A stretch of DNA of 64,000 nt, taken from positions 483,283 through 547,282 of the forward strand of contig NZ_JANFDA010000001.1 of the NCBI RefSeq assembly GCF_040493455.1. Reading direction: 5' to 3'. The stretch is from Winogradskyella sp. 3972H.M.0a.05. GTDB lineage: Bacteria; Bacteroidota; Bacteroidia; Flavobacteriales; Flavobacteriaceae. Made by a program: the position numbers and the translations under genes. The notes beneath the pieces were generated by a model. It was not told where the DNA came from, did no database searches, and worked only from the letters and a program-made list of their open reading frames with translations. Below, one piece after another: positions 1-64,000 of this stretch (the stretch's first letter is position 1; each line of letters opens with the position of its first letter).

Positions 1-612
1 GAGCATTTTGAAGAAGGCTATGTGTTTAACGGGTTTTTAACTGAGAAAAAGATTGAACGTCCTCTCAAAGTAAAATTTGAAGCCTTCACAGTATTTGTTG
101 ACGAAATGAAACGAGATACTAAAGCCATAAAGAACTCAGAAAATCCAGACTCTAAAGCATTCGAAGTAAAGCTAGGCAAAAGCCCAGAAGGTAGGTATAT
201 TAAGGTAAAGCACCACCAAGGGTATAGAACCATTCAGGTGTTTCAAAGACATCAAAATCGATTGACTTTAGTGAACGGTAAGACCGAGTGCGATCTTAAG
301 GAATATGATCAATACAATTCTAGTTGGAAGCCTTTGAAGATGCTACCAAGGTCGAATAACATTTTTAAGACTCTGGTCTTTGATAAAGAAGATTATAAGC
401 GATTTTCTGAAGTCGACATGAAGGAATTAAAGACCTATGTTAAGGAACATTGTGGTGAGGACTGGAGCAAGCTTATAGAAACATCAAAATCAATAGAAGA
501 TAAAGTTATAAAGGTTAATGCAAGTCAGATTCAGTTGAGAGTTCTTATGACCGATATCGATGGCTATAAAACAGAAAAGATTATCTCTTTTGAATTGCCT
601 GCAGAGAATTAA
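1..612 (+). CDS. hypothetical protein; 5'-partial because the frame is open from base 1 and in frame with ATG at 22
   Basis: Open frame from the window edge; no recognisable motifs; K/E-rich. Confidence 0.45.
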   Translation, partial: EHFEEGYVFNGFLTEKKIERPLKVKFEAFTVFVDEMKRDTKAIKNSENPDSKAFEVKLGKSPEGRYIKVKHHQGYRTIQVFQRHQNRLTLVNGKTECDLKEYDQYNSSWKPLKMLPRSNNIFKTLVFDKEDYKRFSEVDMKELKTYVKEHCGEDWSKLIETSKSIEDKVIKVNASQIQLRVLMTDIDGYKTEKIISFELPAEN

Positions 613-689
613 TATGATTCGTTTTTGATAGTGTTAAGCAGTAATATGGATGCATTGCGCAAAAATATTACTGCTTACTCTTTTACAGA

Positions 690-1244
690 TTACCTTAAAG
701 GAAACCCTTTTGCAGCCCACCAAGGATGTGTTTCAATAACCAAGCGGCCAGCTTTTACCATAGGGTCTAGATTTGCTAAACTATCTGCCATTTTTTGAGT
801 GGGCACATTGTAAATCGTAATCCCTCTTATCTCACCATCGTCACCAAAAGGACCAGAAATATCTGCATAACCTTCTTCGTACATTCTTGCAAGATGTGTC
901 ATATGAGCAGCTTGAAGCGTTGCTTTTTCTTCTTCACTCTGTGAGCGACTAGGTCCAGACTTTAAAAAGGCAATGAAATATTGTTGCATAAGAATGGTAT
1001 CCTGGGTTTCTTCATCAACAAAGTCCATAACCTGAAACCCTTTTTCGGTCAATTCTTTTTTAACTTGAGCCATAGATTTATGATCAGCATCGTTGTCATG
1101 ATGATGTTTTTCACCATGATGTTCATGTTCAGACTTGTGCTCATGTTTATGGTGTTTGTCTCCATCATGCTCATGAGTGTGCTCTTTATGCTTGCATCCA
1201 ACAATGCATATAGAAAGCAATAAAGTAAATAGAATGGTTTTCAT
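690..1244 (-). CDS. histidine-rich lipoprotein with C-terminal alpha/beta-barrel (YciI/Dabb-like) domain
   Basis: Lipoprotein-type signal (LLSICIVGC). A long HEH/HHH-rich stretch (HEHDGDKHHKHEHKSEHEHHGEKHHH) suggests metal binding. Confidence 0.55.
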   Translation of the reverse strand: MKTILFTLLLSICIVGCKHKEHTHEHDGDKHHKHEHKSEHEHHGEKHHHDNDADHKSMAQVKKELTEKGFQVMDFVDEETQDTILMQQYFIAFLKSGPSRSQSEEEKATLQAAHMTHLARMYEEGYADISGPFGDDGEIRGITIYNVPTQKMADSLANLDPMVKAGRLVIETHPWWAAKGFPLR

Positions 1245-1264
1245 TATGTGAGGTTTAAGTTAGT

Positions 1265-1735
1265 TTATATCCAAGTTGTATAAGGTATTTTGCTCAAATG
1301 AGAATTATAATACCTGATGTCTCCTGTTACTTCATCACCTAGCCAAGCGGGTTTAACAAAAGACTCGTCTTCAGAATTGAGCTCTATTTCTGCGATAATC
1401 AAACCTTCGTTAGCACCATAAAACTCATCTATCTCAAAGGTATGTTGTTCTTTTTTAACTAGATATCTTGTTTTGTCAATTTTAATAGGCTCACACAATT
1501 CGAGTAAAGCTTCAGCATCTTCTACCGAAATTTGTTTTTCCCACTCAAAACGTTTTAGGCCATCTTCAGAGGACTTTCCTTTTACAGTAATAATCCCTTC
1601 ATCGCCTTTTATACGAATACGAACAGTACGTTCAGGATCTGTGTTTAGAAAGCCTTGTACAATACGAATACTTTTATACGCTTCATCTCTGTAGGCATTG
1701 GAGTTCACCAAAAATTTTCGTTCGATCTCTATCAT
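1265..1735 (-). CDS. CYTH (CyaB/thiamine-triphosphatase-like) domain protein
   Basis: N-terminal EIERKFLV motif (the ExExK signature of CYTH domains); about 156 aa. Confidence 0.75.
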   Translation of the reverse strand: MIEIERKFLVNSNAYRDEAYKSIRIVQGFLNTDPERTVRIRIKGDEGIITVKGKSSEDGLKRFEWEKQISVEDAEALLELCEPIKIDKTRYLVKKEQHTFEIDEFYGANEGLIIAEIELNSEDESFVKPAWLGDEVTGDIRYYNSHLSKIPYTTWI

Positions 1736-1764
1736 AAACTAAAATATCTATTGCCTAAATTTAC

Positions 1765-2868
1765 ATGATGTCACTCGATATACCAATACGAAAAATTATT
1801 CATGTCGATATGGATGCTTTTTATGCATCCGTAGAACAGCTAGATAATCCTGAATTAAAAGGTAAACCTATTGCTGTTGGTGGTGGTGGAAAGCGAGGCG
1901 TGGTAAGTGCTGCAAGTTATGAAGCACGAAAGTTTGGTGTTAGAAGCGCGATGCCAGGCGCCCAGGCCAGACGAAATTGTCCGGATTTAATTTTTGTGCG
2001 ACCGCGTTTTGAGCGTTATGCCGAAATCTCTAAACGAATCCGAAAGATATTCTACGATTATACCGATTTGGTAGAACCCCTATCTATGGATGAAGCCTAT
2101 CTAGATGTGACAGAAAACAAAAAGGGAAATCCAAGTGCAACACTAATTGCACAAGAGATACGACAACGCATTTTTGATGAGGTACAGCTTACAGCCTCAG
2201 CAGGGATTTCAATAAATAAATTTATAGCCAAAGTCGCGAGTGATTATAACAAACCCAATGGACAGAAAACCGTGAACCCAGAAGACGTTTTAGAATTTCT
2301 TGAAGGCTTGGATATTCGAAAATTCTATGGTATTGGTAAGGTCACCGCAGAGAAAATGTACCAACTAGGGATTTTTACAGGAAAGGATTTAAAATCTAAA
2401 ACAAAGGATTACTTATCTGAGCGTTTTGGGAAATCTGGCCGTTATTATTACTATGTGGTGAGAGGGATTCATAACAGTGAAGTTAAACCAAATCGTATCC
2501 GAAAATCTCTGGCTGCCGAACGCACCTTCAGTGAAAACCTGTCTTCTGAAATTTTCATGCTTGAAAAACTTCAACATATTGCCCAAGAAGTATCGAAACG
2601 TTTGAATAAAAGTGAAGTAGCTGGTAAAACCGTGACGCTAAAGATTAAGTATAGCGATTTTTCGCTTCAGACTAGAAGCAAAACATTACCCTATTTTATC
2701 AGTGACGAGGGCATTATACTAGAAACCGCAAAAGAATTGCTCTATCAGGAGAAATTAAAAAACTCAGTAAGGTTACTGGGAATTTCGATGTCAAACCTCA
2801 ACACCGATAAACCTTCAAAAGAAAAAAAAGAAGAGCCTGTTAGTGTTCAGCTAAAGTTTGATTTTTAA
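1765..2868 (+). CDS. dinB: DNA polymerase IV (Y-family translesion polymerase)
   Basis: IHVDMDAFYASVE and SMDEAYLDVT motifs; about 367 aa. Confidence 0.9.
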   Translation: MMSLDIPIRKIIHVDMDAFYASVEQLDNPELKGKPIAVGGGGKRGVVSAASYEARKFGVRSAMPGAQARRNCPDLIFVRPRFERYAEISKRIRKIFYDYTDLVEPLSMDEAYLDVTENKKGNPSATLIAQEIRQRIFDEVQLTASAGISINKFIAKVASDYNKPNGQKTVNPEDVLEFLEGLDIRKFYGIGKVTAEKMYQLGIFTGKDLKSKTKDYLSERFGKSGRYYYYVVRGIHNSEVKPNRIRKSLAAERTFSENLSSEIFMLEKLQHIAQEVSKRLNKSEVAGKTVTLKIKYSDFSLQTRSKTLPYFISDEGIILETAKELLYQEKLKNSVRLLGISMSNLNTDKPSKEKKEEPVSVQLKFDF

Positions 2869-4307
2869 AAACTACAACTTGTAATTTCGGTAACCCTTAG
2901 TGTATTTACCATACCTTTATCTTGTATTGGCATAGCAGCAAGGCTGATAAGCATGTCACCCTCTTCTAAATACCCTTTTTTGCATGCAATAGCGTTTACA
3001 TCCTCTATGGTTTCATCGGTGCTTACAAACTTGTCATAGAAGAATGCTTTTACGCCCCAAAGCAAATTGAGTTGAGTAAGGATACGTTTGTTAGATGTAA
3101 ACACTAGGATATGGGCAGATGGTCTCCAAGCTGAAATTTGAAATGCAGTATATCCACTATTAGTCAAAGTCGAAATCGCTTTAGCGTTAATTTCGTTAGC
3201 CATATGAGCTGCATGATAACATACTGACTTGGTAATGTAACGTTTGGTTTTAATATGTGGAGGTGCTTGTGGTACTTGGATTAGGTGTGAATCTTCAACA
3301 CTTTTAATAATATTAGACATTTGAGTAATCACCTGAACAGGATATTGTCCAACAGAGGTCTCTCCAGATAGCATTACAGCATCAGCTCCATCCATGACAG
3401 AATTGGCAACATCGTTTACCTCCGCTCTGGTAGGCGTAAGGCTACTAATCATGCTTTCCATCATCTGTGTAGCAATAATCACAGGGATTCGGGCACGCTT
3501 GGCTCTAAGTACTAATTGTTTTTGAATTAATGGTACTTCTTGAGCAGGAACTTCAACACCCAAATCACCTCTTGCAACCATTAAACCATCACAATACGCA
3601 ACAATCTTGTCGATGTTTTCTACTGCTTCAGGCTTTTCAATCTTAGCAATGATTGGAATTTTATGCTCACTATGTTCTTTAATTAAGTCTTGTAACTGAA
3701 TAAGGTCATCGGCATGCCTAACAAAGGATAATGCAATCCAATCCACATTTTGACTAATAGCAAAAATGGCATCTTTAACATCCTTTTCAGTTAAGGCTGG
3801 TTGAGAAATAGCTGTATTTGGGAGGTTAACACCTTTCTTAGACTTTAAAGGACCTCCTTGTATTACTTTAGCTTTAACTTCAGATTTTTTATCTGTAGAA
3901 ACAACTTCAAAAATTAGTTTACCATCGTCTAGCAAAATGCGTTCACCTGGTTTTGCATCTTGAGGGAAGTTGTCATAAGTCATATAGACTCGTTGCTTGG
4001 TACCTTCAAAAGGAGCTCCAGTTGCAAAGATGATTTCATCACCTACATTAACAACAATATCACCCTTCATCACACCAACACGCAACTTTGGCCCTTGAAG
4101 ATCTCCTAGTATTGCAGCATTGTAACCAAATTCATCATTGAGCTCTCGTATCATGGTCATGCGTTCTATAACATCGTCATAGTTGGCATGCGAAAAATTA
4201 ATTCTAAATACATTAACACCTTCATCCAACATTGCTTTCAAAGTTTCCTTTTTGCTTGTTGCTGGACCTAGTGTAGCTACTATTTTGGTTTTCTTACGAT
4301 TTGGCAT
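2865..4307 (-). CDS. pyk: pyruvate kinase
   Basis: KTKIVATLGP N-terminus and MVARGDLGVE motif; 480 aa. Confidence 0.9.
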   Translation of the reverse strand: MPNRKKTKIVATLGPATSKKETLKAMLDEGVNVFRINFSHANYDDVIERMTMIRELNDEFGYNAAILGDLQGPKLRVGVMKGDIVVNVGDEIIFATGAPFEGTKQRVYMTYDNFPQDAKPGERILLDDGKLIFEVVSTDKKSEVKAKVIQGGPLKSKKGVNLPNTAISQPALTEKDVKDAIFAISQNVDWIALSFVRHADDLIQLQDLIKEHSEHKIPIIAKIEKPEAVENIDKIVAYCDGLMVARGDLGVEVPAQEVPLIQKQLVLRAKRARIPVIIATQMMESMISSLTPTRAEVNDVANSVMDGADAVMLSGETSVGQYPVQVITQMSNIIKSVEDSHLIQVPQAPPHIKTKRYITKSVCYHAAHMANEINAKAISTLTNSGYTAFQISAWRPSAHILVFTSNKRILTQLNLLWGVKAFFYDKFVSTDETIEDVNAIACKKGYLEEGDMLISLAAMPIQDKGMVNTLRVTEITSCSF

Positions 4308-4310
4308 AGA

Positions 4311-4787
4311 CTAAAAAATTAAATTGTCTTTAGACTTTAAAGAATCTACCTCTACAGAATAAGTTGTAATTATCTGTGGGATATTTTGAAGCTTTCCGAT
4401 AATCAAACGACTGTTAATACTATTCGATTCATGGGAAATCTTAATGAGGTAATCTACATTCTTAAGCTCAGGGATTAACTGATACGTCTTATAAACTCTG
4501 TCGGTTTCGAATAAAGAACCTGAACTTTGCAAACTCTCCTCTTCGGTTTTACATTGATTGGCTATGAGATTCCAAGTAACAAATTGACTAGTGTTCTCCC
4601 ATTCGTAAATTGGATATGAAGCAGCAAAATAATTGTAGTCTAGATCCTTCTCTTTTCGTTCTAGCTTTAGGTCTAGATATTGGTTTAATAAATAAGCCAA
4701 TCGATAATCCTCTATTCTACAATGAACTGCAATGAGAGTATACGATGCGTCATAAAAATCGTCAACAAGTAGCTTGTGCAACGCCAT
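4311..4787 (-). CDS. conserved hypothetical protein downstream of pyk
   Basis: ORF only; contains IPEL...VDY-like segment. Confidence 0.45.
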   Translation of the reverse strand: MALHKLLVDDFYDASYTLIAVHCRIEDYRLAYLLNQYLDLKLERKEKDLDYNYFAASYPIYEWENTSQFVTWNLIANQCKTEEESLQSSGSLFETDRVYKTYQLIPELKNVDYLIKISHESNSINSRLIIGKLQNIPQIITTYSVEVDSLKSKDNLIF

Positions 4788-4920
4788 AACCTTTTGTCAT
4801 TGAGGTGTAAATATAGCACATTAGTAGTAGTTTACTCTCAAGATTTTATTAATGTTTGGGAGATAATGTTACGAAATCGTTATAGTAGTATAACTTTTAT
4901 GATAAGCTAATAAAGAAAGG

Positions 4921-5664
4921 CTATATAACTTTGGAAATTTGATGCTGAAACGCAAAGAATGCACGTTTAGAAGCCTTTTCTTCTGCCTTCTTTTTTGAAG
5001 TTGCTCTGGCTTTGGCAACAACTCTATCGTTAATAGAAAGTTTTACCGAAAAGTGTTTTAGGTCATCATTACCAGTGTCTTCGTAGACGTTATAATTGAA
5101 TGTGTTTTTTTCTTTTTGACACCATTCAATGAGTAAGCTTTTATAGCTTATCACTTTACCTTCGAGCTTTTCTATATCTACGTGAGGATTGATAACTCTA
5201 TCAAAGATGAACTTTTCACAACTTTTATAACCCTTATCTAAAAAAATAGCACCAACCAAAGCTTCAAAAAGGTTACCGTGAATATTATTTCCAAAATTCT
5301 GAATAGGGATATTGGATTCTACATGATCAATCAAATTGAGCTCTTTTCCCAATTCATTGAGGTGCTCTCTACTGACCACTTTAGAACGCATTTTGGTGAG
5401 ATACCCTTCGTCGCCATGAGGAACTTCCTCAAAAAGATAAGACGCTATTACTGCGCTAAGCATAGCATCTCCTACAAACTCTAAACGCTCGTAGTTGAGC
5501 GCGTTACCCATTTTGTCCTTTATATTCATCGAACGGTGAGTAAACGCTTTTACATAGAGGTCTTTATGCTTTGGTTTGAAGCCAAGAATCTTTTCGAGAT
5601 GTAAAAAAAAATTCCCGTCTTTAGTAGAACGGGAATTTTTCAATATGTTACGAATGAATCTCAT
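4921..5664 (-). CDS. rnc: ribonuclease III
   Basis: ERLEFVGDA catalytic motif; C-terminal dsRBD-like K-rich tail. Confidence 0.9.
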   Translation of the reverse strand: MRFIRNILKNSRSTKDGNFFLHLEKILGFKPKHKDLYVKAFTHRSMNIKDKMGNALNYERLEFVGDAMLSAVIASYLFEEVPHGDEGYLTKMRSKVVSREHLNELGKELNLIDHVESNIPIQNFGNNIHGNLFEALVGAIFLDKGYKSCEKFIFDRVINPHVDIEKLEGKVISYKSLLIEWCQKEKNTFNYNVYEDTGNDDLKHFSVKLSINDRVVAKARATSKKKAEEKASKRAFFAFQHQISKVI

Positions 5665-5671
5665 TCGGGGT

Positions 5672-6922
5672 CTAGTCTATTTTCTTGAATAACACACAAG
5701 CATTGTGTCCGCCAAAACCAAATGTATTACTCATAGCAACTTTAACGTCTCGTTTTTGTGCCTTGTTTAATGTTAAGTTCAACTCAGGATCTATATTTTC
5801 ATCAACTGTAGAGTGGTTTATTGTTGGAGGCACGATACCATGCTCAATACTTAAGATTGATGCAATGGCTTCAATAGCTCCAGCAGCACCCAACAAGTGA
5901 CCCGTCATAGACTTAGTCGAATTAATATTAATAGTCTTAGCATGATCGCCAAAGACTTCTGTAATTGCTTTCAATTCTGCTACATCACCTAGTGGTGTTG
6001 AGGTACCATGAGTATTGATATGATCAACATCTTCAGGTTTCATGTTAGCATTTTCTAAACAATTACGCATTACAGCCATAACGCCAATACCTTCAGGGTG
6101 AGGAGCCGTCATATGATGTGCGTCAGAAGATAAACCTCCACCAACGACTTCAGCATATATTTTTGCACCTCTAGCTTTAGCATGCTCATACTCTTCAAGA
6201 ATAATAGCACCAGCACCTTCACCAAGTACGAAACCATCTCTGGTTGCGTCAAATGGTCTTGAAGCCGACTCAGGGCTCTCATTTCTTGTAGATAAGGCAT
6301 GCATGGCATTAAATCCACCCATTCCAGCTATAGTTACAGCAGCTTCACTTCCACCTGTAACTACTACATCACAATGTCCTAAACGAATATAGTTTAGCGC
6401 ATCGATCATAGCATTGGCAGAAGAAGCACAAGCTGATACTGTAGTATAGTTTGGTCCCATAAATCCATTTTTAATGGAAATATTACCAGGAGCAATATCA
6501 GCAATCATTTTTGGGATAAAGAAAGGATTAAACTTAGGAGTTCCGTCTCCTTCAGCAAAGTTTAGTACCTCTTCTTGAAAGGTCTCTAAACCTCCAATTC
6601 CTGCACCCCAAATAACACCGACTCTAAGCTTATTTACCTCATCTAGGTTAAGATTAGCATCAGCAATAGCTTCATCTGAAGCAACCATTGCATATTGCGT
6701 AAACTTATCCATTCGACGAGACTCTTTTCTATGAATAAAGTCGGCGACATTAAAGTTTTTTACTTCGCAAGCGAATTTGGTTTTGAACTTTTCAGTGTCA
6801 AAATAAGTAATAGGTGCAGCACCGCTCTTACCATTAACAAGACCATTCCAATAATCGTCTTTGGTATTCCCGATTGGCGTCAAAGCACCTAAACCAGTTA
6901 CTACAACTCGCCTTAATTCCAT
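5672..6922 (-). CDS. fabF: 3-oxoacyl-ACP synthase II
   Basis: VVTGLG N-terminus; active-site Cys region (SACASS); HxxH...GH motifs; 416 aa. Confidence 0.9.
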   Translation of the reverse strand: MELRRVVVTGLGALTPIGNTKDDYWNGLVNGKSGAAPITYFDTEKFKTKFACEVKNFNVADFIHRKESRRMDKFTQYAMVASDEAIADANLNLDEVNKLRVGVIWGAGIGGLETFQEEVLNFAEGDGTPKFNPFFIPKMIADIAPGNISIKNGFMGPNYTTVSACASSANAMIDALNYIRLGHCDVVVTGGSEAAVTIAGMGGFNAMHALSTRNESPESASRPFDATRDGFVLGEGAGAIILEEYEHAKARGAKIYAEVVGGGLSSDAHHMTAPHPEGIGVMAVMRNCLENANMKPEDVDHINTHGTSTPLGDVAELKAITEVFGDHAKTININSTKSMTGHLLGAAGAIEAIASILSIEHGIVPPTINHSTVDENIDPELNLTLNKAQKRDVKVAMSNTFGFGGHNACVLFKKID

Positions 6923-6934
6923 AAAAAATGTGAC

Positions 6935-7168
6935 TTATTTTGCGTCTTCTATATAAGAAATAGCTTGACCTACTGTTGCAATGTTTTCAGCTTGATCATC
7001 TGGAATCTGGATATCGAACTCTTTTTCGAACTCCATGATCAATTCCACTGTATCCAAAGAATCTGCTCCTAAATCATTAGTGAAGCTTGCTTCGGTTACG
7101 ACTTCGTTTTCATCAACACCTAATTTATCAACGATAATCGCTTTTACTCTTGATGCAATGTCTGACAT
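6935..7168 (-). CDS. acpP: acyl carrier protein
   Basis: [14 protein letters not shown] phosphopantetheine-attachment motif; 77 aa. Confidence 0.92.
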
Positions 7169-7358
7169 AATCTTTTAATTTTTAAGTTTTAATTAGGTGG
7201 CAAAAATAAAAAACTTTATTGTAATAAACACCTTTGCGTACAAATTGTGCCTATAATTTACTAAAAATATAGATTCAACAATTTTTTATTTTACCGTCTA
7301 ATTGTAAATTATTATTCTTTTTTTTGTTTTCGAACTTTCGTAGCACTGATATCTAAAC

Positions 7359-7928
7359 ATGAAACGTATTGTAATTTTTGCTTCCGGTTCCGGAACTAAT
7401 GCTGAAAATCTGATTCGGTTTTTTCAAGAAAGAGATGACGCTACAGTGTCCGCTGTGTTGACTAACAATCCTCATGCCAAAGTTTTAGATCGATGTAAAA
7501 AACTAAAAGTCAGCGGGTTGTCATTCAATAGAACAGCGTTTACAGGCACTCATGATGTGCTAAATATCCTGAAAAGTATTCAACCCGATTTGATAGTATT
7601 AGCTGGATTTCTATGGAAATTCCCTGAAACTATGCTAAACGAATTTCCAAATAAGGTTATTAATATTCACCCAGCCCTGTTACCTAAGTACGGCGGAAAA
7701 GGGATGTATGGGAAGTATGTTCATGAAGCTGTTGTTGCTAATAAAGAAGCCGAAACAGGAATAACAATACACTACGTTAATGAACATTATGACGAAGGGG
7801 CGATTATTTTTCAGGCAAAATGCTCAGTAAATACTTCTGATACAGCTGAAGATGTAGCTGCTAAAATTCATGAGCTAGAAATGGAACACTTTCCGAAAGT
7901 AATGGCGAAGTTGTTAGGTGAGCAATAG
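7359..7928 (+). CDS. purN: phosphoribosylglycinamide formyltransferase
   Basis: IVIFASGSGTN N-terminus and INIHPALLP motif. Confidence 0.85.
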   Translation: MKRIVIFASGSGTNAENLIRFFQERDDATVSAVLTNNPHAKVLDRCKKLKVSGLSFNRTAFTGTHDVLNILKSIQPDLIVLAGFLWKFPETMLNEFPNKVINIHPALLPKYGGKGMYGKYVHEAVVANKEAETGITIHYVNEHYDEGAIIFQAKCSVNTSDTAEDVAAKIHELEMEHFPKVMAKLLGEQ

Positions 7929-8033
7929 TTCTCGATACTTCACTTCGAGCATTATTGACTTGTTTAAGAATGTATCGAGAAGTAGTTTAAAATCAATAAT
8001 GATATGTGCTTGAATTAGGTTCAAGATTATAAA

Positions 8034-8675
8034 ATGAGTAAAAAGAAGAAGAAATTCTATACCGTTTGGAAAGGACACCATACAGGAGTCTTTGAAACTT
8101 GGGAAGATTGTAAGGCACAAATCACAAATTTTGAAGGTGCTCAATATAAATCCTTTACTACGTTTGAAGCTGCTAAGAAAGCGCTGAAAGGAAATTATAA
8201 AGATTATATTGGAAAAAGTAAAGTCTTCAAAAGTGAACTCACTGAAGAACAACTTAAGAAAATTGGAAAGCCAAACTTTAACTCAATTAGTGTTGACGCA
8301 GCATCTTCTGGAAATCCTGGTAAGATGGAATACAGAGGTGTAGATACCAAAACCAAAAAACAAATATTTATTCAAGGCCCATTTGAAGAGGCTACAAATA
8401 ATATAGGTGAATTTTTAGCCATAGTACATGCTTTAGCATTGTTAAAGCAAAAGGATAGTGACCGAATTATCTATACTGACTCCAGAACCGCTATGAGTTG
8501 GGTGAAAAAGAAAACCTGCAATACCAAACTTGAACGTAACAATAAGAATAAACCAGTTTTCGACCTTGTAGATCGTGCTATTAATTGGCTAAACAACAAT
8601 ACGTATAGGACTGTTATCGTAAAATGGGAAACCAAAGCTTGGGGAGAAATCCCAGCTGACTTTGGAAGGAAGTAA
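8034..8675 (+). CDS. rnhA: ribonuclease HI with N-terminal hybrid-binding (viroplasmin-like) domain
   Basis: KFYTVWKGHHTGVF...FEAAKKAL HBD motif followed by an RNase H fold with a D/E/D catalytic pattern. Confidence 0.8.
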   Translation: MSKKKKKFYTVWKGHHTGVFETWEDCKAQITNFEGAQYKSFTTFEAAKKALKGNYKDYIGKSKVFKSELTEEQLKKIGKPNFNSISVDAASSGNPGKMEYRGVDTKTKKQIFIQGPFEEATNNIGEFLAIVHALALLKQKDSDRIIYTDSRTAMSWVKKKTCNTKLERNNKNKPVFDLVDRAINWLNNNTYRTVIVKWETKAWGEIPADFGRK

Positions 8676-8677
8676 AG

Positions 8678-9286
8678 TTAATTACGCCACTTTACCCAAA
8701 CAATCATCGAAACATTATTCACGTCACCATTACCATCATCGATAATTCTACCGTTAATAAAATCTCCGGCCGAAAAATCTATATTCAAAGAACTATTCGT
8801 ATACTCAGAAGCTGAAGTTGTTACCGTAGTTGCTGAATTTGTAGTATTTCCATTTCTTACCTGGATAGAAAACTCTTTAGATTGAGCACCATTGTTAGAA
8901 TTCGACTTTACGGAAACATAAGTTATAGTACCATCAAAAGGCATTAAATAACCAGAACGGTTATTGTTTTGATTACCAACAGTTCTTAAATTGGTGTCAT
9001 CAGCTCCTCCTGACCTCCCAAGCTGTAAAGGTGTAACCTCTACACTAAGCCATTTGCTACGAGTAGCATCATACATAAAAAGCTTGTCGCCAATAACAGC
9101 AATTTGCCCTGTAGTATTTCCAGTAGGAGAAGATTGAGGATTTAATTCAAGAGCAGGAATGCCAGTATCAGTAGTTTCAATTTCTAATTCGGCAGTAGGA
9201 TCAGTGGTACCTACACCAACTTGGGCAGATACGGAATAACATGTAAAAAATAACAGAAAAAAATAAATAGCCAGAAGGTCTTTCAT
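8678..9286 (-). CDS. hypothetical secreted protein
   Basis: Signal peptide (FFLLFFTCYSVSAQ); T/N/S-rich; no known motifs. Confidence 0.45.
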   Translation of the reverse strand: MKDLLAIYFFLLFFTCYSVSAQVGVGTTDPTAELEIETTDTGIPALELNPQSSPTGNTTGQIAVIGDKLFMYDATRSKWLSVEVTPLQLGRSGGADDTNLRTVGNQNNNRSGYLMPFDGTITYVSVKSNSNNGAQSKEFSIQVRNGNTTNSATTVTTSASEYTNSSLNIDFSAGDFINGRIIDDGNGDVNNVSMIVWVKWRN

Positions 9287-9423
9287 GATATAACAGATTT
9301 AGGGTTATACTATGATTAGAATGGCTATTACAGCAAAAGTACTAAAAATAAGCTTCAACTAAAAACAAGCTTTTGTACAGAATAAATTTTGAGTAAATTT
9401 GCACTTCATTTCAAAACGCTTTT

Positions 9424-10350
9424 ATGAGCAAATTAGTGATTGTCGGAACTGTAGCTTTCGACGCTATCGAAACACCTTTTGGTAAAACAGATAAGATTCT
9501 TGGAGGGGCAGCAACATTTATAGGTTTAGCAGCATCACAGTTTAAGGTAGATTCATCAATAGTATCTATTGTAGGTGGTGACTTCCCACAGGAATACTTA
9601 GACTTGCTTTCCGACAGAAACATTGACATTACTGGAGTAGAAATCGTTAAAGATGGAAAAACGTTTTTCTGGAGTGGGTTGTATCATAATGATATGAATT
9701 CGCGCGATACTTTGGTTACAGAGTTAAATGTATTAGCAGATTTTGAACCAGTGGTTCCAGAAGCCTACAGAGATGCAGAAATTGTAATGTTAGGAAATTT
9801 ACATCCACTAACGCAGCTTAGCGTTATTGAGCAAATGACCACTAAACCAAAAGCAATCATTTTGGACACCATGAACTTTTGGATGGATAATGCTTTGGAA
9901 GACTTGCACAAGGTTATGAAGCATATCGATGTGATTACAATCAATGATGAAGAAGCAAGACAGCTAACAGGAGAGTATTCACTTGTTGTAGCGGCCAGAA
10001 AGATTCATGAAATGGGGCCACAATATGTGGTTATTAAGAAAGGTGAACATGGTGCTTTACTATTTCACAAGGATAATGCATTCTATGCACCAGCATTACC
10101 TCTAGAAGAAGTTTTTGATCCAACAGGAGCAGGAGATACTTTTGCAGGAGGTTTTGCAGGATATTTAGCAAGAACAGGAGATACTTCTTTTGAAAATATG
10201 AAGAACGCAGTAATCTACGGTTCAACCTTGGCATCGTTCTGTGTTGAAAAATTTGGAACACAACGAATGGAGACACTCAAGGCCGATGAGGTACGCAAAC
10301 GTCTCCAGCAATTTAAGAATCTAACACAATTTGAAATAAAATTAACGTAA
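9424..10350 (+). CDS. PfkB-family carbohydrate kinase
   Basis: GGAATF near N-terminus and DPTGAGDTFAGG C-terminal ribokinase-family motif. Confidence 0.75.
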   Translation: MSKLVIVGTVAFDAIETPFGKTDKILGGAATFIGLAASQFKVDSSIVSIVGGDFPQEYLDLLSDRNIDITGVEIVKDGKTFFWSGLYHNDMNSRDTLVTELNVLADFEPVVPEAYRDAEIVMLGNLHPLTQLSVIEQMTTKPKAIILDTMNFWMDNALEDLHKVMKHIDVITINDEEARQLTGEYSLVVAARKIHEMGPQYVVIKKGEHGALLFHKDNAFYAPALPLEEVFDPTGAGDTFAGGFAGYLARTGDTSFENMKNAVIYGSTLASFCVEKFGTQRMETLKADEVRKRLQQFKNLTQFEIKLT

Positions 10351-10353
10351 CGA

Positions 10354-10386
10354 AACGCGCTCTAAAATGGAGCGCGTTTTTTTATT
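10354..10386 (+). terminator. Rho-independent terminator
   Basis: aacgcgctc-taaaatg-gagcgcgtt hairpin followed by a T7 run. Confidence 0.75.
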
Positions 10387-10409
10387 ACAACAACCCATTA
10401 TAATCCAAA

Positions 10410-20577: not shown

Positions 20578-20928
20578 TTATGTTTCACGTTTTACAAGGG
20601 CATAATAATCGCCATCTAGCGGTAAATATCCTTGATCGTATACGAAGTAATAAATAGCTCCTGCTTTTGTAGTGTAAATGCTTGTAAAATAATTGAAATC
20701 AAAGCCATGTTCTATGAGCTTGCTTCTGGAAACTTTCTTTTTCTGATTTGGATTGAGAACCTCCAGTATGCGGTAGTTTTTTCGTAAGCGATTATTAGTA
20801 TTTCTAATGAGATTTTTACTGTCTTTATTGATGCGATTATTGTGAGTGTTTCGACAACCATCGCTGCAAAACTTTTTATCTATTCTGCCAACAATCTTAG
20901 TACCACACTCAGGACATTTTTTTTCCAT
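20578..20928 (-). CDS. zinc-ribbon domain hypothetical protein
   Basis: CPECG...CSDGC four-Cys ribbon at the N-terminus. Confidence 0.55.
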   Translation of the reverse strand: MEKKCPECGTKIVGRIDKKFCSDGCRNTHNNRINKDSKNLIRNTNNRLRKNYRILEVLNPNQKKKVSRSKLIEHGFDFNYFTSIYTTKAGAIYYFVYDQGYLPLDGDYYALVKRET

Positions 20929-21460
20929 AATTATCCTTATTTAATTCGTACCAGTTTACTTCTATATCCTCATAGAGAAACTTGTTTACAAACTGTAATC
21001 CAATCTTCTGTAAAACTATATTCGATGCAATGTTTTCTATTTCAGCGGCGCCATAAATAGTATCATATTGCATTACCTTAAAACCATAATCCATAGTTGC
21101 TATTGCTGACTCTGTTGCATAACCTTTGCCCCAATATCTAGGAATGAAACGATACCCTACATCAATAAAATTATCGAATCCGTTGAGTATTTCCTTTTCG
21201 CCTTGATTTAGTTTTAGTCCAGACCAACCTATGAATTCACCAGAAGATTTTTCTACAGCAGCAAAACGACCAATACCACGTTCTGTATACTGTTGTCTTA
21301 CAAAGCGTATGCCTTCAAGAGCTTGCTCCTTAGTACTTATAGGTTTATTGCCTAGGAATTTGTGCACTAATGGGTTTGAATCTAACTCAAACATTTCATT
21401 GATATCACTTTCTAATAGCTCTCTTAAAATTAACCGTTCAGTTTCTATAATAGTACTCAT
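20909..21460 (-). CDS. GNAT-family N-acetyltransferase (RimJ/RimL-like)
   Basis: Acetyl-CoA-binding segment RYWGKGYATES. Confidence 0.75.
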   Translation of the reverse strand: MSTIIETERLILRELLESDINEMFELDSNPLVHKFLGNKPISTKEQALEGIRFVRQQYTERGIGRFAAVEKSSGEFIGWSGLKLNQGEKEILNGFDNFIDVGYRFIPRYWGKGYATESAIATMDYGFKVMQYDTIYGAAEIENIASNIVLQKIGLQFVNKFLYEDIEVNWYELNKDNYGKKMS

Positions 21461-21988
21461 CTATTTATGTAGTATAGAAATGTAGGCCTCCCATGGACCA
21501 ACATCTTGTTTGTATTGCTTTGCCATGACTCTTGCAATTTGAGCAATGTGCCCAAGATCGTGTGTCACCCAAGTTGCTAATAGCTGGCCAAGTGTAACTT
21601 CACCAAGTTCTGGGTGGATAGCCTTTAAACTAAATTGAGATTCAGTAATATTTAATGCTTTTAGTTGTTCAAGGTTTTGTGACCGGAGTTCTGAAAACTC
21701 ACCCAGCAAATTGTGTAATGACTTGCCTTTAGAGTTTTCAAATTGTGCAAACCTATCGAACGGTTCAAAAGTATTATTATCCCCCTGTTTAAGTATAATG
21801 TCTAGGCGTTGCATCCAGTCTGTTTTTTCCCCATGAATAAGATGCCCAACAATATCGTAAGCATTCCAGGTTTCACTACCTTCATCACAAAAAATCCAGT
21901 CATCAGATAGATTGTATAGAAAAGCATGTAAGGTTTTTGGTGTCTGTTGCAAAACTTCAATGGCCTTCGATATAGTTAATTTCATCAT
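21461..21988 (-). CDS. DinB/YfiT-like putative metal-dependent hydrolase family protein
   Basis: Three conserved His: HAFLYNL near the N-terminus, VGHLIHGEKTD in the middle, VTHDLGHIAQI at the C-terminus. This is the DinB_2 superfamily pattern. Confidence 0.65.
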   Translation of the reverse strand: MMKLTISKAIEVLQQTPKTLHAFLYNLSDDWIFCDEGSETWNAYDIVGHLIHGEKTDWMQRLDIILKQGDNNTFEPFDRFAQFENSKGKSLHNLLGEFSELRSQNLEQLKALNITESQFSLKAIHPELGEVTLGQLLATWVTHDLGHIAQIARVMAKQYKQDVGPWEAYISILHK

Positions 21989-22150
21989 AATGTGAAGATA
22001 AAGATTATTCGTTTACAAACGAATTTAAATAGGTAACTACCGACTATTTTTTCAGTTGCGTTGCATCTTTGCCTTGTCGAAACATAAGAGCCTGATTACC
22101 GTTAGGACGTTTCGATAGTATTAACTGTTTAACCTTAAAATTTTAAAATT

Positions 22151-22477
22151 ATGAACACGCTAAGAAACAAAGTACAGTTGATTGGACATCTAGGACAAGA
22201 CCCAGAAATCATTAACTTAGATAATGGTAGAACACTAGCTAAATTCTCCATTGCTACCAATGAAAGCTACAAGAACGCAAATGGTGAAAAAGTAGAAAAC
22301 ACCTATTGGCACAATATAGTAGCTTGGGGAAAGACGGCAGAAATTGTAGAGAAATATTTAGCCAAAGGAAAAGAAGTAGCCGTAGAAGGAAAATTGACAA
22401 ATCGCACCTATGAAACCAAAGAAGGTGAGAAACGATACATCACAGAAGTAGTTTGCAACGAATTGTTGATGCTGTAA
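22151..22477 (+). CDS. ssb: single-stranded DNA-binding protein (short form without acidic tail)
   Basis: OB-fold SSB signature LIGHLGQDPE...NTYWHNIVAWGK; 108 aa. Confidence 0.85.
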   Translation: MNTLRNKVQLIGHLGQDPEIINLDNGRTLAKFSIATNESYKNANGEKVENTYWHNIVAWGKTAEIVEKYLAKGKEVAVEGKLTNRTYETKEGEKRYITEVVCNELLML

Positions 22478-22501
22478 ATCACTTCGATATTATATAACTA
22501 A

Positions 22502-22534
22502 AGAAGCCTGATTTTTCAGGCTTCTTATTTTTTC
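22502..22534 (+). terminator. Rho-independent terminator
   Basis: agaagcctg-atttttc-aggcttct hairpin plus T-run. Confidence 0.7.
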
Positions 22535-22601
22535 ATAACTTTATAAGACTCCTAAGCATAATTAATTCACACACGTTTATTAATCATAAAGATTACATGT
22601 T

Positions 22602-23270
22602 ATGCTGTCGGATACATTAAAAATTGCCTTTGGAGAACTTGGACAAAAAGAAATTCCCGGTTCAGATCACAACGAACGAATTTTAGAATACCAAGAAATG
22701 ACTGGCCTCAATTTTGGCACAGATGAAGTTGCCTGGTGCAGCATTTTTGCAAATTGGGTAGCATTGCAAGCCGATTTGCCGATGTCCAATAGTGCTATGG
22801 CACGTAGTTGGCTCAATGTTGGTCACAAAACGACTTGGCCTCAACCCGGTGATATTGTTGTGTTTTGGCGTAAGAAAAAAAATGGCCCTTTTGGTCATGT
22901 TGGTTTTTTTATTGGTTATACCAAAAGTGGTAAGTCTATCTATTGTTTGGGTGGTAATCAAAGTGATGAGGTAAATATTCAAACCTTTAATCTAGATAGG
23001 ATATTAGAGTTTAGAAGTTTAACCGATAATCTAGATGATTCACTAACCATACCAACAGGATATCTAAGAAAAGGCGATAGTAGCGAAAATGTAAAACTGC
23101 TTCAAAAGATTTTAATTCAGCTAAATTATCTCAGCGGAAGCACTGATGGCATTTTTGGTTTGCAAACAGAAAATGCACTAAAAGCATTTCAAGGAGATAA
23201 TCAAATCACTGTAGATGGTATTTACGGAAGTGAATCCAGAAATGTGATAGAGTCTATTTTTACGAGTTAG
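22602..23270 (+). CDS. TIGR02594-like putative peptidoglycan hydrolase with C-terminal PG-binding domain
   Basis: N-terminal conserved region (GELGQKEIPGSDHNERILEY...VAWCSIFANW). C-terminal PG_binding_1-like repeats (DGIFGLQTENALKAFQ). Confidence 0.55.
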   Translation: MLSDTLKIAFGELGQKEIPGSDHNERILEYQEMTGLNFGTDEVAWCSIFANWVALQADLPMSNSAMARSWLNVGHKTTWPQPGDIVVFWRKKKNGPFGHVGFFIGYTKSGKSIYCLGGNQSDEVNIQTFNLDRILEFRSLTDNLDDSLTIPTGYLRKGDSSENVKLLQKILIQLNYLSGSTDGIFGLQTENALKAFQGDNQITVDGIYGSESRNVIESIFTS

Positions 23271-23440
23271 GCAACTTTCTTTATAAGATCAAAACAAGGA
23301 CATTTTTTACAACGCTTGCTTTCAGACTTCTTATATTTTTTACAGCACTTAGACTTACACTTACCCAAGACCTCACAGCCATTGGCTTTTAAGGTAAGAA
23401 TACGTTCAGTTTTAAGTTGCTTGTCTTTCTTTTTGCCCAT
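23267..23440 (-). CDS. 58-aa Lys/Cys-rich small protein (not in the ORF track)
   Basis: ATG to TAA frame encoding MGKKKDKQLKTERILTLKANGCEVLGKCKSKCCKKYKKSESKRCKKCPCFDLIKKVA. Eight Cys arranged as pairs. Confidence 0.35.
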   Translation of the reverse strand: MGKKKDKQLKTERILTLKANGCEVLGKCKSKCCKKYKKSESKRCKKCPCFDLIKKVA

Positions 23441-23503
23441 TGAGGAAATTCAAAATCTGGGCAAAAATAGTTATTTTAATTGAATCTAAATAAAGTTTAA
23501 CAA

Positions 23504-24028
23504 TTATTCTGCTGCAGGATTGATTGCGGCAGAACTTACTACAGTGAGCTGCTGTATATCACGATCAAAAAGATATAATCCTCCCTTATCATCACCAATC
23601 ATGTTTATTTTATCTAGGATAGTCCTAGCCATTGCTTCTTCTTCGATTTGTTCAGAAACATACCATTGTAAGAAGTTATGTGTTGCATAGTCTTTTTCCT
23701 GAAGCGTAATATGAACCAGCTCATTGATACTTGCAGACACAAATGTTTCATGCTCTAATAACTTTTCAAACATCTCTTGAAACGAATTGAAAGTTACATT
23801 TGGAGCAGAAAGGTCAGATATATGAGCATGACCGCCTCTTTCGTTAACGAACTTTACTAATTTCAGCATATGATCACGTTCCTCATCAGATTGATCATAC
23901 ATAAAATTGGCAACACCTTCAAGACCTTTTACTTCGGCCCAAACTGCCATGGCTAGATATATTTGAGAAGACTCAGCTTCGATTCGTATTTGCTTATTAA
24001 GTGCAGATTCTATGGTTTTGGATAACAT
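23504..24028 (-). CDS. ftnA: non-haem ferritin
   Basis: Ferritin di-iron ligands (E...EXXH) in IRIEAESSQIYL and EERDHMLKL. Confidence 0.85.
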   Translation of the reverse strand: MLSKTIESALNKQIRIEAESSQIYLAMAVWAEVKGLEGVANFMYDQSDEERDHMLKLVKFVNERGGHAHISDLSAPNVTFNSFQEMFEKLLEHETFVSASINELVHITLQEKDYATHNFLQWYVSEQIEEEAMARTILDKINMIGDDKGGLYLFDRDIQQLTVVSSAAINPAAE

Positions 24029-24142
24029 ATTCTCGATTTTTAATCAAAAATACTGAATAAATGATAAAAATTATCTGGTCTTCCGCTATTTAGAATGACT
24101 TCTAATATGTGTTTATTATTTTTATATAAAAGCACAATAACA

Positions 24143-26728
24143 ATGTCGGTACAGCCAAAATTAGTAAGGTTCAATGAAAATGTTCTAGCGAAGTATCAGA
24201 TCTACAATAGCATCTTTATGACATTACCATTTTATGCTATTACAAAGACAGGCGTGTTGCTTCCATTGTTTCATGAAACATGTGAAAAAGGATTTGCAAG
24301 AGGTGATGATCCAACAACTATTGTTCAGACTTTTTTTGAAAAATATCAGGGAAGGCGAGATAAAGAGAGTCAAATAAAACTACTGTTCAGGTTTATACAA
24401 TACATCGAACGACAAGTCGTATTGTTTGATGCCATCGAAGACGCTGCATTTCCTGTTGTAAATAATATGGATGGTATTGGTACACTGAGAAACCTGAAAG
24501 AGAATGCCACCTCAGAGGGTAAATTAAATACCTTAATAAAATACCTCAATGAGTTTAAAGTAAGAATTGTGCTTACAGCACATCCAACCCAGTTTTATCC
24601 AGGCTCAGTGTTGGGTATTATAACAGACCTCACAGAAGCCATTAGGAAAAATGATCTTTTACTTATCAATGATCTTCTGGCTCAGCTTGGAAAAACACCG
24701 TTTTTCAAAAAGAAAAAACCAACGCCTTACGATGAAGCCATAAGTTTAATTTGGTACTTGGAACATGTGTTTTATAATTCCTTCGGAAAGATTTTCGATT
24801 ACATTCAACATAATATTTATGATGACATCGAGATGCCAAATGAAATTATCAATATAGGATTTTGGCCAGGAGGAGATAGAGATGGAAATCCTTTCGTAAC
24901 ACCAGACACAACCATTAAAGTTGCCTTGAAACTGAAGCAAGCTGTTTTAAGAAATTACTATAAAGACATTAGAAGACTAAAACGAAGGCTTACTTTCAGA
25001 GGTGTTGAAGAACATGTAATTGCTTTGGAGCAAAAACTCTATAATGCCAGCATTAGTCCAAATGCTAAAAGTGCAATTACCTTAGAAGAATTTACTTCTG
25101 TTCTAGAAAACATAAGATCCGTTGTTGTAGAGCAACATCAATCCCTGTATCTTAAAGACATTGATAGTGTAATTAATAAAACTAAACTCTTTGGGTTTAG
25201 GTTTGCTACCTTAGATATAAGACAAGATAGTAGAAAGCATGATGAGGTATTTCAGGATGTGGTAAAAACACTTCAAAAGAAAAAAACCAGAATATTTCCT
25301 GAGAATTTCACAAATCAAACACCAAAGCAACAAGTAAAAACACTTTCAAAAGTAAAAGGTAAGCTAGATATTAATTGGTTTAAAGACGAGTTCACTATCC
25401 GAACCTTAAAAACAATGCAAGCCATTAGAGAAATTCAAGAATCTAATGGAGAACAAGCAGCCAATCGTTACATTATAAGCAATAATCAAACAGCGGTAAA
25501 TGTAATGCAGCTTTATGCCATGTTAAAGCTTGTATCTTTTGAGGATGAAATGACTGTTGATATTGTTCCACTCTTTGAAACGGTACCAGACTTAGAAAAT
25601 GCAGCATCTGTAATGGAGGAGCTTTACTCTAATGTAGAATACCGTAAGCATCTGGAGCAAAGGGGAAATAAGCAAACCATAATGTTAGGGTTTAGTGATG
25701 GAACCAAAGATGGCGGATACCTTATGGCCAATTGGGCAATATTTAAAGCTAAGGAAGAACTCACCAAAGTGTCGAGAAAACATAAAATAGCTGTTGTATT
25801 TTTTGATGGCCGTGGTGGTCCACCAGCACGAGGCGGAGGCAAAACACATAACTTCTATGCATCACTTGGGCCAACGATTGAAGACAAAGAAGTACAACTC
25901 ACTATTCAAGGGCAAACGATTAGTTCAAACTTTGGAACCTTAGCGTCTTCTCAATACAATATGGAACAATTGATAAGTTCAGGTATTTTGAATCGATTGT
26001 CGGACACCAATCAAAAACTGTCCAGGTCAGATAAGTCCGTAATGAATAGTTTAGCGAAAATAAGTTATGAAACCTATACCAAGTTTAAGCAACACCCAAA
26101 TTTCTTGGGTTATTTAGAACGTATGAGTACCCTTAAGTACTATGCTAAAACCAATATTGGTAGTAGACCATCAAAACGAGGCACATCAAATGAGTTGGTG
26201 TTTTCAGACCTTAGAGCGATTCCTTTTGTGGGAAGCTGGAGTCAGTTAAAACAAAATGTTCCAGGGTTTTTTGGCGTAGGAACGGCTTTGGAATACTATG
26301 AAAAGAAAGGCGAGTTTAAAAAAGTAAAACAGCTTTATAAAAACTCAAGCTTTTTTAAAACACTAATCGAAAACAGTATGATGTCATTGAGCAAATCCTT
26401 TTTCGATCTCACCAAATACATGGCAGAAGATGGAGAGTTTGGTGGATTTTGGATGCTTATCTATGAAGAATACAAATTAAGCAAACAACTTATCCTTAAA
26501 CTAACAGGCTATAATGAACTCATGCAAGAAGAACCAGCAGGTAAAGCATCTATTGCTATAAGAGAATCTATTGTATTACCACTACTGACCATTCAACAAT
26601 TTGCATTAAAGAAAATCCAAGAACTTCAAAAACAAGAAAATATTGATGCAGAAGAGTTAGAAGTTTATGAAAAAATAGTGACTAGATCACTGTTTGGCAA
26701 CATTAATGCAAGTAGAAATTCGGCATAA
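24143..26728 (+). CDS. ppc: phosphoenolpyruvate carboxylase
   Basis: VLTAHPTQ and FDGRGGPPARGGG signature motifs. I moved the start to the internal ATG (MSVQPKL), because the 16 upstream residues do not look coding. Confidence 0.9.
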   Translation: MSVQPKLVRFNENVLAKYQIYNSIFMTLPFYAITKTGVLLPLFHETCEKGFARGDDPTTIVQTFFEKYQGRRDKESQIKLLFRFIQYIERQVVLFDAIEDAAFPVVNNMDGIGTLRNLKENATSEGKLNTLIKYLNEFKVRIVLTAHPTQFYPGSVLGIITDLTEAIRKNDLLLINDLLAQLGKTPFFKKKKPTPYDEAISLIWYLEHVFYNSFGKIFDYIQHNIYDDIEMPNEIINIGFWPGGDRDGNPFVTPDTTIKVALKLKQAVLRNYYKDIRRLKRRLTFRGVEEHVIALEQKLYNASISPNAKSAITLEEFTSVLENIRSVVVEQHQSLYLKDIDSVINKTKLFGFRFATLDIRQDSRKHDEVFQDVVKTLQKKKTRIFPENFTNQTPKQQVKTLSKVKGKLDINWFKDEFTIRTLKTMQAIREIQESNGEQAANRYIISNNQTAVNVMQLYAMLKLVSFEDEMTVDIVPLFETVPDLENAASVMEELYSNVEYRKHLEQRGNKQTIMLGFSDGTKDGGYLMANWAIFKAKEELTKVSRKHKIAVVFFDGRGGPPARGGGKTHNFYASLGPTIEDKEVQLTIQGQTISSNFGTLASSQYNMEQLISSGILNRLSDTNQKLSRSDKSVMNSLAKISYETYTKFKQHPNFLGYLERMSTLKYYAKTNIGSRPSKRGTSNELVFSDLRAIPFVGSWSQLKQNVPGFFGVGTALEYYEKKGEFKKVKQLYKNSSFFKTLIENSMMSLSKSFFDLTKYMAEDGEFGGFWMLIYEEYKLSKQLILKLTGYNELMQEEPAGKASIAIRESIVLPLLTIQQFALKKIQELQKQENIDAEELEVYEKIVTRSLFGNINASRNSA

Positions 26729-27362
26729 GGGAAAAATTAAATTTGGATTTCTAAAAAAAATAATAGCATATTTGTACCACAAATGATAAAAACAATAGTA
26801 CATAGAGCACCGATTTCGCTGAATTGCAAGCGAGATTACCAAGGAATGAGTGAATTATTCGCTTGGGAGAGGACGCTATGTGACTATTTTTAATCGTTTT
26901 TTGAGAATGAATTAAACCAAAAACTGAATATAGTTACAAGCGTCCAAGAAATTGGGCGCTTTTTTTATGAAAAAAATTGATAATATTTTGAAGATAAGTT
27001 TTAACATCTAAATAAAGGCACTTGAAAAGTAAGCAATTGGGAGACAGACTATTGCCAAATTACTTGAGAATCTGCGACTAAGCGGACAGGGATTCCTATG
27101 CTTGAAATTAAACATAATTAGTTGATAATCAATAAATTAAATTAAAATTTTTCTTGTGTAATTAAAATTTTCATTTCATATTTGCACCATCAAAAATTGA
27201 TAACAAAACAAGACGTGATAAAATATTTACAACATATGCCCCATACTCAATATGAGTTTTGCTCGCCGAAAATTTTTGGCGCAGTGAATAGTGAAGCCGA
27301 TTTAAAAATAACCGAAAGGGAGAAAAATAAATGTATATCAGTATAGGCATATATGATATATA

Positions 27363-27403
27363 AAAACAAAAGCATCTCCCAAAAAGAGATGCTTTTTTTA
27401 TGC
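27363..27403 (+). terminator. Rho-independent terminator in the ppc-to-tRNA intergenic region
   Basis: aagcatctc-ccaaaaa-gagatgctt hairpin followed by a T7 run. Confidence 0.6.
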
Positions 27404-27436
27404 GTGTTCTTTGACATTTTGAAAACCAAACATAAT

Positions 27437-27509
27437 TGACGTATAGCTTAGTCGGTAGAGCAGGGTGCTTTTAACACCAAGGTCGTGAGTTCGAATCTCG
27501 CTGCGTCAA
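27437..27509 (+). tRNA. tRNA-Lys (anticodon TTT)
   Basis: Manual cloverleaf: acceptor tgacgta/tgcgtca (U1:A72), D-arm gctt-agtcggtag-agc, anticodon loop cttttaa, T-arm cgtgagttcgaatctcgc. Confidence 0.8.
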
Positions 27510-27515
27510 CAAATT

Positions 27516-27588
27516 GGGGATATAGTTTACCAAGCCAAAACAGTGGGTTTGCAACTCGCAGTACGGAGTGTAAGTCTCCGTGTCTCCA
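27516..27588 (+). tRNA. degenerate tRNA-like gene (anticodon-position TGC, Ala-like); probable pseudogene
   Basis: Cloverleaf can be drawn (acceptor ggggata/tgtctcc, loop tttgcaa). The D-loop lacks GG, the T-loop is tgtaagt, and the anticodon stem has two G-U pairs. Confidence 0.4.
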
Positions 27589-27593
27589 CAAAA

Positions 27594-27665
27594 GATATTG
27601 TAGCTCAATGGTAGAGCAGGCGGCTGTTAACCGCCAGGTTGAAAGTTCGAGTCTTTCCAATATCG
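27594..27665 (+). tRNA. tRNA-Asn (GTT)
   Basis: Acceptor gatattg/caatatc, anticodon arm ggcgg-ctgttaa-ccgcc, T-arm ggttgaaagttcgagtcttt. Confidence 0.85.
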
Positions 27666-27668
27666 CTA

Positions 27669-27742
27669 GACAAGGTGGCTGAATGGTTAAAGCGGCAGTC
27701 TGCAAAACTGTTTTTTTATGAGTTCAAATCTCATCCTTGTCT
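27669..27742 (+). tRNA. tRNA-Cys (GCA)
   Basis: Acceptor gacaagg/ccttgtc, loop ctgcaaa, T-arm atgagttcaaatctcat. Unusual T6 run in the variable region. Confidence 0.75.
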
Positions 27743-27754
27743 CAAAAAAAATTA

Positions 27755-27897
27755 GGGAATGCGTCCAAGTTGGAGAGTGGAGCCAGTCTGACTAGAGCTT
27801 GCGACTGAGCGAAACCGATTTAAAACAATAGAAATGATTGAGTTAAAAACTGGTGCTTCGGTTGAATAGGTTCGAAATGCAGAGCATTCATGAGCAC
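27755..27897 (+). other. non-canonical tRNA-like gene A: type-II-like 5' part with an approximately 55-nt anticodon-loop insertion and the derived 3' module
   Basis: Acceptor-like gggaatg; D-stem tcc/gga with a 12-nt GG-containing loop. Anticodon stem ccagt (27783) pairs with actgg (27849) across 62 nt. The 3' end is aggttcgaaatgcagagcattcatgagcac. Confidence 0.4.
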
Positions 27898-27949
27898 AGC
27901 GATTCAAAAACTAAAATCAAGCGAACTAATCCTATGATTCCCACAACAA

Positions 27950-28021
27950 GCATCTATAGTGTAATTGGCAACATAGTAGATTTCCAATCTACAGTTTCGA
28001 GTTCGAGTCTCGGTAGGTGCT
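27950..28021 (+). tRNA. tRNA-Gly (TCC)
   Basis: Acceptor gcatcta/taggtgc, loop tttccaa, T-arm tcgagttcgagtctcgg. Confidence 0.85.
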
Positions 28022-28031
28022 CATAATACAC

Positions 28032-28103
28032 GCGCTTATGGTGTAATGGCTAGCATCTGAGTCTCCAAAACTTAGGGTTGAGGTTCAAGTCCTTATGGGC
28101 GCG
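28032..28103 (+). tRNA. tRNA-Trp (CCA)
   Basis: Acceptor gcgctta/tgggcgc, D-arm gtgt-aatggcta-gcat, loop ctccaaa, T-arm tgaggttcaagtcctta. Confidence 0.85.
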
Positions 28104-28110
28104 CAAATTA

Positions 28111-28240
28111 TATCTATGGTGTAATTGGATAGCACAAGAGATTTAGCTCACAGACTAATTATTATAAAATGTGGAGTTCCTGAATGCTTCGCATTTCTAA
28201 TCTCTAAGTCCGAGTTCGAAATGCTTTGCATTCATGAGTT
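28111..28240 (+). other. non-canonical tRNA-like gene B: tRNA 5' part with a 52-nt anticodon-loop insertion (possible mature loop tttctaa, Arg-TCT) and the derived 3' module
   Basis: D-arm gtgt-aattggata-gcac as in Trp/Gln. Anticodon stem agaga (28137) pairs with tctct (28201) across 59 nt. The 3' end is gagttcgaaatgctttgcattcatgagttc. Confidence 0.4.
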
Positions 28241-28292
28241 CTTATTTATCAAAATAATAATATGACGAACTAACCTTGGTAGATATACATCT

Positions 28293-28364
28293 GGTTCATT
28301 GGGGTAATGGATATCCTTCCCGACTGTCTCTCGGGAGATACGAGTTCGATTCTCGTATGAACCG
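28293..28364 (+). tRNA. tRNA-Asp (GTC)
   Basis: Acceptor ggttcat/atgaacc, loop ctgtctc, T-arm acgagttcgattctcgt. Confidence 0.85.
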
Positions 28365-28369
28365 CAACT

Positions 28370-28451
28370 GTGCTCTGTTACCATAAGATATGGTGCTGGG
28401 TTCTAAAAAGGGAAGTATAAGGGGCCATTTTCTTTACAGAGCACATTTTTT
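28370..28451 (+). terminator. terminator-like structured element: perfect 9-bp stem enclosing a 57-nt substructured loop, followed by a T6 run
   Basis: gtgctctgt...acagagcac then attttttaag. An internal hairpin ccata-aga-tatgg is present. Confidence 0.45.
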
Positions 28452-28466
28452 AAGAGATTATTCAAT

Positions 28467-28548
28467 GGAAGGGCAATTGGTGGTGGCCACAGTCTTGAAA
28501 ACTGTTCGGAGCTAACGACTCGTGTGGGTTCAACTCCCACCTCTTCCG
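28467..28548 (+). tRNA. tRNA-Ser (TGA), class II with variable arm
   Basis: Acceptor ggaaggg/ctcttcc, anticodon arm acagt-cttgaaa-actgt, variable arm about 18 nt, T-arm gtgggttcaactcccac. The D-arm is poorly defined. Confidence 0.65.
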
Positions 28549-28801
28549 CTACATGGAGGGTAGGCAAATACTGGTTCGTTGCGCTCGTTTGCTAAACAAG
28601 TCCGTGAGAAATCCGGTGAAGGTTCAAATGCGAAGCATTCACGAATACCTATTTATTGAATAAGTATTTAATGAGTAACTCCTTTATCCTCCGCAAATCT
28701 GGGAATAGAACAATTGGCTGTTTACTCGCTTTGGATGCGAGAGGTTGTAGAGCCTGTGCCGAACTAGATTCGGTATTCGAGTCCTACTTCTCAGACGAAA
28801 T

Positions 28802-28928
28802 GCTCCATTAGCATAGTGGTTTAGTGCATTCGGCTTTAACTCACTGACGCATATTTAGGAAATTGGTTTCGTTGAATTCGCAAACTCATTTCTACCGAAA
28901 GACAAGGGTTCGATTCCCTTATGGAGTA
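28802..28928 (+). tRNA. tRNA-like gene with a 54-nt insertion in the anticodon loop (mature loop could be ctttcta for Glu-TTC, or ctttaa-a for anticodon TTA)
   Basis: Acceptor gctccat/atggagt, D-arm gca-tagtggtttag-tgc. Anticodon stem ttcgg (28829) pairs with ccgaa (28895) across 61 nt. Normal T-arm aagggttcgattccctt. Confidence 0.5.
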
Positions 28929-28935
28929 CAAATTT

Positions 28936-29007
28936 TGAGGCATAGCTCAGTGGTAGAGCGTCACGCTTACATCGTGATTGTCATAGGTTCGATCCCTATT
29001 GCCTCAA
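28936..29007 (+). tRNA. tRNA-Val (TAC)
   Basis: Acceptor tgaggca/tgcctca (U1:A72), D-arm gctc-agtggtag-agcg, loop cttacat, T-arm ataggttcgatccctat. Confidence 0.85.
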
Positions 29008-29012
29008 CATAA

Positions 29013-29085
29013 TGAGATATAGCTTAACTGGTAGAGCGCCGCTCTGATAAGGTGGTAGGTTTAGGTTCAACTCCTAATATCTCAA
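29013..29085 (+). tRNA. tRNA-Ile (GAT)
   Basis: Acceptor tgagata/tatctca, loop ctgataa, T-arm ttaggttcaactcctaa. Confidence 0.85.
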
Positions 29086-29095
29086 CTAATAATAA

Positions 29096-29168
29096 TGAGA
29101 TGTAGCTTAATTGGTAGAGCATCGCTCTCATAAGGCGAAACGTCTAGGTTCGAGTCCTAGCATCTCAA
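29096..29168 (+). tRNA. tRNA with CAT anticodon (elongator Met or lysidine-Ile2; not initiator-like)
   Basis: Acceptor tgagatg/catctca, loop ctcataa. The anticodon stem lacks the 3 G-C pairs of an initiator. The body closely resembles the adjacent tRNA-Ile. Confidence 0.8.
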
Positions 29169-29174
29169 CAATTT

Positions 29175-29249
29175 ACAGGAATGGCGAAAATGGCAAACGC
29201 ACTCGACTTAGACTCGAGGTATCTGAGAGTTCGAATCTCTCTTCCTGTA
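29175..29249 (+). tRNA. class-I-shaped tRNA with Leu anticodon TAG (no long variable arm)
   Basis: Acceptor acaggaa/ttcctgt, D-arm gcg-aaaatggcaaa-cgc, perfect anticodon arm ctcga-cttagac-tcgag. Only 6 nt lie between the anticodon stem and the T-arm gagagttcgaatctctc. A73 is present. Confidence 0.6.
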
Positions 29250-29253
29250 CTAT

Positions 29254-29327
29254 GCTCCACTAGCCCAAATGGCAGAGGCATCAGTCTTAAACACTGAGTA
29301 GTCCAAGTTCGAATCTTGGGTGGAGTT
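29254..29327 (+). tRNA. class-I-shaped tRNA with Leu anticodon TAA (no long variable arm; U73)
   Basis: Acceptor gctccac/gtggagt, anticodon arm tcagt-cttaaac-actga, 5-nt variable loop, T-arm ccaagttcgaatcttgg. Confidence 0.6.
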
Positions 29328-29333
29328 CAACAA

Positions 29334-29410
29334 GCTCATGGTGTAATGGATAGCATTCAAGGCTACGGACTTTGAGGTATGGGTTCGAAATGCAAAGCAT
29401 TCACGAGCTC
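29334..29410 (+). other. non-canonical tRNA-like gene D: tRNA-Arg(ACG)-like body whose T-arm is replaced by the derived 3' module
   Basis: Acceptor gctcatg pairs with cacgagc. D-arm gtgt-aatggata-gcat, anticodon arm caagg-ctacgga-ctttg, then aggtatgggttcgaaatgcaaagcattcacgagctc. Confidence 0.45.
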
Positions 29411-29459
29411 AAATTTATCAAAATGATTATGAGGCGAGCTAGTCCTATTGAGCTTACAA

Positions 29460-29531
29460 TAACCTGTAGTGTAATGGTTAGCATTCAAGACTTTGACTCT
29501 TGAGGTAAAGGTTCAAATCCTTTCAGGTTAT
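29460..29531 (+). tRNA. tRNA-Gln (TTG)
   Basis: Acceptor taacctg/caggtta, D-arm gtgt-aatggtta-gcat, loop ctttgac, T-arm aaaggttcaaatccttt. Confidence 0.85.
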
Positions 29532-29533
29532 CT

Positions 29534-29606
29534 GGTGTCTATAGTGTAACGGCTCGCACGAGAGATTGTGGTACTCTAAGATTAGGTTCGACTCCTAATA
29601 GACACC
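29534..29606 (+). tRNA. tRNA-His (GTG) with encoded G-1 paired to C73
   Basis: G-1 then gtgtcta pairs with tagacac then C73. Loop ttgtggt, T-arm ttaggttcgactcctaa. Confidence 0.8.
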
Positions 29607-29612
29607 CAAAAT

Positions 29613-29685
29613 GGAGCAGTAGCAAAGTTGGTCAATGCAGCAGATTGAAGTTCTGACGATATAGGTTCGATTCCTGTCTGTTCCA
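29613..29685 (+). tRNA. tRNA-Phe (GAA)
   Basis: Acceptor ggagcag/ctgttcc, loop ttgaagt, T-arm ataggttcgattcctgt, A73. Confidence 0.8.
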
Positions 29686-29689
29686 CAAA

Positions 29690-30256
29690 TTTTCATGAAT
29701 TTTTAATTACGCAAAATCATTGCGTAATAGAAATTCACCTTTGTATCAACATTTACCGATAAAGGTAGAATTACGTTCATTGAAATTAAATGAAGTCAAA
29801 GTACTTCATTATAGAAAGAAATCGTCATTAGAAATAATGACGGGGCGGCTTATCGTCCTTAGATAAACTTGGCAACAAGGATAAATCTGCTTGCAGGCAC
29901 TGCGAGTGGAGACTGTTTTCTCTAGAGATCAGTACAGGTAAGCAAGCAACTAACATAAATCATAAAAAGCTAGGGGCAACCGCTGAAGCAAATTAGGATT
30001 TATAGCCAATATTTTTGGAGGCTTGAGGTGGAGACACCAACAGGAAAAGTTGTAGTAATAGGTTACGTATAGGTCATCCAACCTTATGGAGCGTGTTGCA
30101 GTATTAGAGGTACCCGACAAGAAATTGTTCGGTAGCTCAACATACCGTGTGCTGGGAGGCACACAAAGAGAAGGTTGGTATTTTGTAGGCCAAAATCTAC
30201 GGAGCCATTTCCGAAGCCCTTCTCTTAGGCCAGACGATAGTCTATCTCCAACAAAA
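29690..30256 (+). ncRNA. ORF-free structured RNA candidate (hairpin-dense, locally GC-enriched); identity unknown
   Basis: No ORF above about 115 aa and none with a plausible start or composition. Multiple perfect hairpins (ttacgcaa-aatc-attgcgtaa; cgtcatta-gaaa-taatgacg with a GNRA loop; gtag-gccaaaat-ctac; ccgacaag-aaatt-gttcgg). GC is well above the flanking sequence. Confidence 0.35.
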
Positions 30257-30831
30257 TGGGGATATAGCTCAAGTTTAGAGCATTGTATTTTTAACACAAA
30301 GGTTGACTTTATATCTTAAATGCAAAAGACTTCGGACATTACAGCAGCTAGTAGTTGCCTAAACCTATTGAAACATATAGGATGGTAGAGGTCGCAAACC
30401 TATACCATGTGGTGAACATTCTAGTAGGCCGCCTCAAGAGAGGACGCCTATGAATGGTGGGGGAGCCAACCCTCGTAATTGCAAAGCGTGGCCGTAGAGC
30501 CTCTATGCAAGCCAAGTCTAAGTCGCCGAACAGCTGTAATGTAATTAGGCATCGGACAAGTACGTGATTCCCTAAGCGATGGGAAGAGCGTGGAAAACCA
30601 AGGAAGGGCTACGGCTATAATCTTGGGAAAGTTTGTCTACAAGCGGAGGTATTCTCAGCACGCTTTTTTTAAAAATATCAAGCTGGTCTTGTTGCGTGTT
30701 TCTGTATAGCACCATTGTATAGAAGATTGCAGGGATGTATTATGCTTCTATATGCAACTAGACTTGAAGGTTTGGGTTTATCCAAAAAACTCCACCAAAG
30801 TTCAGTGTGGGTTCGAATCCCACTATCTCTA
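30257..30831 (+). other. split tRNA-like gene: intact 5' half (acceptor, D-arm, anticodon arm with loop tttttaa) separated by about 500 nt of structured sequence from a T-arm plus acceptor 3' half; either an intron-containing tRNA or two pseudogene fragments
   Basis: 5' half ggggatatagctcaagtttagagcattgtatttttaacacaa at 30257-30299. 3' half gtgggttcgaatcccac-tatctct-a at 30807-30831. The acceptor halves pair with 2 G-U. The intervening sequence is ORF-free and hairpin-rich, with an internal T7 run at about 30675. Confidence 0.35.
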
Positions 30832-30833
30832 AC

Positions 30834-30941
30834 GGGATATGGCGGAATGGTAGACGCACTAGATTTGAGGTCTAGCGGACAGATGACATTCTCAAAAAAT
30901 GTCTCTTTTAATGTTGCCGGTTCGACTCCGGTCATAAGCTC
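30834..30941 (+). other. degenerate Ser-like (TGA) tRNA-like sequence with an approximately 42-nt variable region
   Basis: D-arm gcg-gaatggtaga-cgc, perfect anticodon arm ctaga-tttgagg-tctag, T-arm ccggttcgactccgg. The acceptor pairs poorly. Confidence 0.35.
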
Positions 30942-30957
30942 GAGAGTAATCTCGCTG

Positions 30958-31025
30958 GCTTTTGTAACTCAATGGTAGAGTACTACGCTGTTAACGTAGC
31001 AGGTCATTATAGACCACTAAAGCCG
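30958..31025 (+). other. degenerate second Asn-like (GTT) tRNA-like sequence with an aberrant T-arm
   Basis: Acceptor ggctttt/taaagcc (6 bp), anticodon arm ctacg-ctgttaa-cgtag. T-arm reduced to ggtc-attata-gacc. Confidence 0.35.
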
Positions 31026-31451
31026 ACCATCTTTTAAAACTGGTCTCACAGCCTGTCACGCTGAAAAAATTGACAAAAAGTGTTGGTTGCCAATTGGCCT
31101 ATTGTATAATACTATTAGTGTTCAATAAAAGGCAATCTCAACATTACCTTGACCTGTTGATTTGTATTGCTCTAAGCAATGACTTTTAGCAGAACGATTA
31201 GATGACATTTTAGAACACCTACTTGTTCTAAAACAACTCTTAGAGAGCTGCGAAAAACTTATTGTAGCAAGCAATACTATGAATAGGTCCGTAATGAAGT
31301 GATGATTGGTAATCGCACTTTTTTAAAGAGAAATAAATTTTTAAAGATAAACTCAGATGCTAAAGTTACTTGTGCTTTAGCATTAGAGCAGGCATAGCCT
31401 CCGTTACAGGAATTGCCGCAAATTAATGTTTAATCATAAAAACTAAGAACA

Positions 31452-32549
31452 ATGAAACAAGTAAGAATTAATGCAGGAAAAGTTGGTTTGGTCTTCAAAA
31501 AAGGGGATTACCAAAAAGTATTGACGCAAGGTAAATACTGGTTAGGCTTTGGACAAGATGTTTATATCTATGACTTAGCCAAGACATTCCACGCTCCCAT
31601 AGCATTAGAGCTCTTAGTAAAGGATAAAACCTTAGAGGCTATGTTGGAGGTTGTTGAGGTAAAAGATAATGAACTGGTATTGGTGTTTGAAAACAACATT
31701 TTAAATACTGTATTATCTGCCGGAAGATATGTGTACTGGAAAGGTTTGGTAGAGCGCGAGTTTACAAGAGTAGACTTAAGCAAGATCGATATTACAGAAG
31801 ATATTGATAAAGCGTTATTCAGCAAGTATGAATTGAATAAGTACATCAGATCTTTTGAAGTCGCTACTCATGAAAAAGCAGTACTTATCATTGATGATGT
31901 GTACGAAAAAACACTTGGGCCAGGTATCTATCGTTTCTGGAGAAACGATACTTCAATTAAAATTGCAAAAGCAGATTTACGTCAATTACAATTAGAAATT
32001 GCAGGTCAGGAATTGTTGACTAAAGACAAGGCTGCTATTCGTATCAACTTTTACACTCAGTACAAAGTAACAGATATTGAAAAGGCACTTTTAGAGAACA
32101 AGGACTACGAAAAGCAATTGTACATTGGAATGCAATTAGTATTGCGTGCTTATGTAGGTACATATACTTTGGACGAACTTTTAGAACGTAAGGATAATAT
32201 TGCCGAGGCTGTATTAGAAGACGTAAAAGAGTTAGCTTCAAAGTTAGGTATCACAGTATTGAACACAGGTATTAGAGATGTAATCTTAACAGGTGAAATG
32301 AAAGACATCATGAACCAGGTACTTGTGGCTCAAAAGAAAGCCCAAGCTAATATCATTACTAGACGAGAAGAAACAGCTTCGACTCGTAGCTTGTTAAACA
32401 CAGCAAAGTTGATGGAAGAAAATGAAATGTTATACAAGTTGAAAGAGATGGAGTATGTTGAAAAAATTGCTGATAAGATTGGTGAAATTACAGTTTCTGG
32501 TCACGGAGGTGTAGTTGCACAATTGAAAGAGATTTTCTCTGGAAAATAA
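31452..32549 (+). CDS. SPFH/band-7 (stomatin/flotillin-like) domain protein with an unknown approximately 190-aa N-terminal domain; no TM helix
   Basis: The C-terminal approximately 170 aa is SPFH-like (AIRINFYTQYKV...NTGIRDVILTGEMKDIMNQVLVAQKKAQANII...). Confidence 0.65.
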   Translation: MKQVRINAGKVGLVFKKGDYQKVLTQGKYWLGFGQDVYIYDLAKTFHAPIALELLVKDKTLEAMLEVVEVKDNELVLVFENNILNTVLSAGRYVYWKGLVEREFTRVDLSKIDITEDIDKALFSKYELNKYIRSFEVATHEKAVLIIDDVYEKTLGPGIYRFWRNDTSIKIAKADLRQLQLEIAGQELLTKDKAAIRINFYTQYKVTDIEKALLENKDYEKQLYIGMQLVLRAYVGTYTLDELLERKDNIAEAVLEDVKELASKLGITVLNTGIRDVILTGEMKDIMNQVLVAQKKAQANIITRREETASTRSLLNTAKLMEENEMLYKLKEMEYVEKIADKIGEITVSGHGGVVAQLKEIFSGK

Positions 32550-32568
32550 GGTGGTGTATTAATTAGTT

Positions 32569-32598
32569 GCGCGAGTCTATGGACTCGCGCATTTTTTA
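32569..32598. terminator. bidirectional Rho-independent terminator between convergent genes
   Basis: gcgcgagtc-tatg-gactcgcgc hairpin followed by attttttatt. Confidence 0.8.
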
Positions 32599-32600
32599 TT

Positions 32601-33809
32601 TTAAAAGAATTTAGAAATTGAAAACCTTAAGAAACTGTCTTCGCTAAAGTTTGAAAGGATAAATTCATTTCGATCAATACTACTGAAAATTCGAGCTTCA
32701 ATTTCTGCGGTCCAAGTGCTTCCAAAACGCCTTGATGCTTCTAAACTGAAAATCTTACTACTAGATTCTAGATCGGCAATACCACCAATTAAAATAGAAG
32801 TATCCTGAGTGTCATTGAAGGCGATTCGACTTCCGAAGAACACATCATTTTGTAATGCATTTAGAGCTAATTCGTCACGATCATCATAAAGATATTCACC
32901 CAATAAACCAATATCTAAACCATTACCATCAATATTACTGAAGGTGTATTCCAATCCTGCCACAAGTGCAAAAAAGTCTTGTGCTTCAGCAGAACGGTAA
33001 ATCGATTCAACCTTCCACAAAAATGCATCATGTGTTACCTGTAAGTCCAATCCTGTTTGATTGATGACAGGATAAAAAGCATTAATATTTCCTTGATTAT
33101 CAAATGTGAACAATGGTTCTCTACCATTGCCGTAAAAATGCGAAAGCCCAATGTCGAAAGCTCCAAAATAATGAGACCACCTTACGGCAAAATCTTGTCG
33201 CCATTCTTCAGCACCACTTTCGTAAGTCAAATCATCTTTATCTATAACTATAGGGAAACGTAGTCGACCTTCTTCTCCGGCAAATGTTCTTTTTCTATGA
33301 TATGGTAAATAGAAAAAGTCAAAGTTTCCGAAGCTATTGGTTGTAATGGTAAATTGTACCATTGGTTGCCCAAGCTTTTCTTCACCATCAAAAGATTCTA
33401 CAGCATCGGTTTGATTGATAATATCTACTAAATGGTTGCTTTCTGTAACACCCCAATAAATCTTTTTCAATCCTACACTAAGCTCCCAATTGTTTTTAGC
33501 TTTTTGGTAATAGAGTTCTCTAATATCCCAATGCGTTCGTGGGTCATCTTGATCGAGCCTGAAGAACCCTGTAAAGTTTATGCTTTCATAACCTTTGTTC
33601 CATTCAACACTATACTCTGGTCGAAATGCAATAGAAGGAAAATGGTCTTTTTGATTTTGAAAAGCCGCGTCGTTATAGAAGTAACGATACTCTGCTTCAA
33701 TTTCTAACTCAAAATCATCAACAAGATCACTCTTTGATTCTTCCTGAGCAGTTATAGATATTGATAAAAGAATTGCAAAAGTGAAAAGGACTCTTGAATA
33801 ATAGTTCAT
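32601..33809 (-). CDS. putative outer-membrane beta-barrel protein
   Basis: Signal peptide; alternating amphipathic beta-strand pattern; C-terminal ...RFSISKFF with terminal Phe. Confidence 0.55.
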   Translation of the reverse strand: MNYYSRVLFTFAILLSISITAQEESKSDLVDDFELEIEAEYRYFYNDAAFQNQKDHFPSIAFRPEYSVEWNKGYESINFTGFFRLDQDDPRTHWDIRELYYQKAKNNWELSVGLKKIYWGVTESNHLVDIINQTDAVESFDGEEKLGQPMVQFTITTNSFGNFDFFYLPYHRKRTFAGEEGRLRFPIVIDKDDLTYESGAEEWRQDFAVRWSHYFGAFDIGLSHFYGNGREPLFTFDNQGNINAFYPVINQTGLDLQVTHDAFLWKVESIYRSAEAQDFFALVAGLEYTFSNIDGNGLDIGLLGEYLYDDRDELALNALQNDVFFGSRIAFNDTQDTSILIGGIADLESSSKIFSLEASRRFGSTWTAEIEARIFSSIDRNEFILSNFSEDSFLRFSISKFF

Positions 33810-33939
33810 TTGTTTAAGAATAAAAGCAATACCGATTAGTCACTGACACATGTAAACTAAATCAACCAACCATCGTTTGTATCATCTAAAAAAATAGAAG
33901 CTGCAACTAATGGTATTGCTTATTGCTATTAAGGGGTTA

Positions 33940-34710
33940 TTAGTTTCCGGCGCGTTTTAAGGCTACCTGTGTAAAATCTTCATCTGTTAAGGCCACATCA
34001 AAATCGTAATCCGAAAATTGTAAAATAGTCTCCTTATTACTTTGATGGTTTACCATTGTAAATGTGCTTGCTCTCCAGAACTTGTTCTTGTAAAGCTTAT
34101 AATCACTGTATGTAAGTGTTTTTAAGAGCGCATTTTTGCGGTCATAAAACTCAGCTTTCTCAATTCTGTAACCTTTGTTTTTATTGTAGGTCACAATTCT
34201 TCTGGTGTAACCAGATTTAGGGTCTACCGGATCTTGTTCCACAATAAGTAAATCACCTTTTTCTTCTAAAAACTTATAGGTATATTTCTCAACTTCTTGT
34301 GATGATAAATCTTCGTAAGCAAACTCACTCCCTACAAAAGGACCAGATTTATTGTTCGATGAGATACGCTTCACACGCTTTATTGACGGTAGGAATAACC
34401 ATTGGTCATCCGATCCAACTTTGTGAGTAAACGTTAGTGTTGAGGTACCTTTTACATCCTTTGGACTATTAAAGACGATCAACGATTTATCCCCATCTTC
34501 GGTTAACTCAAGTGTTTTTGTAGTGAGTAAACGTTCGCTGGTTTGACCATTTTTGTTCTTCAAGATCATCTTTAAGTTCACGGTAGAACTTCCAAATCCT
34601 AAATCGGCTTGTTCCGCTGCTTTAGCAACTTCTAGACCTCTTTCTTCAGCAGATTGAGCGTTGATTCCCAAAGCTGTCGATAATGCTATTATAAAAGCTA
34701 TTTTCTTCAT
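33940..34710 (-). CDS. LolA-like outer-membrane lipoprotein-sorting / lipid-carrier-like protein
   Basis: Signal peptide; about 256 aa. Directly downstream of an MMPL-type exporter. Confidence 0.6.
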   Translation of the reverse strand: MKKIAFIIALSTALGINAQSAEERGLEVAKAAEQADLGFGSSTVNLKMILKNKNGQTSERLLTTKTLELTEDGDKSLIVFNSPKDVKGTSTLTFTHKVGSDDQWLFLPSIKRVKRISSNNKSGPFVGSEFAYEDLSSQEVEKYTYKFLEEKGDLLIVEQDPVDPKSGYTRRIVTYNKNKGYRIEKAEFYDRKNALLKTLTYSDYKLYKNKFWRASTFTMVNHQSNKETILQFSDYDFDVALTDEDFTQVALKRAGN

Positions 34711-34730
34711 TTTTATTTGTTTTAATTGAT

Positions 34731-37106
34731 TTATTTATCTAATGCTAGTTGTGCAGTTCTCTGTTTCTCTTTGGCGTCTTCCTTTTTACTCGTTAAGATT
34801 AATAATGATGGTAAAAGGATGAAATCTATGATTAAAGCTGAAAGAATAATCGTTACAGTAATCCTTGCCATGTAGCTGTTTAGTGCAAATGATGAGGTAG
34901 ACAATACTGCGAATCCTGCTAAGAGTACAATCGTTGTGGTTACCAATGCTTTTCCAACAGTTTCAAAAGCATAAACCACTGCTTGTTTTGAGTCGTAGCC
35001 AAGTTCTCGTTTGGCTCTTAGGAACTTACTCATAAAGTGTACTGTATCATCTACAATAATCCCTAAGGTCATTCCAAAAACGATAACCATACCAGTGTTT
35101 ATCTGTCCTTTGTACAATGCCCAAATACCGAATCCAACAAGAACTGGCGTAACGTTTGGAATGATACTCAGCAATCCAAGTTTAAAGTTTCTAAGCGCTA
35201 CCATTAACACCAATGAGATTAGGATCAAGGCAATAATATTTCCTTTGAACATGCTATCCGCTTGTCTAAATCCTAGCTTAGAGAACATCAATGTTGGGCT
35301 CACACCAATAGCATGCATAGCTTCTGGTGTATTGTTTTTCAACCATTCTTCTCCACGTTTCGAGAATGCAATCATTTCTGCACTCGATACATTTTCTATG
35401 GTCGCAGTTACTCTGGTTTCAGATTTATCAACATTGATCTGGTTGTTTAAATCTAACCCAAACGGTAAAGACAGTTCATATAGCAATAAGTACTGAGCGG
35501 CTTCTTCTCGATTATCAGGCACACGGTAATACGCTTCATCATCGCCATGCATTGAGCGATTTACTCGTCTGGCAACTTCACTAAAAGCATTAACATGAAT
35601 AACTTCTGGTTGTTCATTCAACCAATCTTCAAAATCATTTAGGTTTTTAAGATATTCAGGGTTATTGATACCGCCACTTTCTCCACTACCAATAGAGTAT
35701 TCGATATTATAAATTCCAGTAAGATTTTCACTGATGTAATCTGTATCACTTCTAAACTCTACTGATTCATCAAAATAGTTAATGAACTCATCATTGAACG
35801 TGTTCTTAGTTGCTAAAAATGTCAATGCTGAAATCACCAACACAGAAATGATCGTAAGGTTTACTGGACGTTTAACTACAAAGTTCCCTAAAGAGGTATA
35901 CCACCCAACTTTTTCTTTTGTGGCTTCTTTTTTCGCTTTGGTTTTCACAGGTAACACTGCCATAAGCGCAGGTAGTGTAGTGGTTGAATATAAGAATGCC
36001 ATAAGCATACCAAATGCTGTAATATTACCTAAGTCCCAGAATGGAGGCACGTCTCCAAAGTTCATGGTTAAGAATCCGATGATAGTTGTTAAACTTGTTA
36101 TGAATACTGGCATGAAGTTTAATCTCAAGGACTCAGTTAGTGCATCAAATTTGTTCATGCCATCCTTACGCATTTTTTGCAGCATGGTGATGAGGATGTG
36201 AATACTATCTGCAACTGCTAGCGTAAGAATCATAGTAGGGAATACCGAAGAAGGTGGTGTTAGTTTAATTCCCATAAGCCCAACGAAACCGACTGCGCTC
36301 ATTATTGAGAACATGACTACAACCAAAGTGGCTATTGTGCTATATATGTTTCTTGTAAGAATGAACGTAGTTAGGATTACAATGATGAGCATCACCATAG
36401 TCAATGCCAAATCTCTCATTGATGCCTCAAAGAACGCTGTGTTCAAAGGCACTAAACCAGAAGAGTGAACTTCGAAGTTTGGGTTTTTCTCTTTGAAATT
36501 AGAGATCATATCTCTAACAAAGGCAGTTACTTCAGGGATTTCCGTAGCACTATTTTCTCCAGGTAGTCTTACTGTGATATTTACAGCAGTAACACTTCCT
36601 TTTTCGTTGATAATTCTGTTAACCAATAAAGGTTCTTTTAATGCAATATCTTTTATCTCTGTAATTTCCTCTTCGGTTTTAAGTGAGGACTCATAGGATA
36701 AATCATCAACATATAGATCGTCACCTTCAGCTCTTGTATGTTGAAAGTTTGTAATCGCATCTACTCTAGAAGAGTATGGTGTATTCCATGCTTCTGCAGT
36801 GAGTTCTTCTATAGCGACTAAATTGTCTTTGGTAAAGACATTGCCATTGGAAGGTGAGAGGACGAGAATAACATTATCGTCCTTAGTATATTTTTCTTGA
36901 AGCGCATCAAAGGCTTCCAACTCTGGGTTTGACTTGCTGAAAAATACGTGATAATCACCATCGAACTCCATATTGCCTTGAGAACCGAGTCCCATTGCAA
37001 GAATTAGTGTCGCAACAATGACAGCCCATTTGCGCTTTATGATAAATTCTGCCCATCGTTTGGCAAAACGATTAGAAGCATTTCCCATTCTTTTTAGTGC
37101 ATTCAT
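34731..37106 (-). CDS. RND-superfamily exporter (MMPL/HpnN-like), 12 TM
   Basis: 791 aa; two blocks of 6 TM helices separated by periplasmic domains; MMPL-type architecture. Confidence 0.8.
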   Translation of the reverse strand: MNALKRMGNASNRFAKRWAEFIIKRKWAVIVATLILAMGLGSQGNMEFDGDYHVFFSKSNPELEAFDALQEKYTKDDNVILVLSPSNGNVFTKDNLVAIEELTAEAWNTPYSSRVDAITNFQHTRAEGDDLYVDDLSYESSLKTEEEITEIKDIALKEPLLVNRIINEKGSVTAVNITVRLPGENSATEIPEVTAFVRDMISNFKEKNPNFEVHSSGLVPLNTAFFEASMRDLALTMVMLIIVILTTFILTRNIYSTIATLVVVMFSIMSAVGFVGLMGIKLTPPSSVFPTMILTLAVADSIHILITMLQKMRKDGMNKFDALTESLRLNFMPVFITSLTTIIGFLTMNFGDVPPFWDLGNITAFGMLMAFLYSTTTLPALMAVLPVKTKAKKEATKEKVGWYTSLGNFVVKRPVNLTIISVLVISALTFLATKNTFNDEFINYFDESVEFRSDTDYISENLTGIYNIEYSIGSGESGGINNPEYLKNLNDFEDWLNEQPEVIHVNAFSEVARRVNRSMHGDDEAYYRVPDNREEAAQYLLLYELSLPFGLDLNNQINVDKSETRVTATIENVSSAEMIAFSKRGEEWLKNNTPEAMHAIGVSPTLMFSKLGFRQADSMFKGNIIALILISLVLMVALRNFKLGLLSIIPNVTPVLVGFGIWALYKGQINTGMVIVFGMTLGIIVDDTVHFMSKFLRAKRELGYDSKQAVVYAFETVGKALVTTTIVLLAGFAVLSTSSFALNSYMARITVTIILSALIIDFILLPSLLILTSKKEDAKEKQRTAQLALDK

Positions 37107-37270
37107 AATTTGATTGTTTAGTTGACCAGTCGATTATATAATGTCCTGGTTTGATTAATGATTTGTTTTAGTTTTTTATGTCTATAACGATTCGAAATGA
37201 TCAATTGGGGACAGAATTTCTAACATTCTTTTTATAATTGACCAGTCGTCTATGATTAATTCAAAAAAAA

Positions 37271-37867
37271 TTATTTCAAAAGAACTTTTCTTATCATCGT
37301 CATAAAATTGTCGATAGGATAAGAACTATTCATGTTTTTCATACTTGTCATAGAGCCTTTTCCAGCATCTTCTATAAATGTGGCAAGATCTCTGGCTTCT
37401 ATAGTATTGTCAATTTCTCCATAGTCTTGAGCTTCCTGAATCACTTCAGTAATTAAATCAATAACCATTTGCTCTTTGTTATGGATGGCATTTCTTATTT
37501 TTTCACTATGCTCAGCCATTTCACTACCAAGGTTGCAGGCCATACAACCCATACGACATTCCATATCGTTTTTGAGCATATTGTATCTAAATTCGTGGAA
37601 ATCTAGAAGACGTTGCTTAGGAGAGATACTCTTATTAAGTAACACTTCCTTAGCAGGAGTAAACTGAAGATTAAAGTAACGTTCTATTGCTTTTGCTGTA
37701 AAGTCTTCCTTACTGTCAAAATAAAAATAGAAAGATCCTTTAGGGATTCCTGCAGCCTTTACAATGTCATTTACACTAGTAGCATTGTAACCTTTAGACC
37801 ATAACAAAGGCACGCCTTTGTCCAAAAGGGCATCTGCTTTAATCTCGTGTTTTAAGGTTTTTGACAT
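37271..37867 (-). CDS. TetR/AcrR-family transcriptional regulator
   Basis: N-terminal HTH (NATSVNDIVKAAGIPKGSFYFYFDSKED). I moved the start to MSKTLKHE. Confidence 0.75.
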   Translation of the reverse strand: MSKTLKHEIKADALLDKGVPLLWSKGYNATSVNDIVKAAGIPKGSFYFYFDSKEDFTAKAIERYFNLQFTPAKEVLLNKSISPKQRLLDFHEFRYNMLKNDMECRMGCMACNLGSEMAEHSEKIRNAIHNKEQMVIDLITEVIQEAQDYGEIDNTIEARDLATFIEDAGKGSMTSMKNMNSSYPIDNFMTMIRKVLLK

Positions 37868-37963
37868 TATAAATTTTTTACGAGGCAAAAATATGACCAC
37901 CCGTCTAGTAAATCCAAATTTTAGATGTTAAAATTTTTTTAACGAAGTTCTAAGCTCAGTGTT

Positions 37964-38860
37964 TTAGAGGGTTTGGAAGTGCTTTAGATATTCTGATTCA
38001 ATAATATCTGGAGTAGATTTTGGATTATATATTGCTGAAGAATTAATGCATAGTCCAGCGACTATGGTTGCATACTGCAAACATTTTAAGGTGTCATGAC
38101 CTTTTGAATAAGCGTATAAAAATCCTGAAAAGAACGAATCGCCAGCACCGTTTGCATTCAACATGTTGTAAGCATCAATAATCGGAACGTTTAACCACTC
38201 GCCTTTTTCATTTATTGCAGAAGCACCATACTTTGCATGAGTACACACCACCAGTTTTTTACCGTTTTTGATTTGTTGCTCCATGAACGATTTATAGTCT
38301 TTTAGATTATCGGAACTAAGGAAGATATAATCTGCTGCTTCGATAAAATCTTGATGATAAGGATTACCTAAATCATAATCGTGCAAGTCTGTCCAAATAT
38401 CTTTTAGTAAAGCCTTGCAAATTGGAAGCAAATTTCGACAGTAGTTAGAAATATTAATAACTGCATAATCTGTCTCATTTATTAGCGCTTCGAATTTAGA
38501 ATAGTCAATATTGGGTTTATCGGAACTAGGGTTCATGAAAATAGATATGCGCTCACCTTTATTATTCATGATATTGAGGTGACGCTCCGTGCCTTGAGGA
38601 TCTCTGTCTGTGATTAAGTTTAGGTTTGGGTGTTGTAATTCAGTTTTTACCTGTTTTCCCAAAGTATCGTCACCAATTAAAGCATGAAACGTGGTTTTGA
38701 AGCCCAAATGCGAAAGTGCTAAAGCTTTACCAGCTCCTGTATTACCCAAGGTTTCGTCAAATTCGCAATGATGAATGGTTTGTGGAATCGATTCTGGAAA
38801 TTCATCTAGTGTAATCACCGAATTCCAGGATGCTCCACCACAAGTGAATACTGTTTTCAT
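37964..38860 (-). CDS. PfkB-family sugar kinase
   Basis: GNTGAGKA near the N-terminus and NANGAGDSFFSGF C-terminal motif. Confidence 0.7.
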   Translation of the reverse strand: MKTVFTCGGASWNSVITLDEFPESIPQTIHHCEFDETLGNTGAGKALALSHLGFKTTFHALIGDDTLGKQVKTELQHPNLNLITDRDPQGTERHLNIMNNKGERISIFMNPSSDKPNIDYSKFEALINETDYAVINISNYCRNLLPICKALLKDIWTDLHDYDLGNPYHQDFIEAADYIFLSSDNLKDYKSFMEQQIKNGKKLVVCTHAKYGASAINEKGEWLNVPIIDAYNMLNANGAGDSFFSGFLYAYSKGHDTLKCLQYATIVAGLCINSSAIYNPKSTPDIIESEYLKHFQTL

Positions 38861-39705
38861 AATACTGCATTTAATTGTCTATACGTTCTCGGACTCATGT
38901 GCTTTAATTTATTAAAAGTTCTATTAAAATGACTTAAGCTTTCAAAACCACAACTAAAGGCAATTTCTTGAACCCTCATATTGGTGCTTACTAACAAATG
39001 ACAAACACGTTCGATTCTGGTTTGATTTAAAAATGAAATAAACGAATGACCAGAGTGCTTTTTGAACCATCTACAAAATGATTGAGGCACCATATGAGTG
39101 AATTCTGCTAATTGATTTACACTCAATTTTTGATCGAGATGATCCAGAATATAATTAGTGGTTTTTGATATCTTGGTTTGAGACCCCTCAGTGTAAAATC
39201 GATTTAGATAATCTTCAGAAGCTAACGTTTCTGTGTCATTGTCTTCTATTAAATTTTGAAGAATTTCTATGAGTGCACTAAGACGAGATATTGGCGACAA
39301 TGCTTCGAACGCAATAATCTTCTTAATCAATTCATCCTTGGGTTTAGAAAAATGAATGCCTCGTTTTGCGTTTTCAAAAAGTGTTCTGAAGGTATTGCAC
39401 TCAGGAAAATGTTCAAATAGATTTTTATCAAATTGAAATACATAAGCTTCATGGTTTTTAATACCATTCTCTGTAATGCTAACCCAATGATGAGGTAAGT
39501 TTTCACCAACTAGAATCAGATCAAAATTTGAAAACGAGCTAATGGAATCACCAACGAACCGAGTGCCTTCCCCCTTTGAAATTAAAGTTAATTCGAGCTC
39601 CGGATGATAATGCCAAAAAGGAGTGAACACCGTGTTTTCATGTTTAAAAAAATGAAAGGAACGTTTGGTGTTTTTTATGTCAATATGTTCTAATTCGGGC
39701 TTCAA
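38857..39705 (-). CDS. AraC-family transcriptional regulator (cupin-type sensor plus HTH)
   Basis: C-terminal AraC HTH (SVNQLAEF...FSCGFESLSHFNRTFNK). Confidence 0.8.
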   Translation of the reverse strand: MKPELEHIDIKNTKRSFHFFKHENTVFTPFWHYHPELELTLISKGEGTRFVGDSISSFSNFDLILVGENLPHHWVSITENGIKNHEAYVFQFDKNLFEHFPECNTFRTLFENAKRGIHFSKPKDELIKKIIAFEALSPISRLSALIEILQNLIEDNDTETLASEDYLNRFYTEGSQTKISKTTNYILDHLDQKLSVNQLAEFTHMVPQSFCRWFKKHSGHSFISFLNQTRIERVCHLLVSTNMRVQEIAFSCGFESLSHFNRTFNKLKHMSPRTYRQLNAVL

Positions 39706-39840
39706 AACAACCTATTATTAACAGTTTAGTCAATTAAAAATATTAAATAAAGTTTAGATATGCATAGTTTTGGTTAAATTTCGTAAAAGTACTATCACGT
39801 TCAAGGTATAATTTTGAAATCGAATTAAACCTTTAAAACT

Positions 39841-40647
39841 ATGATAGCTACTGACATTCTTGACACACCATACACACTTTCGGCAGAACAGGTAGAGTTT
39901 TATAAAGCTAATAAATTTATTAAGCTGAAAGACGTCTTAGACCCAAGTACTTTAGCACATTACAATGCTGTTATTAGTAATAAAGTTGATGAACTCAATG
40001 ATGTTGATGTTCCTTTGGAAGAGCGTTCAACCTATGGTAAAGCCTTTCTTCAACTTTTTAATCTTTGGCTACAAGATGAGGTTATTAAAGAGTTGGTTTT
40101 TAGTAAGCGTATTGCAAAAATTGCCGCAGACTTAATGGAAGTTGAAGGTGTTCGTTTGTATCATGACCAAGCTTTATTTAAAGAAGCTGGAGGAGGTATT
40201 ACACCTTGGCATGCAGATCAGCATTACTGGCCATTGGCAACGGATAAAACCATTACGGCTTGGATTCCTTTACAAGAAACACCATTAGAAATGGGGCCAT
40301 TAGAGTTTAGTGCGGGGAGTCATGAAATAATGGAAGGGAGAGAGTTATCGATTAGCGATGATAGTGAAGCTCAGATTGAGAAACGGTTAAAAGTCACTGA
40401 TTTTGAGCACATCATTGAGCCTTTCGATGCAGGCGAGATTAGCTTTCACTCAGGATGGGTATTTCACCGAGCAGGCGCTAACACTACAGATACGATGCGA
40501 AAAGTGATGACTATAATCTACATGGATAAAGATATGATCTTAAAGCAGCCATCCAATGATGGTCAAAAAGACGATTGGGAAAAGTGGTGTAAGGGTGCAA
40601 AAGTAGGTGAAGTTATTAATACGCCTTTAAACCCTGTTTTGTATTAA
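39841..40647 (+). CDS. phytanoyl-CoA dioxygenase (PhyH) family Fe(II)/2-OG oxygenase
   Basis: PWHADQ ... H ... FHRAG-type His-x-Asp...His arrangement. Confidence 0.7.
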   Translation: MIATDILDTPYTLSAEQVEFYKANKFIKLKDVLDPSTLAHYNAVISNKVDELNDVDVPLEERSTYGKAFLQLFNLWLQDEVIKELVFSKRIAKIAADLMEVEGVRLYHDQALFKEAGGGITPWHADQHYWPLATDKTITAWIPLQETPLEMGPLEFSAGSHEIMEGRELSISDDSEAQIEKRLKVTDFEHIIEPFDAGEISFHSGWVFHRAGANTTDTMRKVMTIIYMDKDMILKQPSNDGQKDDWEKWCKGAKVGEVINTPLNPVLY

Positions 40648-41471
40648 TGGATTTAAGGTATTTATATCCTTTTTGGGGAAGCGAGCATCTAAACGCATCT
40701 GACTTTCTGGCTTTAGTAAAGGCTAAAGGTTTTGATGGCATAGAAATTAATGTTCCTAAGGATTCAATTTTTGAAACCAATTTTTATGATGCATTAAACA
40801 AGGCTAGAAGCTTTAATCCTAACTTTACTTGCGTGCTTCAACAGGTGTTTGGAGTTAAAATTGAAACCCCAGAAGCTTACACTTTAAAAGTTATAAGGCG
40901 TCTTGAAGATATGGTTCATTATCGACCTAACTTTATCAATTCCCACACAGGAAAAGACCACTATAGCTTTGATGATAATTGCCGAATCATTGAAGCTATT
41001 GAAAACTTTTCAATACAACATAACATTCCGGTATATCACGAAATTCACCGAGGGCGATTTACGTTTCATTCAACAACAACATTAAAATATCTTGAAAAAT
41101 TTCCAGAGCTAAAACTGGTTGGAGATTTTTCGCATTGGTGTGTGGTTTCAGAATCTTTGTTACAAGATCAACAAGAAGCAATTCAAAAAATAATCCCACA
41201 CGTTTCTCATTTACATGCAAGAGTAGCCACAGAGCAAGCATCACAAGTCAACAGTCCATTTGCCCCAGAATGGGCAGATCACTTAGAGCGGTTTGCGAAC
41301 ATTTGGCAAAATACAATCTCATACCACAGTGATAAAGAACAATTCACCATCACACCAGAGTTTGGACCATTTCCTTATATGCCGCAAATGCCATTTACGC
41401 AAGAGCCTTTAGCGAATCAAGAAGAAGTAAATACCAAAATGAGAGATTACTTAATAGCACGATTAAAATGA
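40647..41471 (+). CDS. sugar phosphate isomerase/epimerase (xylose-isomerase-like TIM barrel)
   Basis: GFDGIEINVP N-terminal motif; about 274 aa; start overlaps the upstream stop. Confidence 0.65.
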   Translation: MDLRYLYPFWGSEHLNASDFLALVKAKGFDGIEINVPKDSIFETNFYDALNKARSFNPNFTCVLQQVFGVKIETPEAYTLKVIRRLEDMVHYRPNFINSHTGKDHYSFDDNCRIIEAIENFSIQHNIPVYHEIHRGRFTFHSTTTLKYLEKFPELKLVGDFSHWCVVSESLLQDQQEAIQKIIPHVSHLHARVATEQASQVNSPFAPEWADHLERFANIWQNTISYHSDKEQFTITPEFGPFPYMPQMPFTQEPLANQEEVNTKMRDYLIARLK

Positions 41472-43546
41472 AAAAGGCAATTATTTCTATAGTAGTTTTT
41501 ATAATCTTCTTTTCATGTAAAGAAGACAAAACCAATTCTCAAGGTGAAGATTTTACTGAAAATGTCAATAAGGTAGCATCAACGATTATTGACGACAGCG
41601 GCCAACTAACATTTTTTGATAACCCAACCAATGCGATAGCAGCAAAGTTTGAACAATTCCCGACAGGAAGCGTAAAGCCCAAAGGATGGATTCTGAATAT
41701 GATGAATGAGGATTTAGAGCAAGGTGTTGTAGGTGCTTTAGATGAGCTTTACCCTGGAATAAAATCCGATGATTTATACAATACGGCTCGACGAGGCGGT
41801 ATGGAAGATATTCCAGAAATGGGCGATTTGGTGCTTACAGGAGCAGCGTGGGAAAAATCGATTATGTGGTGGAACGCGGAAACCATTGGCAATTGGTGGG
41901 ATGGTTTTATACGACATGCCTTTTTGACCAATAATACTGAAGCCATTCGGCAGTCTCACGATATTATTAGTAACCTATTAGCATCGCAAGATGACGATGG
42001 ATACATAGGCATTTATAAACCCAATCTGCGCTATCAGCACGATGGGTCTAATGGAGAACTTTGGGCGCAGACAACCGCCTATAGAACGATGTTGGCATAC
42101 TATGAATTGACCAATGATGAGAAGGTTTTAAATGCAGTTGAAAACGCTATGAAGGTTACTATGAATAAGTATGGTGAAGGCTCAAAGAATCCGTTTTATT
42201 TAAAAAATGCTTTTGGAGGCGTGACACATGGTTTAATGATGACAGATGTTTGTGAAACCTTATATAGAATCACAGGAAACCAATCCTATCAAGATTATGC
42301 AACTTATTTGTACAAAGCCTTTTCGACATACTCAATAAATCGTTCTTTCAACGATTTGCGCTATCCTTATTTAAAGGAAAAAGATTCTTTGTTCGAAGGT
42401 CATGGTGTGCATACTTACGAGCATATAAGAACCATGGTCAATGCATATTACAATACAGGGTATTCAGAATTAGAGAATGCTTATGGTAATATGTTAGCTA
42501 AACTTGAGCCTTGCATATTGCCAAGTGGTGCTGGTCATGGTAATGAATGGATTCTTAAGATGGAAGCTCACCCAACCAATACAAGTAGTGAGTATTGCAC
42601 TTTGTTGGAGTTGCGTAATTCTTACGGAAGTCTTATTCAAAAAACAGGAGATGTAGCTTTTGCAGATGCAGCAGAAAAACTCACGTATAATGCCATGTTG
42701 GGATTCAGAAACAAAGGAGGTACAGCAATAACTTATGGTAAGGCAGATAATTGTTACGTGTTAGATGGGCATCATCACGAAAATGGAGAGGCAAAAGCAG
42801 ATCCACGTTACAAATATTCACCAACACATTCCGAGCCAGCAGTATGCTGTGTGCCAAACTATGGTAGAAACTTCACGTATTTTTTAGAGCAGATGTATAT
42901 GAAATCTGAAGATGGTATCGCTATTACTATGTATGGGCCATCACAGATAAGCGCCAATATAAAAGGATCAAATATTAAGATTGAACAGCAAACTAATTAT
43001 CCTTTATCTGAAGAGGTTAAAATTGAACTGTCTTTAGATAAACCTACACGATTTGCTTTGTATTTACGTAAACCAGAATGGACACAAAACAGTACTTTCA
43101 ATTTGGAAGATGCAGACATAAAACTGATAGATGGTTATTATAAAATTGAAAAAGAATGGCAACTTTCAGAATCTTTTACGATAACATTTCAAAATGAAAC
43201 TCAACAAAACATAACCAATAATGGAGAGTATTATTTGCAACGAGGACCTATAGTGTATGCTTATGAAATTCCACATAGGGAAGACATTATAAAAACATAT
43301 TCAGATAAGAAGTTTGTAGACTATTATTGCTTTCCTGAGCGTGAAGATTATAAAGATTTAGTATTGCCAAAGGATTCCAAGTTTGAATGGACTACCAGTA
43401 AAGAATCTGTGTCATTTTATAATTCTGACACGTACTTGGAAGGACATTTGTATAATACAAAAAATAAAGAAGCTCAACCTGTGAAACTTATCCCTATAGG
43501 AAAGACAGTACTTAGGAAAACCACCTTTTCAAAACATTCTCACTAA
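41468..43546 (+). CDS. lipoprotein glycoside hydrolase, GH127/DUF1680-like (putative beta-L-arabinofuranosidase family)
   Basis: Lipobox (FFSCKED); about 690 aa; E...CC pair (EPAVCCVPNYG) resembling the Cys-Zn catalytic centre of GH127. Confidence 0.45.
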   Translation: MKKAIISIVVFIIFFSCKEDKTNSQGEDFTENVNKVASTIIDDSGQLTFFDNPTNAIAAKFEQFPTGSVKPKGWILNMMNEDLEQGVVGALDELYPGIKSDDLYNTARRGGMEDIPEMGDLVLTGAAWEKSIMWWNAETIGNWWDGFIRHAFLTNNTEAIRQSHDIISNLLASQDDDGYIGIYKPNLRYQHDGSNGELWAQTTAYRTMLAYYELTNDEKVLNAVENAMKVTMNKYGEGSKNPFYLKNAFGGVTHGLMMTDVCETLYRITGNQSYQDYATYLYKAFSTYSINRSFNDLRYPYLKEKDSLFEGHGVHTYEHIRTMVNAYYNTGYSELENAYGNMLAKLEPCILPSGAGHGNEWILKMEAHPTNTSSEYCTLLELRNSYGSLIQKTGDVAFADAAEKLTYNAMLGFRNKGGTAITYGKADNCYVLDGHHHENGEAKADPRYKYSPTHSEPAVCCVPNYGRNFTYFLEQMYMKSEDGIAITMYGPSQISANIKGSNIKIEQQTNYPLSEEVKIELSLDKPTRFALYLRKPEWTQNSTFNLEDADIKLIDGYYKIEKEWQLSESFTITFQNETQQNITNNGEYYLQRGPIVYAYEIPHREDIIKTYSDKKFVDYYCFPEREDYKDLVLPKDSKFEWTTSKESVSFYNSDTYLEGHLYNTKNKEAQPVKLIPIGKTVLRKTTFSKHSH

Positions 43547-43547
43547 C

Positions 43548-45182
43548 ATGAAACGCAAACTATATTTTATCGCATTATCAGCTGTATTGGTTTTTGCTTA
43601 TGGCTGTAAAGAAAATTCTGAAGAAACTGAAAAAGTTGACGAAGCTATTAATTGGAATAATGAGATTATATACCATGTCATGCAACGCAGTTTCTATGAC
43701 AGTAATGGCGACTTGCATGGTGACCTTAATGGCTTTGTCGAAAAGTTGGATTACTTAAAAGAGCTTGGAGTTACTACAATATTGTTTACGCCATTATACG
43801 AATCGGGTTTTTACCATAATTACTTTCCAACCAATTACGAGAACATTGACCAAGAGTATGGCACAAAAGAAGATTACATCAATTTTGTAAAAGCGGTTCA
43901 TGAAAAAGGACTGAAGTTTTTAATGGATATGGAAACGCAGTATGCTCAAAGTGGTAATATTTGGTTTGATGATTCTTATAAAAACCCGCAATCAAAGTAT
44001 TCAGATTTTATCTATTATTCAGATTCTCTAAATGTGTATCCAGAACAAATCTTTATGCCGTCTAGATCGCCTATGTATGATTTTACTGCTTGGCCAGGAG
44101 ATAAGCATAACATTGTGTTTCTAGACCTTAATAATGAAAGGGTAAAACAATGGATGACTGATTTCTATGTGTATTGGGTAGATCCAAACAAAGACGGCAA
44201 TTTCGATGATGGTGTAGATGGGTTTAGAATAGATCACATAATGGATGACTTGGATTATAAAGGGTTGTTTACCAATATGTATCAAGACTTCTGGAAGCCA
44301 ATATTCCAATCTTGTAAAGCAGTAAACCCAAACCTTTTCGTTTTGGGAGAGCAGTCCAACTGGAATGAGTATGGCGAATCCATGGTTACAAAAAGTGGAG
44401 CTGATGCCGCATTTAGTTTTCCGTTACGCTTTGCAATTGCAGGAGAAGAAGGCACACACGACATGTATATAGATCCGGCTTCAAATGGCGTGAAGATGGA
44501 ACCCAGTCGCATTCACAATGTTGTAAAAGAAAGCTTGTCGCGTTTTACGGATAGTACATTTACAGTCAATTTTTTAGAAAATCATGATACCGCACGATGG
44601 GCTTCAGTAGTCAATAACAATGAAGGACAAAAGCGAATCGCCTCAGTTTTAAATGTCTTATTACCAGGAATCCCTTCAATATATTTCGGACAAGAACTAG
44701 GTCTTACCGGACAAACTCACGAATGGGGAAGTGATGCCAACCATATTCCGGTTAGAGAAGCTTTCCCTTGGACCGCAAACCAAACCGATTCTGGGAATGC
44801 ACTTTGGTATAAGGATACTGGAGAATGGTGGGATTTATCGTTTTGGAATACAGATGCGATACACAGGTTCAGTCTAGAAGCTCAAAAAAAAGATAAAAAC
44901 TCCTTGTGGTACCATTATCAAAAACTCATTTCTATTAGAACCAGAAACAAAGCGTTTAGACTCGGAGATTATCAACCTTTGTTTATAGGTATAGAAGGGC
45001 TCATTGGATTCAAAAGGACTTATGAAAATGATAGAGTATTTGTATTCATTAATACTACAAATACAGCTATTGAACTTCCAATTGAAGGAGAAACACTAGG
45101 CAATATGTTGTACCAGAATGGAACTAAGAACCAGTCAGGTACTTTAGTGATTGAACCTAACGGATTTTACATCTCTCAATAA
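43548..45182 (+). CDS. GH13 alpha-amylase-family glycosidase (lipoprotein)
   Basis: GH13 regions: DGFRIDHIMD (region II), LGEQ (region III), FLENHD (region IV). Confidence 0.75.
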   Translation: MKRKLYFIALSAVLVFAYGCKENSEETEKVDEAINWNNEIIYHVMQRSFYDSNGDLHGDLNGFVEKLDYLKELGVTTILFTPLYESGFYHNYFPTNYENIDQEYGTKEDYINFVKAVHEKGLKFLMDMETQYAQSGNIWFDDSYKNPQSKYSDFIYYSDSLNVYPEQIFMPSRSPMYDFTAWPGDKHNIVFLDLNNERVKQWMTDFYVYWVDPNKDGNFDDGVDGFRIDHIMDDLDYKGLFTNMYQDFWKPIFQSCKAVNPNLFVLGEQSNWNEYGESMVTKSGADAAFSFPLRFAIAGEEGTHDMYIDPASNGVKMEPSRIHNVVKESLSRFTDSTFTVNFLENHDTARWASVVNNNEGQKRIASVLNVLLPGIPSIYFGQELGLTGQTHEWGSDANHIPVREAFPWTANQTDSGNALWYKDTGEWWDLSFWNTDAIHRFSLEAQKKDKNSLWYHYQKLISIRTRNKAFRLGDYQPLFIGIEGLIGFKRTYENDRVFVFINTTNTAIELPIEGETLGNMLYQNGTKNQSGTLVIEPNGFYISQ

Positions 45183-45191
45183 GCTCAAAAC

Positions 45192-46745
45192 ATGGAACAA
45201 TTAGACATTATCATATTAGTTGCGTACTTACTCGTTATCGTAGGTATTGGGATATATCTATCACGAAAGGAAAGTACAAACGCTAAGGATTACTTCTTTG
45301 CTAGTAATATTTTACCATGGTGGGCAATTGGAGGCTCTCTGATTGCTTCAAATATTTCGGCCGAACAATTTATTGGGATGTCTGGTTCAGGTTATGTTGT
45401 TGGATTGGCGATTGCTTCCTATGAGTGGTTGGCAGCTTTAGCCTTATTGTTAGTTGCTAAATTTTTTCTTCCGGTTTTTATAAAGAATGAAATTTATACC
45501 ATGCCTCAGTTCTTGGAAAAACGATTTGACAATCGCGTCAAAACTGGTATGGCGATTTTCTGGTTATTCTTATTCGTGTTTGTAAACATTACCTCTATTC
45601 TTTACCTCGGAAGCTTAGCATTAAAAACACTATTGGGCATTCCGCTTTGGCTTGGTATTATTGGTTTAGTGTTGTATTCAGCTACCTTTTCAATTTTTGG
45701 TGGACTCAAAACAGTAGTTTGGACAGATGTAGTACAGGTAGTGGTGTTGATTATTGGAGGGATTATAGCAACCATAATGATTCTCAATGCTATTGATAGT
45801 AATATCATAGAAGCTTTGAATCAGTTATACCACAAAGCACCAGATAAGTTCGATCTCATCTTAGATAAGTCCAATCCAGAATATAAGAATCTTCCAGGAT
45901 TGAGTGTGCTTATAGGAGGAATTTGGGTGGCGAACCTTTATTATTGGGGAACGAACCAATATATTATCCAGAGGTCTTTAGCTGCTAAAAGCTTAAAAGA
46001 AGCTCAACTTGGAACCGCATTTGCTGCATTAATGAAGTTATTGTTGCCATTTATCGTTGTCCTTCCTGGAATTGCAGCGTTTGTGTTGGATGCACCAATT
46101 TCAAAACCAGATGAAGCCTACCCATGGATTATTAATAATTATGTGATTATTGGATTCAAAGGGCTTGCTATAGCTGCATTGATTGCTGCTATTGGGTCCT
46201 CGTTGAGTTCTATGGTGAATAGTACATCGACAATTTTCACATTAGATATTTACGAACCTTTTTTGACTAAGGCAAAAGAGAATGTTTCTCAAAAACGTTT
46301 GGTTAAAGTCGGAAAGATGTCTTCGGCAGTTGCTTTGATTATTGGTGCAATTGTGGCACCATTATTAGGGAATATAGACCAAGCATTTCAATTTATACAA
46401 GAATACACAGGCTTTATTAGCCCAGGAGTCGTAACGATTTTTGTTTTAGGGTTATTCTGGAAAAAGATGTCTTCTAATGCTGCATTGTGGAGTGTGATTT
46501 TATCGTTTCCGTTTTCAATATTCCTGAAGTTTTTATTTCCAGAGTTACCATTCATGAATCGTATCGAAATTGTTTTTGCATTGTGTATGGTGGCTTCAAT
46601 AGGAATATCAATCATTGAAAGCAAATATGAGAAGGCAAACTATTTTTACAACCCAAAAGGACTATTCAATACATCATTAAAATTTAATGCCTTAGCCTTT
46701 ACTACTATTGGAATAATAACCGTAATTTATTCATTGTTTTATTAA
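45192..46745 (+). CDS. sodium:solute symporter (SSF family)
   Basis: 13-14 TM helices; SSF-like GGxxWxNLYYWGTNQYIIQR segment. Confidence 0.85.
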   Translation: MEQLDIIILVAYLLVIVGIGIYLSRKESTNAKDYFFASNILPWWAIGGSLIASNISAEQFIGMSGSGYVVGLAIASYEWLAALALLLVAKFFLPVFIKNEIYTMPQFLEKRFDNRVKTGMAIFWLFLFVFVNITSILYLGSLALKTLLGIPLWLGIIGLVLYSATFSIFGGLKTVVWTDVVQVVVLIIGGIIATIMILNAIDSNIIEALNQLYHKAPDKFDLILDKSNPEYKNLPGLSVLIGGIWVANLYYWGTNQYIIQRSLAAKSLKEAQLGTAFAALMKLLLPFIVVLPGIAAFVLDAPISKPDEAYPWIINNYVIIGFKGLAIAALIAAIGSSLSSMVNSTSTIFTLDIYEPFLTKAKENVSQKRLVKVGKMSSAVALIIGAIVAPLLGNIDQAFQFIQEYTGFISPGVVTIFVLGLFWKKMSSNAALWSVILSFPFSIFLKFLFPELPFMNRIEIVFALCMVASIGISIIESKYEKANYFYNPKGLFNTSLKFNALAFTTIGIITVIYSLFY

Positions 46746-48134
46746 TTGAAACCTTATCACATGAGACAGATAGCACTTTTATTTATTTGTATAGCCGTTT
46801 TGAGCTGTAAAAAGAAAACCAAAAAAGAAGCAGAAACTGTAGTCGCCGAAAACCCTAACATTATCTTGTTGGTAGGTGACGATCAAGGCTATCCTTACTT
46901 TGGTTTTATGGGGGCTGATTATGTCCAAACACCAAACATGGATGCTCTAGCTGCTAGTGGAACGTTGTTTACGGAAGGTTATGTGCCGCAAAATCATTGT
47001 AGACCGTCGTTGCAAACACTAATGACAGGAACATTGCCAATTGATTATGAACAGGAAGTTAATCAAATGGTAATAGATACCCTTAACAGTCAAAGAATTC
47101 CATATCAAGATTCAGATCAATGGGCAATAGGCTTTAAACACCACGCCATGAAATACTTTCAAACGCTTCCGAGGATTTTGGCAAAAGAAGGCTATAAAAG
47201 TTTTCAAGGCGGGAAATGGTGGGAGTTCAATTATCAAAATGGAGGCTTCGATGAAGGGATGACCAAAGGTTGGAAAGAAGAAGACAAAGGCAAAAATGAC
47301 TGGTTCTTACAATTTATGGGAGGTGATGGAAGACAACTCGCTAGGGCGACCATGCAACCAGTGTATGATTTTATAGATAAGTATAATGAGCAACCATTCT
47401 TTATTTGGTTTGCACCAGAATTACCACATTATCCTTTTGATGCTCCAGACAAATATTATAATATCTACAAGGATGAAGATATGACAGAATCTGCTAAACG
47501 TTACTACGCAAACTGTACATGGTTTGATGATGGTGTTGGTGAGTTGGTAAGATACCTTAAAGAGAAAAACGAATTCGACAATACACTTTTTGTGTATGTC
47601 AATGACAATGGCTGGGAACAAGAACCACATCAGGAGTTTAGACACGATTCCTTGCGTTGGCATAATGGAGGCGACAAAGGCAAACTGTCAGTATATGATC
47701 AATCCTTTAGAACACCAATTATATTTTCATGGAAGGACAAAATCAAAGCAGGGGCTAAGTCCAAAGCTTTGATGCATAGTGCTGATATACCTGCTACAAT
47801 TCTGGATTATATCGATGTTGAAGTTCCTGAGAATTATTTTGGAAGATCTTACAAGGAACTTATAGAAGACACCAATAAAGTTGACCGAAATATTATCGTC
47901 GGAAAAGCAACTCAGATGCGTTCAGAAGATGATATGATGGGAATGAAGATTGAAGCCTATTGGGCGAGGACTAATGATTGGTTTTTTCAATGGAACTTAA
48001 CCACTGAAACTATTGGATTATTTGATATGAAAACAGATCCTGGTAATGATAATAATTTAGCTGAAGCGAATCCAGAAAAGGTTAAAGAGTTTCAGAATAA
48101 AATAGAGGCATGGAAATTAGAAAGATCCAAATAA
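46746..48134 (+). CDS. sulfatase-family protein with a non-canonical active-site motif (C-R-P-S-L instead of C-x-P-x-R)
   Basis: LLVGDDQGY metal-ligand N-terminus; HCRPSLQTLMTG at about 46995-47030. Confidence 0.75.
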   Translation: MKPYHMRQIALLFICIAVLSCKKKTKKEAETVVAENPNIILLVGDDQGYPYFGFMGADYVQTPNMDALAASGTLFTEGYVPQNHCRPSLQTLMTGTLPIDYEQEVNQMVIDTLNSQRIPYQDSDQWAIGFKHHAMKYFQTLPRILAKEGYKSFQGGKWWEFNYQNGGFDEGMTKGWKEEDKGKNDWFLQFMGGDGRQLARATMQPVYDFIDKYNEQPFFIWFAPELPHYPFDAPDKYYNIYKDEDMTESAKRYYANCTWFDDGVGELVRYLKEKNEFDNTLFVYVNDNGWEQEPHQEFRHDSLRWHNGGDKGKLSVYDQSFRTPIIFSWKDKIKAGAKSKALMHSADIPATILDYIDVEVPENYFGRSYKELIEDTNKVDRNIIVGKATQMRSEDDMMGMKIEAYWARTNDWFFQWNLTTETIGLFDMKTDPGNDNNLAEANPEKVKEFQNKIEAWKLERSK

Positions 48135-48135
48135 C

Positions 48136-49749
48136 ATGAACAAACTACTTTGGATATTTGTGTTTGGCCTTTCAATATTAGGCTGTAAAGAGAAGGAAGA
48201 ATCCTTGCGTGCAAAGCCAAATATTGTCTTTATCATTACAGATGATCATGCTTACCAAGCACTAAGCGCTTATGACGATAAGCTCATTAAGACACCACAT
48301 ATAGATCGATTGGCTAATGAGGGTATGCTATTCAATAGAGCTTTTGTTACTAATTCTATTTGTTCACCGAGTCGTGCTGTGGCTTTGACTGGTAAGTTTA
48401 GCCATCTCAATAGTGTTAGGGATAATCTAGATGTATTCGATACCACTCAAGTAACATTTCCAAGATTGCTTCAAGGTGCAGGTTATGAAACTGCTATCTA
48501 TGGGAAATGGCATCTCAAATCTAAACCCAAGGGATTTGATTTTTGGGAAGTATTGCCAGATCAAGGCCATTATTATCACCCAGAATTTTTAACTCCAGAC
48601 GGAGACATAAAAACAACAGGCTATGTTACAGATGTAATTACAGACAAAGCCATTCATTATCTAGATTCGTTGAGAGATACTAATAAGCCGTTCATGCTTA
48701 TGTACAATCATAAAGCACCTCATAGACAATGGTGGCCTTCTATGCACGACTTGGAAGATTTCAAATACAAAAAGATACCAGTGCCTGAAACATTGTTTGA
48801 TGAATACAAGACCAAAAGTAATGCTTCAGCAGAAGCAGAAATGCGCATCGCAGACCATATGGCATTAACCATGGACAATAAGATTGCACCAGAAATTTTG
48901 GAGAAATTGGATTATGAAGAATTCTTGGGTTGGTACTCGAGTAGTTACACGGAGCGTTTCAACCGATTAACCAAAGAAGAGCAAGAGCAATGGCTTAAGG
49001 TTTACGGACCCATCAATGAAGATTTCCAGCAAAATACACCAAAGGGAAAAGCTTTAACGCTATGGAAGTATCAACGCTACATGGAGGATTATCTTGGCGT
49101 GATAAAAAGTGTGGATCGCAACATTGGGAGATTGTTGGATTATTTGGATGAAAATGACCTTACTGAAAACACAATTGTAGTATATACTTCTGATCAAGGA
49201 TTCTATCTAGGGGAACATGGTTGGTTCGATAAACGCTTCATGTATGAAGAATCGTTTAGAACACCTTTATTGATTAGATATCCTCAGTCAATTGAAGCAG
49301 GTACTGTAAACTCTGATTTAGTTCAGAATATAGATTTTGCTCCAACAGTTTTAGACATTGCTGAGGTTGACATCCCAGAAGATATACAAGGACTTAGTTT
49401 ATTGCCATTGTTTGAAGGAAATAATGCCAATTGGCGAGATGCCTTGTATTATCATTATTACGAATATCCAGGAATCCATATGGTGAAACGTCATTATGGG
49501 GTAAGAACGGCACAACACAAACTCATTCGTTTTTACTATAATACTGAAGCATGGGAACTTTATGATTTAGAAAAGGATCCCCAAGAACTAAATAATGTAT
49601 ACGATTCACCAGAATATAAAACAGTTCAAGAGCAATTACACAAGAAGTTGCAAGAGCTGAGAGTTCAATACAAAGATGATTCCGATAGCCTTAATCTTCA
49701 ATGGATACAAAGTGATATTGAACGTTTAAAAAGTCTTGGATGGTATTAA
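48136..49749 (+). CDS. arylsulfatase-family sulfatase (canonical)
   Basis: FIITDDHAY and CSPSRAVALTGK formylglycine motif. Confidence 0.85.
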   Translation: MNKLLWIFVFGLSILGCKEKEESLRAKPNIVFIITDDHAYQALSAYDDKLIKTPHIDRLANEGMLFNRAFVTNSICSPSRAVALTGKFSHLNSVRDNLDVFDTTQVTFPRLLQGAGYETAIYGKWHLKSKPKGFDFWEVLPDQGHYYHPEFLTPDGDIKTTGYVTDVITDKAIHYLDSLRDTNKPFMLMYNHKAPHRQWWPSMHDLEDFKYKKIPVPETLFDEYKTKSNASAEAEMRIADHMALTMDNKIAPEILEKLDYEEFLGWYSSSYTERFNRLTKEEQEQWLKVYGPINEDFQQNTPKGKALTLWKYQRYMEDYLGVIKSVDRNIGRLLDYLDENDLTENTIVVYTSDQGFYLGEHGWFDKRFMYEESFRTPLLIRYPQSIEAGTVNSDLVQNIDFAPTVLDIAEVDIPEDIQGLSLLPLFEGNNANWRDALYYHYYEYPGIHMVKRHYGVRTAQHKLIRFYYNTEAWELYDLEKDPQELNNVYDSPEYKTVQEQLHKKLQELRVQYKDDSDSLNLQWIQSDIERLKSLGWY

Positions 49750-49807
49750 TAAAAAAGCTCCCAATATTGGGAGCTTTTTCAACTTTCAATTAATCTAACA
49801 AACAAAC

Positions 49808-50191
49808 CTACTTTACAGTTAAAGTATATTGTGGTGTTGGGTTCAAAGGGCAGAAGTATATGTACTCCCCTTTTTTCAACTCAGTAACTTGAGACTTTTC
49901 AGCCTTGTTGTTACCTACAGCTTTAGTAACATAAGCTGTCTTAATATGGTTTTCTGGCTTTGATGCATCTTTGCCTTTAGGAACTAATACAAATCCTACA
50001 TCGTGTCCTACATTATTATTGGATATTTCAAAGATGTAATTTCCTTCTTTTAGTGTTACACTTTGTTGAGTGAATTCACCTTTTGTTTGTTCAAAAGACA
50101 CAACTTTAGCGTCTTTCATCATTTTGTCTTGAGCATTAACATTAAATGTCAATCCTACGAATAGTGCGATAATTGCAATTACTTTTTTCAT
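49808..50191 (-). CDS. hypothetical secreted small beta-rich protein
   Basis: Signal peptide; 127 aa; no metal-ligand pattern. Confidence 0.45.
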   Translation of the reverse strand: MKKVIAIIALFVGLTFNVNAQDKMMKDAKVVSFEQTKGEFTQQSVTLKEGNYIFEISNNNVGHDVGFVLVPKGKDASKPENHIKTAYVTKAVGNNKAEKSQVTELKKGEYIYFCPLNPTPQYTLTVK

Positions 50192-50219
50192 TTTGTATAA
50201 AAATTAAGGTTAATTATTG

Positions 50220-50573
50220 TTATGCGTGGTAATAGCGTTCGTTGATAATTTTGCCATCTTTCCACTGTGTTCTATTGACTTGTTCAAATCTGTGATGCTG
50301 ACCATCATTGGTTTTGAATTCCATTACAGCTTCATAGTAAGATACATCTCCAGCGATAGCGATATTGTTTATGTCGTATCTAATGAATTCTGTAACGGTT
50401 TCTAACAATTCTTTTTCAGCAATGATGCATACTTCTTTTCCTTCTTTTGGTGTATTATTGGCTTCTTGTAAAACCACATCATCATCTAGATATTTATCCA
50501 TTGCTTCAAGGAATTGCCCTTTGCCTAAAAGGTCTTTAAGGTCAGCTAGAGCATGTTCTATAGTTGCGTTCAT
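50220..50573 (-). CDS. NTF2/SnoaL-like fold protein
   Basis: 117 aa; pattern typical of ketosteroid-isomerase-like small proteins. Confidence 0.5.
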   Translation of the reverse strand: MNATIEHALADLKDLLGKGQFLEAMDKYLDDDVVLQEANNTPKEGKEVCIIAEKELLETVTEFIRYDINNIAIAGDVSYYEAVMEFKTNDGQHHRFEQVNRTQWKDGKIINERYYHA

Positions 50574-50589
50574 TTTTTGATATGATTTT

Positions 50590-51138
50590 TTAAACGGTTT
50601 GAGCTTCTAATGGTTGAGCTACTGGAAAATCTACAGGAATTTGAGTAGTTGAGTGGATGTAATTAGAGATGGTTTTATCACCTACTAAAGAGATTACATC
50701 AATTAAATTTCCTTTATCGTATCCTGCATTAAAGAAAGCCTCAACAGTATCAGCATCAGTTTTTCCTCTAGTTTCAGTAATGTTTTTAGCCAACTTAGCT
50801 AAAGCATTCAACTTAGTATCTGACGTTGAGTATCCTCCTCTAAACTCTAAGATTTGATCATCTGAGAATCCGTTCATTTTTCCGATTGCTGTGTGAGCAG
50901 ATAAACAATAGATACAATCGTTCACTTGACTCACAGCAAGATTCACAACTTCTTTTTCTTTAGCAGAAAGTGATGTCTTTGCTCCAGAGAATGTTAAGTA
51001 GTTTTCTAGTGCTGTGTCGCTATAAGCGTAAGTAGCATAAAGGTTTGGGACAAATCCAAGTTTTCCTTTTAAAGTGTCAAAAATTGCTTGGTTATTTTCG
51101 CTTACTTGGTCTCTAGTTGGTACATTAAATGTGCTCAT
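50590..51138 (-). CDS. carboxymuconolactone decarboxylase / AhpD-like peroxidase-related protein
   Basis: CIYCLSAHT (CxxC/H AhpD-core motif). Confidence 0.75.
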   Translation of the reverse strand: MSTFNVPTRDQVSENNQAIFDTLKGKLGFVPNLYATYAYSDTALENYLTFSGAKTSLSAKEKEVVNLAVSQVNDCIYCLSAHTAIGKMNGFSDDQILEFRGGYSTSDTKLNALAKLAKNITETRGKTDADTVEAFFNAGYDKGNLIDVISLVGDKTISNYIHSTTQIPVDFPVAQPLEAQTV

Positions 51139-51419
51139 AATTTCTATTTTTTTAAGTATTAATTTTTATTTATTGAATATTTATATGTGGCTTCTCACTA
51201 TCACAATAGAAGTCGTGAATGTGTTTTTGCTCACAATGCGTTTTAGGACTTATAGTATGTTCTATCCTTTGTTTTCCTTTTCTGAAGATTTCAATAAGAT
51301 TGAAAATCGAGGTATGTTTTACATTCATCTTTACCTTGTTTTAATTTTACATTGCAAAGATGCGACTGAAAACAAGGCTATAGAATGGTGAAACTTCCTT
51401 AGCGCTTGTCAATTTTTCC

Positions 51420-52286
51420 CTAAGCGGTTGTTTTGAGCTGTTTTTGGAACTGAGAAGGCGATAATAAAGTGTGTTTTTTGAATAATCTACTTAAGTGTGA
51501 AGCGTCTTCGAAACCGATATCATAAGCAATTTCTTTTGCAGATTTATCGGTATACATTAATTGACGCTTTGCTTCAAGAATGATGCGTTCATGAATAATC
51601 TTGAGTGGACTCTTCTTGAATTTTGCAAATGTATTAGATAAGGTTTTGGGAGATTTGAACAACTTATCCGCATAAAAAGAAACACTATGCTCTTGTTTAA
51701 AATGTGCATCCACCAAAACATTGAAATGCCTCAGCAGATCTATTTTAGATTCATGCGTTCGTAATGTTTCAGAATTATTTTTAAGGATTCGAGTTGCTTT
51801 TATCATGAACCTCGCCATAAGCATTCTAAGCATTTCAGCCTGTATGTTATCCTTGGTTTCCAATTCATCTAAGAACACATTATGAAGGAAGTCGAATTTT
51901 TCTTGCTCTTTTTTATTCAGACTAATAATAGGGACAAAATCATTTCCAAAGAATAATAAACCAACACAACCGACTTCTTTGTCATGATCTTTGATACAAT
52001 AAAACTCTCTGTTAAACTGATATACGATAATGTCTTTCCCTTTTTTGTATTGAAAGTTTTGAATTGGCGTTAATGCCAGAATTTTATTAGCCTCCAAAGT
52101 GAAAGGAATTCCATCTACTTCAATTTCGGCATCAGAACTTGTGGTCCAAATAAATGTGAAAAGCCCAATAGGCTTTGTAGTTTGAAAGTTTTGTAGTAAT
52201 GTCTCGTTGGCTACATTTAAGATAGCTCCTGTGCTAAATTCTCTGAATTCTTTTGTCATGTAGAGGTTGTCAATTTTTCCCAACAA
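51420..52286 (-). CDS. AraC-family transcriptional regulator
   Basis: C-terminal HTH (KEIAYDIGFEDASHLSRLFKKHT). Confidence 0.75.
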   Translation of the reverse strand: MLGKIDNLYMTKEFREFSTGAILNVANETLLQNFQTTKPIGLFTFIWTTSSDAEIEVDGIPFTLEANKILALTPIQNFQYKKGKDIIVYQFNREFYCIKDHDKEVGCVGLLFFGNDFVPIISLNKKEQEKFDFLHNVFLDELETKDNIQAEMLRMLMARFMIKATRILKNNSETLRTHESKIDLLRHFNVLVDAHFKQEHSVSFYADKLFKSPKTLSNTFAKFKKSPLKIIHERIILEAKRQLMYTDKSAKEIAYDIGFEDASHLSRLFKKHTLLSPSQFQKQLKTTA

Positions 52287-52299
52287 ACCTTACAGTGTT

Positions 52300-53202
52300 T
52301 CAAAAGAAAATCTCTTGCGCTAGTCTGTAGGTATTAGCATGTGCCTCTACAATAATTTTAATATCAGGAGAGTAGCCTCCTCCCATGGAACACATTACAG
52401 GGATGTTTTGGTCTTTGCAGGTTTGCAGTACAAAACGATCTCGCTCTTTACAGCCTTCTATAGATAAGCCCAGTTTTCCAAGCTTATCCGAAGCAATAAT
52501 ATCCACGCCACTTAGGTAGTATATAAAGTCGGGTTGCTCCTGTTGGATGAGTCTGGGTAACATTGATTTCAGTAATTTTAGATAAGTCTCATCATCTGTA
52601 TCATTGTCTAAGGAAATATCTAAATCGCTTTGTTCTTTTTTGAAGGGGTAATTACTCTTACCATGCATAGAAAAGGTAAATACTGAAGCATCATTCTGAA
52701 AAATCTCGGCGGTACCATTACCTTGGTGCACATCAAGATCAACAATCAGAATTTTTTTAACCAATCCTTTTGCTTGAAGGTATCGTGCACCTATTGCTTG
52801 ATCGTTCAGTAAACAAAATGCTTCACCTCTGTCTGTATAGGCATGATGTGTGCCTCCAGCAATATTCATGGCGATACCGTGTTTTAAAGCGAATTCACTA
52901 GCTTTTATAGTACCATCAGCAATGATTACTTCACGCTCTACCAGAACCTCACTCAATGGAAACCCAATTTTGCGAGCAGCACTTCGATCTAGCGTTATGT
53001 TGACCAAATCATAATAATACTCAGGAGTATGAACGTTAAGAATATGCTTGTCATTAGGTTTTTCAGGCTCAAAAAAATTATCTCTAGTACAAGTACCTTC
53101 ATGGAGGAGTTGCTCAGGGAGCAATTCATACTTTATCATGGGAAAACGATGTCCTTCAGGTAAAGGATGTTTGTAGATTGGATGGTATGCTATTTTGAGC
53201 AT
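52300..53202 (-). CDS. histone-deacetylase-family (AcuC/Aph-like) deacetylase
   Basis: HDAC zinc-site motifs (DLDVHQGNGT, GGGY). Confidence 0.8.
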   Translation of the reverse strand: MLKIAYHPIYKHPLPEGHRFPMIKYELLPEQLLHEGTCTRDNFFEPEKPNDKHILNVHTPEYYYDLVNITLDRSAARKIGFPLSEVLVEREVIIADGTIKASEFALKHGIAMNIAGGTHHAYTDRGEAFCLLNDQAIGARYLQAKGLVKKILIVDLDVHQGNGTAEIFQNDASVFTFSMHGKSNYPFKKEQSDLDISLDNDTDDETYLKLLKSMLPRLIQQEQPDFIYYLSGVDIIASDKLGKLGLSIEGCKERDRFVLQTCKDQNIPVMCSMGGGYSPDIKIIVEAHANTYRLAQEIFF

Positions 53203-53293
53203 GATATTAACGCCTTAAGAATATGATAATATAAAAAGGGACTACGATTCGTAGTCCCCTAAATTATATCTTTTCATTGATCTACGCTAATGC

Positions 53294-54562
53294 TTATTGC
53301 TTGACTATCTTTTTTGTTAAACTAGCCCCAGTCTCATTATCCTTAATAATTAAGAAATACATCGCATTTCCAAGATTTTTTAGATCATTAATGTTTATTT
53401 CACCATTTTGAACATTATAAGAATTGTTGTAAACAGCTTTTCCGTTAATATCTACGATACTGACATCAAAATTGGAATAAGAACCGTTTTGGAGTTTTAT
53501 TTTTATACTAGAAGTAAACGGGTTAGGGAAGACCTCCAAATCATTTACTGTAAGCTCATTTACACTGAGCAAAGAACCGCATATAGTCCAACCCATATCT
53601 TGCATAAATCCTAAAGTTACTAGACCAGGATCATGCATTGCTTCCCCCGATGCAATAGATGGTGTCATTAATGAGTTTGGATGCCCGGCAGGGTAAGTAG
53701 TTTCATCCCAATGACTGTAACTAGAGCCTTGTTGGAAAACAGTAGGCGCATATGTTTTTGGTTGTATGTTGTTATTTTGAGCTGTTGCTTCAGCACTATT
53801 ACAAAATAGGTTATTACTAGTAAGTTGATTGCGTAATAAAATAGAAGGATCTGGATATGCTAAGATAGAAATCCCAAAGTTATTTTCAATAAATTGATCC
53901 CATATACTTACAAAACCTCCAGAGTTTCTTATTGCACCTTCATTATTATTGTTTACAGTTCCAAAGCCAGAGATTCCCAACCCATGGCCTAATTCGTGTA
54001 AAACTACAGAAACAAAATCGATTTGATTAATAGGAGGGTTGCCATCTAAGCCAAAATAAAAGTTAGCAATATTGCTAAAAGTGGCATTAATGTCTACAGA
54101 GTTATCACCTCCAATTTCCGAGCCAGTGATTTTTTCGGCTAATGCAGCAGGGTAAAGTGTATTTTCAGGAATTTCATCACCAGTAAGCGGAAAAAGCCCA
54201 TTAGGTCCAGCACCACCCAAAACACCAGGTGGGAGAGAGCTAAAGTTGGCATTTACAGTGATTGGTACAGAAGATTCTAAAGAGTGTTCCCATATACTTA
54301 CTGCAAACTCAAAAGCAGCTTGAGCTTCAGCAGTAAAGCCGTTGTAGATAACATTAATTGTAGAACAAGGTGTATCGTTAGCCATTCTTTCTTGTAAGGC
54401 ATTTGACCTTAGTACTGATACTTTCTTTGGAGTTGGATTTGCATAATAGGTACAAACGTCTCTATCTAAATAAAAAGGTTCAGTTCCTGGAGTTACCTGC
54501 ACTTGTGCAAGAGAATAGAAGGTTATGCATAATACTATAAGCGTAAGTAGATTTCGTTTCAT
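53294..54562 (-). CDS. secreted zinc metalloprotease with T9SS C-terminal sorting domain
   Basis: Signal peptide; HELGHGLGI zinc-binding HExxH; C-terminal approximately 80-aa beta-sandwich tail typical of Por/T9SS cargo. Confidence 0.65.
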   Translation of the reverse strand: MKRNLLTLIVLCITFYSLAQVQVTPGTEPFYLDRDVCTYYANPTPKKVSVLRSNALQERMANDTPCSTINVIYNGFTAEAQAAFEFAVSIWEHSLESSVPITVNANFSSLPPGVLGGAGPNGLFPLTGDEIPENTLYPAALAEKITGSEIGGDNSVDINATFSNIANFYFGLDGNPPINQIDFVSVVLHELGHGLGISGFGTVNNNNEGAIRNSGGFVSIWDQFIENNFGISILAYPDPSILLRNQLTSNNLFCNSAEATAQNNNIQPKTYAPTVFQQGSSYSHWDETTYPAGHPNSLMTPSIASGEAMHDPGLVTLGFMQDMGWTICGSLLSVNELTVNDLEVFPNPFTSSIKIKLQNGSYSNFDVSIVDINGKAVYNNSYNVQNGEININDLKNLGNAMYFLIIKDNETGASLTKKIVKQ

Positions 54563-54734
54563 ATAAAAGAATTTTTTAGATTAAGGGACTTTTTTGTAAT
54601 AAAAGTACTACAAAAATAAAAAAATACTTTTTAGGATCTCAAAAAAATGGTGTCAATGAGTGTTAACTAGTGTTAAACAGAGATGTAATATGAAAAGTAT
54701 TATGCTGAAGATTAGTTAGATAATATTGACTTAT

Positions 54735-56792
54735 TTAACTAATCTTCAACCCATTAGAAGTTTCAACAGAGTTATCTGGATTCACAAATACCAATTGACC
54801 TTCAGGTGTTTCGGTCATTAAAATCATGCCTTCACTTTCCACACCTCTCAAGGCTCTTGGTGCAAGATTCACCAAAACAGTTACTTTTTTTCCGATAACG
54901 TCTTCCGCTTTATAACTTTCAGCAATACCAGATACAATGGTTCTAACATCAATTCCAGTATCCACTTTTAAAACGAGAAGCTTCTTGGCCTTTGGCATTT
55001 TCTCCGCTTCGAGGATGGTACCGACTCGGATATCTAACTTCGTGAAATCATCAAAAGTAATGGTATCCTTTTGAGGTTCAACAGTAGCATTGGCAGCTTC
55101 ATTAGCTTTTTTGCTAGCCTCTAACTTATCTAATTGTGCTTGGATGTCTTTTTCTTCTATTGGTTTGAATAATAGTTCAGCTTTTCCTTCTTGAAGTTTA
55201 TGACCAGAAGGAAGTAGAATATCTTTAGTTGCAACCTCTTCCCAAGAATTACCATCACTATTCAAGATTGACTTCAGCTTATTTGAAGTAAATGGTAACA
55301 ATGGTTCACTGAGTATAGCTAATGCAGATGCTATTTGAAGCGCAACGAACATGATTGTTTTTACCCGTTCAGGATCATCTTTAACTTTTTTCCAAGGCTC
55401 TTCATCTGCTAAGTACTTGTTTCCTAAACGTGCAAGATTCATAAGTTCTTGACTTGCTTCTCTAAAACGATAACGTTCTATAGAACTAGCAATCACGGCA
55501 GGATAGGCTTTAACTGCTGTTAAAGTATCTTCATCTATTTTAGTAAATTCTGAAGGCTCAGGAACTTCCCCATCATAGTACTTATTAGTGAGTACAGCCA
55601 CACGATTAATAAAGTTTCCGAAGATGGCAACCAATTCATTATTGTTCCTAGCTTGAAAATCTTTCCAAGTAAAATCATTGTCCTTTGTTTCAGGTGCATT
55701 AGCAATTAAAGCATAGCGCAATGCATCCTGTTTCTCAGGGAAATCTTCTAAATACTCATGTAACCAAACAGCCCAATTTTTTGAAGTTGACAATTTATTG
55801 CCCTCCAAATTCAAAAATTCATTGGCAGGGACATTATCAGGTAAAATATAACTTCCTTCAGCCTTTAGCATCGATGGGAAAATGATACAGTGAAATACAA
55901 TATTATCCTTACCTATAAAGTGTACAAGTTTGGTGTTTTCATCTTTCCAGTAGTCTTCCCAGTTTTTACCTTCGCGTTCTGCCCATTCCTTTGTAGCAGA
56001 AATGTAGCCGATAGGAGCATCGAACCAAACATACAACACCTTACCTTCTCCTCCTTCAACAGGAACAGGAATTCCCCAATCCAAATCTCTGGTTACGGCT
56101 CTTGGTCTTAACCCATCATCGATCCAAGATTTGCATTGTCCATACACATTTGGTTTCCAGTCTTTTTTATGCCCTTTTAGGATCCACTCTCTCAAGAAAT
56201 CTTCATGCTTATTTAAGGGTAGAAACCAATGTTTAGTTTCTTTAAGTGTAGGTGTGTTTCCTGTAATGGCTGATTTTGGATTTATAAGATCTGTAGCATT
56301 ATGACTTGTTCCACAGTTTTCGCATTGATCGCCATAAGCTTCTTCATAACCACATTTTGGACAGGTTCCTATAACAAAACGATCTGCTAAGAATTGTTTT
56401 GCTTCTTCATCATACAGTTGTTCGGTAACTTCCTCTACAAATTCATGCTTGTCATATAACGTTTTGAAAAATTCTGAAGCAGTATCATGATGAATCTTCG
56501 CAGAAGTACGCGAATAATTATCGAACGAGATTCCAAAATCTTCAAAAGACTGCTTTATGATAGCATGGTATTTATCAACGACATCTTGTGGTGTGACACC
56601 TTCTTTTTTTGCTTTGATGGTAATTGGCACACCATGCTCATCACTTCCGCAAATAAAGGCAACATCTTTACCAATTAAGCGTAAGTACCTTGCATAGATA
56701 TCAGCAGGCACGTATACACCAGCTAAGTGACCAATATGAATTGGACCGTTGGTATATGGAAGTGCTGCTGTTATGGTATATCTGTTCGACAT
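54735..56792 (-). CDS. metG: methionine--tRNA ligase with C-terminal EMAP/tRNA-binding domain
   Basis: [11 protein letters not shown] (HIGH), CPKCG...CENCG zinc knuckles, KLSTSKN (KMSKS). I moved the start to [13 protein letters not shown]. Confidence 0.9.
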
Positions 56793-56849
56793 AATATTCA
56801 TCTTTTGAGGGCACAAAAGTACGCATTCTTAAAGGGATAAGGAAAAAAA

Positions 56850-57884
56850 ATGTACTTTTACGATATGTCCAAATATGCCTTTTTAATATCTGTTGTATGT
56901 TGCTTTTTTTTCTTCGGAATGAATACAGCTACGACACAACAAAAAGACTCTGAAAACACAAACACCTTGATACAGCCACCATATCTAAAAGCAGGAGATA
57001 CCGTTGCGATTGTTGCACCATCTGGAATTTTAATTAATCGTGAAGATGAAGTAGATCAGGCTAAAGCTCTGCTAAAAAGTTGGGGGTTGAATGTGGTTGT
57101 AGGGCAACATGTCTTCAAACAAAACAACCATTTTGCAGGAACTGATGATGAACGTTGCGAAGATTTGCAAAACGCGATGGATGATACAACTATTAGTGCT
57201 GTTTGGTGTGCCAGAGGCGGTTATGGAACTGTTAGAATTTTGGATAAGATTGATTATACCAAATTCAAAGAAAAACCAAAGTGGCTCATAGGGTATAGCG
57301 ATATTACTGCATTGCACAATCAATTGCATAACGAAGGGTTTGAATCTATCCATGCTTTGATGTGTACAAGCCTTACTAAGGATTTGAGTAAGATAAAACC
57401 AGCGATTGACACCTTTAAAGATGCACTTTTTGGAGCGTCTCTGTCTTATACTTTAGAAGGATCCACCTTAAATAAATCAGGAACGGTTAGTGGACAACTA
57501 GTAGGTGGAAACCTTACGCTATTACATACCATGCTGGGTTCCGATACATCTATAGATACCTCTGGAAAAATTCTCTTTATAGAAGAAATTGGTGAATATA
57601 AATATCATGTCGATCGTATGCTGCAAACCTTAAAGCGTGCGGGCTATTTCGATAACTGCAAAGGCGTTCTGGTTGGGGATTTTACCAAAATGAAAAAGAA
57701 TAACACTGCACTTTGGGGAAGCTCCATAGAACAACTCATCGTCGATGCACTTTCGGAATATGACTTCCCAATTGCCTTTAACATGCCTGCTGGACACGAA
57801 AGAGATAATCGTGCTATGATTTTGGGTAGAGAGGTTGAGCTAAAATCAGGAAAAGACCAATCAATACTAACCTTCAAAAATTAA
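56850..57884 (+). CDS. LD-carboxypeptidase (peptidase S66, LdcA-like)
   Basis: GYSDITAL catalytic Ser motif; about 344 aa. Confidence 0.8.
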   Translation: MYFYDMSKYAFLISVVCCFFFFGMNTATTQQKDSENTNTLIQPPYLKAGDTVAIVAPSGILINREDEVDQAKALLKSWGLNVVVGQHVFKQNNHFAGTDDERCEDLQNAMDDTTISAVWCARGGYGTVRILDKIDYTKFKEKPKWLIGYSDITALHNQLHNEGFESIHALMCTSLTKDLSKIKPAIDTFKDALFGASLSYTLEGSTLNKSGTVSGQLVGGNLTLLHTMLGSDTSIDTSGKILFIEEIGEYKYHVDRMLQTLKRAGYFDNCKGVLVGDFTKMKKNNTALWGSSIEQLIVDALSEYDFPIAFNMPAGHERDNRAMILGREVELKSGKDQSILTFKN

Positions 57885-57886
57885 GA

Positions 57887-58246
57887 TTGGCAAAACACAC
57901 TGAACTTGGTAAAAAAGGCGAGCAGTTAGCTGTAAACTTCTTAGTTGAAAAAGGATATGACATACTAGAACGCAATTATCGATTTGATAAAGCCGAAGTC
58001 GATATCATAGCACAACAAGGTGAAATACTTGCAATTATTGAAGTAAAAACAAGATCTACTTCAGATTTTGGAAACCCTCAGGATTTTGTAAAACCCAAGC
58101 AAATCAAAAACCTCATAAAAGCGGTTGATGAGTATGTTAATGTCAATAGTCTTGATGTCGAAGTACGATTCGATATTATTGCTATCGTAAAACAAAATAA
58201 TGATTTTGAGATAGAGCATCTAGAAGATGCATTTTATCATTTTTAA
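57887..58246 (+). CDS. YraN-family (UPF0102) endonuclease-like protein
   Basis: ELGKKGEQLA...EVDIIA...IIEVK motif pattern; 119 aa. Confidence 0.75.
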   Translation: MAKHTELGKKGEQLAVNFLVEKGYDILERNYRFDKAEVDIIAQQGEILAIIEVKTRSTSDFGNPQDFVKPKQIKNLIKAVDEYVNVNSLDVEVRFDIIAIVKQNNDFEIEHLEDAFYHF

Positions 58247-58353
58247 AACCGACTTTGACCCTTCTGTATGAACACTGAGCGAAGTCGAAGTGTGATGCAA
58301 AACCCTTAAAATGTCATATAGATTCCTGCCTGCGCAGGTATGACAAATAACTT

Positions 58354-59493
58354 TTACCCTATGGCTTGCTCTAGGTCAGCAATAAGATCATCTACATCTT
58401 CAATACCAACACTCAAGCGAATCAAAGCATCTACAACACCTGTTTTCTCACGTTCTTCTTTTGGGATACTAGCATGTGTCATACTTGCTGGGTGACCAGC
58501 CAAAGACTCCACGCCACCGAGAGATTCTGCTAAAGTGAATATCTTAAGCTTCTCAACTATTTTAATTGCGTCTTCGTAGCTGTTGCCTTTAGTTACAAAA
58601 GAAATCATCCCGCCAAAATCGTCCATTTGTGCTTTAGCAACATCGTGGTTAGGATGACTTTCAAACCCTGGCCAATATACCTTTTCAATCTTAGGATGAG
58701 ACGCTAAATATTCTGCAATGACTTTTCCGTTTTCGCTATGGCGTTGCATTCTAATATGTAGTGTTTTTATACCTCTCAGCATTAAGAAACTGTCTTGAGG
58801 TCCTGGAACACCACCGCTTGAGTTTTGAAGAAATGCTATTTCTTCAGCCAAATCATCATCATTTACAACCAACGCACCCATCACCACATCACTATGGCCA
58901 CCAAGATATTTTGTAGCAGAATGCATCACGATATCAGCACCAAGATCTAATGGTCTTTGTAGATAAGGTGTCGCAAAAGTATTATCAACTCCTAGTAAAA
59001 TATTATTGGCTTTAGCAACTTCTGAAGCAGCTTTGATATCAATAATATTCATCATTGGATTTGTAGGTGTTTCAACCCAAATCAGTTTCGTATTCTCATT
59101 GACATAAGAAGCTATCTTATCGGCGTTGTCCATACCAATAAAGTGAAACTTAATACCATATTTAGAAAACACTTTGGTAAAAAGTCTATAGGAACCACCA
59201 TAGAGGTCATTAGTAGAAATGACTTCGTCACCTGGCTTTAACAGCTTTATTACAGTATCAATGGCTGCCATTCCAGAGGCAAATGCAAAACCATGCTTAC
59301 CATTTTCTATACTTGCAAAAGAATTTTCTAAAGCCTTTCGTGTTGGATTGTGTGTTCTAGAATATTCAAACCCTTTATGACCGCCAGGTGTACTCTGAGC
59401 ATATGTTGAGGTTTGATAGATTGGAGGCATCACTGCACCATAAGCCTTATCGTGTTCTTGTCCTCCGTGTATAGTTTTAGTATTAAATTTCAT
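58354..59493 (-). CDS. PLP-dependent cystathionine gamma-synthase/beta-lyase family enzyme
   Basis: Cys/Met metabolism PLP motif (MHSATKYLGGHSD), Lys-bearing. Confidence 0.8.
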   Translation of the reverse strand: MKFNTKTIHGGQEHDKAYGAVMPPIYQTSTYAQSTPGGHKGFEYSRTHNPTRKALENSFASIENGKHGFAFASGMAAIDTVIKLLKPGDEVISTNDLYGGSYRLFTKVFSKYGIKFHFIGMDNADKIASYVNENTKLIWVETPTNPMMNIIDIKAASEVAKANNILLGVDNTFATPYLQRPLDLGADIVMHSATKYLGGHSDVVMGALVVNDDDLAEEIAFLQNSSGGVPGPQDSFLMLRGIKTLHIRMQRHSENGKVIAEYLASHPKIEKVYWPGFESHPNHDVAKAQMDDFGGMISFVTKGNSYEDAIKIVEKLKIFTLAESLGGVESLAGHPASMTHASIPKEEREKTGVVDALIRLSVGIEDVDDLIADLEQAIG

Positions 59494-59567
59494 AAATCTT
59501 ATTGTATCAGCGCAACAAATTTAATTTTAAATTCGTTGTATTCAAATCTTAGAGGTACCTTTAGACG

Positions 59568-60308
59568 ATGTTTAACAAAAAACCTATCAACAGCATTTTT
59601 AGAGTAGCAATTTTACTGCTTTCGTTAGCACTCTTTTCATGTAAGAAGGAAATAAACATTGCGTTTTCAGAAGAAGCTATTGCTTCTGTAAAAGGTGCTG
59701 AAATCACCATCCTGTATCCCGAGGCGGAAGGGAACACACCTGCAGTTTCCAAAATAAACAAGGTTATAGAAAATCATGTGGTGAATGCGATTAGTTTTTC
59801 TGAAGAAGAACTAACGGATGTCCATTTGGCTGATGCTGTTAAGACCTTCAACACAGAATACGAACGATTCAAAGAGGAATTTCCAGATAGTGCACAAGAG
59901 TGGACTGCTTCAGTAGAAGGAGAAGTCATCTATCAATCTCCAGAGATTATTTCGGTAGCTATGAATACCTATTTAGATACTGGAGGCGCTCATGGGAATG
60001 ACAATATCACATTTCTGAATTTTAATGCTGAAACAGGAGACTTACTTAAGAATGAAGATATTCTGAAGTTAAATGATAAATTAACTGAACTTGCCCAAAA
60101 ATATTTTGAAGAAGAAGTTAATGCTGAAGATGCTTCAATTAAGGATTACTTTTTTGGTGAACCATTTCATCTACCTGCCAACATAGGGTTTACAGAAGAA
60201 GGAGTTGTATTTCTGTACAATGTCTACGAAATTGCTTCGTATGCCCAAGGCTATACAGAATTTGTGATTCCTTTCTCGGACATAGATTCGTTTTTGAAGG
60301 TTGAATAA
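59568..60308 (+). CDS. DUF3298/DUF4163 (RsiV-like) lipoprotein
   Basis: Lipobox (LALFSCKK); LDTGGAHGN motif typical of DUF3298. Confidence 0.55.
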   Translation: MFNKKPINSIFRVAILLLSLALFSCKKEINIAFSEEAIASVKGAEITILYPEAEGNTPAVSKINKVIENHVVNAISFSEEELTDVHLADAVKTFNTEYERFKEEFPDSAQEWTASVEGEVIYQSPEIISVAMNTYLDTGGAHGNDNITFLNFNAETGDLLKNEDILKLNDKLTELAQKYFEEEVNAEDASIKDYFFGEPFHLPANIGFTEEGVVFLYNVYEIASYAQGYTEFVIPFSDIDSFLKVE

Positions 60309-60360
60309 GATATAGATTTACTCAGAATACCGTTTCTTTGTAGTCTATTTAAGATTCAAA

Positions 60361-60714
60361 ATGAAAAAAATATATTACCTCAAAACATGTAGCACTTGTA
60401 TTCGTATTCTGAAAGAACTCAACCCATCAGACGACTACATTCTCCAAGACATAAAAAATGAACCCATTACTGTAAAGCAATTGGACGAAATGAAAGCACT
60501 TTCAGGGAGTTATGAAAGCTTATTCAGTAAAAGGGCAAAACTTTATAAAGAGATGGATTTGAAGAATCAAAATCTAGTTGAGGAAGATTACAAGCACTAC
60601 ATTTTGGACCATTATACATTTTTGAGTAGACCAGTAATGATTGTAGATGATCAAATTTTTATTGGCAATTCCAAGAAAAATGTGGAAGCAGCAAAACTAG
60701 CAATGCATGTTTAA
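60361..60714 (+). CDS. ArsC/Spx/YffB-family thioredoxin-fold protein
   Basis: N-terminal YYLKTCSTC redox motif; about 117 aa. Confidence 0.7.
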   Translation: MKKIYYLKTCSTCIRILKELNPSDDYILQDIKNEPITVKQLDEMKALSGSYESLFSKRAKLYKEMDLKNQNLVEEDYKHYILDHYTFLSRPVMIVDDQIFIGNSKKNVEAAKLAMHV

Positions 60715-61609
60715 TCGGAAGCTGGCATTAATTGCTGTTTTTTTGGTACAGCTGCTTTATGGGTTTAACTATACGTTTGCCAAAATTGTTATGAATGGCG
60801 GCTACATAAAACCATTTGCATTTGTAATCTTACGTGTAGCAGGCGCAACACTATTGTTTTGGTTATTTGGTCTGTTTTTCAAATCAGAAAAAGTTGAGAA
60901 GAAAGACTATTTGCAGTTTTTCTATGCAGCAATTTTTGGGGTAGCGATCAATATGCTTTTATTCCTCAAAGGATTAGAGTATACCTCACCAATACATGCT
61001 TCAGCTATTGTAACTAGTACACCGATTATAATATTAATTCTATCATCAATATTACTAAAAGAACGAGTCACCAAGCTGAAAATATTGGGTGTATTTCTTG
61101 GGTTTTGCGGAGCCATAGTTTTAACTATTTATGGAAAATCTCCAAGAGCAGCAGATAATGTTTTACTTGGAAATACCTTTATTTTTCTGAACGCGATTTC
61201 ATACAGTATTTATATAATTTTGATTAAGAGGCTTACAGCTAAGTACCATCCATTTACGTTTATAAAATGGTTGTTCCTATTTGGTTTGGTATTAGTCATT
61301 CCTTTTGGTTATGGTGAATTAATGGAAATCCAATGGGAAACATTCACGCCATACATTACTTTTTCCGTAGCATTTGTAATAATAGGAGCCACTTTTGCGA
61401 CTTATATATTGAATCCATTAGCACTAACCAAACTAAGGGCTTCGACCGTTGGCGCATTTATCTATCTACAGCCAGTAATAGCAGGAATTTTTGCTTTGGT
61501 CATGGGAATCGATGGCATAGATAGTGTTAAAATTATCGCAATGCTTCTAATTTTTGCTGGCGTATACTTAGTTTCGTTTAATCCTAAATCTAAACTTAAA
61601 TCAACCTAA
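60707..61609 (+). CDS. DMT-superfamily (EamA) transporter
   Basis: 10 TM helices; duplicated EamA-like halves. Confidence 0.8.
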   Translation: MFNRKLALIAVFLVQLLYGFNYTFAKIVMNGGYIKPFAFVILRVAGATLLFWLFGLFFKSEKVEKKDYLQFFYAAIFGVAINMLLFLKGLEYTSPIHASAIVTSTPIIILILSSILLKERVTKLKILGVFLGFCGAIVLTIYGKSPRAADNVLLGNTFIFLNAISYSIYIILIKRLTAKYHPFTFIKWLFLFGLVLVIPFGYGELMEIQWETFTPYITFSVAFVIIGATFATYILNPLALTKLRASTVGAFIYLQPVIAGIFALVMGIDGIDSVKIIAMLLIFAGVYLVSFNPKSKLKST

Positions 61610-62784
61610 TGGGACAGTTGACAGCTTCTTTTTTTGATCACATCGATGATATTGATTCCAAACATTGGGATAGTTTGGGTTGCTGTGATAATACTTATTA
61701 TACTCCAGAATTTTTTAAAGCTTTCGAACTAGCTCATGATGACATAGAGTTTAAGTACATCATTATTTTTAGAGGAGATGAGGCAATAGCTTTTGCGAAT
61801 ACACAAATCGTTACCATTAGCATTGAAACGATTACTAAGAATATCAAGATTTCGGACACAATAAAGCGCAACATCAATAACTTTTTCAATAAGAATAGCC
61901 CACGTATTTTATTTTGCGGTAATGTCTTTTTAAGTGGAGAATATGGTACATTTTTGAAAAAAGGAGAGGATAAGGAAGAGACTTTCAAAGCGATAGCCGA
62001 TGCTGTAAAAGAGCTTTATAAACCCAATAGAACTCTCAATGCGATTTTCATAAAAGACTTCAAGCAAGAGTCACTTTATATTACAAACTCCCTAAGATGC
62101 TATGACTATATCCCTATGAAGGTAGAGCCCAATATGATTATCTATCTCAAAGAGGAGTGGACAAGTTTTGATGATTATAAAAATGCGCTTAAGTCTAAGT
62201 ATAGGGTGAAAGCAAACAAAGCTGATTCGACTAGTAAAAGTCTCAAGGCAAAGTTGTTCACTCCAGAATGTATAGAACGATACAAAGACCAGCTGCAAGC
62301 ATTGTATGAGAATACTATTTCTAATTCCAACTTTAATGCCCAAGTCTTAAACCTTAATACCTATACACACCTTAAAGCCTTTTTTGGAGATAAGTTTATT
62401 GTGAAGGGTTACTTCTCAGATGATAAACTGGTAGGTTATCTATCTGCGATGGTCAATCAAGATAATCTAGATGCTCATTTTATAGGATTAGATTATAGTT
62501 TGAATAAATCACATGCTATTTACCCCAGAATTCTCAACGACTATGTACGTCTTGGCATTGAACATGGTTCTAAACGCATCAATTTAGGTAGAACAGCTTC
62601 AGAAATAAAAAGCACATTGGGTGCTCTACCTGAAGATTTAACATGCTATATAAGACATAGAAAAACGATTCAAAATCAATTGATGAAACCATTCATTAAG
62701 AATGTGCAGATAAAGTCTTATAAGCAGCATCAACCGTTCAAAGAAAACTCAAGCACAAAAAAAGAGGCCAAAACAGCCTCTTAA
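61609..62784 (+). CDS. putative FemAB/BioF2-like GNAT-fold acyltransferase
   Basis: About 391 aa; architecture like the Acetyltransf_6 family; weak motif evidence only. Confidence 0.45.
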   Translation: MGQLTASFFDHIDDIDSKHWDSLGCCDNTYYTPEFFKAFELAHDDIEFKYIIIFRGDEAIAFANTQIVTISIETITKNIKISDTIKRNINNFFNKNSPRILFCGNVFLSGEYGTFLKKGEDKEETFKAIADAVKELYKPNRTLNAIFIKDFKQESLYITNSLRCYDYIPMKVEPNMIIYLKEEWTSFDDYKNALKSKYRVKANKADSTSKSLKAKLFTPECIERYKDQLQALYENTISNSNFNAQVLNLNTYTHLKAFFGDKFIVKGYFSDDKLVGYLSAMVNQDNLDAHFIGLDYSLNKSHAIYPRILNDYVRLGIEHGSKRINLGRTASEIKSTLGALPEDLTCYIRHRKTIQNQLMKPFIKNVQIKSYKQHQPFKENSSTKKEAKTAS

Positions 62785-62807
62785 TGTCTTTGTTGTGTTT
62801 ACTCAGA

Positions 62808-63242
62808 TTATACCCAAGCGTTAATTAATCCGCCCATTAAACCAGCAGTTAAAATCCAATATCCGACATTGATAGCCACATACTTAAATGATTTTTGCTC
62901 AAATAACGCATTGGTCGCAAAAGCAGGAAGAATTGTAAATACAGGTAAAAATGCACCATGAAGCAATCCATGTTTGAAGGTCATAAAGGCAGGAGTACCG
63001 TGAAGGTCATCTGGTGGTGCTCCTCCAGTAAAAACTTCAATGTTTAAGTAAAAAGCAAGAATAAATGCAAATACCACACACAAACCATAAGTTTTTACAG
63101 GGTTCATTTGTTTTGCCTTTTCCATGGTCATGCCAGACTCTTTCATCCAAGCCTTTCCAAAAAGAGGACCATACCATACAAAACCAGTAGCTAGAGGAAT
63201 TAAGGCAGCCACTACAAGAGCAAGCCAATTAATGTGTTCCAT
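62808..63242 (-). CDS. DUF1761-like small membrane protein
   Basis: 4 TM helices; 144 aa. Confidence 0.5.
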   Translation of the reverse strand: MEHINWLALVVAALIPLATGFVWYGPLFGKAWMKESGMTMEKAKQMNPVKTYGLCVVFAFILAFYLNIEVFTGGAPPDDLHGTPAFMTFKHGLLHGAFLPVFTILPAFATNALFEQKSFKYVAINVGYWILTAGLMGGLINAWV

Positions 63243-63290
63243 TATAGATTAAAATTTAAAAGTTAGTGGCTTCAATTTACAAAATTATTT

Positions 63291-63767
63291 TTAGTGCAGA
63301 TTTACTGGACGCTTGCCATGACTGCGCGTATCCTCCTTTGTAAGCACTTTAAAATCATCAGATTTTGGGAATTTATTCGTTAATTCTAAAAGCTCTTCAG
63401 GCAGGCCGCAAAGCTGTCTTTGTTTTAGATCAATAAAAGCTCCCATTACGTCACAAGTGGCTAAATTTTCGCCCTTAGAATTGTAAAAATTGTGTGTAAA
63501 CCTAAAGAACATCCCATCTTCACTTAGACCCGATAATTGTAAGCTAACTCTAACAGGTCTCCCGATAAAAGATTCTTTAAAGTAATAGATGTTTTCATAG
63601 AACATTACAGGTCCAAGATTGTGGCTCACCATTTCATTGAGTGAAAAGCCATATTCTGTAAAAAAGGACATTCTGGTATGACTCATAAAGTTTATATAGG
63701 CCGAATTGGCTAAATGACCATTGGCATCAATATCGCTCCAGCGAATTTCAAATTCTTTTAAATACAT
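63291..63767 (-). CDS. acyl-CoA thioesterase (4HBT/YbgC-like hotdog fold)
   Basis: WSDIDANGHLANSAY motif. Confidence 0.75.
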   Translation of the reverse strand: MYLKEFEIRWSDIDANGHLANSAYINFMSHTRMSFFTEYGFSLNEMVSHNLGPVMFYENIYYFKESFIGRPVRVSLQLSGLSEDGMFFRFTHNFYNSKGENLATCDVMGAFIDLKQRQLCGLPEELLELTNKFPKSDDFKVLTKEDTRSHGKRPVNLH

Positions 63768-63893
63768 TTCTTGTGTTTAGGTAGTCACAAATTTAAAACT
63801 TCTATTTGCTTTTCAAGGATGGTTTCGATACAATTACTTCACTATAACTGTGCGTTTTTGCTTACCTTTGCGCAACATTTACAATTAGTGTCT

Positions 63894-64000
63894 ATGATAC
63901 AATCCATGACAGGTTACGGAAAATCTGTGATTCAACTACCAACAAAAAAAATATCGATCGAAATAAAATCGCTCAATAGTAAAAACCTCGATCTCAATAG
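63894..64000 (+). CDS. YicC-family stress-induced protein (3'-truncated by the window end)
   Basis: MIQSMTGYGKS N-terminus characteristic of YicC. Confidence 0.7.
   Translation, partial: MIQSMTGYGKSVIQLPTKKISIEIKSLNSKNLDLN

What the first reader, a model, noticed from the sequence alone, without database searches (positions are those of the whole stretch)
27437..31025. 3.6-kb tRNA gene array mixing about 15 canonical tRNAs with at least 9 non-canonical tRNA-like genes
About 24 tRNA or tRNA-like units are packed head-to-tail on one strand, with 3-12 nt spacers between many of them. Arrays this dense and irregular are typical of the tRNA array units described in some Firmicutes, Cyanobacteria and Actinobacteria and in phages. 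They are not typical of a core Bacteroidota chromosome. Every other unit fails at least one universal tRNA rule.
Basis: partly seen in the sequence, partly recalled or inferred. Interest (0 to 1): 0.8.

Follow-up and report, generated by a model that had tools for sequence, protein, structure and literature searches.

The report
tRNA operon riddled with mobile mini-inserts
This is a conserved accessory operon of 22 tRNA genes plus a GOLLD-like giant RNA in a marine flavobacterium. Its odd "tRNA-like" units are mostly normal tRNA genes split by a previously undescribed ~55-base mobile hairpin element that lands in tRNA loops.

Summary
The array is real. There are 22 tRNA genes on the + strand (27437-29686): 14 pass ARAGORN defaults and 17 pass the Rfam threshold. 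The rest of the flagged span is not a row of tRNA genes. It holds a GOLLD-like RNA (~29770-30680) and a conserved tail of closed-acceptor tRNA mimics (30670-31060).

Most "non-canonical units" are ordinary array tRNAs (Tyr-like, Arg-TCT, Ser-GCT, Glu, Arg-ACG) interrupted by one or two copies of a 50-57-bp ORF-less element. The element has an invariant hairpin (AATGC-nnn-GCATT) and a second hairpin whose base shows covariation. It sits in the T-loop (59/60) in sense, or in the anticodon loop, usually antisense. Uninterrupted orthologues give exact boundaries, and excision in silico restores canonical tRNAs (51 of 77 cases).

The element occurs in both orientations. It also lies in group II introns and intergenic DNA of many Bacteroidota contigs, always after (G/C)AA. 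It is therefore a DNA-level mobile element, not a ribozyme.

Homologous arrays with the same gene order, upstream leader region and downstream SPFH gene occur in more than 40 Flavobacteriaceae species, so the array is a lineage feature, not a recent island.

Whether the inserts are removed from transcripts is unresolved. Compensatory changes in interrupted genes suggest that many still work.

The parts
27212..27398 (+). Conserved 43-aa leader-like ORF (GTG 27212 to stop 27346) followed by an intrinsic terminator (27368-27398), directly upstream of the array. Possible attenuator.
   Evidence: The ORF has the same length, position and motif (..YLQH..SPK..) in 10 or more genera, and the terminator T-run lies about 50 nt after the stop. 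The terminator appears in the scan. The upstream region is conserved in about 45 loci.
27437..27743 (+). tRNA-Lys(TTT) 27437-27510, tRNA-Ala(TGC) 27516-27589 (odd D-arm and T-loop TGTAAGT, conserved in orthologues), tRNA-Asn(GTT) 27594-27666, tRNA-Cys(GCA) 27669-27743.
   Evidence: Ala orthologues.
27755..27943 (+). Type II Tyr-like tRNA gene with two inserts: a degenerate subfamily-2 element in the anticodon loop (~27791-27846) and a T-loop element (27877-27929). Probably decaying: G7.G66 mismatch, and standard excision gives a GAA, not a GTA, anticodon.
   Evidence: Alignment to uninterrupted Tyr(GTA) of L004, L008, L012 and L016; nhmmer hit 27874-27929; subfamily-2 contexts.
27950..28104 (+). 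tRNA-Gly(TCC) 27950-28022 and tRNA-Trp(CCA) 28032-28104.
28110..28287 (+). tRNA-Arg(TCT) with two inserts: an antisense element in the anticodon loop (28143-28194, between positions 32 and 33) and a sense element in the T-loop (28221-28273, between positions 59 and 60).
   Evidence: nhmmer hits 28197-28143 (-) at E 1e-7 and 28218-28273 (+) at E 2e-10. Orthologue alignment. After excision it folds as a canonical Arg(TCT) with 21 of 21 stem pairs.
28293..28365 (+). tRNA-Asp(GTC).
28366..28466 (+). About 95 nt with a long-range stem (TGTGCTCTGT...ACAGAGCACA) followed by a T-run. Nature unknown, and unique to this genome among the loci examined.
   Evidence: Sequence; no homologue in any locus.
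28467..28549 (+). tRNA-Ser(TGA), type II, with a shortened D-arm.
   Evidence: Relaxed ARAGORN; Rfam tRNA-Sec model 38 bits; orthologue alignment.
28555..28693 (+). tRNA-Ser(GCT), type II, with a sense T-loop element (28628-28678).
   Evidence: excision gives Ser(gct).
28698..28790 (+). tRNA-Pro(TGG) with a different 25-nt insert (28751-28775, AGCCTGTGCCGAACTAGATTCGGTA) between G53 and T54.
   Evidence: The same insert sits in a Phe T-arm of L023.
28802..28928 (+). tRNA-Glu(TTC) with an antisense subfamily-2 element in the anticodon loop (28835-28888). The ARAGORN call 'tRNA-Stop(tta) with intron' is an artefact of where it placed the intron.
   Evidence: orthologues have the loop CTTTCTA; the reverse complement matches the subfamily-2 consensus.
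28936..29328 (+). tRNA-Val(TAC), Ile(GAT), Met(CAT), Leu(TAG) and Leu(TAA). Both Leu genes are 75-76 nt and lack the long variable arm.
   Evidence: the same short Leu genes appear in most loci.
29332..29457 (+). tRNA-Arg(ACG) with a sense T-loop element (29390-29443).
29460..29686 (+). tRNA-Gln(TTG), His(GTG) and Phe(GAA).
29770..30680 (+). GOLLD-like large RNA. The Rfam 3'-domain match is 30166-30664, and a tRNA-like 5' fragment lies at 30258-30317.
   Evidence: RF02032 at 130.4 bits over the full model, E 2.7e-35, below the gathering score of 150. Homologues in L057, L044, L043, L004 and L029 score 109-138 bits.
30670..31060 (+). Conserved post-Phe tail. A ~165-nt domain ends in a T-arm (30808-30824). 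The strand that follows pairs across a short loop with the strand preceding a D-arm, forming a closed acceptor stem. Further tRNA-like modules follow (30838-30937, 30958-31024), then a terminal hairpin. This is a YrlA-like tRNA mimic.
   Evidence: Conserved in 25 loci. The closed 7-bp stem covaries: 12 of 25 are perfect and there are 21 distinct sequences. Weak YrlA hits. Rfam tRNA hit of 36.9 bits at 30958-31024.
31452..32549 (+). SPFH/Band-7 protein gene, always directly downstream of the array on the same strand.
   Evidence: Pfam PF01145, E 4e-30. tblastn finds it next to the array in at least 22 loci at 41-85% identity.

Best explanation
The window holds a chromosomal accessory tRNA operon (a long 'L-array') that is conserved across marine Flavobacteriaceae. 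It has 22 tRNA genes for 19 amino acids, transcribed in one direction. Upstream lies a conserved leader ORF plus terminator. Downstream lie a GOLLD-like RNA, a tail of closed-acceptor tRNA mimics and an SPFH gene.

The irregular units are array tRNA genes that were hit by a family of 50-57-bp, ORF-less elements. Each element has two hairpins on one strand: P3 (AATGC-nnn-GCATT, often the GCGAAGC mini-hairpin) and P4 (Y-GA-NN...NN-GA-R). The elements integrate at the DNA level right after (G/C)AA. In tRNA genes that sequence lies in the 7-nt T-loop (sense strand, position 59/60) or in the anticodon loop (mostly the antisense strand, 32/33; sense 37/38 in Ser-TGA).

Shown here: the clean insertion boundaries, both orientations, the covarying hairpins, presence or absence between orthologues and paralogues, and the same element in group II introns and intergenic DNA.

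Inferred: movement goes through single-stranded DNA and a trans-acting enzyme, in the style of REP/RAYT or IS200/IS605. This rests on the one-strand hairpins, the lack of terminal inverted repeats, and no duplication beyond a possible AA.

Also inferred: many interrupted genes stay functional. T-loop inserts leave the UUCGA T-loop core intact and may be tolerated or trimmed. Anticodon-loop inserts would have to be removed, either from the RNA or by precise DNA excision.
For: Array and identities.

The insert is real and non-random: the motif occurs 5 times in the window against 0.15 expected. A genome-collection scan gave 62 loci, nearly all marine Bacteroidota, where about 1 hit is my own by-hand estimate of the chance expectation for a 20-base pattern.

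Clean insertion: the T-stem 5' strand finds its 5/5 complement right after the element in about 50 cases. Uninterrupted orthologues define the boundaries. Excision in silico gives a canonical tRNA in 51 of 77 cases: 42 at tRNA position 57-60 in sense and 9 at position 31-33 in antisense.

Structure: the P4 base pairs covary (CG 27 / UA 16; AU 24 / GC 14; UA 29 / CG 13), and 0 of 500 shuffles reach the observed score. P3 shows compensatory variants.

DNA-level mobility: the same element appears as its reverse complement in the anticodon loops of Gly, Trp, Arg, Gln and Glu. Paralogous arrays in one genome differ by presence or absence of the element (L008 vs L047). Two copies of one group II intron differ only by the element. 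About 76 complete copies lie in non-tRNA sites of metagenome contigs.

Host genes are kept: six Arg(TCT) genes with a similar antisense insert from four genera all fold canonically, with 19-21 of 21 stem pairs and compensatory changes.

Lineage feature: synteny of the leader region, the array, the tail and the SPFH gene.
Against: No transposase or other mobilising gene was found near any copy, and no long autonomous version turned up, so the mechanism of movement is pure inference.

The orientation bias could reflect an RNA-level role rather than strand-specific insertion. T-loop copies are all sense (at least 9 unbiased copies against 0 antisense). Group II intron copies are all sense. Intergenic copies are co-oriented with the downstream ORF about 27 to 12.

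The genome scan was anchored on the sense T-loop motif, so its primary hits are biased towards that class.

Some interrupted genes are clearly decaying: the Leu-TAA 5' halves in L002, L047 and L023, and the window Tyr-like gene, whose anticodon after standard excision would be GAA. So 'still functional' does not hold for all of them.

No expression data were available.
Confidence: 0.72

Rival explanations
1. The inserts are true tRNA introns. They are transcribed with the tRNA and then cut out and the halves re-joined by host proteins (an unknown endonuclease plus an RtcB-type ligase), giving functional tRNAs. DNA mobility only explains how they spread. This overlaps with the best explanation and sharpens its unresolved step.
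For: The exons stay canonical after excision. Compensatory changes occur in the acceptor and anticodon stems of six Arg(TCT) genes that share a similar anticodon-loop insert across four genera. A gene can carry two inserts and still keep perfect stems (window Arg-TCT). No antisense insert occurs at T-loop position 53/54 although the TTCGAA target is palindromic, which suggests selection on what the transcript can tolerate. The two ends of the element pair with each other, bringing the junctions together.
Against: No splicing enzyme is known in Bacteria for such inserts. The junctions do not form a bulge-helix-bulge (inspection). The element works as a unit in both orientations, so the RNA differs (tandem G.A pairs become U.C/C.U). 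The same element sits in intergenic DNA and group II introns, where no splicing is needed. Some hosts decay. Standard excision of the Tyr-like hosts gives a wrong anticodon.
Confidence: 0.3
2. The interrupted genes are simply dead. The array is redundant with housekeeping tRNAs, so it is a safe landing pad where parasitic elements accumulate. The intact-looking exons only reflect recent or repeated insertion at the same hot-spot.
For: The element is a general repeat found in many non-tRNA sites. Presence or absence varies even between close relatives and paralogous arrays. Several hosts have lost their 5' halves or carry deleted elements (L002, L042, L047, L059, L023). The window Tyr-like gene has two inserts, a stem mismatch and a degenerate element end.
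Against: Nine of nine single-insert anticodon-loop hosts and 42 T-loop hosts are fully canonical after excision. Arg(TCT) exons of Aquimarina and Kordia differ by about 19% (by-eye count of the sequences) yet keep 20-21 of 21 stem pairs through compensatory changes, while their inserts look orthologous. The array itself is conserved in order and context over many genera.
Confidence: 0.25
3. One reading: the irregular units are a distinct class of non-canonical tRNA-like genes with their own, possibly non-translational, functions, carried on a horizontally acquired island.
For: Some units are truly non-standard and conserved as such: Ala with an odd T-loop, Leu without the long variable arm, Glu with U37, and the closed-acceptor mimics in the tail.
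Against: Five of the irregular units become standard tRNAs once a mobile insert is removed. The 3' part is GOLLD. The array is syntenic in many Flavobacteriaceae and flanked by housekeeping genes.
Confidence: 0.07
4. The inserts are small self-cleaving or self-splicing ribozymes, either hammerhead-like or degenerate group I introns.
For: Free-standing copies in Cytophagales read (C)UGAUGAG-hairpin-CGAAA-hairpin-U, which resembles a hammerhead core. The element also contains a tandem G.A motif.
Against: The GGATGAGAACC segment is just an inverted copy of a T-arm. tRNA-embedded copies lack CUGAUGA. No ribozyme or intron family matches in Rfam even at E up to 10. At 50-57 nt the element is far too small for a group I intron. 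It also occurs in both orientations.
Confidence: 0.03

Closest known systems
[quoted passage not shown]
   Same: About 20-40 tRNA genes lie head to tail on one strand and cover nearly all amino acids. They are redundant with housekeeping tRNAs and include some odd or pseudo tRNAs. Such arrays are already reported in Bacteroidetes (PMC8421152).
   Different: Here the array sits at a conserved chromosomal locus with its own leader ORF and terminator, a tRNA-mimic tail and an SPFH gene. Many member genes are interrupted by a mobile insert, which I did not find described for any array.
GOLLD RNA (Rfam RF02032) in tRNA arrays and phages
   Same: A large structured RNA lies inside or next to a tRNA array with a tRNA-like piece inside it, as in Mycobacterium arrays and phages (PMC6582537, PMC12286853). 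The full-length model match has E 1e-28 to 1e-36.
   Different: All six flavobacterial copies score 109-138 bits, below the curated cut-off of 150, so they form a divergent subgroup. The copy is chromosomal, with no phage genes nearby.
Archaeal non-canonical (bulge-helix-bulge) tRNA introns, including T-loop positions such as 59/60
   Same: Short ORF-less inserts sit at several positions of tRNA genes, including the T-loop. Up to two occur per gene. They are sporadic among orthologues, and precise removal restores a tRNA.
   Different: The host is a bacterium. No bulge-helix-bulge can be drawn at the junctions. The insert has a conserved sequence, occurs in both orientations and also outside tRNA genes.
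REP elements / RAYT and IS200/IS605-derived miniature elements (PATEs)
   Same: These are small, ORF-less elements with hairpins on one strand. They lack terminal inverted repeats, insert next to a short specific sequence without a clear target duplication, are mostly intergenic with an orientation bias, and show seamless presence/absence.
   Different: No RAYT or TnpA gene was linked here. The hairpin touches the left junction, leaving no room for a guide sequence. The preference for loops of tRNA and intron genes is not a known REP trait. Both strands of one gene can be hit.
Group I introns in bacterial tRNA anticodon loops
   Same: They interrupt bacterial tRNA genes in the anticodon loop and are sporadically distributed.
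   Different: Group I introns are 200 nt or longer and have a catalytic core. Here the insert is 50-57 nt, has no Rfam intron match, and is mostly in the T-loop or antisense.
YrlA (bacterial Y RNA-like tRNA mimic, RF02553)
   Same: The tail has a T-arm, a D-arm and an acceptor-like stem closed by a loop. Weak YrlA matches reach 26-38 bits.
   Different: The scores are far below the cut-off of 69. No Ro-binding stem was identified. Several mimic modules are chained together, preceded by a 165-nt conserved domain.

Membership tests
Long tRNA gene array (L-array) | At least 20 tRNA genes on one strand with short spacers, covering most amino acids | tested here: met
   22 genes for 19 amino acids in 27437-29686.
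Long tRNA gene array (L-array) | Transcribed as one inducible operon, with tRNAs that are aminoacylated | not testable with these tools
   Only a conserved promoter-like box, a leader ORF and a terminator upstream were seen.
GOLLD RNA (RF02032) | Match to the covariance model at or above the gathering score of 150 bits | tested here: not met
   130.4 bits over the full model, E 2.7e-35; five homologues score 109-138 bits. It is a clear relative that falls below the curated cut-off.
GOLLD RNA (RF02032) | Lies next to or inside a tRNA cluster and contains a tRNA-like segment | tested here: met
   It directly follows tRNA-Phe, and a tRNA-like hit lies at 30258-30317. The literature describes the same arrangement.
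GOLLD RNA (RF02032) | Forms a 14-mer nanocage | not testable with these tools
   Known for env-38 (PMC12286853).
Group I intron | Catalytic core (P3-P9), length of about 200 nt or more, Rfam Intron_gpI match | tested here: not met
   The inserts are 50-57 nt and no intron family matches at E up to 10.
Hammerhead ribozyme | CUGAUGA ... GAAA core around three stems | tested here: not met
   tRNA-embedded copies lack CUGAUGA. The look-alike in the Cytophagales units is an inverted T-arm copy. No Rfam hit.
Archaeal-type BHB tRNA intron | Two 3-nt bulges carrying the splice sites, separated by a 4-bp helix | tested here: not met
   By inspection of the aligned junctions and the folds, the 3' side would need a 4-5 nt bulge and the P3 hairpin interrupts the 5' side. 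No formal BHB search was run.
Archaeal-type BHB tRNA intron | An EndA-type splicing endonuclease in the genome | not tested
   Only 64 kb of this genome was available.
REP/RAYT or IS200/IS605-type single-strand elements | Hairpins on one strand, no terminal inverted repeats, insertion beside a short specific sequence, seamless empty sites | tested here: met
   P3 and P4 hairpins with covariation. The ends are not inverted repeats. The element always follows (G/C)AA. Empty and filled pairs are seamless.
REP/RAYT or IS200/IS605-type single-strand elements | A cognate HUH (Y1) transposase in the same genome | not tested
   None lies next to any copy examined, and whole genomes could not be scanned.
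REP/RAYT or IS200/IS605-type single-strand elements | Strand bias relative to replication | not testable with these tools
   The replication direction is unknown. One gene (window Arg-TCT) carries copies on both strands.
Classical MITE | Terminal inverted repeats and a target-site duplication | tested here: not met
   The left end AAATGC and the right end GAGCTAA are not inverted repeats. At most a 2-bp AA ambiguity is present.
YrlA Y RNA-like | Rfam RF02553 match at 69 bits or more, plus a Ro-binding stem | tested here: not met
   26-38 bits only. The closed acceptor stem with T- and D-arms is present.

The most novel reading that the evidence does not exclude
Marine Bacteroidota have a class of tRNA introns of a kind not known in Bacteria. 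These would be ~55-nt, ORF-less, DNA-mobile hairpin elements in T-loops and anticodon loops. They would be removed from pre-tRNAs by a protein cut-and-ligate pathway (for example an unknown endonuclease plus RtcB), or, for T-loop copies, kept as an extra arm on a working tRNA. Either case would be the first example of its kind in a bacterium.
Probability: 0.3. Interest if true: 0.9.

Novelty: new variant of a known kind. Interest (0 to 1): 0.72.

Why it matters
Long tRNA arrays and GOLLD RNA are both puzzles with no settled function. This locus ties them to a fixed set of neighbours that can now be tested together in culturable marine flavobacteria: a leader ORF with a terminator, a tRNA-mimic tail and an SPFH protein.

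The more surprising result is the insert family. Bacterial tRNA genes are thought to be interrupted only by self-splicing group I introns in the anticodon loop. Here dozens of otherwise perfect tRNA genes carry a tiny mobile hairpin element in the T-loop or anticodon loop, sometimes two per gene, and their stems keep evolving by compensatory change.

If these genes are expressed, bacteria must either splice them by an unknown route or use tRNAs with an extra arm at the elbow. If they are not, the element is a newly recognised small repeat of Bacteroidota that targets loops of structured-RNA genes.

There is also a practical point. Standard tRNA finders miss or mis-call these genes. One example is the false 'suppressor tRNA with intron' call for what is really tRNA-Glu.

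Tried and rejected
1. Hammerhead-like ribozyme. The Cytophagales free-standing copies suggested it. It was rejected because the CUGAUGAG-like piece is an inverted T-arm copy and is absent from tRNA-embedded copies. Rfam is silent.

2. Bulge-helix-bulge junctions. None could be drawn, although this was checked by inspection only.

3. Group I intron. The size is wrong and there is no Rfam match.

4. Phage origin. A viral-contig scan gave one real copy, in a non-tRNA site. A search of the phage collection with the GOLLD and tail region found only a tRNA-like 70 nt. There are no phage genes in the window.

5. Riboswitch or 5'-UTR motif. The genes downstream of intergenic copies are unrelated to one another.

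6. RNase P RNA context for some metagenome copies. Rfam showed that these copies lie in group II introns instead.

7. Mini-ORF inside the element (ATG CGA AGC ATT CAC GAA). I judged this a coincidence of the hairpin sequence and did not pursue it.

8. Suppressor tRNA. The ARAGORN 'Stop(tta)' call is explained as Glu(TTC).

9. Exact-match look-up of the PEP carboxylase to name the organism found nothing. The taxon was inferred from the closest loci: Wocania for SPFH (85%), Mangrovimonas for PEPC (74% over aa 350-877).

10. Ten literature searches found no description of the insert, including one for its core sequence. The library lacks most subscription journals, and PMC7549688 was not held.

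11. The sigma-70 promoter scan was uninformative for this phylum.

Full report
**Observation.** ARAGORN with defaults finds 14 tRNA genes, all on the + strand, between 27437 and 29686. Rfam at its curated threshold finds 17 tRNA matches. These add a tRNA at 27516-27588, a 127-nt match at 28802-28928 and a weak one at 30958-31024. No tRNA lies anywhere else in the 64-kb window.

The window is a bacterial chromosome of about 36% G+C. Ordinary genes lie on both strands around the array: ferritin, PEP carboxylase, an SPFH protein, a LolA-like protein and an MMPL transporter. There are no phage genes. So a dense array exists at the stated place. The stated span, however, mixes three different things.

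**The 3' third is not tRNA genes.** With relaxed thresholds Rfam reports GOLLD RNA (RF02032) at 30166-30664. The match covers the full model at 130 bits with E 2.7e-35, just below the curated cut-off of 150. The same RNA, from about 29770 to 30680, follows tRNA-Phe in five other flavobacterial loci. There it scores 109-138 bits.

GOLLD inside or beside tRNA arrays, with a tRNA-like piece in its linker, is already known from Mycobacterium arrays and phages (PMC6582537, PMC12286853).

Downstream of GOLLD, 30670-31060 is conserved in 25 loci, whether or not GOLLD is present. It consists of:
- a ~165-nt domain ending in a T-arm;
- a 7-nt strand that pairs across a 3-25-nt loop with the strand preceding a D-arm (12 of 25 perfect, 21 different sequences, so it covaries);
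- further T-arm modules.

This closed-acceptor layout is that of tRNA mimics such as YrlA. YrlA gives only weak matches here.

**What the irregular units in 27437-29686 are.** Four units share the string TTCGAA-ATGCnnnGCATTCAYGA inside what should be the T-loop. The motif occurs 5 times in the window against 0.15 expected. A scan of one genome per species for GTTCRAAATGCNNNGCATTCAYGA returned 62 loci. Nearly all are marine Flavobacteriia and Cytophagia, whereas I estimate by hand about one chance match for a 20-base pattern.

In these loci ARAGORN finds arrays with the same gene order as the window. This allowed each irregular unit to be aligned with an uninterrupted orthologue. The result is clean.
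- The Tyr-like gene (27755-27943) and Arg(TCT) (28110-28287) each carry two inserts.
- Ser(GCT) (28555-28693), Glu(TTC) (28802-28928) and Arg(ACG) (29332-29457) carry one each.
- Pro(TGG) carries a different 25-nt insert.

The ARAGORN call of a 'stop-codon tRNA with intron' is an artefact. The orthologues show that the loop is CTTTCTA, that is, Glu.

Ala (odd T-loop), the two 75-76-nt Leu genes without a long variable arm, and Glu with U37 are non-standard. They are conserved as such in other arrays. Altogether there are 22 tRNA genes for 19 amino acids. Thr is missing.

**Anatomy of the insert.** T-loop copies are 50-57 nt and lie between positions 59 and 60. The junction can slide over AA. 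In about 50 independent cases the T-stem 5' strand meets its perfect complement right after the element.

The element has a hairpin P3 (AATGC-nnn-GCATT), the dinucleotide CA, a second hairpin P4 and a tail (C)TAA. The base of P4 reads Y-GA-N1N2 ... N2'N1'-GA-R. On 46 distinct copies the three Watson-Crick pairs around the tandem G.A covary (CG 27 / UA 16; AU 24 / GC 14; UA 29 / CG 13). None of 500 shuffles reaches the observed score. P3 is invariant in that set, but elsewhere it shows compensatory variants, such as AATAC/GTATT and the longer hairpins of a second subfamily.

**It moves as DNA.** An HMM census of the loci and direct pattern searches show the same element as its reverse complement in the anticodon loops of Gly, Trp, Arg(TCT), Arg(TCG), Gln and Glu, between positions 32 and 33 or 34. 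It is in sense orientation in the anticodon loop of Ser(TGA), at 37/38.

Read in the element's own frame, every copy follows (G/C)AA: TTCGAA, TTGGAA, TTAGAA, GTCAA, CTTGAA, TAGAA.

Cutting the element out in silico gives a tRNA that ARAGORN accepts in 51 of 77 cases. Of these, 42 are sense with the junction at position 57-60 and 9 are antisense at position 31-33. Most failures are genes with two inserts.

Other evidence points the same way.
- Paralogous arrays in one Aquimarina genome differ by presence or absence of the element (L008 vs L047).
- Close relatives differ too (window vs L057).
- A metagenome scan showed that the element is not tRNA-specific. About 76 complete copies lie in intergenic DNA next to unrelated genes, and several lie inside group II introns.
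- Two copies of one intron on the same contig differ only by the element: CTGAAGAA[...]AGCGAG versus CTGAAGAAAGCGAG.

Both orientations, seamless empty sites and many kinds of host make this a mobile DNA element. Its most common P3 contains GCGAAGC, which I recall as an unusually stable DNA mini-hairpin (my own knowledge, Hirao and co-workers). One-strand hairpins, no inverted terminal repeats and no clear duplication recall REP/RAYT and IS200/IS605-type elements. No transposase was found, so this part is inference.

**Are the interrupted genes alive?**

For:
- Nearly all single-insert hosts are perfect after excision.
- Six Arg(TCT) genes from four genera carry a recognisably similar antisense insert. 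They keep 19-21 of 21 stem pairs with compensatory changes at 2-71, 4-69, 28-42 and 29-41.
- The window's Arg(TCT) has two inserts and 21 of 21 pairs.
- T-loop inserts leave the five-base UUCGA core untouched.
- No antisense copy was seen at 53/54 although TTCGAA is palindromic (at least 9 unbiased sense copies against 0). This looks like selection on the transcript.

Against:
- Several Leu(TAA) hosts have lost their 5' halves or part of the element.
- Standard excision of the Tyr-like hosts gives a GAA anticodon on a Tyr body.
- The window's Tyr-like gene has a stem mismatch.
- No bacterial enzyme is known that would remove such inserts.

I therefore leave RNA-level removal at about one chance in three and plain decay at about one in four. 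The rest falls to tolerated T-loop arms or reversible DNA excision.

**Rejected ideas.** A hammerhead reading of the free-standing Cytophagales copies failed. Those units are tandem repeats placed after an intact tRNA-Thr or tRNA-Val. Each consists of an inverted partial T-arm, a spacer, GGTTCGAA plus the element, a copy of the tRNA 3' end and a terminator. No ribozyme or intron family matches in Rfam. The junctions do not form a bulge-helix-bulge. Phage collections do not carry the array or the element, apart from one non-tRNA copy.

**Context and how the locus probably works.** The ~700 nt upstream of the array is conserved in about 45 loci. It holds, in order:
- a hairpin motif;
- a promoter-like box;
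- a 39-47-aa ORF with a conserved pattern (..YLQH..SPK..), which in the window runs from 27212 to 27346;
- an intrinsic terminator about 50 nt after the stop codon.

This layout is what a leader-peptide attenuator would look like. It would fit the reported induction of the Anabaena array by translation stress (PMC8421152). It is untested.

Downstream, an SPFH/Band-7 gene follows on the same strand in at least 22 loci. In the window and in Mangrovimonas, PEP carboxylase lies upstream. Ferritin also lies near the array in the window, Mangrovimonas and one Winogradskyella locus. The array is thus a vertically kept lineage feature, not a fresh island.

I infer that it serves as a back-up tRNA set expressed on demand, as proposed for other L-arrays. 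The roles of GOLLD, the mimic tail and the SPFH protein are unknown.

**Novelty.** The array, GOLLD and their linkage are known kinds. The flavobacterial module and the tRNA-loop inserts appear to be undescribed. Ten literature searches found nothing, including one for the element's core sequence. The library does not hold most subscription journals.

Noticed in passing
window 27029-27398: The region upstream of the array is conserved in about 45 loci. It holds a hairpin motif (CAATTGGGAGACAG..ATCCGT..ACGGACAGGAATTC, 27029-27100), a promoter-like box (~27160-27190), a conserved 43-aa ORF (27212-27346) and an intrinsic terminator (27368-27398). It looks like a leader-peptide attenuator for the array.
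   Followed up: partly
window 31452-32549: An SPFH/Band-7 gene lies directly downstream of the array on the same strand in at least 22 loci from many genera (41-85% identity). It has no PADLOC or specific NCBIfam match. SPFH proteins form cages and GOLLD forms a nanocage. The link is unexplained.
   Followed up: partly
window 30670-31060; 25 loci: The post-Phe tail is conserved. A 165-nt domain is followed by chained tRNA mimics whose acceptor stem is closed by a loop and covaries. It is YrlA-like but far below the Rfam cut-off, and may be an undescribed RNA.
   Followed up: partly
window 28751-28775; L023 3375-3399 (-): A second, 25-nt insert (AGCCTGTGCCGRACTnGATTCGGTA, with a CCGAA/TTCGG hairpin) lies between G53 and T54 of tRNA-Pro here and of a tRNA-Phe in Hyunsoonleella. 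It may be another small mobile insert.
   Followed up: partly
window 28366-28466: A ~95-nt segment between tRNA-Asp and tRNA-Ser has a 10-bp long-range stem followed by a T-run. It has no homologue in any fetched locus and may be an internal terminator or a small RNA.
   Followed up: partly
L026 4070-4640; L005 6560-6730 (-); L039 6560-6650 (-): In Cytophagales the element is not inside a tRNA. One to four tandem units follow an intact tRNA-Thr or tRNA-Val. Each unit has an inverted partial T-arm, a spacer, GGTTCGAA plus the element, an exact copy of that tRNA's 3' end, and a terminator. Their origin and role are unknown.
   Followed up: partly
L122 788-1011 vs 11024-11196; L129, L086, L102: The element also sits inside group II introns, in sense orientation. 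One contig carries the same intron both with and without it.
   Followed up: partly
window 29175-29328, 28802-28928, 27516-27589: The array tRNAs have family-wide oddities that are conserved across genera: Leu(TAG) and Leu(TAA) of 75-76 nt without a long variable arm, Glu(TTC) with U at position 37, and Ala(TGC) with T-loop TGTAAGT and an unusual D-arm.
   Followed up: partly
L057 2900-2979; L004 117-192: Flavo-1 RNA (RF01705, above its cut-off) lies between the array tail and the SPFH gene in two loci. No match was found at that place in the window.
   Followed up: no
L002, L020, L042, L009, L050, L022, L032, L054: Type II 'Tyr-like' array genes in eight genera carry a subfamily-2 insert such that standard excision leaves the loop CTGAAAA (anticodon GAA) instead of CTGTAAA. 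The anticodon arms of Ser(TGA) and Tyr share CAGTCT..AAAACTG flanks, so gene conversion between them may have spread the insert.
   Followed up: partly

What the first reader, a model, noticed from the sequence alone, without database searches (positions are those of the whole stretch)
27755..28928. Three tRNA-like genes carry homologous 52-62 nt insertions in the anticodon loop (candidate short bacterial tRNA introns)
In element A (27783 to 27853), element B (28137 to 28205) and the gene at 28802-28928, the 5' and 3' anticodon-stem strands are perfectly complementary but separated by 59-62 nt instead of 7.

- The B and 28802 inserts are clearly related. Both start ttta(g/a)ctcac(a/t)gac and both end catttcta immediately before the 3' stem strand.
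- If the last 7 nt form the mature loop they read tttctaa (Arg-TCT) and ctttcta (Glu-TTC). Those are exactly the isoacceptors otherwise missing from the array.
- Known bacterial tRNA introns are group I, about 200 nt or longer. Short anticodon-loop introns are an archaeal and eukaryal feature and need a splicing endonuclease that bacteria lack.
- These are therefore either a new class of small self-splicing or processed inserts, or recurrent insertions of a small mobile element into anticodon loops.
Basis: seen in the sequence. Interest (0 to 1): 0.85.

Follow-up and report, generated by a model that had tools for sequence, protein, structure and literature searches.

The report
Small structured inserts in tRNA loops
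Five tRNA genes in a marine Flavobacteriaceae tRNA array are interrupted by seven copies of an undescribed ~52-nt structured element that sits in T-loops and anticodon loops; two of the three anticodon-loop copies lie backwards, so they fit insertions of a small mobile element better than classical introns.

Summary
The window's tRNA array (27437-29686) holds seven copies of one 51-54-nt module in five genes.

- **Deletion test:** removing all seven by one rule makes ARAGORN call Arg-TCT, Ser-GCT, Glu-TTC, Arg-ACG and a Tyr-type tRNA. Uninterrupted orthologs in related genomes are 86-96 % identical end to end.
- **Structure:** the module has a short hairpin and a longer one whose base is an invariant tandem GA/GA flanked by covarying pairs.
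- **Orientation:** the B and 28802 inserts are the reverse complement of the same module. Only A's insert is sense.
- **Census:** in 84 typed copies from marine Bacteroidota, T-loop copies are 50 sense and 0 antisense. Anticodon-loop copies are 17 and 17, decided by which strand reads [G/C]AA, best GAAA.
- **Other settings:** the module also occurs alone in intergenic DNA and inside group II introns. It is absent from the viral contigs searched and from Rfam.
- **Neighbours:** RtcB-PrfH RNA-repair genes flank such arrays in 17 related loci, but not in this window.

Best reading: a new small structured mobile element, not a self-contained intron. Whether it is spliced, tolerated or silencing is unresolved.

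The parts
27437..29686 (+). tRNA gene array: 14 tRNAs called by ARAGORN as is, 19 after in-silico removal of the modules; Rfam adds Ala-TGC at 27516-27588
27755..27944 (+). Gene A: class II tRNA-Tyr ortholog (uninterrupted relatives read CTGTAAA), interrupted twice
   Evidence: 85.5 % identical over the full length to uninterrupted L004/L016/L050 genes
27791..27844 (+). Module copy in the anticodon loop of A. Sense orientation, subfamily 2, degenerate. Boundaries are uncertain by 1-3 nt within A-runs
   Evidence: nhmmer E = 7e-6
27875..27927 (+). Module copy in the T-loop of A (TTCG|AAATGC...GCGAACT|AAT), sense
   Evidence: (E = 6e-12)
28110..28288 (+). Gene B: tRNA-Arg(TCT), interrupted twice
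28145..28196 (-). Module copy in the anticodon loop of B, on the minus strand (antisense to the tRNA). Its reverse complement reads TTAG|AAATGCGAAGCATTCAGGAAC...GTGAGCT|AAA
   Evidence: minus-strand hit E = 1.4e-7; empty site in L052/L069
28219..28271 (+). Module copy in the T-loop of B, sense
   Evidence: (E = 2.5e-14)
28555..28694 (+). tRNA-Ser(GCT), class II, interrupted in the T-loop
28626..28676 (+). Module copy in the T-loop of Ser-GCT (TTC|AAATGC...GAGT|AACT), sense
   Evidence: (E = 3.5e-12)
28802..28929 (+). tRNA-Glu(TTC), interrupted in the anticodon loop
   Evidence: 95.9 % identical to uninterrupted L009/L046 genes
28838..28891 (-). Module copy (subfamily 2) in the anticodon loop of Glu-TTC, on the minus strand. 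Its reverse complement reads TAG|AAATGAGTTTGCGAATTCAACGAA...GTGAGTT|AAAG
   Evidence: E = 4e-17
29332..29457 (+). tRNA-Arg(ACG), interrupted in the T-loop
   Evidence: 95.9 % identical to uninterrupted L030/L043 genes
29388..29440 (+). Module copy in the T-loop of Arg-ACG, sense
   Evidence: (E = 5.7e-15)

Best explanation
The inserts are copies of a previously undescribed, non-coding, ~52-nt structured element.

**Anatomy (read on its own sense strand)**
- (G)AAA
- a short hairpin P3 (AUGC-NNN-GCAU, or variants that keep pairing)
- UCA
- a longer hairpin P4, whose base is a tandem G.A/A.G flanked by covarying Watson-Crick pairs
- (C)UAA

**How it behaves**
- The element is dispersed in Bacteroidota genomes. 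In marine Flavobacteriaceae it has repeatedly colonised the 7-nt loops of genes in accessory tRNA arrays.
- Insertion happens at the DNA level, at a [G/C]AA (best GAAA) site in the loop, on whichever strand carries it.
- T-loops (TTCGAAT) and anticodon loops of NNA anticodons receive it in sense. Anticodon loops beginning U33-U34 (Arg-UCU, Arg-UCG, Glu-UUC) receive it in antisense.
- So it is not a self-contained intron of the tRNA.

**Shown**
- Family membership and the fold's covariation.
- The target rule.
- Presence/absence polymorphism with exact empty sites.
- Intact host cloverleaves.

**Inferred**
- The insertion mechanism. Either microhomology or gene-conversion-type copying between T-loop-like hairpins, or a trans-acting recombinase using an AA core. 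No transposase partner was seen.
- The RNA fate. My best guess is that sense T-loop copies are compatible with tRNA function. They leave U54-A58 contiguous and project from positions 59/60. They are either tolerated there or cut out and resealed by an RtcB-type ligase.
- Anticodon-loop copies, above all the antisense ones in B and the Glu gene, most likely keep those redundant array genes out of translation unless a structure-guided nuclease removes them.
For: **One family in both orientations**
-.

**Covariation**
- CG29/UA15, AU23/GC15 and UA29/CG13 around the invariant GA/GA.
- Score 0.355 against 0.168 for shuffles (0 of 500 reach it). Slid controls give at most 0.123.
- P3 also keeps pairing through double changes.

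**Deletion and empty sites**
- In-silico deletion restores 5 tRNAs in the window. Across 113 modules, calls rise from 440 to 514.
- Uninterrupted orthologs are 84-96 % identical across the junctions, with an exact empty site for B.

**Orientation and target rule**
- T-loop 50 sense, 0 antisense. Anticodon loop 17 and 17.
- 29 insertions in 301 genes with [GC]AA against 1 in 193 without (p = 7e-6). GAAA loops: 17/63 against 13/431 (p = 3e-9).

**Other contexts**
- About 55 stand-alone intergenic copies. 15 of 17 are co-oriented with the upstream gene.
- At least two copies (L071, L170) sit inside group II introns.

**Absent from known collections**
- No Rfam family.
- None in the viral contigs searched, for either motif pattern.
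- No description in the searched literature.
Against: - No transposase, terminal inverted repeats or autonomous partner were found.
- Copies within the window are only 60-73 % identical, unlike a recently active MITE.
- Modules at the same site in different genera are as conserved as the tRNA exons (0.74-0.79 against 0.70-0.78), including antisense copies. That is unexpected for inert selfish DNA.
- The T-loop is palindromic (TTCGAA), so a purely target-driven DNA insertion should also give antisense T-loop copies. None is seen in 50.
- Closing stems differ between hosts yet stay 5/5 complementary. The interrupted genes complete the array's amino-acid set. Both suggest the genes are still used, which would require removal or tolerance of the module.
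Confidence: 0.55

Rival explanations
1. **Genuine enzymatic tRNA introns.** The precursor is cut on both sides of the module by a protein endonuclease, or by the module itself, leaving 2',3'-cyclic phosphate and 5'-OH ends. RtcB then joins the exons. This would be bacterial tRNA splicing of the archaeal/eukaryal type, with introns that move between tRNA genes as in Thermoproteales.
For: - Host genes are intact and restored by clean deletion.
- T-loop copies are strictly sense.
- The fold is conserved and covarying.
- RtcB (PF01139, E = 1e-37) lies next to the arrays in 17 loci, with PrfH in 7.
- In T-loop copies both junctions fall in unpaired A-rich segments. These could flank a 4-bp UUCG:YGAR helix (direct reading of the sequences).
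- The interrupted genes supply isoacceptors otherwise missing from the array.
Against: - Half of the anticodon-loop copies are antisense, including two of the three in this finding, so the fold cannot form in the pre-tRNA.
- Junctions are not at 37/38.
- The Tyr hosts cannot be restored to CTGTAAA.
- No splicing endonuclease candidate was found.
- RtcB-PrfH is a known ribosome-repair pair (PMC9304027) and is absent from this window.
- The module also lives outside tRNAs.
- The UUCG:YGAR helix competes with the covariation-supported pairing.
Confidence: 0.25
2. **Retained extra domain.** The module stays in the mature RNA. In T-loops it is an expansion arm emerging at positions 59/60 of an otherwise normal T-loop. 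The tRNA hairpins merely provide a closing stem for a module RNA that has its own function, for example as a protein-binding site.
For: - Sense T-loop insertion keeps U54-U55-C56-R57-A58 contiguous. An antisense copy would split U55|C56, which matches the 50:0 bias.
- Module conservation equals exon conservation.
- The module occurs as a stand-alone transcribed element downstream of genes and in group II introns.
- A Cytophagales form has its own extra hairpin and terminator, arranged in tandem units.
Against: - A module in an anticodon loop is incompatible with decoding.
- Antisense copies do not present the motif in the tRNA transcript.
- Folding energies are unremarkable (z about 0).
- No partner protein was identified.
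Confidence: 0.13
3. **Inert selfish DNA in decaying pseudogenes.** The insertions simply killed redundant array genes and nothing further happens.
For: - The arrays are accessory, with presence/absence polymorphism.
- Antisense copies exist.
- Double hits occur in single genes (A, B; several Ser-TGA genes in other loci).
- Tyr hosts carry a non-restorable loop.
- A second, unrelated insertion family populates the same arrays.
Against: - Cloverleaves and closing stems remain intact, with compensatory differences between genera.
- The window's Glu gene differs from the uninterrupted L009/L046 genes at three positions. Two of these form one compensatory anticodon-stem pair.
- The strict sense bias in T-loops needs selection.
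Confidence: 0.07

Closest known systems
Archaeal bulge-helix-bulge tRNA introns at non-canonical positions, with intron transposition in Thermoproteales (PMC4033280, PMC4090602)
   Same: - Short (<100 nt) non-coding inserts.
- Found in several tRNA species and at several positions, including the T-loop.
- Multiple inserts can occur in one gene.
- Related sequences appear in different tRNAs, implying movement.
- The ligase of that pathway (RtcB) is encoded next to many of the arrays.
   Different: - The host is bacterial.
- No EndA-type endonuclease is seen.
- There is no convincing BHB motif, and junctions are not at 37/38.
- Half of the anticodon-loop copies are antisense.
- The same element also occurs outside tRNAs.
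Bacterial group I introns in tRNA anticodon loops (10.1101/2020.01.27.920355; PMC13011429)
   Same: They interrupt bacterial tRNA genes in the anticodon loop and hide the genes from standard tRNA finders.
   Different: - These inserts are 51-54 nt, against about 200 nt or more.
- No group I core, no U-1/omega-G, and no Rfam intron hit.
- They also sit in T-loops and occur in both orientations.
Intervening sequences (IVS) of bacterial 23S rRNA (e.g. Coxiella, PMC4990558)
   Same: Selfish or optional inserts in the hairpin loops of a structural RNA gene. They vary between relatives, are transcribed with the host RNA, and the host RNA still works.
   Different: - IVSs are longer and form long duplexes cut by RNase III without religation.
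- Here the closing stem is only 5 bp.
- A tRNA cut in the anticodon loop cannot work without religation.
Small non-autonomous repeats that invade genes (MITEs, REP/PATE elements, Rickettsia palindromic elements; from my own knowledge)
   Same: - Non-coding, structured and dispersed.
- Inserted in either orientation.
- Tolerated at permissive sites of functional genes.
- A-rich ends are compatible with a 2-bp (AA) duplication or core.
   Different: - No terminal inverted repeats.
- No near-identical copy bursts.
- No transposase partner was seen.
- Targets are hairpin loops of tRNA genes.
- The fold is strand-specific, with a tandem GA motif.
Hammerhead ribozyme (augmented stem II: G8.A13, A9.G12, U7-A14)
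   Same: A three-way junction in which one helix is extended by a tandem G.A, followed by one further covarying pair that corresponds to the hammerhead's non-canonical U7-A14 contact. CGAAA precedes a short hairpin in T-loop copies.
   Different: - The core reads UUCAYGA, not CUGANGA.
- The junction strands are 6 and 8 nt instead of 1 and 3.
- There is no Rfam hammerhead hit.
- This is a resemblance only.

Membership tests
Bacterial group I tRNA intron | About 200 nt or more, with a P1-P9 catalytic core detectable by covariance models | tested here: not met
   The inserts are 51-54 nt. Rfam scans at E <= 5 give no intron family over the array.
Bacterial group I tRNA intron | U at the end of the 5' exon and G at the 3' end of the intron; sense orientation | tested here: not met
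   Module ends lie in A-runs (sense) or U-runs (antisense). B and 28802 are antisense.
Archaeal/eukaryal enzymatic tRNA intron | Bulge-helix-bulge (or relaxed) motif presenting both splice sites | tested here: inconclusive
   T-loop copies can draw UUCG:YGAR (4 bp) flanked by unpaired AAA and (C)UAAU. This competes with the covariation-supported YGAR/YGAR pairing. It cannot be drawn for Cys, Glu or Arg-TCT anticodon-loop copies (sequences).
Archaeal/eukaryal enzymatic tRNA intron | Canonical position 37/38 | tested here: not met
   Junctions compatible with all hosts are 35/36-36/37 (sense), 33/34-34/35 (antisense) and 57/58-59/60 (T-loop).
Archaeal/eukaryal enzymatic tRNA intron | Splicing endonuclease (EndA/Sen) in the genome | not testable with these tools
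   Only 64 kb of the genome and 8-kb related loci are available. None of the recurrent neighbour families is an EndA.
Archaeal/eukaryal enzymatic tRNA intron | RtcB-type ligase available | tested here: inconclusive
   RtcB lies next to arrays in 17 related loci but not within this window (tblastn). In at least seven loci it is paired with PrfH, a known ribosome-repair module (PMC9304027).
rRNA-type intervening sequence | Optional insert in a hairpin loop of a structural RNA gene, variable among relatives | tested here: met
   Filled and empty orthologous sites.
rRNA-type intervening sequence | Long duplex stem processed by RNase III, no religation | not testable with these tools
   The closing stem is only 5 bp and P4 is short and A/U-rich. 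Processing needs RNA data.
MITE / IS-derived non-autonomous element | Terminal inverted repeats | tested here: not met
   The ends ATGCNNNGCAT... and ...YGAR(Y)T are not inverted repeats of each other.
MITE / IS-derived non-autonomous element | Target-site duplication | tested here: inconclusive
   AA is present on both sides in every copy. This is compatible with a 2-bp duplication, a shared core dinucleotide, or no duplication.
MITE / IS-derived non-autonomous element | Autonomous partner with the same ends encoding a transposase | tested here: inconclusive
   Every left-end motif recognised as a genuine module copy had its right end within about 55 nt. The exceptions are a few truncated copies and chance matches in protein genes. 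No long version was seen. Whole genomes were not searchable.
Hammerhead ribozyme | Core CUGANGA ... GAAA ... H17, with single-nucleotide and 3-nt junction strands | tested here: not met
   The module reads UUCAYGA, and its junction strands are 6 and 8 nt. No Rfam hammerhead match in the window or loci.

The most novel reading that the evidence does not exclude
Marine Bacteroidota carry out protein-dependent (endonuclease plus RtcB) splicing of ~52-nt mobile mini-introns from T-loops and anticodon loops of array-encoded tRNAs. This would be the first non-group-I tRNA splicing system in bacteria. The module could act as a removable lock that keeps a backup tRNA set inactive until an RNA-damage response is induced.
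Probability: 0.2. Interest if true: 0.95.

Novelty: new variant of a known kind. Interest (0 to 1): 0.8.

Why it matters
Bacterial tRNA genes are regarded as structurally uniform, with group I and II introns as the only known interruptions (PMC4033280). This work shows something different.

- A widespread, conserved, structured 52-nt element interrupts dozens of bacterial tRNA genes, in T-loops as well as anticodon loops.
- It hides about 15 % of the genes in these arrays from standard tRNA finders (440 calls against 514).
- Either outcome is of interest. If the element is removed, bacteria have an unrecognised tRNA splicing or repair route, plausibly using RtcB, whose natural bacterial substrates are still largely unknown. 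If it is not removed, this is a new kind of loop-targeting mobile element with an RNA-like fold.
- Both outcomes are directly testable with tRNA-seq in cultured strains such as Kordia algicida OT-1 or Aquimarina.

Tried and rejected
- **Phage origin.** The phage collection shows only generic tRNA similarity, and both module patterns have 0 hits in viral contigs.
- **Known RNA family.** Rfam at permissive thresholds found nothing over the modules.
- **Hammerhead ribozyme.** The Cytophagales form (C)GGAUGAGAACC...GGUUCGAAAUGC...GCAUUC, and L044's exact CUGAUGAG, looked hammerhead-like. No stem I can form, GGAU pairs with AUCC, and Rfam finds no hammerhead.
- **Start codon.** The idea that the 3' strand NTGAGTAAA starts a downstream gene fails. 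Most such ORFs are 3-50 aa.
- **Common gene next to stand-alone copies.** None was found. The 23S-IVS-protein neighbour in L078 is a single case.
- **Type III antitoxin-like tandem repeats.** Tandem copies are rare and no toxin gene follows.
- **Strand test by minimum free energy and G.U counts.** Inconclusive, because the A-rich composition biases it. Single-sequence folding z-scores are about 0.
- **In-situ inversion of a sense copy to explain antisense copies.** Rejected, because the residual loop nucleotides are correct in tRNA sense.
- **Literature.** Eight full-text searches found no description of T-loop or ~50-nt inserts in bacterial tRNAs.
Full report
**1. What is in the window**

Region 27437-29686 (+) is a dense tRNA array. 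ARAGORN tRNAs and Rfam 17, including one that spans a 54-nt insert at 28802-28928.

The array is chromosomal, not phage. The neighbours are PEP carboxylase, ferritin, an RND transporter and an SPFH protein. The phage collection gives only generic tRNA similarity. The closest related arrays are in marine Flavobacteriaceae such as Winogradskyella, Bizionia and Wocania.

**2.

The three stem pairs and spacings are as described. AATGCNNNGCATTCAYGA occurs four times on the plus strand, always where a T-loop should be. A fifth copy lies on the minus strand inside B's anticodon insert. About 0.3 matches are expected by chance.

Reverse-complementing the B and 28802 inserts aligns them with the T-loop inserts and with A's insert:
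- T-loop copy: TTCG|AAATGC-AGA-GCATTCATGAG...GCGAACT|AAT
- rc(B): TTAG|AAATGC-GAA-GCATTCAGGAAC...GTGAGCT|AAA
- rc(28802): TAG|AAATGAGTTTGCGAATTCAACGAA...GTGAGTT|AAAG
- A: CTG|ACTAGAGCTTGCGACTGAGCGAA...TTGAGTT|AAAA

HMM searches confirm this statistically (minus-strand hit E = 1.4e-7; 4e-17 and 7e-6). The window therefore holds seven copies of one module family in five genes.

**3. They are clean insertions**

Deleting the seven modules (51-54 nt) by one rule, AAATG...GAG(Y)T, makes ARAGORN newly call five genes:
- tRNA-Arg(TCT) at 28110-28288
- Ser(GCT) at 28555-28694
- Glu(TTC) at 28802-28929
- Arg(ACG) at 29332-29457
- a long-arm tRNA at 27755-27944

The spliced sequences match full-length uninterrupted genes in other genomes' arrays: Glu 95.9 %, Arg-ACG 95.9 %, Arg-TCT 87.8 %, gene A 85.5 %. 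Bizionia (L052/L069) has B's anticodon loop empty, agagaTTTCTAAtctct, while keeping the T-loop copy. Gene A's uninterrupted orthologs read CTGTAAA, so it is a tRNA-Tyr.

**4. The family**

A genome-collection scan for the T-loop motif gave 70 loci. About 50 are tRNA arrays of marine Flavobacteriaceae, about 11 are Cytophagales loci and 9 are chance hits in protein genes. Iterative HMM search found about 115 copies with a closing stem that is almost always 5/5 complementary but differs in sequence between hosts.

After deletion, ARAGORN assigns a host to 84 of 113. Total tRNA calls in these loci rise from 440 to 514.

**5. The fold**

Three Watson-Crick pairs around an invariant GA...GA covary: CG29/UA15, AU23/GC15 and UA29/CG13. 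The covariation score is 0.355 against 0.168 +/- 0.016 for shuffles (0 of 500), and slid controls give at most 0.123.

P3 keeps pairing through double changes: ATGC/GCAT, ATGCG/CGCAT, ATGAAC/GTTCAT, ATGT/ACAT. In subfamily 2 it is itself UGAG/CGAA.

The motif is strand-specific, because its complement would be UC/UC. Thermodynamic stability is unremarkable. The evidence for structure is comparative.

**6. Orientation and target**

- T-loop copies: 50 sense, 0 antisense (binomial p = 2e-15).
- Anticodon-loop copies: 17 sense (Phe-GAA, Ser-TGA, Cys-GCA, Tyr) and 17 antisense (Arg-TCT, Glu-TTC, Arg-TCG, Gln...).
- Orientation follows sequence. Loops with [G/C]AA on either strand have 29 insertions in 301 genes, against 1 in 193 without (p = 7e-6). 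Loops containing GAAA (Ser-TGA CTTGAAA, rc Arg-TCT TTAGAAA, rc Glu TAGAAAG) have 17 in 63, against 13 in 431 (p = 3e-9).
- Because of the A-runs, the exact junction is ambiguous by 1-3 nt. It is never the canonical 37/38. The data equally fit an element ATG...GAGYT flanked by AA on both sides.
- A strand-agnostic, sequence-driven rule points to insertion into DNA.
- TTCGAA is palindromic, so the absence of antisense T-loop copies needs selection or homology-driven copying between T-arms. A sense copy leaves U54-A58 contiguous. An antisense copy would split U55|C56.

**7. Beyond tRNAs**

- About 55 are genuine modules that are intergenic, single, lack a closing stem and share no neighbour gene.
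- They are often embedded in heptamer simple repeats.
- 15 of 17 lie downstream of a co-oriented gene (p = 0.002).
- At least two lie inside group II introns, upstream of domain V.
- In Cytophagales a larger form with an extra hairpin occurs in tandem ~150-bp units after a genuine tRNA. Each unit repeats the tRNA's 3' part and terminator.

**8. Gene neighbourhood**

Families recurring next to the arrays:
- SPFH protein: 24 loci, including the window at 31452-32549
- RtcB (PF01139, E = 1e-37): 17 loci
- a TPR protein: 16 loci
- PF04308 RNase-H-like protein: 12 loci
- PrfH (TIGR03072, 245.6 bits against a cutoff of 166.65): 7 loci, in the order RtcB-PrfH-TPR in most of them

RtcB-PrfH is a characterised ribosome-repair pair (PMC9304027). 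The arrays therefore sit in an RNA-damage-response neighbourhood. That supplies a plausible ligase but does not prove splicing. The window itself has no RtcB.

**9. Weighing the readings**

Against a simple intron:
- antisense copies
- non-canonical junctions
- Tyr hosts that cannot be restored to CTGTAAA
- occurrence outside tRNAs

Against inert junk:
- intact cloverleaves and compensatory stem differences
- module conservation equal to exon conservation, even for antisense copies (0.74-0.79 against 0.70-0.78)
- the strict sense bias in T-loops
- interrupted genes that complete the array's amino-acid set

I therefore commit to a new small structured mobile element that invades tRNA loops at the DNA level. 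Its RNA fate is unresolved. I rate 'spliced with RtcB-type ligation' at about 0.25, 'retained extra arm' at about 0.13 and 'dead genes' at about 0.07 as separate alternatives.

**10. Novelty**

No Rfam family, no viral copies and no paper in the searched library describe this. A standard review states that group I and II introns are the only known interruptions of bacterial tRNA genes (PMC4033280).

Noticed in passing
window 30166-30664 (+): A GOLLD-like RNA lies directly downstream of the tRNA array (Rfam RF02032, 130.4 bits, E = 2e-35, below the gathering score of 150). It has an embedded tRNA-like segment at 30258-30317. The same arrangement occurs in L052 (135 bits). GOLLD is usually described from phages and Lactobacillales. 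Here it is chromosomal, in Flavobacteriaceae.
   Followed up: partly
window 28700-28797 (+), insert about 28746-28772; also L013, L022, L024, L026, L031, L063, L067, L070: A second, unrelated ~27-nt insertion family (GAGCCTGTGCYGRACTNGATYCRG) sits between the 5' strand of the T-stem and the T-loop. Its hairpin covaries: CCGAA/TTCGG, CTGAA/TTCAG, CCGGA/TCCGG. It occurs in the window's Pro-TGG-like gene and in other tRNAs: about 12 copies in about 10 loci, including the window.
   Followed up: partly
window 27755-27944; L002, L022, L049 (L035, L052, L062 and L069 carry a similar long-arm host of uncertain identity): tRNA-Tyr-type (class II) hosts all read CTG|module|(T)TAAAA. Uniform excision gives anticodon GAA in a Tyr body. 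Keeping T35 gives an 8-nt loop. Neither restores the CTGTAAA seen in uninterrupted orthologs.
   Followed up: partly
window 29175-29250 and 29254-29328: The two tRNAs with Leu anticodons (TAG, TAA) are only 75-76 nt and lack the long variable arm expected of bacterial tRNA-Leu. Orthologs in other arrays look the same.
   Followed up: no
window 28366-28462 (+): A 10-bp-stemmed hairpin (GUGCUCUGUU...AACAGAGCAC, with the outer pairs GUGCUCUG/CAGAGCAC) followed by a U-run lies in the middle of the array (MFE z = -2.7). It has no homolog in the other arrays. It could be an internal terminator or a remnant.
   Followed up: partly
window 30838-30937 and 30958-31024 (+): More tRNA-like genes lie after the GOLLD-like RNA. 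One has a ~41-nt variable region (Rfam tRNA 26 bits, below threshold). The other is a 67-nt tRNA (36.9 bits).
   Followed up: no
L029 3964-4660; also L006, L020, L036, L040, L044, L056, L057 (Cytophagales): After a genuine tRNA and its terminator come tandem ~150-bp units. Each unit reads CGGAUGAGAACC-loop-GGUUCGAA-module-AAUCCG, followed by the tRNA's 3' acceptor strand and terminator. The extra hairpin's loop varies from a tetraloop to about 20 nt. The origin and role of these units are unknown.
   Followed up: partly
related loci L007, L018, L021, L032, L055, L061, L062 and others: A recurrent gene set flanks the arrays: RtcB, PrfH, a TPR protein, sometimes a metallophosphoesterase-like protein, the tRNA array, a PF04308 (YkuK-like) protein and an SPFH protein. 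Together these suggest an island devoted to damage of the translation apparatus. An unannotated ~106-128-aa protein recurs in 10 loci.
   Followed up: partly
L078, L094, L148, L162, L164 (metagenome contigs): Stand-alone module copies are embedded in long heptamer or octamer simple repeats, such as (GGAATTG)n and (AAAAGCC)n. L078 has 1.7 tandem modules followed by a gene for a four-helix-bundle, 23S-IVS-protein-like protein.
   Followed up: partly

What the first reader, a model, noticed from the sequence alone, without database searches (positions are those of the whole stretch)
27860..29410. Four copies of a conserved 3' module, ggttcgaaatgc-N3/4-gcattcaYga, replacing the normal T-arm/acceptor of tRNA-like genes
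Copies lie at about 27869-27897 (loop agag), 28212-28240 (ttt), 28621-28647 (gaa) and 29381-29410 (aaa).

- The stem aatgc/gcatt is invariant while the loop varies.
- The module begins exactly inside a canonical T-loop (GGTTCGAA|) and is followed by a strand that pairs with the gene's 5' acceptor. Examples are D (gctcatg/cacgagc) and A (gtgctt/gagcac).
- It looks like a structured replacement of the T-arm 3' half, not random decay.
- It could be an att-like recombination scar at the classic tRNA T-loop integration point, or a functional variant arm of a tRNA-derived RNA family.
Basis: seen in the sequence. Interest (0 to 1): 0.7.

Follow-up and report, generated by a model that had tools for sequence, protein, structure and literature searches.

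The report
Mobile mini-inserts splitting bacterial tRNA T-loops
The four "modules" are the front ends of ~52-base, two-hairpin mobile inserts that split the T-loop of otherwise complete tRNA genes in an accessory tRNA array. The family is widespread in marine Bacteroidota and looks like an undescribed bacterial mini-intron or mini-transposon.

Summary
The repeat is real, but it does not replace the T-arm.

**What is in the window**
- Each copy is the 5' end of a 51-53-nt insert lying between T-loop nucleotides 59 and 60 of a complete tRNA gene. The hosts are a Tyr-like type II tRNA, Arg-TCT, Ser-GCT and Arg-ACG.
- The missing T-stem and acceptor 3' strands lie about 40 nt downstream.
- A fifth copy sits inverted in the anticodon loop of Arg-TCT.

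**Structure and spread**
- The insert has an ATGC-N3-GCAT hairpin and a second hairpin closed by covarying pairs around a tandem G·A motif. It ends in TAA or TAG.
- A covariance model and pattern scans find about 120 copies, almost all in dense tRNA arrays of Flavobacteriia and Cytophagales. Rfam, phage and plasmid collections hold none.

**Insertion rule**
- Copies always follow TTNGAA or TTCAA in a hairpin loop.
- They are sense in T-loops (75 cases) and antisense in anticodon loops (11 or more cases). This points to insertion at the DNA level.

**Mobility and selection**
- Host exons keep their cloverleaves through compensatory changes.
- One identical insert sits in two host genes that are only about 79% identical.
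- So the element is mobile and its hosts remain under selection.

**Removal**
- Removal from the transcript, perhaps by cleavage plus the RtcB ligase encoded next to 17 of 68 loci, is inferred and not shown.

The parts
27437..29686 (+). Accessory long tRNA array of about 25 tightly packed tRNA genes that hosts all the inserts
   Evidence: ARAGORN and Rfam tRNA calls. Three relatives with the same PEP carboxylase and, in two of them, the ferritin neighbour have no array here.
27755..27943 (+). tRNA 'A', a Tyr-like type II body, interrupted twice. The acceptor is GGGAATG/GATTCCC and the T-stem is ATAGG/CCTAT.
   Evidence: Read. After removal of both inserts ARAGORN calls an 83-nt type II tRNA. 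The body matches the uninterrupted Tyr(GTA) tRNA of L037.
27790..27846 (+). Anticodon-loop insert of tRNA A. It is a diverged sense copy of a second sub-family (..TGAGCGAAacc..TTGAGTTAA). Its ends are approximate.
   Evidence: Compared by eye with the sub-family 2 copies listed. Model R1 does not detect it.
27877..27929 (+). T-loop insert copy A (53 nt): ATGCagaGCAT TCATGAG..GCGAAC TAA
   Evidence: R1 match of 48.6 bits, E 4.9e-10. It is flanked by aggttcgaa| and |tcctat.
28110..28287 (+). tRNA 'B', Arg(TCT), interrupted twice. The acceptor is ATATCTA/TAGATAT and the T-stem is CCGAG/CTTGG.
   Evidence: After T-loop excision ARAGORN calls tRNA-Arg(tct) with a 52-nt anticodon-loop intron.
28143..28194 (-). 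Fifth copy of the element, inverted, in the anticodon loop of tRNA-Arg(TCT). On the bottom strand it reads agattagaa|ATGCgaaGCAT..GTGAGCTAA|atctct.
   Evidence: R1 match of 40.8 bits, E 4.5e-8 on the minus strand. The same site and orientation occur in L034, L042, L072, L074 and L086.
28221..28273 (+). T-loop insert copy B (53 nt)
   Evidence: R1 match of 62.4 bits, E 1.7e-13.
28555..28693 (+). tRNA 'C', Ser(GCT), type II. The acceptor is GGAGGGT/ATCCTCC, the T-stem is GAAGG/CCTTT, and the restored T-loop is TTCAACT.
   Evidence: After excision ARAGORN calls tRNA-Ser(gct). The same gene is interrupted at the same site in L059 and L068.
28628..28678 (+). T-loop insert copy C (51 nt)
   Evidence: R1 match of 51.4 bits, E 9.7e-11.
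29332..29456 (+). tRNA 'D', Arg(ACG). The acceptor is AAGCTCA/TGAGCTT and the T-stem is ATGGG/CCTAT.
   Evidence: After excision ARAGORN calls tRNA-Arg(acg) of 73 nt. Rfam sees only the 5' part at 16.7 bits.
29390..29442 (+). T-loop insert copy D (53 nt). It ends in TAG, which fixes the boundaries as TTCGAA|ATGC...TAG|T.
   Evidence: R1 match of 55.5 bits, E 9e-12.
28802..28929 (+). tRNA carrying a 54-nt inverted sub-family 2 insert in the anticodon loop (insert 28836-28889, minus strand)
   Evidence: Rfam tRNA at 56.9 bits across 127 nt. The reverse complement of the insert reads ATGAGTTTGCGAATTCAACGAA..GTGAGTTAA. Excision by the GAA|..TAA| rule gives the loop CTTTCTA (Glu-TTC). ARAGORN's own intron boundaries give UUA instead.

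Best explanation
The four modules are the 5' ends of four copies of a small, structured, mobile intervening element of 46-54 nt. The copies in this window are 51-53 nt.

**Shown**
- Each copy lies between T-loop nucleotides 59 and 60 of an otherwise intact tRNA gene, in an accessory long tRNA array of Winogradskyella sp. 3972H.M.0a.05. A fifth copy lies inverted in an anticodon loop.
- The element has this order of parts:
  - hairpin P1 (ATGC-N3-GCAT);
  - the linker TCA;
  - hairpin P2, whose base is Y-R, G.A, A.G, N-N', N-N' with Watson-Crick covariation;
  - a tail, (N)TAA.
- Its two ends are predicted to lie side by side at the foot of a rod-like fold.
- It always lies immediately 3' of TTNGAA (or TTCAA) in a hairpin loop of about 7 nt. 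The strand that carries this motif sets the orientation: sense in T-loops, antisense in anticodon loops that read TTCNAA.
- It has spread among at least 17 tRNA isotypes and across genera.

**Inferred**
- Insertion happens on DNA, probably on folded single-stranded DNA, through an enzyme encoded elsewhere in the genome.
- The interrupted genes stay under purifying selection, and anticodon-loop copies cannot be tolerated in a working tRNA. The insert is therefore most likely cut out of the precursor RNA and the exons rejoined, so it behaves as a mini-intron.
- The RtcB RNA ligase that accompanies many of these arrays is the obvious sealing enzyme.
- The cutting activity is unknown.
For: **Interruption of complete genes**
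- ARAGORN finds a tRNA across the junction in 1/63 copies when the insert is left in, and in 44/63 after its exact removal. The optimum is at the predicted insert length.
- The remaining copies mostly carry a second insert.
- Filled and empty orthologues exist. The window's Leu-TAG reads GAGAGTTCGAATCTCTC, whereas L019, L041 and L084 have 49-51 nt inserted after TTCGAA.

**A family, not chance**
- The genome scan returned 79 loci against roughly 4 expected by chance. About 68 of them are Bacteroidota.
- Model R1 finds 5 copies in the window, 89 in the 68 loci and 29 in 26 metagenome contigs.

**Structure**
- Pair 15-50 is CG in 32 sequences and UA in 24.
- Pair 18-47 is AU in 33 and GC in 16.
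- Pair 19-46 is UA in 37 and CG in 16.
- None of 500 shuffles reached the observed covariation, and partners slid by 1-3 columns lose the signal.
- P1 variants are compensated: ATAC/GTAT, ATCC/GGAT, ATGT/ACAT and ATGCGT/ACGCAT.

**Target rule and orientation**
- Sense T-loop copies number 58 plus 17.
- Antisense anticodon-loop copies number 10 plus 1, in Arg-TCG, Arg-TCT, Gly-TCC, Trp-CCA and Gln-TTG. Several more were left unscored.
- No copy breaks the rule.

**Mobility**
- L041 and L054 carry inserts identical at 49/49 positions in Leu-TAG genes that are only about 79% identical and differ by compensatory stem changes.

**Host genes under selection**
- The T-stem is 5/5 paired in 58 of 63 copies, while insert cores are about 56% identical among same-isotype copies.
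- Compensatory changes occur in the anticodon and T-stems of interrupted Cys, Pro and Phe genes.
- In 35 of 37 cases the interrupted tRNA is the only copy of its anticodon in its locus. In the window, Arg exists only as interrupted genes.

**RNA-repair neighbourhood**
- RtcB occurs in 17 of 68 loci, PrfH (peptide chain release factor H) in 8, an RNase H-like DUF458 protein in 14 and a Band 7 protein in 28.
- No transposase or integrase is found in any locus.
Against: - There are no RNA data. Splicing is inferred only from conservation.
- No RtcB lies in this 64-kb window. RtcB next to long tRNA arrays is already explained in cyanobacteria as tRNA repair (PMC8421152).
- Antisense copies would present the complementary RNA, yet they keep the element's motifs. 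That fits a constraint on DNA better than one on RNA.
- No canonical bulge-helix-bulge motif (BHB, the archaeal splice signal) is present.
- No known ribozyme matches.
- At least one host looks damaged. Tyr-like gene A, and its orthologues in L046 and L077, cannot regain a 7-nt GTA anticodon loop by any clean excision.
- My genome scan required the 5' motif exactly, so conservation of P1 and TCAYGA in the 58-sequence set is partly due to how the set was collected.
- 'Orthologous' inserts could in part be independent insertions at the same site.
Confidence: 0.6

Rival explanations
1. The element is a purely selfish miniature DNA element, MITE-, PATE- or REP-like and moved in trans by a single-strand-DNA transposase. 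It is never removed from RNA. The interrupted tRNAs are dead copies, tolerated because the array duplicates the housekeeping tRNA set.
For: - The target is defined by a DNA sequence on either strand.
- There are no target-site duplications (TSDs) and no terminal inverted repeats (TIRs). There are hairpins near both ends and a conserved 3'-terminal TAA that resembles the NGAA target. Tandem head-to-tail copies occur in L035. All of this resembles IS200/IS605-type elements.
- Antisense copies keep the motifs.
- Tyr-like gene A cannot be cleanly restored.
- The array is accessory.
Against: - Exon stems remain paired and change by compensation, while insert cores diverge to about 56% identity.
- The 3' motif, which my search pattern did not require, is kept in every resident copy. 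Dead copies should lose it.
- Interrupted genes are usually the only copy of their anticodon in the array.
- Copies are almost confined to loops of structured RNA genes, although TTNGAA is a common hexamer.
- No Y1 or HUH transposase is found in the window or in any of the loci searched.
Confidence: 0.25
2. The element is a site-specific recombination (att-type) cassette. In this reading the 52-nt element is the arm of an attachment site used by a recombinase that crosses over in the T-loop or anticodon loop, which are the classic integrase sub-locations. The array copies would be minimal integrated units or scars.
For: - In Cytophagales the element sits in 120-170-bp units immediately downstream of an intact housekeeping tRNA (Thr, Cys or Pro).
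- Each unit repeats that tRNA's 3' end from nucleotide 60 together with its terminator, up to 4 times in tandem. This is the attL/attR signature of tRNA-targeted integration.
- T-loops and anticodon loops are both stem, 7-nt loop, stem targets.
Against: - In the window and in about 75 other T-loop cases nothing but the 46-54 nt is inserted, and no tRNA segment is duplicated.
- No integrase is found in the window or in any of the loci searched.
- The filled and empty sites share only (G/T)AA as common core.
- The covarying internal hairpin with a tandem G.A motif is not a typical feature of an att arm.
Confidence: 0.07
3. The insert stays in the mature tRNA as an extra arm projecting from the elbow, tolerated between nucleotides 59 and 60. 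On my own knowledge these two nucleotides lie outside the 5-nt T-loop motif. The tRNAs would work, or act as decoys, without splicing.
For: - The two ends of the insert are brought together by coaxial P1 and P2, so it could plug into the loop without breaking the U54-A58 or G53-C61 pairs. This is an inference from the structure.
- All sense copies are at exactly 59/60.
Against: - The same family also sits in anticodon loops of Arg, Gly, Trp, Gln, Cys, Phe and Ser genes. An insert left there would abolish decoding, yet those genes are equally well kept.
- On my own knowledge, an arm on the elbow would clash with RNase P, the ribosomal L1 stalk and L5.
Confidence: 0.05
4. One reading: the module replaces the T-arm 3' half of tRNA-like genes, making a family of tRNA-derived RNAs with a variant arm.
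For: Only the local appearance of the sequence: a T-loop start, then a hairpin, then partial complementarity to the 5' end.
Against: - Complete T-stem and acceptor 3' strands lie 40 nt downstream in all four genes.
- Excision restores standard tRNAs here and in more than 60 other loci.
Confidence: 0.01

Closest known systems
Non-canonical archaeal tRNA introns, including T-loop positions, and their proposed transposition among tRNA genes in Thermoproteales (from my own knowledge of the work of Sugahara, Fujishima and Kanai; not checked in the paper library)
   Same: - Short inserts of tens of nucleotides at several tRNA positions, including the T-loop and the anticodon loop.
- Related insert sequences shared between different tRNA genes, which implies mobility.
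- The exons rebuild a normal cloverleaf.
- RtcB is the ligase in that system, and RtcB genes accompany these arrays.
   Different: - The host is a bacterium, and no splicing endonuclease is known in it.
- No canonical 3-4-3 bulge-helix-bulge is present. The 3' 'bulge' is 4-6 nt, the second flanking helix is not continuous, and the covariation supports a competing fold.
- Inverted copies occur.
- The insertion site obeys a DNA sequence rule, TTNGAA|.
Group I introns in bacterial tRNA genes (anticodon loop)
   Same: An intervening sequence inside a bacterial tRNA gene that is mobile and patchily distributed.
   Different: - These inserts are 46-54 nt, whereas group I introns are longer than 200 nt.
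- There is no P1-P9 core and no Rfam Intron_gpI match.
- They lie mostly in the T-loop.
- They occur in both orientations.
IS200/IS605-derived miniature elements (PATEs) and REP/RAYT elements
   Same: - No terminal inverted repeats and no target duplication.
- Hairpins near both ends.
- Insertion immediately 3' of a short specific sequence.
- The element's 3' end resembles the target.
- Head-to-tail tandems occur.
- The copies encode nothing and would be moved in trans.
   Different: - The element is only about 52 nt, and the left hairpin abuts the junction. That does not match the IS608 guide and cleavage-site spacing as I recall it.
- The target is a hairpin loop of an RNA gene.
- No Y1 transposase was found nearby.
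- Resident copies look individually conserved.
Intervening sequences (IVS) of bacterial 23S rRNA and IStrons
   Same: Sporadic helical inserts in stable-RNA or protein-coding genes that are removed from the transcript, so that the host gene still works. IStrons combine IS605-type mobility with splicing.
   Different: - An IVS is removed by RNase III without religation.
- IStrons carry a group I ribozyme and open reading frames.
- Neither targets tRNA loops.
[quoted passage not shown]
   Same: - The host locus is such an array: accessory, with about one gene per amino acid.
- In many relatives it lies next to RtcB and other translation-rescue genes.
   Different: That paper does not mention T-loops, and its only mention of introns is RtcB's role in archaeal and metazoan tRNA splicing. 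It explains rtcB as repair of cleaved tRNAs.

Membership tests
tRNA gene (host genes A-D) | A complete cloverleaf with a 7-bp acceptor stem, a 5-bp T-stem and a 7-nt T-loop | tested here: met
   Met only after the insert is removed. ARAGORN then calls Arg(tct), Ser(gct) and Arg(acg), and a type II tRNA for A. Across the family the count is 1/63 before excision and 44/63 after.
Long tRNA array (L-array) | About 20 or more tightly packed tRNA genes, nearly one per amino acid, absent from close relatives | tested here: met
   ARAGORN makes 14 standard calls and 24 at a relaxed threshold with introns allowed, a few of which are spurious. Rfam makes 17. The syntenic loci L007, L008 and L010 lack the array.
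Group I intron | A conserved P1-P9 catalytic core, typically longer than 200 nt | tested here: not met
   The inserts are 46-54 nt. No Rfam match was found at E <= 10.
Archaeal-type BHB intron | Two 3-nt bulges separated by a 4-bp helix, with both splice sites in the bulges | tested here: not met
   A 4-bp helix (T54-R57 with YGAR) and a 3-nt 5' bulge (A58, A59, A1) can be drawn in all 63 copies. However, the 3' bulge is 4-6 nt, the second flanking helix is not continuous, and YGAR covaries with the insert's own CAYGA. Inverted copies cannot form the motif.
Archaeal-type BHB intron | A splicing endonuclease (EndA) encoded in the genome | not testable with these tools
   Only the 64-kb window and the fetched stretches of up to about 14 kb around each locus are available. 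No whole-genome protein search was possible.
Archaeal-type BHB intron | An RtcB-type ligase available | tested here: inconclusive
   RtcB (PF01139) lies within 8 kb in 17 of 68 related loci, but not in this window.
MITE (classical) | Terminal inverted repeats and a target-site duplication | tested here: not met
   The ends are ATGC... and ...GAGCTAA, which are not inverted repeats. The flanks GAA| and |T or |A are not duplicated. Copies ending in TAG rule out an AA duplication.
IS200/IS605-type miniature element | No TIR or TSD, hairpins near both ends, and insertion 3' of a fixed short target | tested here: met
   Tandem insertion after the element's own TAA is seen in L035.
IS200/IS605-type miniature element | A cognate Y1 (HUH) transposase | tested here: inconclusive
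Whole genomes were not searchable.
Integrase att site in a tRNA gene | A direct repeat of the tRNA 3' segment and an adjacent integrase | tested here: not met
   There is no duplication and no integrase in the window. Duplicated 3' ends are seen only in the Cytophagales units.
Known self-cleaving ribozymes (hammerhead and others) | A match to the catalytic core and helices | tested here: not met
   No Rfam hit at E <= 10 in the window, or at E <= 5 in the Cytophagales loci. The Cytophagales units look hammerhead-like (GGAUGA-[GAACC..GGUUC]-GAA-A[UGC..GCA]U-U). They lack stem I and have G where U4 should be.

The most novel reading that the evidence does not exclude
Marine Bacteroidota may have a true tRNA-splicing pathway that does not use group I introns.

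- In this reading, mobile 50-nt mini-introns in T-loops and anticodon loops of stress-array tRNAs are cut out and the exons sealed by RtcB. The cutting agent would be an unknown nuclease or a new small ribozyme built on the P1 / tandem G.A junction.
- Maturation of the array's tRNAs would then depend on the RNA-repair ligase.
- This would give bacterial RtcB a dedicated natural substrate.
- It would also be the first bacterial counterpart of archaeal split or intron-bearing tRNAs.
Probability: 0.35. Interest if true: 0.92.

Novelty: new variant of a known kind. Interest (0 to 1): 0.78.

Why it matters
- Apart from group I introns, bacterial tRNA genes are not known to carry introns. The physiological substrates of bacterial RtcB are still debated.
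- This is a widespread, structurally constrained insert of about 52 nt that splits T-loops and anticodon loops while its host genes stay under selection. It makes both questions testable in cultivable strains such as Kordia algicida OT-1 and Winogradskyella psychrotolerans RS-3.
- Even if it proves to be only a selfish element, it would be a new kind of miniature mobile DNA. It homes to the most conserved hexamer of tRNA genes when that hexamer lies in a hairpin loop.
- The inserts also make standard tRNA finders miss genes. Here two Arg, one Ser, one Tyr-like and one Glu-like tRNA are missed or misread, so the coding capacity of tRNA arrays is underestimated.

Tried and rejected
**Searches that found nothing useful**
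- The IMG/VR pattern scan gave 6 hits, all chance matches with no T-stem context and no adjacent tRNA.
- GenBank phages matched only generic tRNA similarity.
- PLSDB plasmids gave nothing.
- Rfam matched no family on the inserts.
- Looking up the exact PEP carboxylase product failed. Homologues identified the source genome instead.
- Five literature searches found no description of T-loop mini-inserts in bacteria.

**Structural ideas tested and set aside**
- RNAalifold on the 58 inserts found only P1. P2 had to be proposed by eye and then tested.
- My first idea was that the insert's YGAR pairs with the exon's TTCR, giving a BHB-like fold. Every sequence is compatible with this, but it is supported only by A57 co-occurring with U, and the covariation favours the internal P2.
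- I tried two hammerhead mappings of the element and of the Cytophagales units. I rejected both because essential core positions and stem I are missing.
- ARAGORN's own intron boundaries gave 'Stop(tta)' and 'Leu(taa)' calls. For the Cys, Phe and Ser hosts the GAA|..TAA| rule replaces these. They remain unresolved for the Tyr-like and Glu-like hosts.

**Insertion mechanisms considered and rejected**
- Ligation into a TT^CGAA restriction cut does not fit, because the flanks do not match.
- An AA or NAA target duplication is ruled out by the copies that end in TAG.
- phmmer for Y1 transposase, RAYT and XerD found nothing relevant.


Full report
**1. The observation**

- Their common core is (G/A)GTTC(G)AA-ATGC-NNN-GCAT-TCAYGA, and every loop is 3 nt.
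- The sub-pattern AATGC-N3-5-GCATTCA occurs five times in the window, against 0.07 expected from dinucleotide-preserving shuffles.
- The fifth copy is on the minus strand at 28181-28195.
- The repeat is therefore real and not due to chance.

**2.

About 40 nt past each module lie a strand complementary to the T-stem 5' strand and, directly after it, a 7-nt strand complementary to the true 5' acceptor strand.
- In D, ATGGG-TTCGAA[53 nt]T-CCTAT-TGAGCTT-A pairs with AAGCTCA at 29332.
- A, B and C are built the same way (coordinates are in the parts list).
- After the 51-53 nt are deleted, ARAGORN calls Arg(TCT), Ser(GCT) and Arg(ACG). After removal of a second insert it calls a type II tRNA for A.
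- The T-arm is therefore interrupted between nucleotides 59 and 60, not replaced.

**3. Context**

- The window is a chromosome of Winogradskyella sp. 3972H.M.0a.05. Its PEP carboxylase is 100% identical to that strain's protein, and the neighbouring genes are ordinary cellular genes.
- The tRNAs form a dense array at 27437-29686.
- A GOLLD-like RNA follows the array.
- Three relatives that share the PEP carboxylase gene, two of them also the ferritin neighbour, have no array at this position. The array is therefore an accessory island of the 'L-array' type described in PMC8421152.

**4. A large family**

- An exact-pattern scan of one genome per species returned 79 loci, where about 4 were expected by chance. 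About 68 are Bacteroidota, spanning many Flavobacteriaceae genera, Crocinitomicaceae and Cytophagales. The remainder are chance matches in unrelated phyla.
- In 63 cases an insert of 37-54 nt (all but one 46-54 nt) is flanked by an intact T-stem, with 5/5 pairs in 58 of them.
- ARAGORN finds a tRNA across the junction in 1/63 copies when the insert is left in and in 44/63 after excision. Detection peaks at the predicted insert length.
- Hosts in the genome loci cover at least 15 isotypes. Metagenome copies add His and Phe.
- A covariance model built from the inserts alone, without any exon sequence, finds the following:
  - exactly five copies in the window;
  - 89 copies in the 68 loci;
  - 29 copies in 26 metagenome contigs.
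- Nothing comparable is present in Rfam 15, IMG/VR, GenBank phages or PLSDB.

**5. Anatomy**

The consensus, with flanking exon bases in lower case, is:

ttcgaa | ATGC NNN GCAT TCA Y GA N N ...AT-rich variable hairpin... N' N' GA R (N) TA(A/G) | t

In my first set it is invariant because the search pattern required it. Copies found by the model carry compensated variants: ATAC/GTAT, ATCC/GGAT, ATGT/ACAT and ATGCGT/ACGCAT.
- P2 was not found by RNAalifold, but a direct count supports it strongly:
  - Y15-R50 is C-G in 32 sequences and U-A in 24;
  - N18-N47 is A-U in 33 and G-C in 16, with U.U in 9;
  - N19-N46 is U-A in 37 and C-G in 16.
- None of 500 shuffles reached the observed covariation, and the signal vanishes when the 3' partners are slid.
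- Between these pairs lie the invariant G16-A17 and G48-A49, which form a tandem G.A motif.
- The linker TCA can pair weakly with the terminal TAA. When the last base is G, this becomes a U.G pair. P1 and P2 would then stack, and the two ends of the insert would lie side by side.
- Copies that end in TAG, together with filled and empty orthologues such as the window's uninterrupted Leu-TAG versus L019, L041 and L084, fix the boundaries as TTCGAA|ATGC...TA(A/G)|T.
- T-loops with A57 (TTCAA|) carry one extra exon nucleotide after TAA, so the restored loop is always 7 nt.

**6. Target rule**

When every model hit is classified without regard to strand, the pattern is strict.
- Sense copies are always at T-loop position 59/60 (58 plus 17 cases).
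- Antisense copies are always in anticodon loops whose bottom strand reads TTNGAA or NNTCAA. The hosts are Arg-TCG, Arg-TCT, Gly-TCC, Trp-CCA and Gln-TTG (10 plus 1 scored cases, and several left unscored).
- A second sub-family (ATGAG..CGAATTCAACGA..TGAGTTAA) lies in the sense orientation after GCAA| or TGAA| in the anticodon loops of Cys, Phe and Ser-TGA. It lies inverted in the window's 28802 tRNA.
- The site is therefore a short DNA motif presented in a hairpin loop of about 7 nt, on whichever strand carries it.
- This is hard to reconcile with reverse splicing into tRNA transcripts. It points to insertion on DNA, plausibly on folded single-stranded DNA.
- There are no terminal inverted repeats and no target duplications.
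- Head-to-tail tandems occur after the element's own TAA.
- These features resemble IS200/IS605-type elements. However, no Y1 transposase or integrase is encoded in the window or in any of the loci searched.

**7. Mobile, yet hosted by genes under selection**

- L041 (Winogradskyella) and L054 (Leeuwenhoekiella) carry inserts identical at 49/49 positions. Their host Leu-TAG genes are only about 79% identical and differ by compensatory changes in the anticodon stem. The insert is therefore younger than its hosts.
- Conversely, interrupted Cys genes from five genomes differ by compensatory changes in the anticodon stem, and interrupted Pro and Phe genes by compensatory changes in the T-stem. Their insert cores are only 44-78% identical.
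- The 3' motif, which my search did not require, is kept in every copy.
- In 35 of 37 cases the interrupted gene is the only copy of its anticodon in its locus. In the window, Arg is represented only by the interrupted genes B and D.
- Neutral decay would have broken the 10-nt T-stems, which remain 5/5 paired in 58 of 63 copies.
- I conclude that most hosts are working genes.
- Copies in anticodon loops cannot be tolerated in a mature tRNA, so the insert must be removed. Removal from the RNA is the simplest route.

**8. Neighbourhood**

Clustering of the ORFs across loci gives the following recurrent neighbours.

| Neighbouring gene | Loci (of 68) |
|---|---|
| Band 7 / SPFH (also in the window at 31452-32549) | 28 |
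| TPR protein | 19 |
| RtcB (PF01139) | 17 |
| RNase H-like DUF458 | 14 |
| Unknown 106-aa protein | 11 |
| PrfH (TIGR03072, above the curated cut-off) | 8 |
| Metallophosphoesterase | 5 |

- RtcB seals 2',3'-cyclic phosphate and 5'-OH ends, and it is the tRNA splicing ligase of archaea and animals.
- The link is suggestive only. rtcB beside long tRNA arrays has already been interpreted as tRNA repair, and this window has no RtcB.

**9. Mechanism, with the status of each step**

*Shown*
- The inserts interrupt complete genes.
- They have a two-hairpin architecture supported by covariation.
- They follow the target and orientation rule.
- They form a family spread across genera and isotypes.
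- There is evidence both for recent movement and for selection on the host genes.

*Inferred*
- Insertion occurs at the DNA level, through an enzyme acting in trans.
- The insert is excised at the RNA level and the exons are religated by an RtcB-type ligase.

*Unknown*
- The cutting activity.
  - The sense RNA can be drawn in a relaxed bulge-helix-bulge-like form, but that form conflicts with the covarying P2 fold and fails for inverted copies.
  - No known ribozyme matches.

*Unresolved difficulties*
- Inverted copies keep the element's motifs, with a few more mismatches at the Y-R pair: 3/14 against 3/63.
- The Tyr-like gene A and its orthologues in other Winogradskyella species cannot regain a 7-nt GTA loop. 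Some hosts may therefore be dead.

**10. Comparison with known systems and novelty**

- The nearest analogue in behaviour is the set of short, apparently transposing introns at non-canonical positions of archaeal tRNAs. This comparison rests on my own knowledge.
- The nearest analogue in the logic of insertion is the IS200/IS605 family of miniature elements.
- The element fails the defining tests for group I introns, BHB introns, classical MITEs, integrase att sites and known ribozymes (see the membership table).
- Five full-text searches found no description of it. The library is incomplete, so prior description cannot be excluded.
- I classify it as a new variant of a known kind, namely a mobile intervening sequence in tRNA genes.
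- There is a substantial chance, about one in three, that it marks a categorically new bacterial tRNA-splicing pathway.

**11. Verdict**

- The finding ranks high. It is a widespread family that I could not find described. It hides tRNA genes from annotation, defines a new insertion target, and gives a concrete, testable lead on bacterial tRNA splicing and on the function of RtcB.

Noticed in passing
window 30166-30664 (+), with flanks 30257-30296 and about 30781-30833: A GOLLD-like RNA (RF02032, 130.4 bits, just under the gathering score of 150, E 2.4e-35) lies directly downstream of the array. ARAGORN joins a tRNA 5' half and 3' half across 484 nt of it, as if the GOLLD core sat inside a tRNA. 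A similar GOLLD-like hit (136 bits) follows the array in L016. GOLLD near or containing tRNAs is already known (bioRxiv 10.1101/2024.12.08.627333).
   Followed up: partly
window 28698-28790 (tRNA-Pro TGG, 93 nt); L037 minus strand, downstream of the interrupted Phe gene: A third, shorter insert of about 25 nt sits at the boundary between the T-stem and the T-loop. It reads AGCCTGTGCCGAACTAGATTCGGTA here and AGCCTGTGCCGGACTTGATTCGGTA in L037. I could not define clean boundaries.
   Followed up: partly
L040 4100-4640; L035 1230-1720; L017 6750-6560 (minus strand); L052 6760-6640 (minus strand): In Cytophagales the element sits in units of 120-170 bp just downstream of an intact housekeeping tRNA (Thr, Cys or Pro). 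Each unit repeats that tRNA's 3' end and its terminator, up to four times in tandem. Each unit also carries GGATGAGAACC-loop-GGTTCGAA upstream, which looks hammerhead-like (CUGAUGA / stem II / GAAA / stem III / UH) but has no stem I and no Rfam hit.
   Followed up: partly
L047 3507-3556 (minus strand), L051 4827-4876, L076 379-428 (Gelidibacter): Copies of the element are inserted after GTTCAA in a structured sequence that is not a tRNA. That sequence has a long-range pairing (GGGCGTTA...TAACGC) and no Rfam match. The target is therefore not strictly limited to tRNA genes.
   Followed up: no
window 28366-28465: A spacer of about 100 nt within the array is closed by an 8-bp inverted repeat (GTGCTCTG...CAGAGCAC) and has an internal hairpin. 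It matches no tRNA or Rfam family, and its nature is unknown.
   Followed up: no
window 29175-29328, and the Leu groups: The array's 'Leu' tRNAs (TAG and TAA anticodons) are 75-76 nt long and lack the long variable arm that bacterial Leu tRNAs normally have. Their identity is uncertain.
   Followed up: no
window 30665-30833; L046 1518-1675; L077 downstream of the Tyr-like gene: A conserved stretch (ATCAAGC..GTCTTGTT..GTTTC.GTATAGCAC.ATTGTATA...) follows the GOLLD-like RNA or the interrupted tRNAs and ends in a tRNA 3' half (GGTTCGAATCC...CTCTAAC). It may be part of a larger RNA.
   Followed up: no
L046 818-1490 (Winogradskyella psychrotolerans RS-3): Between the TPR gene and the Band 7 and RtcB genes is a much-reduced 'array'. 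It holds a doubly interrupted Tyr-like tRNA, an interrupted Pro tRNA, and one element copy that is not in a tRNA.
   Followed up: no

What the first reader, a model, noticed from the sequence alone, without database searches (positions are those of the whole stretch)
29175..29327. Two adjacent class-I-shaped tRNAs carrying leucine anticodons (TAG and TAA) without the long variable arm
Both fold as clean 74-75 nt cloverleaves with perfect anticodon stems and loops cttagac and cttaaac. They have only a 5-6 nt variable region. One of them has U73 instead of A73.

- Bacterial tRNA-Leu is invariably class II with a long variable arm, and A73 is its main identity element.
- So these are either Leu-decoding tRNAs charged with something else (identity-switched or chimeric tRNAs, as described in some tRNA arrays and in nematode nev-tRNAs), suppressor-like tRNAs, or non-functional.
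- No class-II tRNA-Leu is present in the array.
Basis: seen in the sequence. Interest (0 to 1): 0.6.

Follow-up and report, generated by a model that had tools for sequence, protein, structure and literature searches.

The report
Phage-type short-arm leucine tRNA genes
These are two real leucine-decoding tRNA genes that lack the usual long extra arm; they belong to a large family of such tRNAs seen mostly in phages and sit in a movable tRNA gene cluster of a marine flavobacterium, so they are unusual for a cell but not a new kind of molecule.

Summary
Window 29175-29249 and 29254-29327 (+) are clean cloverleaf tRNAs with anticodons UAG and UAA and 6- and 5-nt variable regions. The second has U73.

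- Short-arm tRNA-Leu is annotated in many phage genomes (T5-like, FelixO1-like, KVP40-like, Streptomyces phages).
- It occurs in at least 160 IMG/VR contigs.
- A native, leucylated example is published for Streptomyces coelicolor.

In the viral family, 106 of 108 unique sequences carry Leu anticodons and 105 of 108 have A73. The stems covary strongly. The D arm is the Leu-specific one, shared with class II tRNA-Leu and with no other isotype.

Four related arrays hold orthologues of at least one of the two genes, with compensatory stem changes. U73 is unique to this window; the three orthologues of the UAA gene have A73.

The genes lie in an accessory array of roughly 25-30 tRNA and tRNA-like genes, with a GOLLD RNA and a linked SPFH gene, in a Flavobacteriaceae chromosome.

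Best reading: they are genuine LeuRS substrates that decode CUN and UUR codons. The U73 copy may be impaired. Identity switching or nonsense suppression is unlikely.

Separately, several neighbouring tRNA genes carry ~52-nt insertions in their loops. I found no description of these.

The parts
29175..29249 (+). tRNA-Leu(UAG), type I (6-nt variable region), A1-U72, A73, D arm UGGCGAAAAUGGCAAACGCA
   Evidence: ARAGORN. Rfam 58.8 bits. 84-85% identical to tRNA-Leu(tag) of Vibrio phage VspSw_1. Member of a viral sub-family of 33 unique sequences, all with A73. Orthologues in L208, L288, L292 and L280.
29254..29327 (+). tRNA-Leu(UAA), type I (5-nt variable region), G1.U72, U73 (derived), D arm UAGCCCAAAUGGCAGAGGCA
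   Evidence: ARAGORN. Rfam 51.4 bits. Member of a viral sub-family of 108 unique sequences with strong covariation. Orthologues in L208, L288 and L292 all have A73.
27437..31024 (+). Accessory tRNA array that holds the two genes, all on one strand. It has 14 intact ARAGORN tRNAs plus Ala-like, Ser(UGA), Pro-like and tRNA-like elements, and five interrupted genes: Tyr 27755-27944, Arg(UCU) 28110-28287, Ser(GCU) 28555-28693, Glu 28802-28927 and Arg(ACG) 29332-29456.
   Evidence: Aligned to the intact homologous array of Winogradskyella sp. (L208).
30166..30664 (+). GOLLD-like large RNA inside the array, with an embedded tRNA-like 5' half at 30258-30317
   Evidence: Rfam RF02032: 130.4 bits, E = 4e-35, full model length, below the gathering score of 150. 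Absent from the L208 array.
31452..32549 (+). SPFH/Band 7 gene linked to the array, probably part of the same movable module
   Evidence: Pfam PF01145. Its orthologues (57-89% identity) occur only in loci that carry such arrays, always just downstream of the array: L208, L254, L260, L266, L269, L280 and L288. The array plus this gene sit at a different position relative to neighbouring genes in the window and in L208.
24095..26728 (+). Phosphoenolpyruvate carboxylase gene, the chromosomal left flank (context only)
   Evidence: Pfam PF00311. 86% identical to Microcosmobacter mediterraneus and 81% to a Winogradskyella sp..

Best explanation
Both genes encode genuine leucine tRNAs of the short-variable-arm ('type I') kind that dominates among phage-encoded tRNA-Leu.

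Context: they are part of a horizontally mobile tRNA array (with a GOLLD RNA and a linked SPFH gene) in the chromosome of a marine Flavobacteriaceae bacterium related to Microcosmobacter and Winogradskyella.

Inferred mechanism:
1. The array is transcribed.
2. The tRNAs are cut out by RNase P and 3' processing enzymes.
3. CCA is added enzymatically, because it is not encoded.
4. The host leucyl-tRNA synthetase charges them. This enzyme does not read the anticodon. It recognises the discriminator base and the Leu-specific D-arm and tertiary core: U8-A14, A15-U48, G18G19 placement and a 3-bp D stem. All of these are retained.
5. With U34, the tRNAs read CUA/CUG (possibly all CUN) and UUA/UUG. 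They belong to a one-tRNA-per-codon-box, U34-rich set typical of phage-style arrays.

tRNA 1 has every family hallmark. tRNA 2 has a lineage-specific A73-to-U change, so it is either a weaker Leu acceptor or tolerated by this host's LeuRS.

Shown here: gene structure, family membership, conservation and covariation, Leu-type body, accessory context. Inferred: transcription, processing, charging with leucine and use in translation.
For: - The genes are real tRNAs.
- 157 phage records match the pair by blastn, and 74-77-nt genes are annotated tRNA-Leu in unrelated phage groups.
- An IMG/VR pattern scan hit its 120-contig limit. Of 108 unique tRNAs, 106 carry Leu anticodons (UAA 41, UAG 29, CAA 27, CAG 4, GAG 3, AAG 2), 105 have A73 and 97 have a 5-nt variable region.
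- The second sub-family has 41 contigs and 33 unique sequences, all with A73.
- Covariation on 52 sequences: 98.5% of cells paired; score 0.899 against 0.208 in shuffles and 0.11-0.16 when the partners are slid.
- The Leu-specific D-arm motif is in 79% of short Leu and 68% of long Leu tRNAs, and in at most 1% of each other isotype, among 1638 tRNAs. The D region of tRNA 1 is closest to that of class II Leu.
- In the same viral loci, tRNA-Ser (84-98 nt) and most tRNA-Tyr keep their long arms. Some contigs carry complete short-arm Leu isoacceptor sets, for example L056.
- Orthologues in four related arrays differ by compensatory or wobble changes in the stems.
- Literature: type I tRNA-Leu(CAA) of S. 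coelicolor is leucylated and could not be deleted (PMC6614811). Deleting the variable arm of Aquifex tRNA-Leu mainly lowers affinity, and the variable stem-loop carries no identity element (PMC2377443).
Against: - There are no expression or charging data for these genes or for this host.
- E. coli LeuRS failed to charge the Streptomyces type I tRNA-Leu in vitro, so acceptance of short-arm tRNA-Leu is not universal among bacterial LeuRS.
- tRNA 2 has U73, which is essentially absent from the family: 1 of 108, and that one has a broken acceptor stem.
- The window's array is littered with insertions in five other tRNA genes and contains odd tRNA-like members. It could therefore be decaying or serve a non-translational role.
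- The promoter scan was uninformative, and Bacteroidota promoters are not covered by the tool.
Confidence: 0.75

Rival explanations
1. Non-functional relics. The array is an acquired, decaying island, and one or both Leu genes (especially the U73 copy) are silent or inactive pseudogenes.
For: - U73 occurs only in the window copy, while the orthologues and 105 of 108 family members have A73.
- Five neighbouring tRNA genes are interrupted by 51-53-nt insertions.
- Neither the array nor its linked SPFH gene lies near ppc in 79 of 80 related genomes.
- No promoter was identified.
Against: - Every stem of both genes is intact.
- The window copies differ from their orthologues almost only by compensatory or wobble-preserving changes, which is not expected under neutral decay.
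- Even the interrupted genes keep intact, covarying exons.
- A73 is dispensable for at least one bacterial LeuRS.
Confidence: 0.13
2. Non-translational role. The array tRNAs, including the short-arm Leu pair, act mainly as decoys or spare parts against tRNA-cleaving toxins or defence nucleases, or as cargo or partners of the GOLLD RNA cage, rather than as codon supplements.
For: - A GOLLD RNA lies inside the array. GOLLD and ROOL are phage or prophage RNAs near tRNA islands and form cages that might hold tRNAs (PMC12286853).
- RtcB ligase and a PF04308 RNase H-like gene follow related arrays.
- Cyanobacterial long arrays are co-regulated with rtcB and are cleaved under stress (PMC8421152).
- The related arrays contain odd members, such as a His-like tRNA with anticodon AUA.
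Against: - The near-perfect coupling of the Leu-type body, A73 and Leu anticodons is what selection for correct decoding predicts. A pure decoy would not need it.
- The complete isoacceptor sets in some phages also point to decoding.
Confidence: 0.08
3. Identity-switched or mischarging tRNAs. The tRNAs, or at least the U73 copy, are charged with an amino acid other than leucine and recode CUN or UUR codons, or they act as suppressors.
For: - Loss of the class II arm.
- In tRNA 2, loss of A73, the main E. coli Leu determinant, together with G1.U72.
Against: - The body is Leu-type, not that of another isotype.
- The known U73-dependent synthetases (GlyRS, CysRS; from my own knowledge) also need anticodon or acceptor elements that are absent here.
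- Anticodons UAG and UAA read sense Leu codons, not stop codons.
- tRNA 1 has A73, as does the whole family.
- U73 is a single-lineage change.
Confidence: 0.04

Closest known systems
Short-arm tRNA-Leu genes of phages (T5-like Demerecviridae such as VspSw_1, My1 and DU_PP_V; Felixounavirus wV8; Schizotequatrovirus KVP40 group; Streptomyces phages such as Genie2; Pseudomonas phage PPSC2)
   Same: Same length class (74-77 nt) and a 5-6-nt variable region. Same D arms (UAGCCCAAUUGGCAGAGGCA or UGGCGGAAUUGGCAUACGC). A73, frequent G1.U72, and Leu anticodons. Adjacent UAG and UAA genes occur in VspSw_1, which is 84-85% identical to tRNA 1.
   Different: The window genes lie in a bacterial chromosome, not a phage genome. 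They do not encode CCA. tRNA 2 has U73.
Type I tRNA-Leu(CAA) of Streptomyces coelicolor (Fan et al. 2019, PMC6614811)
   Same: A bacterial tRNA-Leu with a 5-nt variable loop that coexists with class II tRNA-Leu and a single LeuRS. It was shown to be leucylated, and U8-A14 is important. A73 is not required there, which is relevant to the U73 copy.
   Different: It is a native gene that the authors could not delete, not an array gene. Its anticodon is CAA. I did not test its sequence relationship to the phage family. Its charging depends on features of the Streptomyces LeuRS leucine-specific domain that are unknown for Flavobacteriaceae.
Horizontally transferred tRNA arrays with GOLLD RNA (mycobacterial '32-tRNA cluster', PMC6582537; long arrays of Anabaena, PMC8421152)
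   Same: Dozens of same-strand tRNA genes, patchy distribution, GOLLD inside the array with an embedded pseudo-tRNA, and a link to RtcB.
   Different: Different phylum (Bacteroidota). Linked SPFH gene. No HNH endonuclease gene seen. Loop insertions in several tRNA genes.
Animal mitochondrial type I tRNA-Leu
   Same: Short variable arm and A73.
   Different: Unrelated lineage with a dedicated mitochondrial LeuRS and a relaxed core structure.
Nematode nev-tRNAs and other identity-mismatched tRNAs
   Same: Only the superficial mismatch between the expected shape and the anticodon.
   Different: nev-tRNAs carry a long arm with Gly or Ile anticodons and are charged with Leu (my own knowledge). Here the body and the anticodon are both Leu-type, and only the arm is missing.

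Membership tests
tRNA (Rfam RF00005) | Cloverleaf with 7-bp acceptor, D, anticodon and T stems, a 7-nt anticodon loop with U33, and a T loop UUCGAAU | tested here: met
   58.8 and 51.4 bits against a gathering score of 29, over the full model. ARAGORN agrees. All stems are paired.
Short-arm (type I) tRNA-Leu family of phages and arrays | Leu anticodon (NAG or YAA) | tested here: met
   UAG and UAA. 106 of 108 and 33 of 33 family members carry Leu anticodons.
Short-arm (type I) tRNA-Leu family of phages and arrays | Variable region of 5-6 nt ending in U (partner of A15) | tested here: met
   GUAUCU and GUAGU. In the family, 97 of 108 have 5 nt and 11 have 6 nt, and the last base is U in at least 90%.
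Short-arm (type I) tRNA-Leu family of phages and arrays | Leu-type D arm: U8, 3-bp D stem, A14 A15, and G18G19 in the loop AAnnGGYAGA | tested here: met
   Both genes match the motif. It is present in 79% of short Leu and 68% of long Leu tRNAs and at most 1% of other isotypes. The motif was defined after looking at Leu sequences, so it is descriptive.
Short-arm (type I) tRNA-Leu family of phages and arrays | Discriminator A73 | tested here: not met
   Met by tRNA 1 (A73). Not met by tRNA 2 (U73). The family has A73 in 105 of 108 and 33 of 33 sequences, and the orthologues of tRNA 2 have A73.
Canonical bacterial class II tRNA-Leu | Long variable arm (more than 10 nt, stem-loop) | tested here: not met
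   The variable regions are 6 and 5 nt. For comparison, a flavobacterial class II tRNA-Leu(UAA) of 86 nt is at L175 8517-8602.
Nonsense suppressor tRNA | Anticodon complementary to a stop codon (CUA, UUA or UCA) | tested here: not met
   Anticodons 5'-UAG-3' and 5'-UAA-3' pair with the codons CUA and UUA.
Identity-switched or chimeric tRNA | Body (D arm, acceptor, discriminator) of one isotype with the anticodon of another | tested here: not met
   The D region of tRNA 1 is closest to class II Leu (mean similarity 0.64, against at most 0.50 for other isotypes). The D-arm motif is exclusive to Leu.
Leucine acceptor (substrate of LeuRS) | Aminoacylation with leucine by the host LeuRS | not testable with these tools
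   Inferred only, from retained identity elements and from PMC6614811 and PMC2377443.
Horizontally acquired tRNA array with GOLLD | At least 20 closely spaced same-strand tRNA genes, patchy occurrence among relatives, GOLLD RNA inside | tested here: met
   The array spans 27437-31024. Only 1 of 80 related ppc neighbourhoods has it. The array plus SPFH module sits at a different position in L208. The GOLLD hit has E = 4e-35 but 130 bits, below the gathering score of 150.

The most novel reading that the evidence does not exclude
The U73, G1.U72 tRNA-Leu(UAA) has left the LeuRS identity set. It is either charged by another enzyme or kept uncharged as a regulatory or decoy tRNA for UUA/UUG. More broadly, phages and arrays may have shed the tRNA-Leu long arm to escape a host nuclease or toxin that recognises class II tRNA-Leu. 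The short-arm pair would then be an immunity-evasion device rather than a codon supplement.
Probability: 0.07. Interest if true: 0.7.

Novelty: new member of a known kind. Interest (0 to 1): 0.33.

Why it matters
For annotation and for tRNA biology, the result corrects a textbook generalisation. Short-arm tRNA-Leu is not a curiosity of mitochondria and Streptomyces. It is the prevailing form of tRNA-Leu in the phage and array loci sampled here, while tRNA-Ser and tRNA-Tyr keep their long arms. This implies that many bacterial LeuRS enzymes accept armless substrates, and it raises the question of why only Leu lost the arm.

These two genes add a chromosomal, Bacteroidota example and a natural A73U variant. 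That variant could be used to test how strictly flavobacterial LeuRS needs A73.

The finding itself is not a new kind of molecule. The surrounding array is the more interesting object, with its GOLLD RNA, linked SPFH gene and ~52-nt loop insertions associated elsewhere with RtcB.

Tried and rejected
- An exact or near-exact pattern of tRNA 1 in IMG/VR gave 0 hits, so degenerate patterns were used instead.
- A look-up of the SPFH protein by exact sequence found nothing on record. The source species is also not among the GTDB representatives; the best ppc match is 86%.
- Four literature searches for a description of phage short-arm tRNA-Leu found none in the open-access library. Only the Streptomyces paper addresses type I tRNA-Leu in bacteria.
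- The eLife paper on phage tRNAs does not discuss it.
- No fetched viral contig shares the window's gene order beyond single tRNAs, so a direct phage donor was not identified.
- The sigma-70 promoter scan found fewer sites than shuffles and says nothing for Bacteroidota.
- I first read '1 of 80 relatives have the array' as absence from those genomes. This was corrected: it shows only absence from the ppc neighbourhood, because the array travels with the SPFH gene.
- For the loop insertions I considered a generic genome-wide MITE and rejected it: there were no convincing hits in 1.5 Mb of flavobacterial DNA or elsewhere in the window.
- A group I intron was rejected because the insertions are about 52 nt and have no Rfam hit.

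Full report
**Observation.** ARAGORN finds 14 tRNA genes in the window, all between 27437 and 29686 on the + strand. They include tRNA-Leu(tag) at 29175-29250 and tRNA-Leu(taa) at 29254-29328. Rfam's tRNA model matches both end to end, at 58.8 and 51.4 bits against a gathering score of 29. The sequence shows:
- tRNA 1: acceptor ACAGGAA/UUCCUGU, A73, D arm UGGCGAAAAUGGCAAACGCA, perfect anticodon stem, loop CUUAGAC, 6-nt variable region.
- tRNA 2: acceptor GCUCCAC/GUGGAGU (G1.U72), U73, D arm UAGCCCAAAUGGCAGAGGCA, perfect anticodon stem, loop CUUAAAC, 5-nt variable region.

**A large family, mostly viral.** A blastn search of the pair against 50,697 phage records hit 157 records. tRNA 1 is 84-85% identical to a gene of the T5-like Vibrio phage VspSw_1. 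That phage has adjacent 77-nt tRNA-Leu(tag) and tRNA-Leu(taa) genes.

Genes of 74-77 nt annotated tRNA-Leu occur in several unrelated phages:
- Pectobacterium phage My1
- Escherichia phage wV8
- Streptomyces phage Genie2
- Pseudomonas phage PPSC2
- KVP40-like Vibrio phages

I then scanned IMG/VR with a pattern that fixes only the D arm of tRNA 2 and the class I spacing to the T loop. Among 108 unique tRNAs:
- 106 carry Leu anticodons: UAA 41, UAG 29, CAA 27, CAG 4, GAG 3, AAG 2.
- 105 have A73.
- The 1-72 pair is G-C in 48 and G.U in 46.
- 97 have a 5-nt variable region.

The analogous pattern for tRNA 1 gave 41 contigs and 33 unique sequences, all with A73.

On 52 sequences, 98.5% of cells form pairs in the cloverleaf. 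The covariation score is 0.899, against 0.208 in shuffles and 0.11-0.16 with slid partners. One caveat applies. The 50 viral sequences were drawn from the 94 that passed a filter for largely intact stems and a 5-nt variable region, and the window copy and its L208 orthologue make up the other two. The percentage paired is therefore somewhat inflated, but the covariation is not.

**Leucine identity.** Among 1638 tRNAs called in the fetched phage and viral loci, I looked for a D-arm motif: U8, a 3-bp stem, then AAn(n)GGYAGA. It is present in 79% of short Leu and 68% of long (class II) Leu tRNAs, and in at most 1% of each of the 20 other isotype classes counted. The motif was defined post hoc. 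The D region of tRNA 1 is closest to class II Leu, for example UGGCGAAAUUGGUAGACGCG.

The family also keeps A14, A15 with a U at the last variable position, G18G19, and A73. These are the elements listed for E. coli and Aquifex LeuRS.

In the same loci, tRNA-Ser (84-98 nt) and most tRNA-Tyr keep their long arms. Some contigs carry five adjacent short-arm Leu genes with different anticodons. LeuRS does not read the anticodon, so this tight coupling of a Leu-type body with Leu anticodons is best explained by selection for correct decoding.

The published biochemistry fits. S. coelicolor LeuRS leucylates its native type I tRNA-Leu(CAA), and A73 is dispensable there. However, E. coli LeuRS did not charge that tRNA. 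Deleting the variable arm of Aquifex tRNA-Leu mainly lowers affinity.

**Orthologues and the U73 question.** The ppc protein places the source in Flavobacteriaceae: 86% identity to Microcosmobacter mediterraneus and 81% to a Winogradskyella sp.. Homologous arrays were found in a Winogradskyella MAG (L208) and in metagenomic contigs L288, L292 and L280.

- tRNA 1 orthologues all have A73. They differ by changes that preserve pairing: A1-U72 versus G1.U72, CUCGA/UCGAG versus CCUGA/UCAGG, and GGAA/UUCC versus GGGA/UCCC.
- tRNA 2 orthologues have anticodon stems UCAGU/ACUGA, ACAGU/ACUGU, AAGGA/UCCUU and AAGGU/ACCUU. All three have A73.

U73 is therefore a derived, window-specific substitution in an otherwise constrained gene.

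**Context.** The array runs from 27437 to about 31024. It lies between ppc (24095-26728) and an SPFH/Band 7 gene (31452-32549).

The array contains:
- Intact tRNAs for Lys, Asn, Cys, Gly, Trp, Asp, Val, Ile, Met, Leu (two), Gln, His and Phe.
- An Ala-like gene and Ser(UGA).
- Five interrupted genes.
- A GOLLD-like RNA at 30166-30664 (E = 4e-35, 130 bits, below the gathering score) with an embedded tRNA-like half.

This configuration is already described for mycobacterial arrays. GOLLD is described more generally as a phage or prophage RNA found near tRNA islands.

Orthologues of the SPFH gene occur only next to such arrays. The array plus SPFH block sits at different positions relative to neighbouring genes in the window and in L208. 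Of 80 related ppc neighbourhoods, only L208 has the array or the SPFH gene. The block is therefore accessory and mobile. I found no integrase or phage structural genes beside it, and no viral contig with the same gene order.

**Conclusion.**
- Best explanation (0.75): these are genuine short-arm tRNA-Leu genes of the phage type, probably charged by the host LeuRS, and they decode CUN and UUR. The U73 copy may be a poorer substrate.
- Rivals: non-functional relics (0.13), a mainly non-translational or decoy role linked to GOLLD or RNA repair (0.08), and identity switching (0.04).
- Suppression is excluded by the anticodons.
- Novelty: a new member of a known kind.

**Seen in passing.** Alignment to L208 shows that five window tRNA genes carry 51-53-nt insertions: Tyr, Arg(UCU), Ser(GCU), Glu and Arg(ACG).

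- The T-loop insertions follow UUCRA. They share the form AAUGC-NNN-GCAUUC-AYGA ... YGARCUA.
- The Arg(UCU) anticodon-loop insertion is the same element in reverse orientation.
- A covariance model finds 5 copies in the window, all inside the array. It finds no convincing hit in 1.5 Mb of flavobacterial DNA and none in 61 viral loci. It finds 2-5 copies per array in metagenomic arrays and in many isotypes, including short-arm tRNA-Leu(UAG) in L280 and L292.
- Exons stay intact and covary.
- Related arrays are followed by a PF04308 RNase H-like gene and an RtcB ligase gene.

Whether these are spliced mini-introns or a hairpin-targeting DNA element is unresolved. I found no description of them.

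Noticed in passing
window 27876-27928, 28220-28272, 28628-28678, 29389-29441 (T loops of Tyr, Arg-UCU, Ser-GCU, Arg-ACG); 28144-28195 (anticodon loop of Arg-UCU, reverse orientation); possibly related: 27791-27843 (Tyr anticodon loop) and 28838-28890 (Glu anticodon loop): A ~52-nt non-coding element interrupts tRNA genes at a fixed site, after UUCRA in the T loop or the equivalent site on the other strand in anticodon loops. It has a conserved 5' hairpin AAUGC-NNN-GCAUU and a conserved 3' end YGARCUA. It occurs only in tRNA arrays: 5 hits in the window, none convincing in 1.5 Mb of flavobacterial DNA, none in 61 viral loci, and 2-5 per array in metagenomic arrays, including inside short-arm tRNA-Leu(UAG) in L280 and L292. 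Exons remain intact and covary. It is either a spliced mini-intron or a hairpin-targeting mobile DNA element. I found no published description.
   Followed up: partly
L292 735-1229 and 1330-2724; homologues in L269, L255, L254, L249: A PF04308 RNase H-like (DUF458/YkuK-type) gene and an RtcB RNA ligase gene lie directly downstream of arrays that carry the loop insertions. More distant homologues occur in several viral tRNA arrays. Neither gene is in the 64-kb window (tblastn).
   Followed up: partly
window 30166-30664 (with 30258-30317 and about 30795-30829): A GOLLD-like RNA (130 bits, E = 4e-35, below the gathering score of 150) lies inside the array. It contains the 5' part of a tRNA-like sequence whose acceptor strand GGGGAUA can pair with UAUCUCU, which follows a T arm about 480 nt downstream. 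The homologous L208 array lacks GOLLD but keeps the downstream conserved segment.
   Followed up: partly
window 31452-32549 and orthologues in L208, L254, L260, L266, L269, L280, L288: A specific SPFH/Band 7 gene is always found just downstream of this type of tRNA array and nowhere else in the loci examined, so it appears to travel with the array. A TPR-like protein with a lysine-rich tail often lies upstream (L208, L266, L269).
   Followed up: partly
window 30834-30937 and L208 about 20484-20590: A class-II-shaped tRNA-like element has a Leu-type D arm (GGCGGAAUGGUAGACGC), a long variable region and a poor acceptor stem. Its 'anticodon' differs between the window (UGA) and L208 (UCG). It overlaps weak Y RNA-like (YrlA) hits of 26-29 bits.
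   Followed up: no
window 29535-29606; L208 20170-20241; L292 about 535-632: The tRNA-His-like gene has anticodon GUG in the window. Its orthologues in L208 and L292 have AUA in the anticodon position (ARAGORN calls the L208 copy 'Tyr(ata)'). The L292 copy also carries an insertion in the D-loop region.
   Followed up: no
window 28366-28466 and L208 19660-19745: A conserved ~95-nt hairpin RNA lies between tRNA-Asp and tRNA-Ser. Its long stem has compensatory changes (GUGCUCUG/CAGAGCAC versus GCGCUCUG/CAGAGCGC) and is followed by a U run. It is an unknown small RNA or a terminator inside the array.
   Followed up: no
window 27516-27588 and 28700-28797: Two tRNA genes were missed by ARAGORN. One is an Ala(UGC)-like gene with a G3.U70 pair (Rfam 43.9 bits). 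The other is a Pro(UGG)-like gene whose T arm is disrupted by a different, ~25-nt insertion.
   Followed up: no
L008-L168 (viral loci): In phage and viral tRNA clusters, the G1.U72 wobble pair is present in 43% of short-arm tRNA-Leu (46 of 108). The variable loop is nearly always NNAGU or NNGUU. The reason for the G1.U72 preference is unknown.
   Followed up: no
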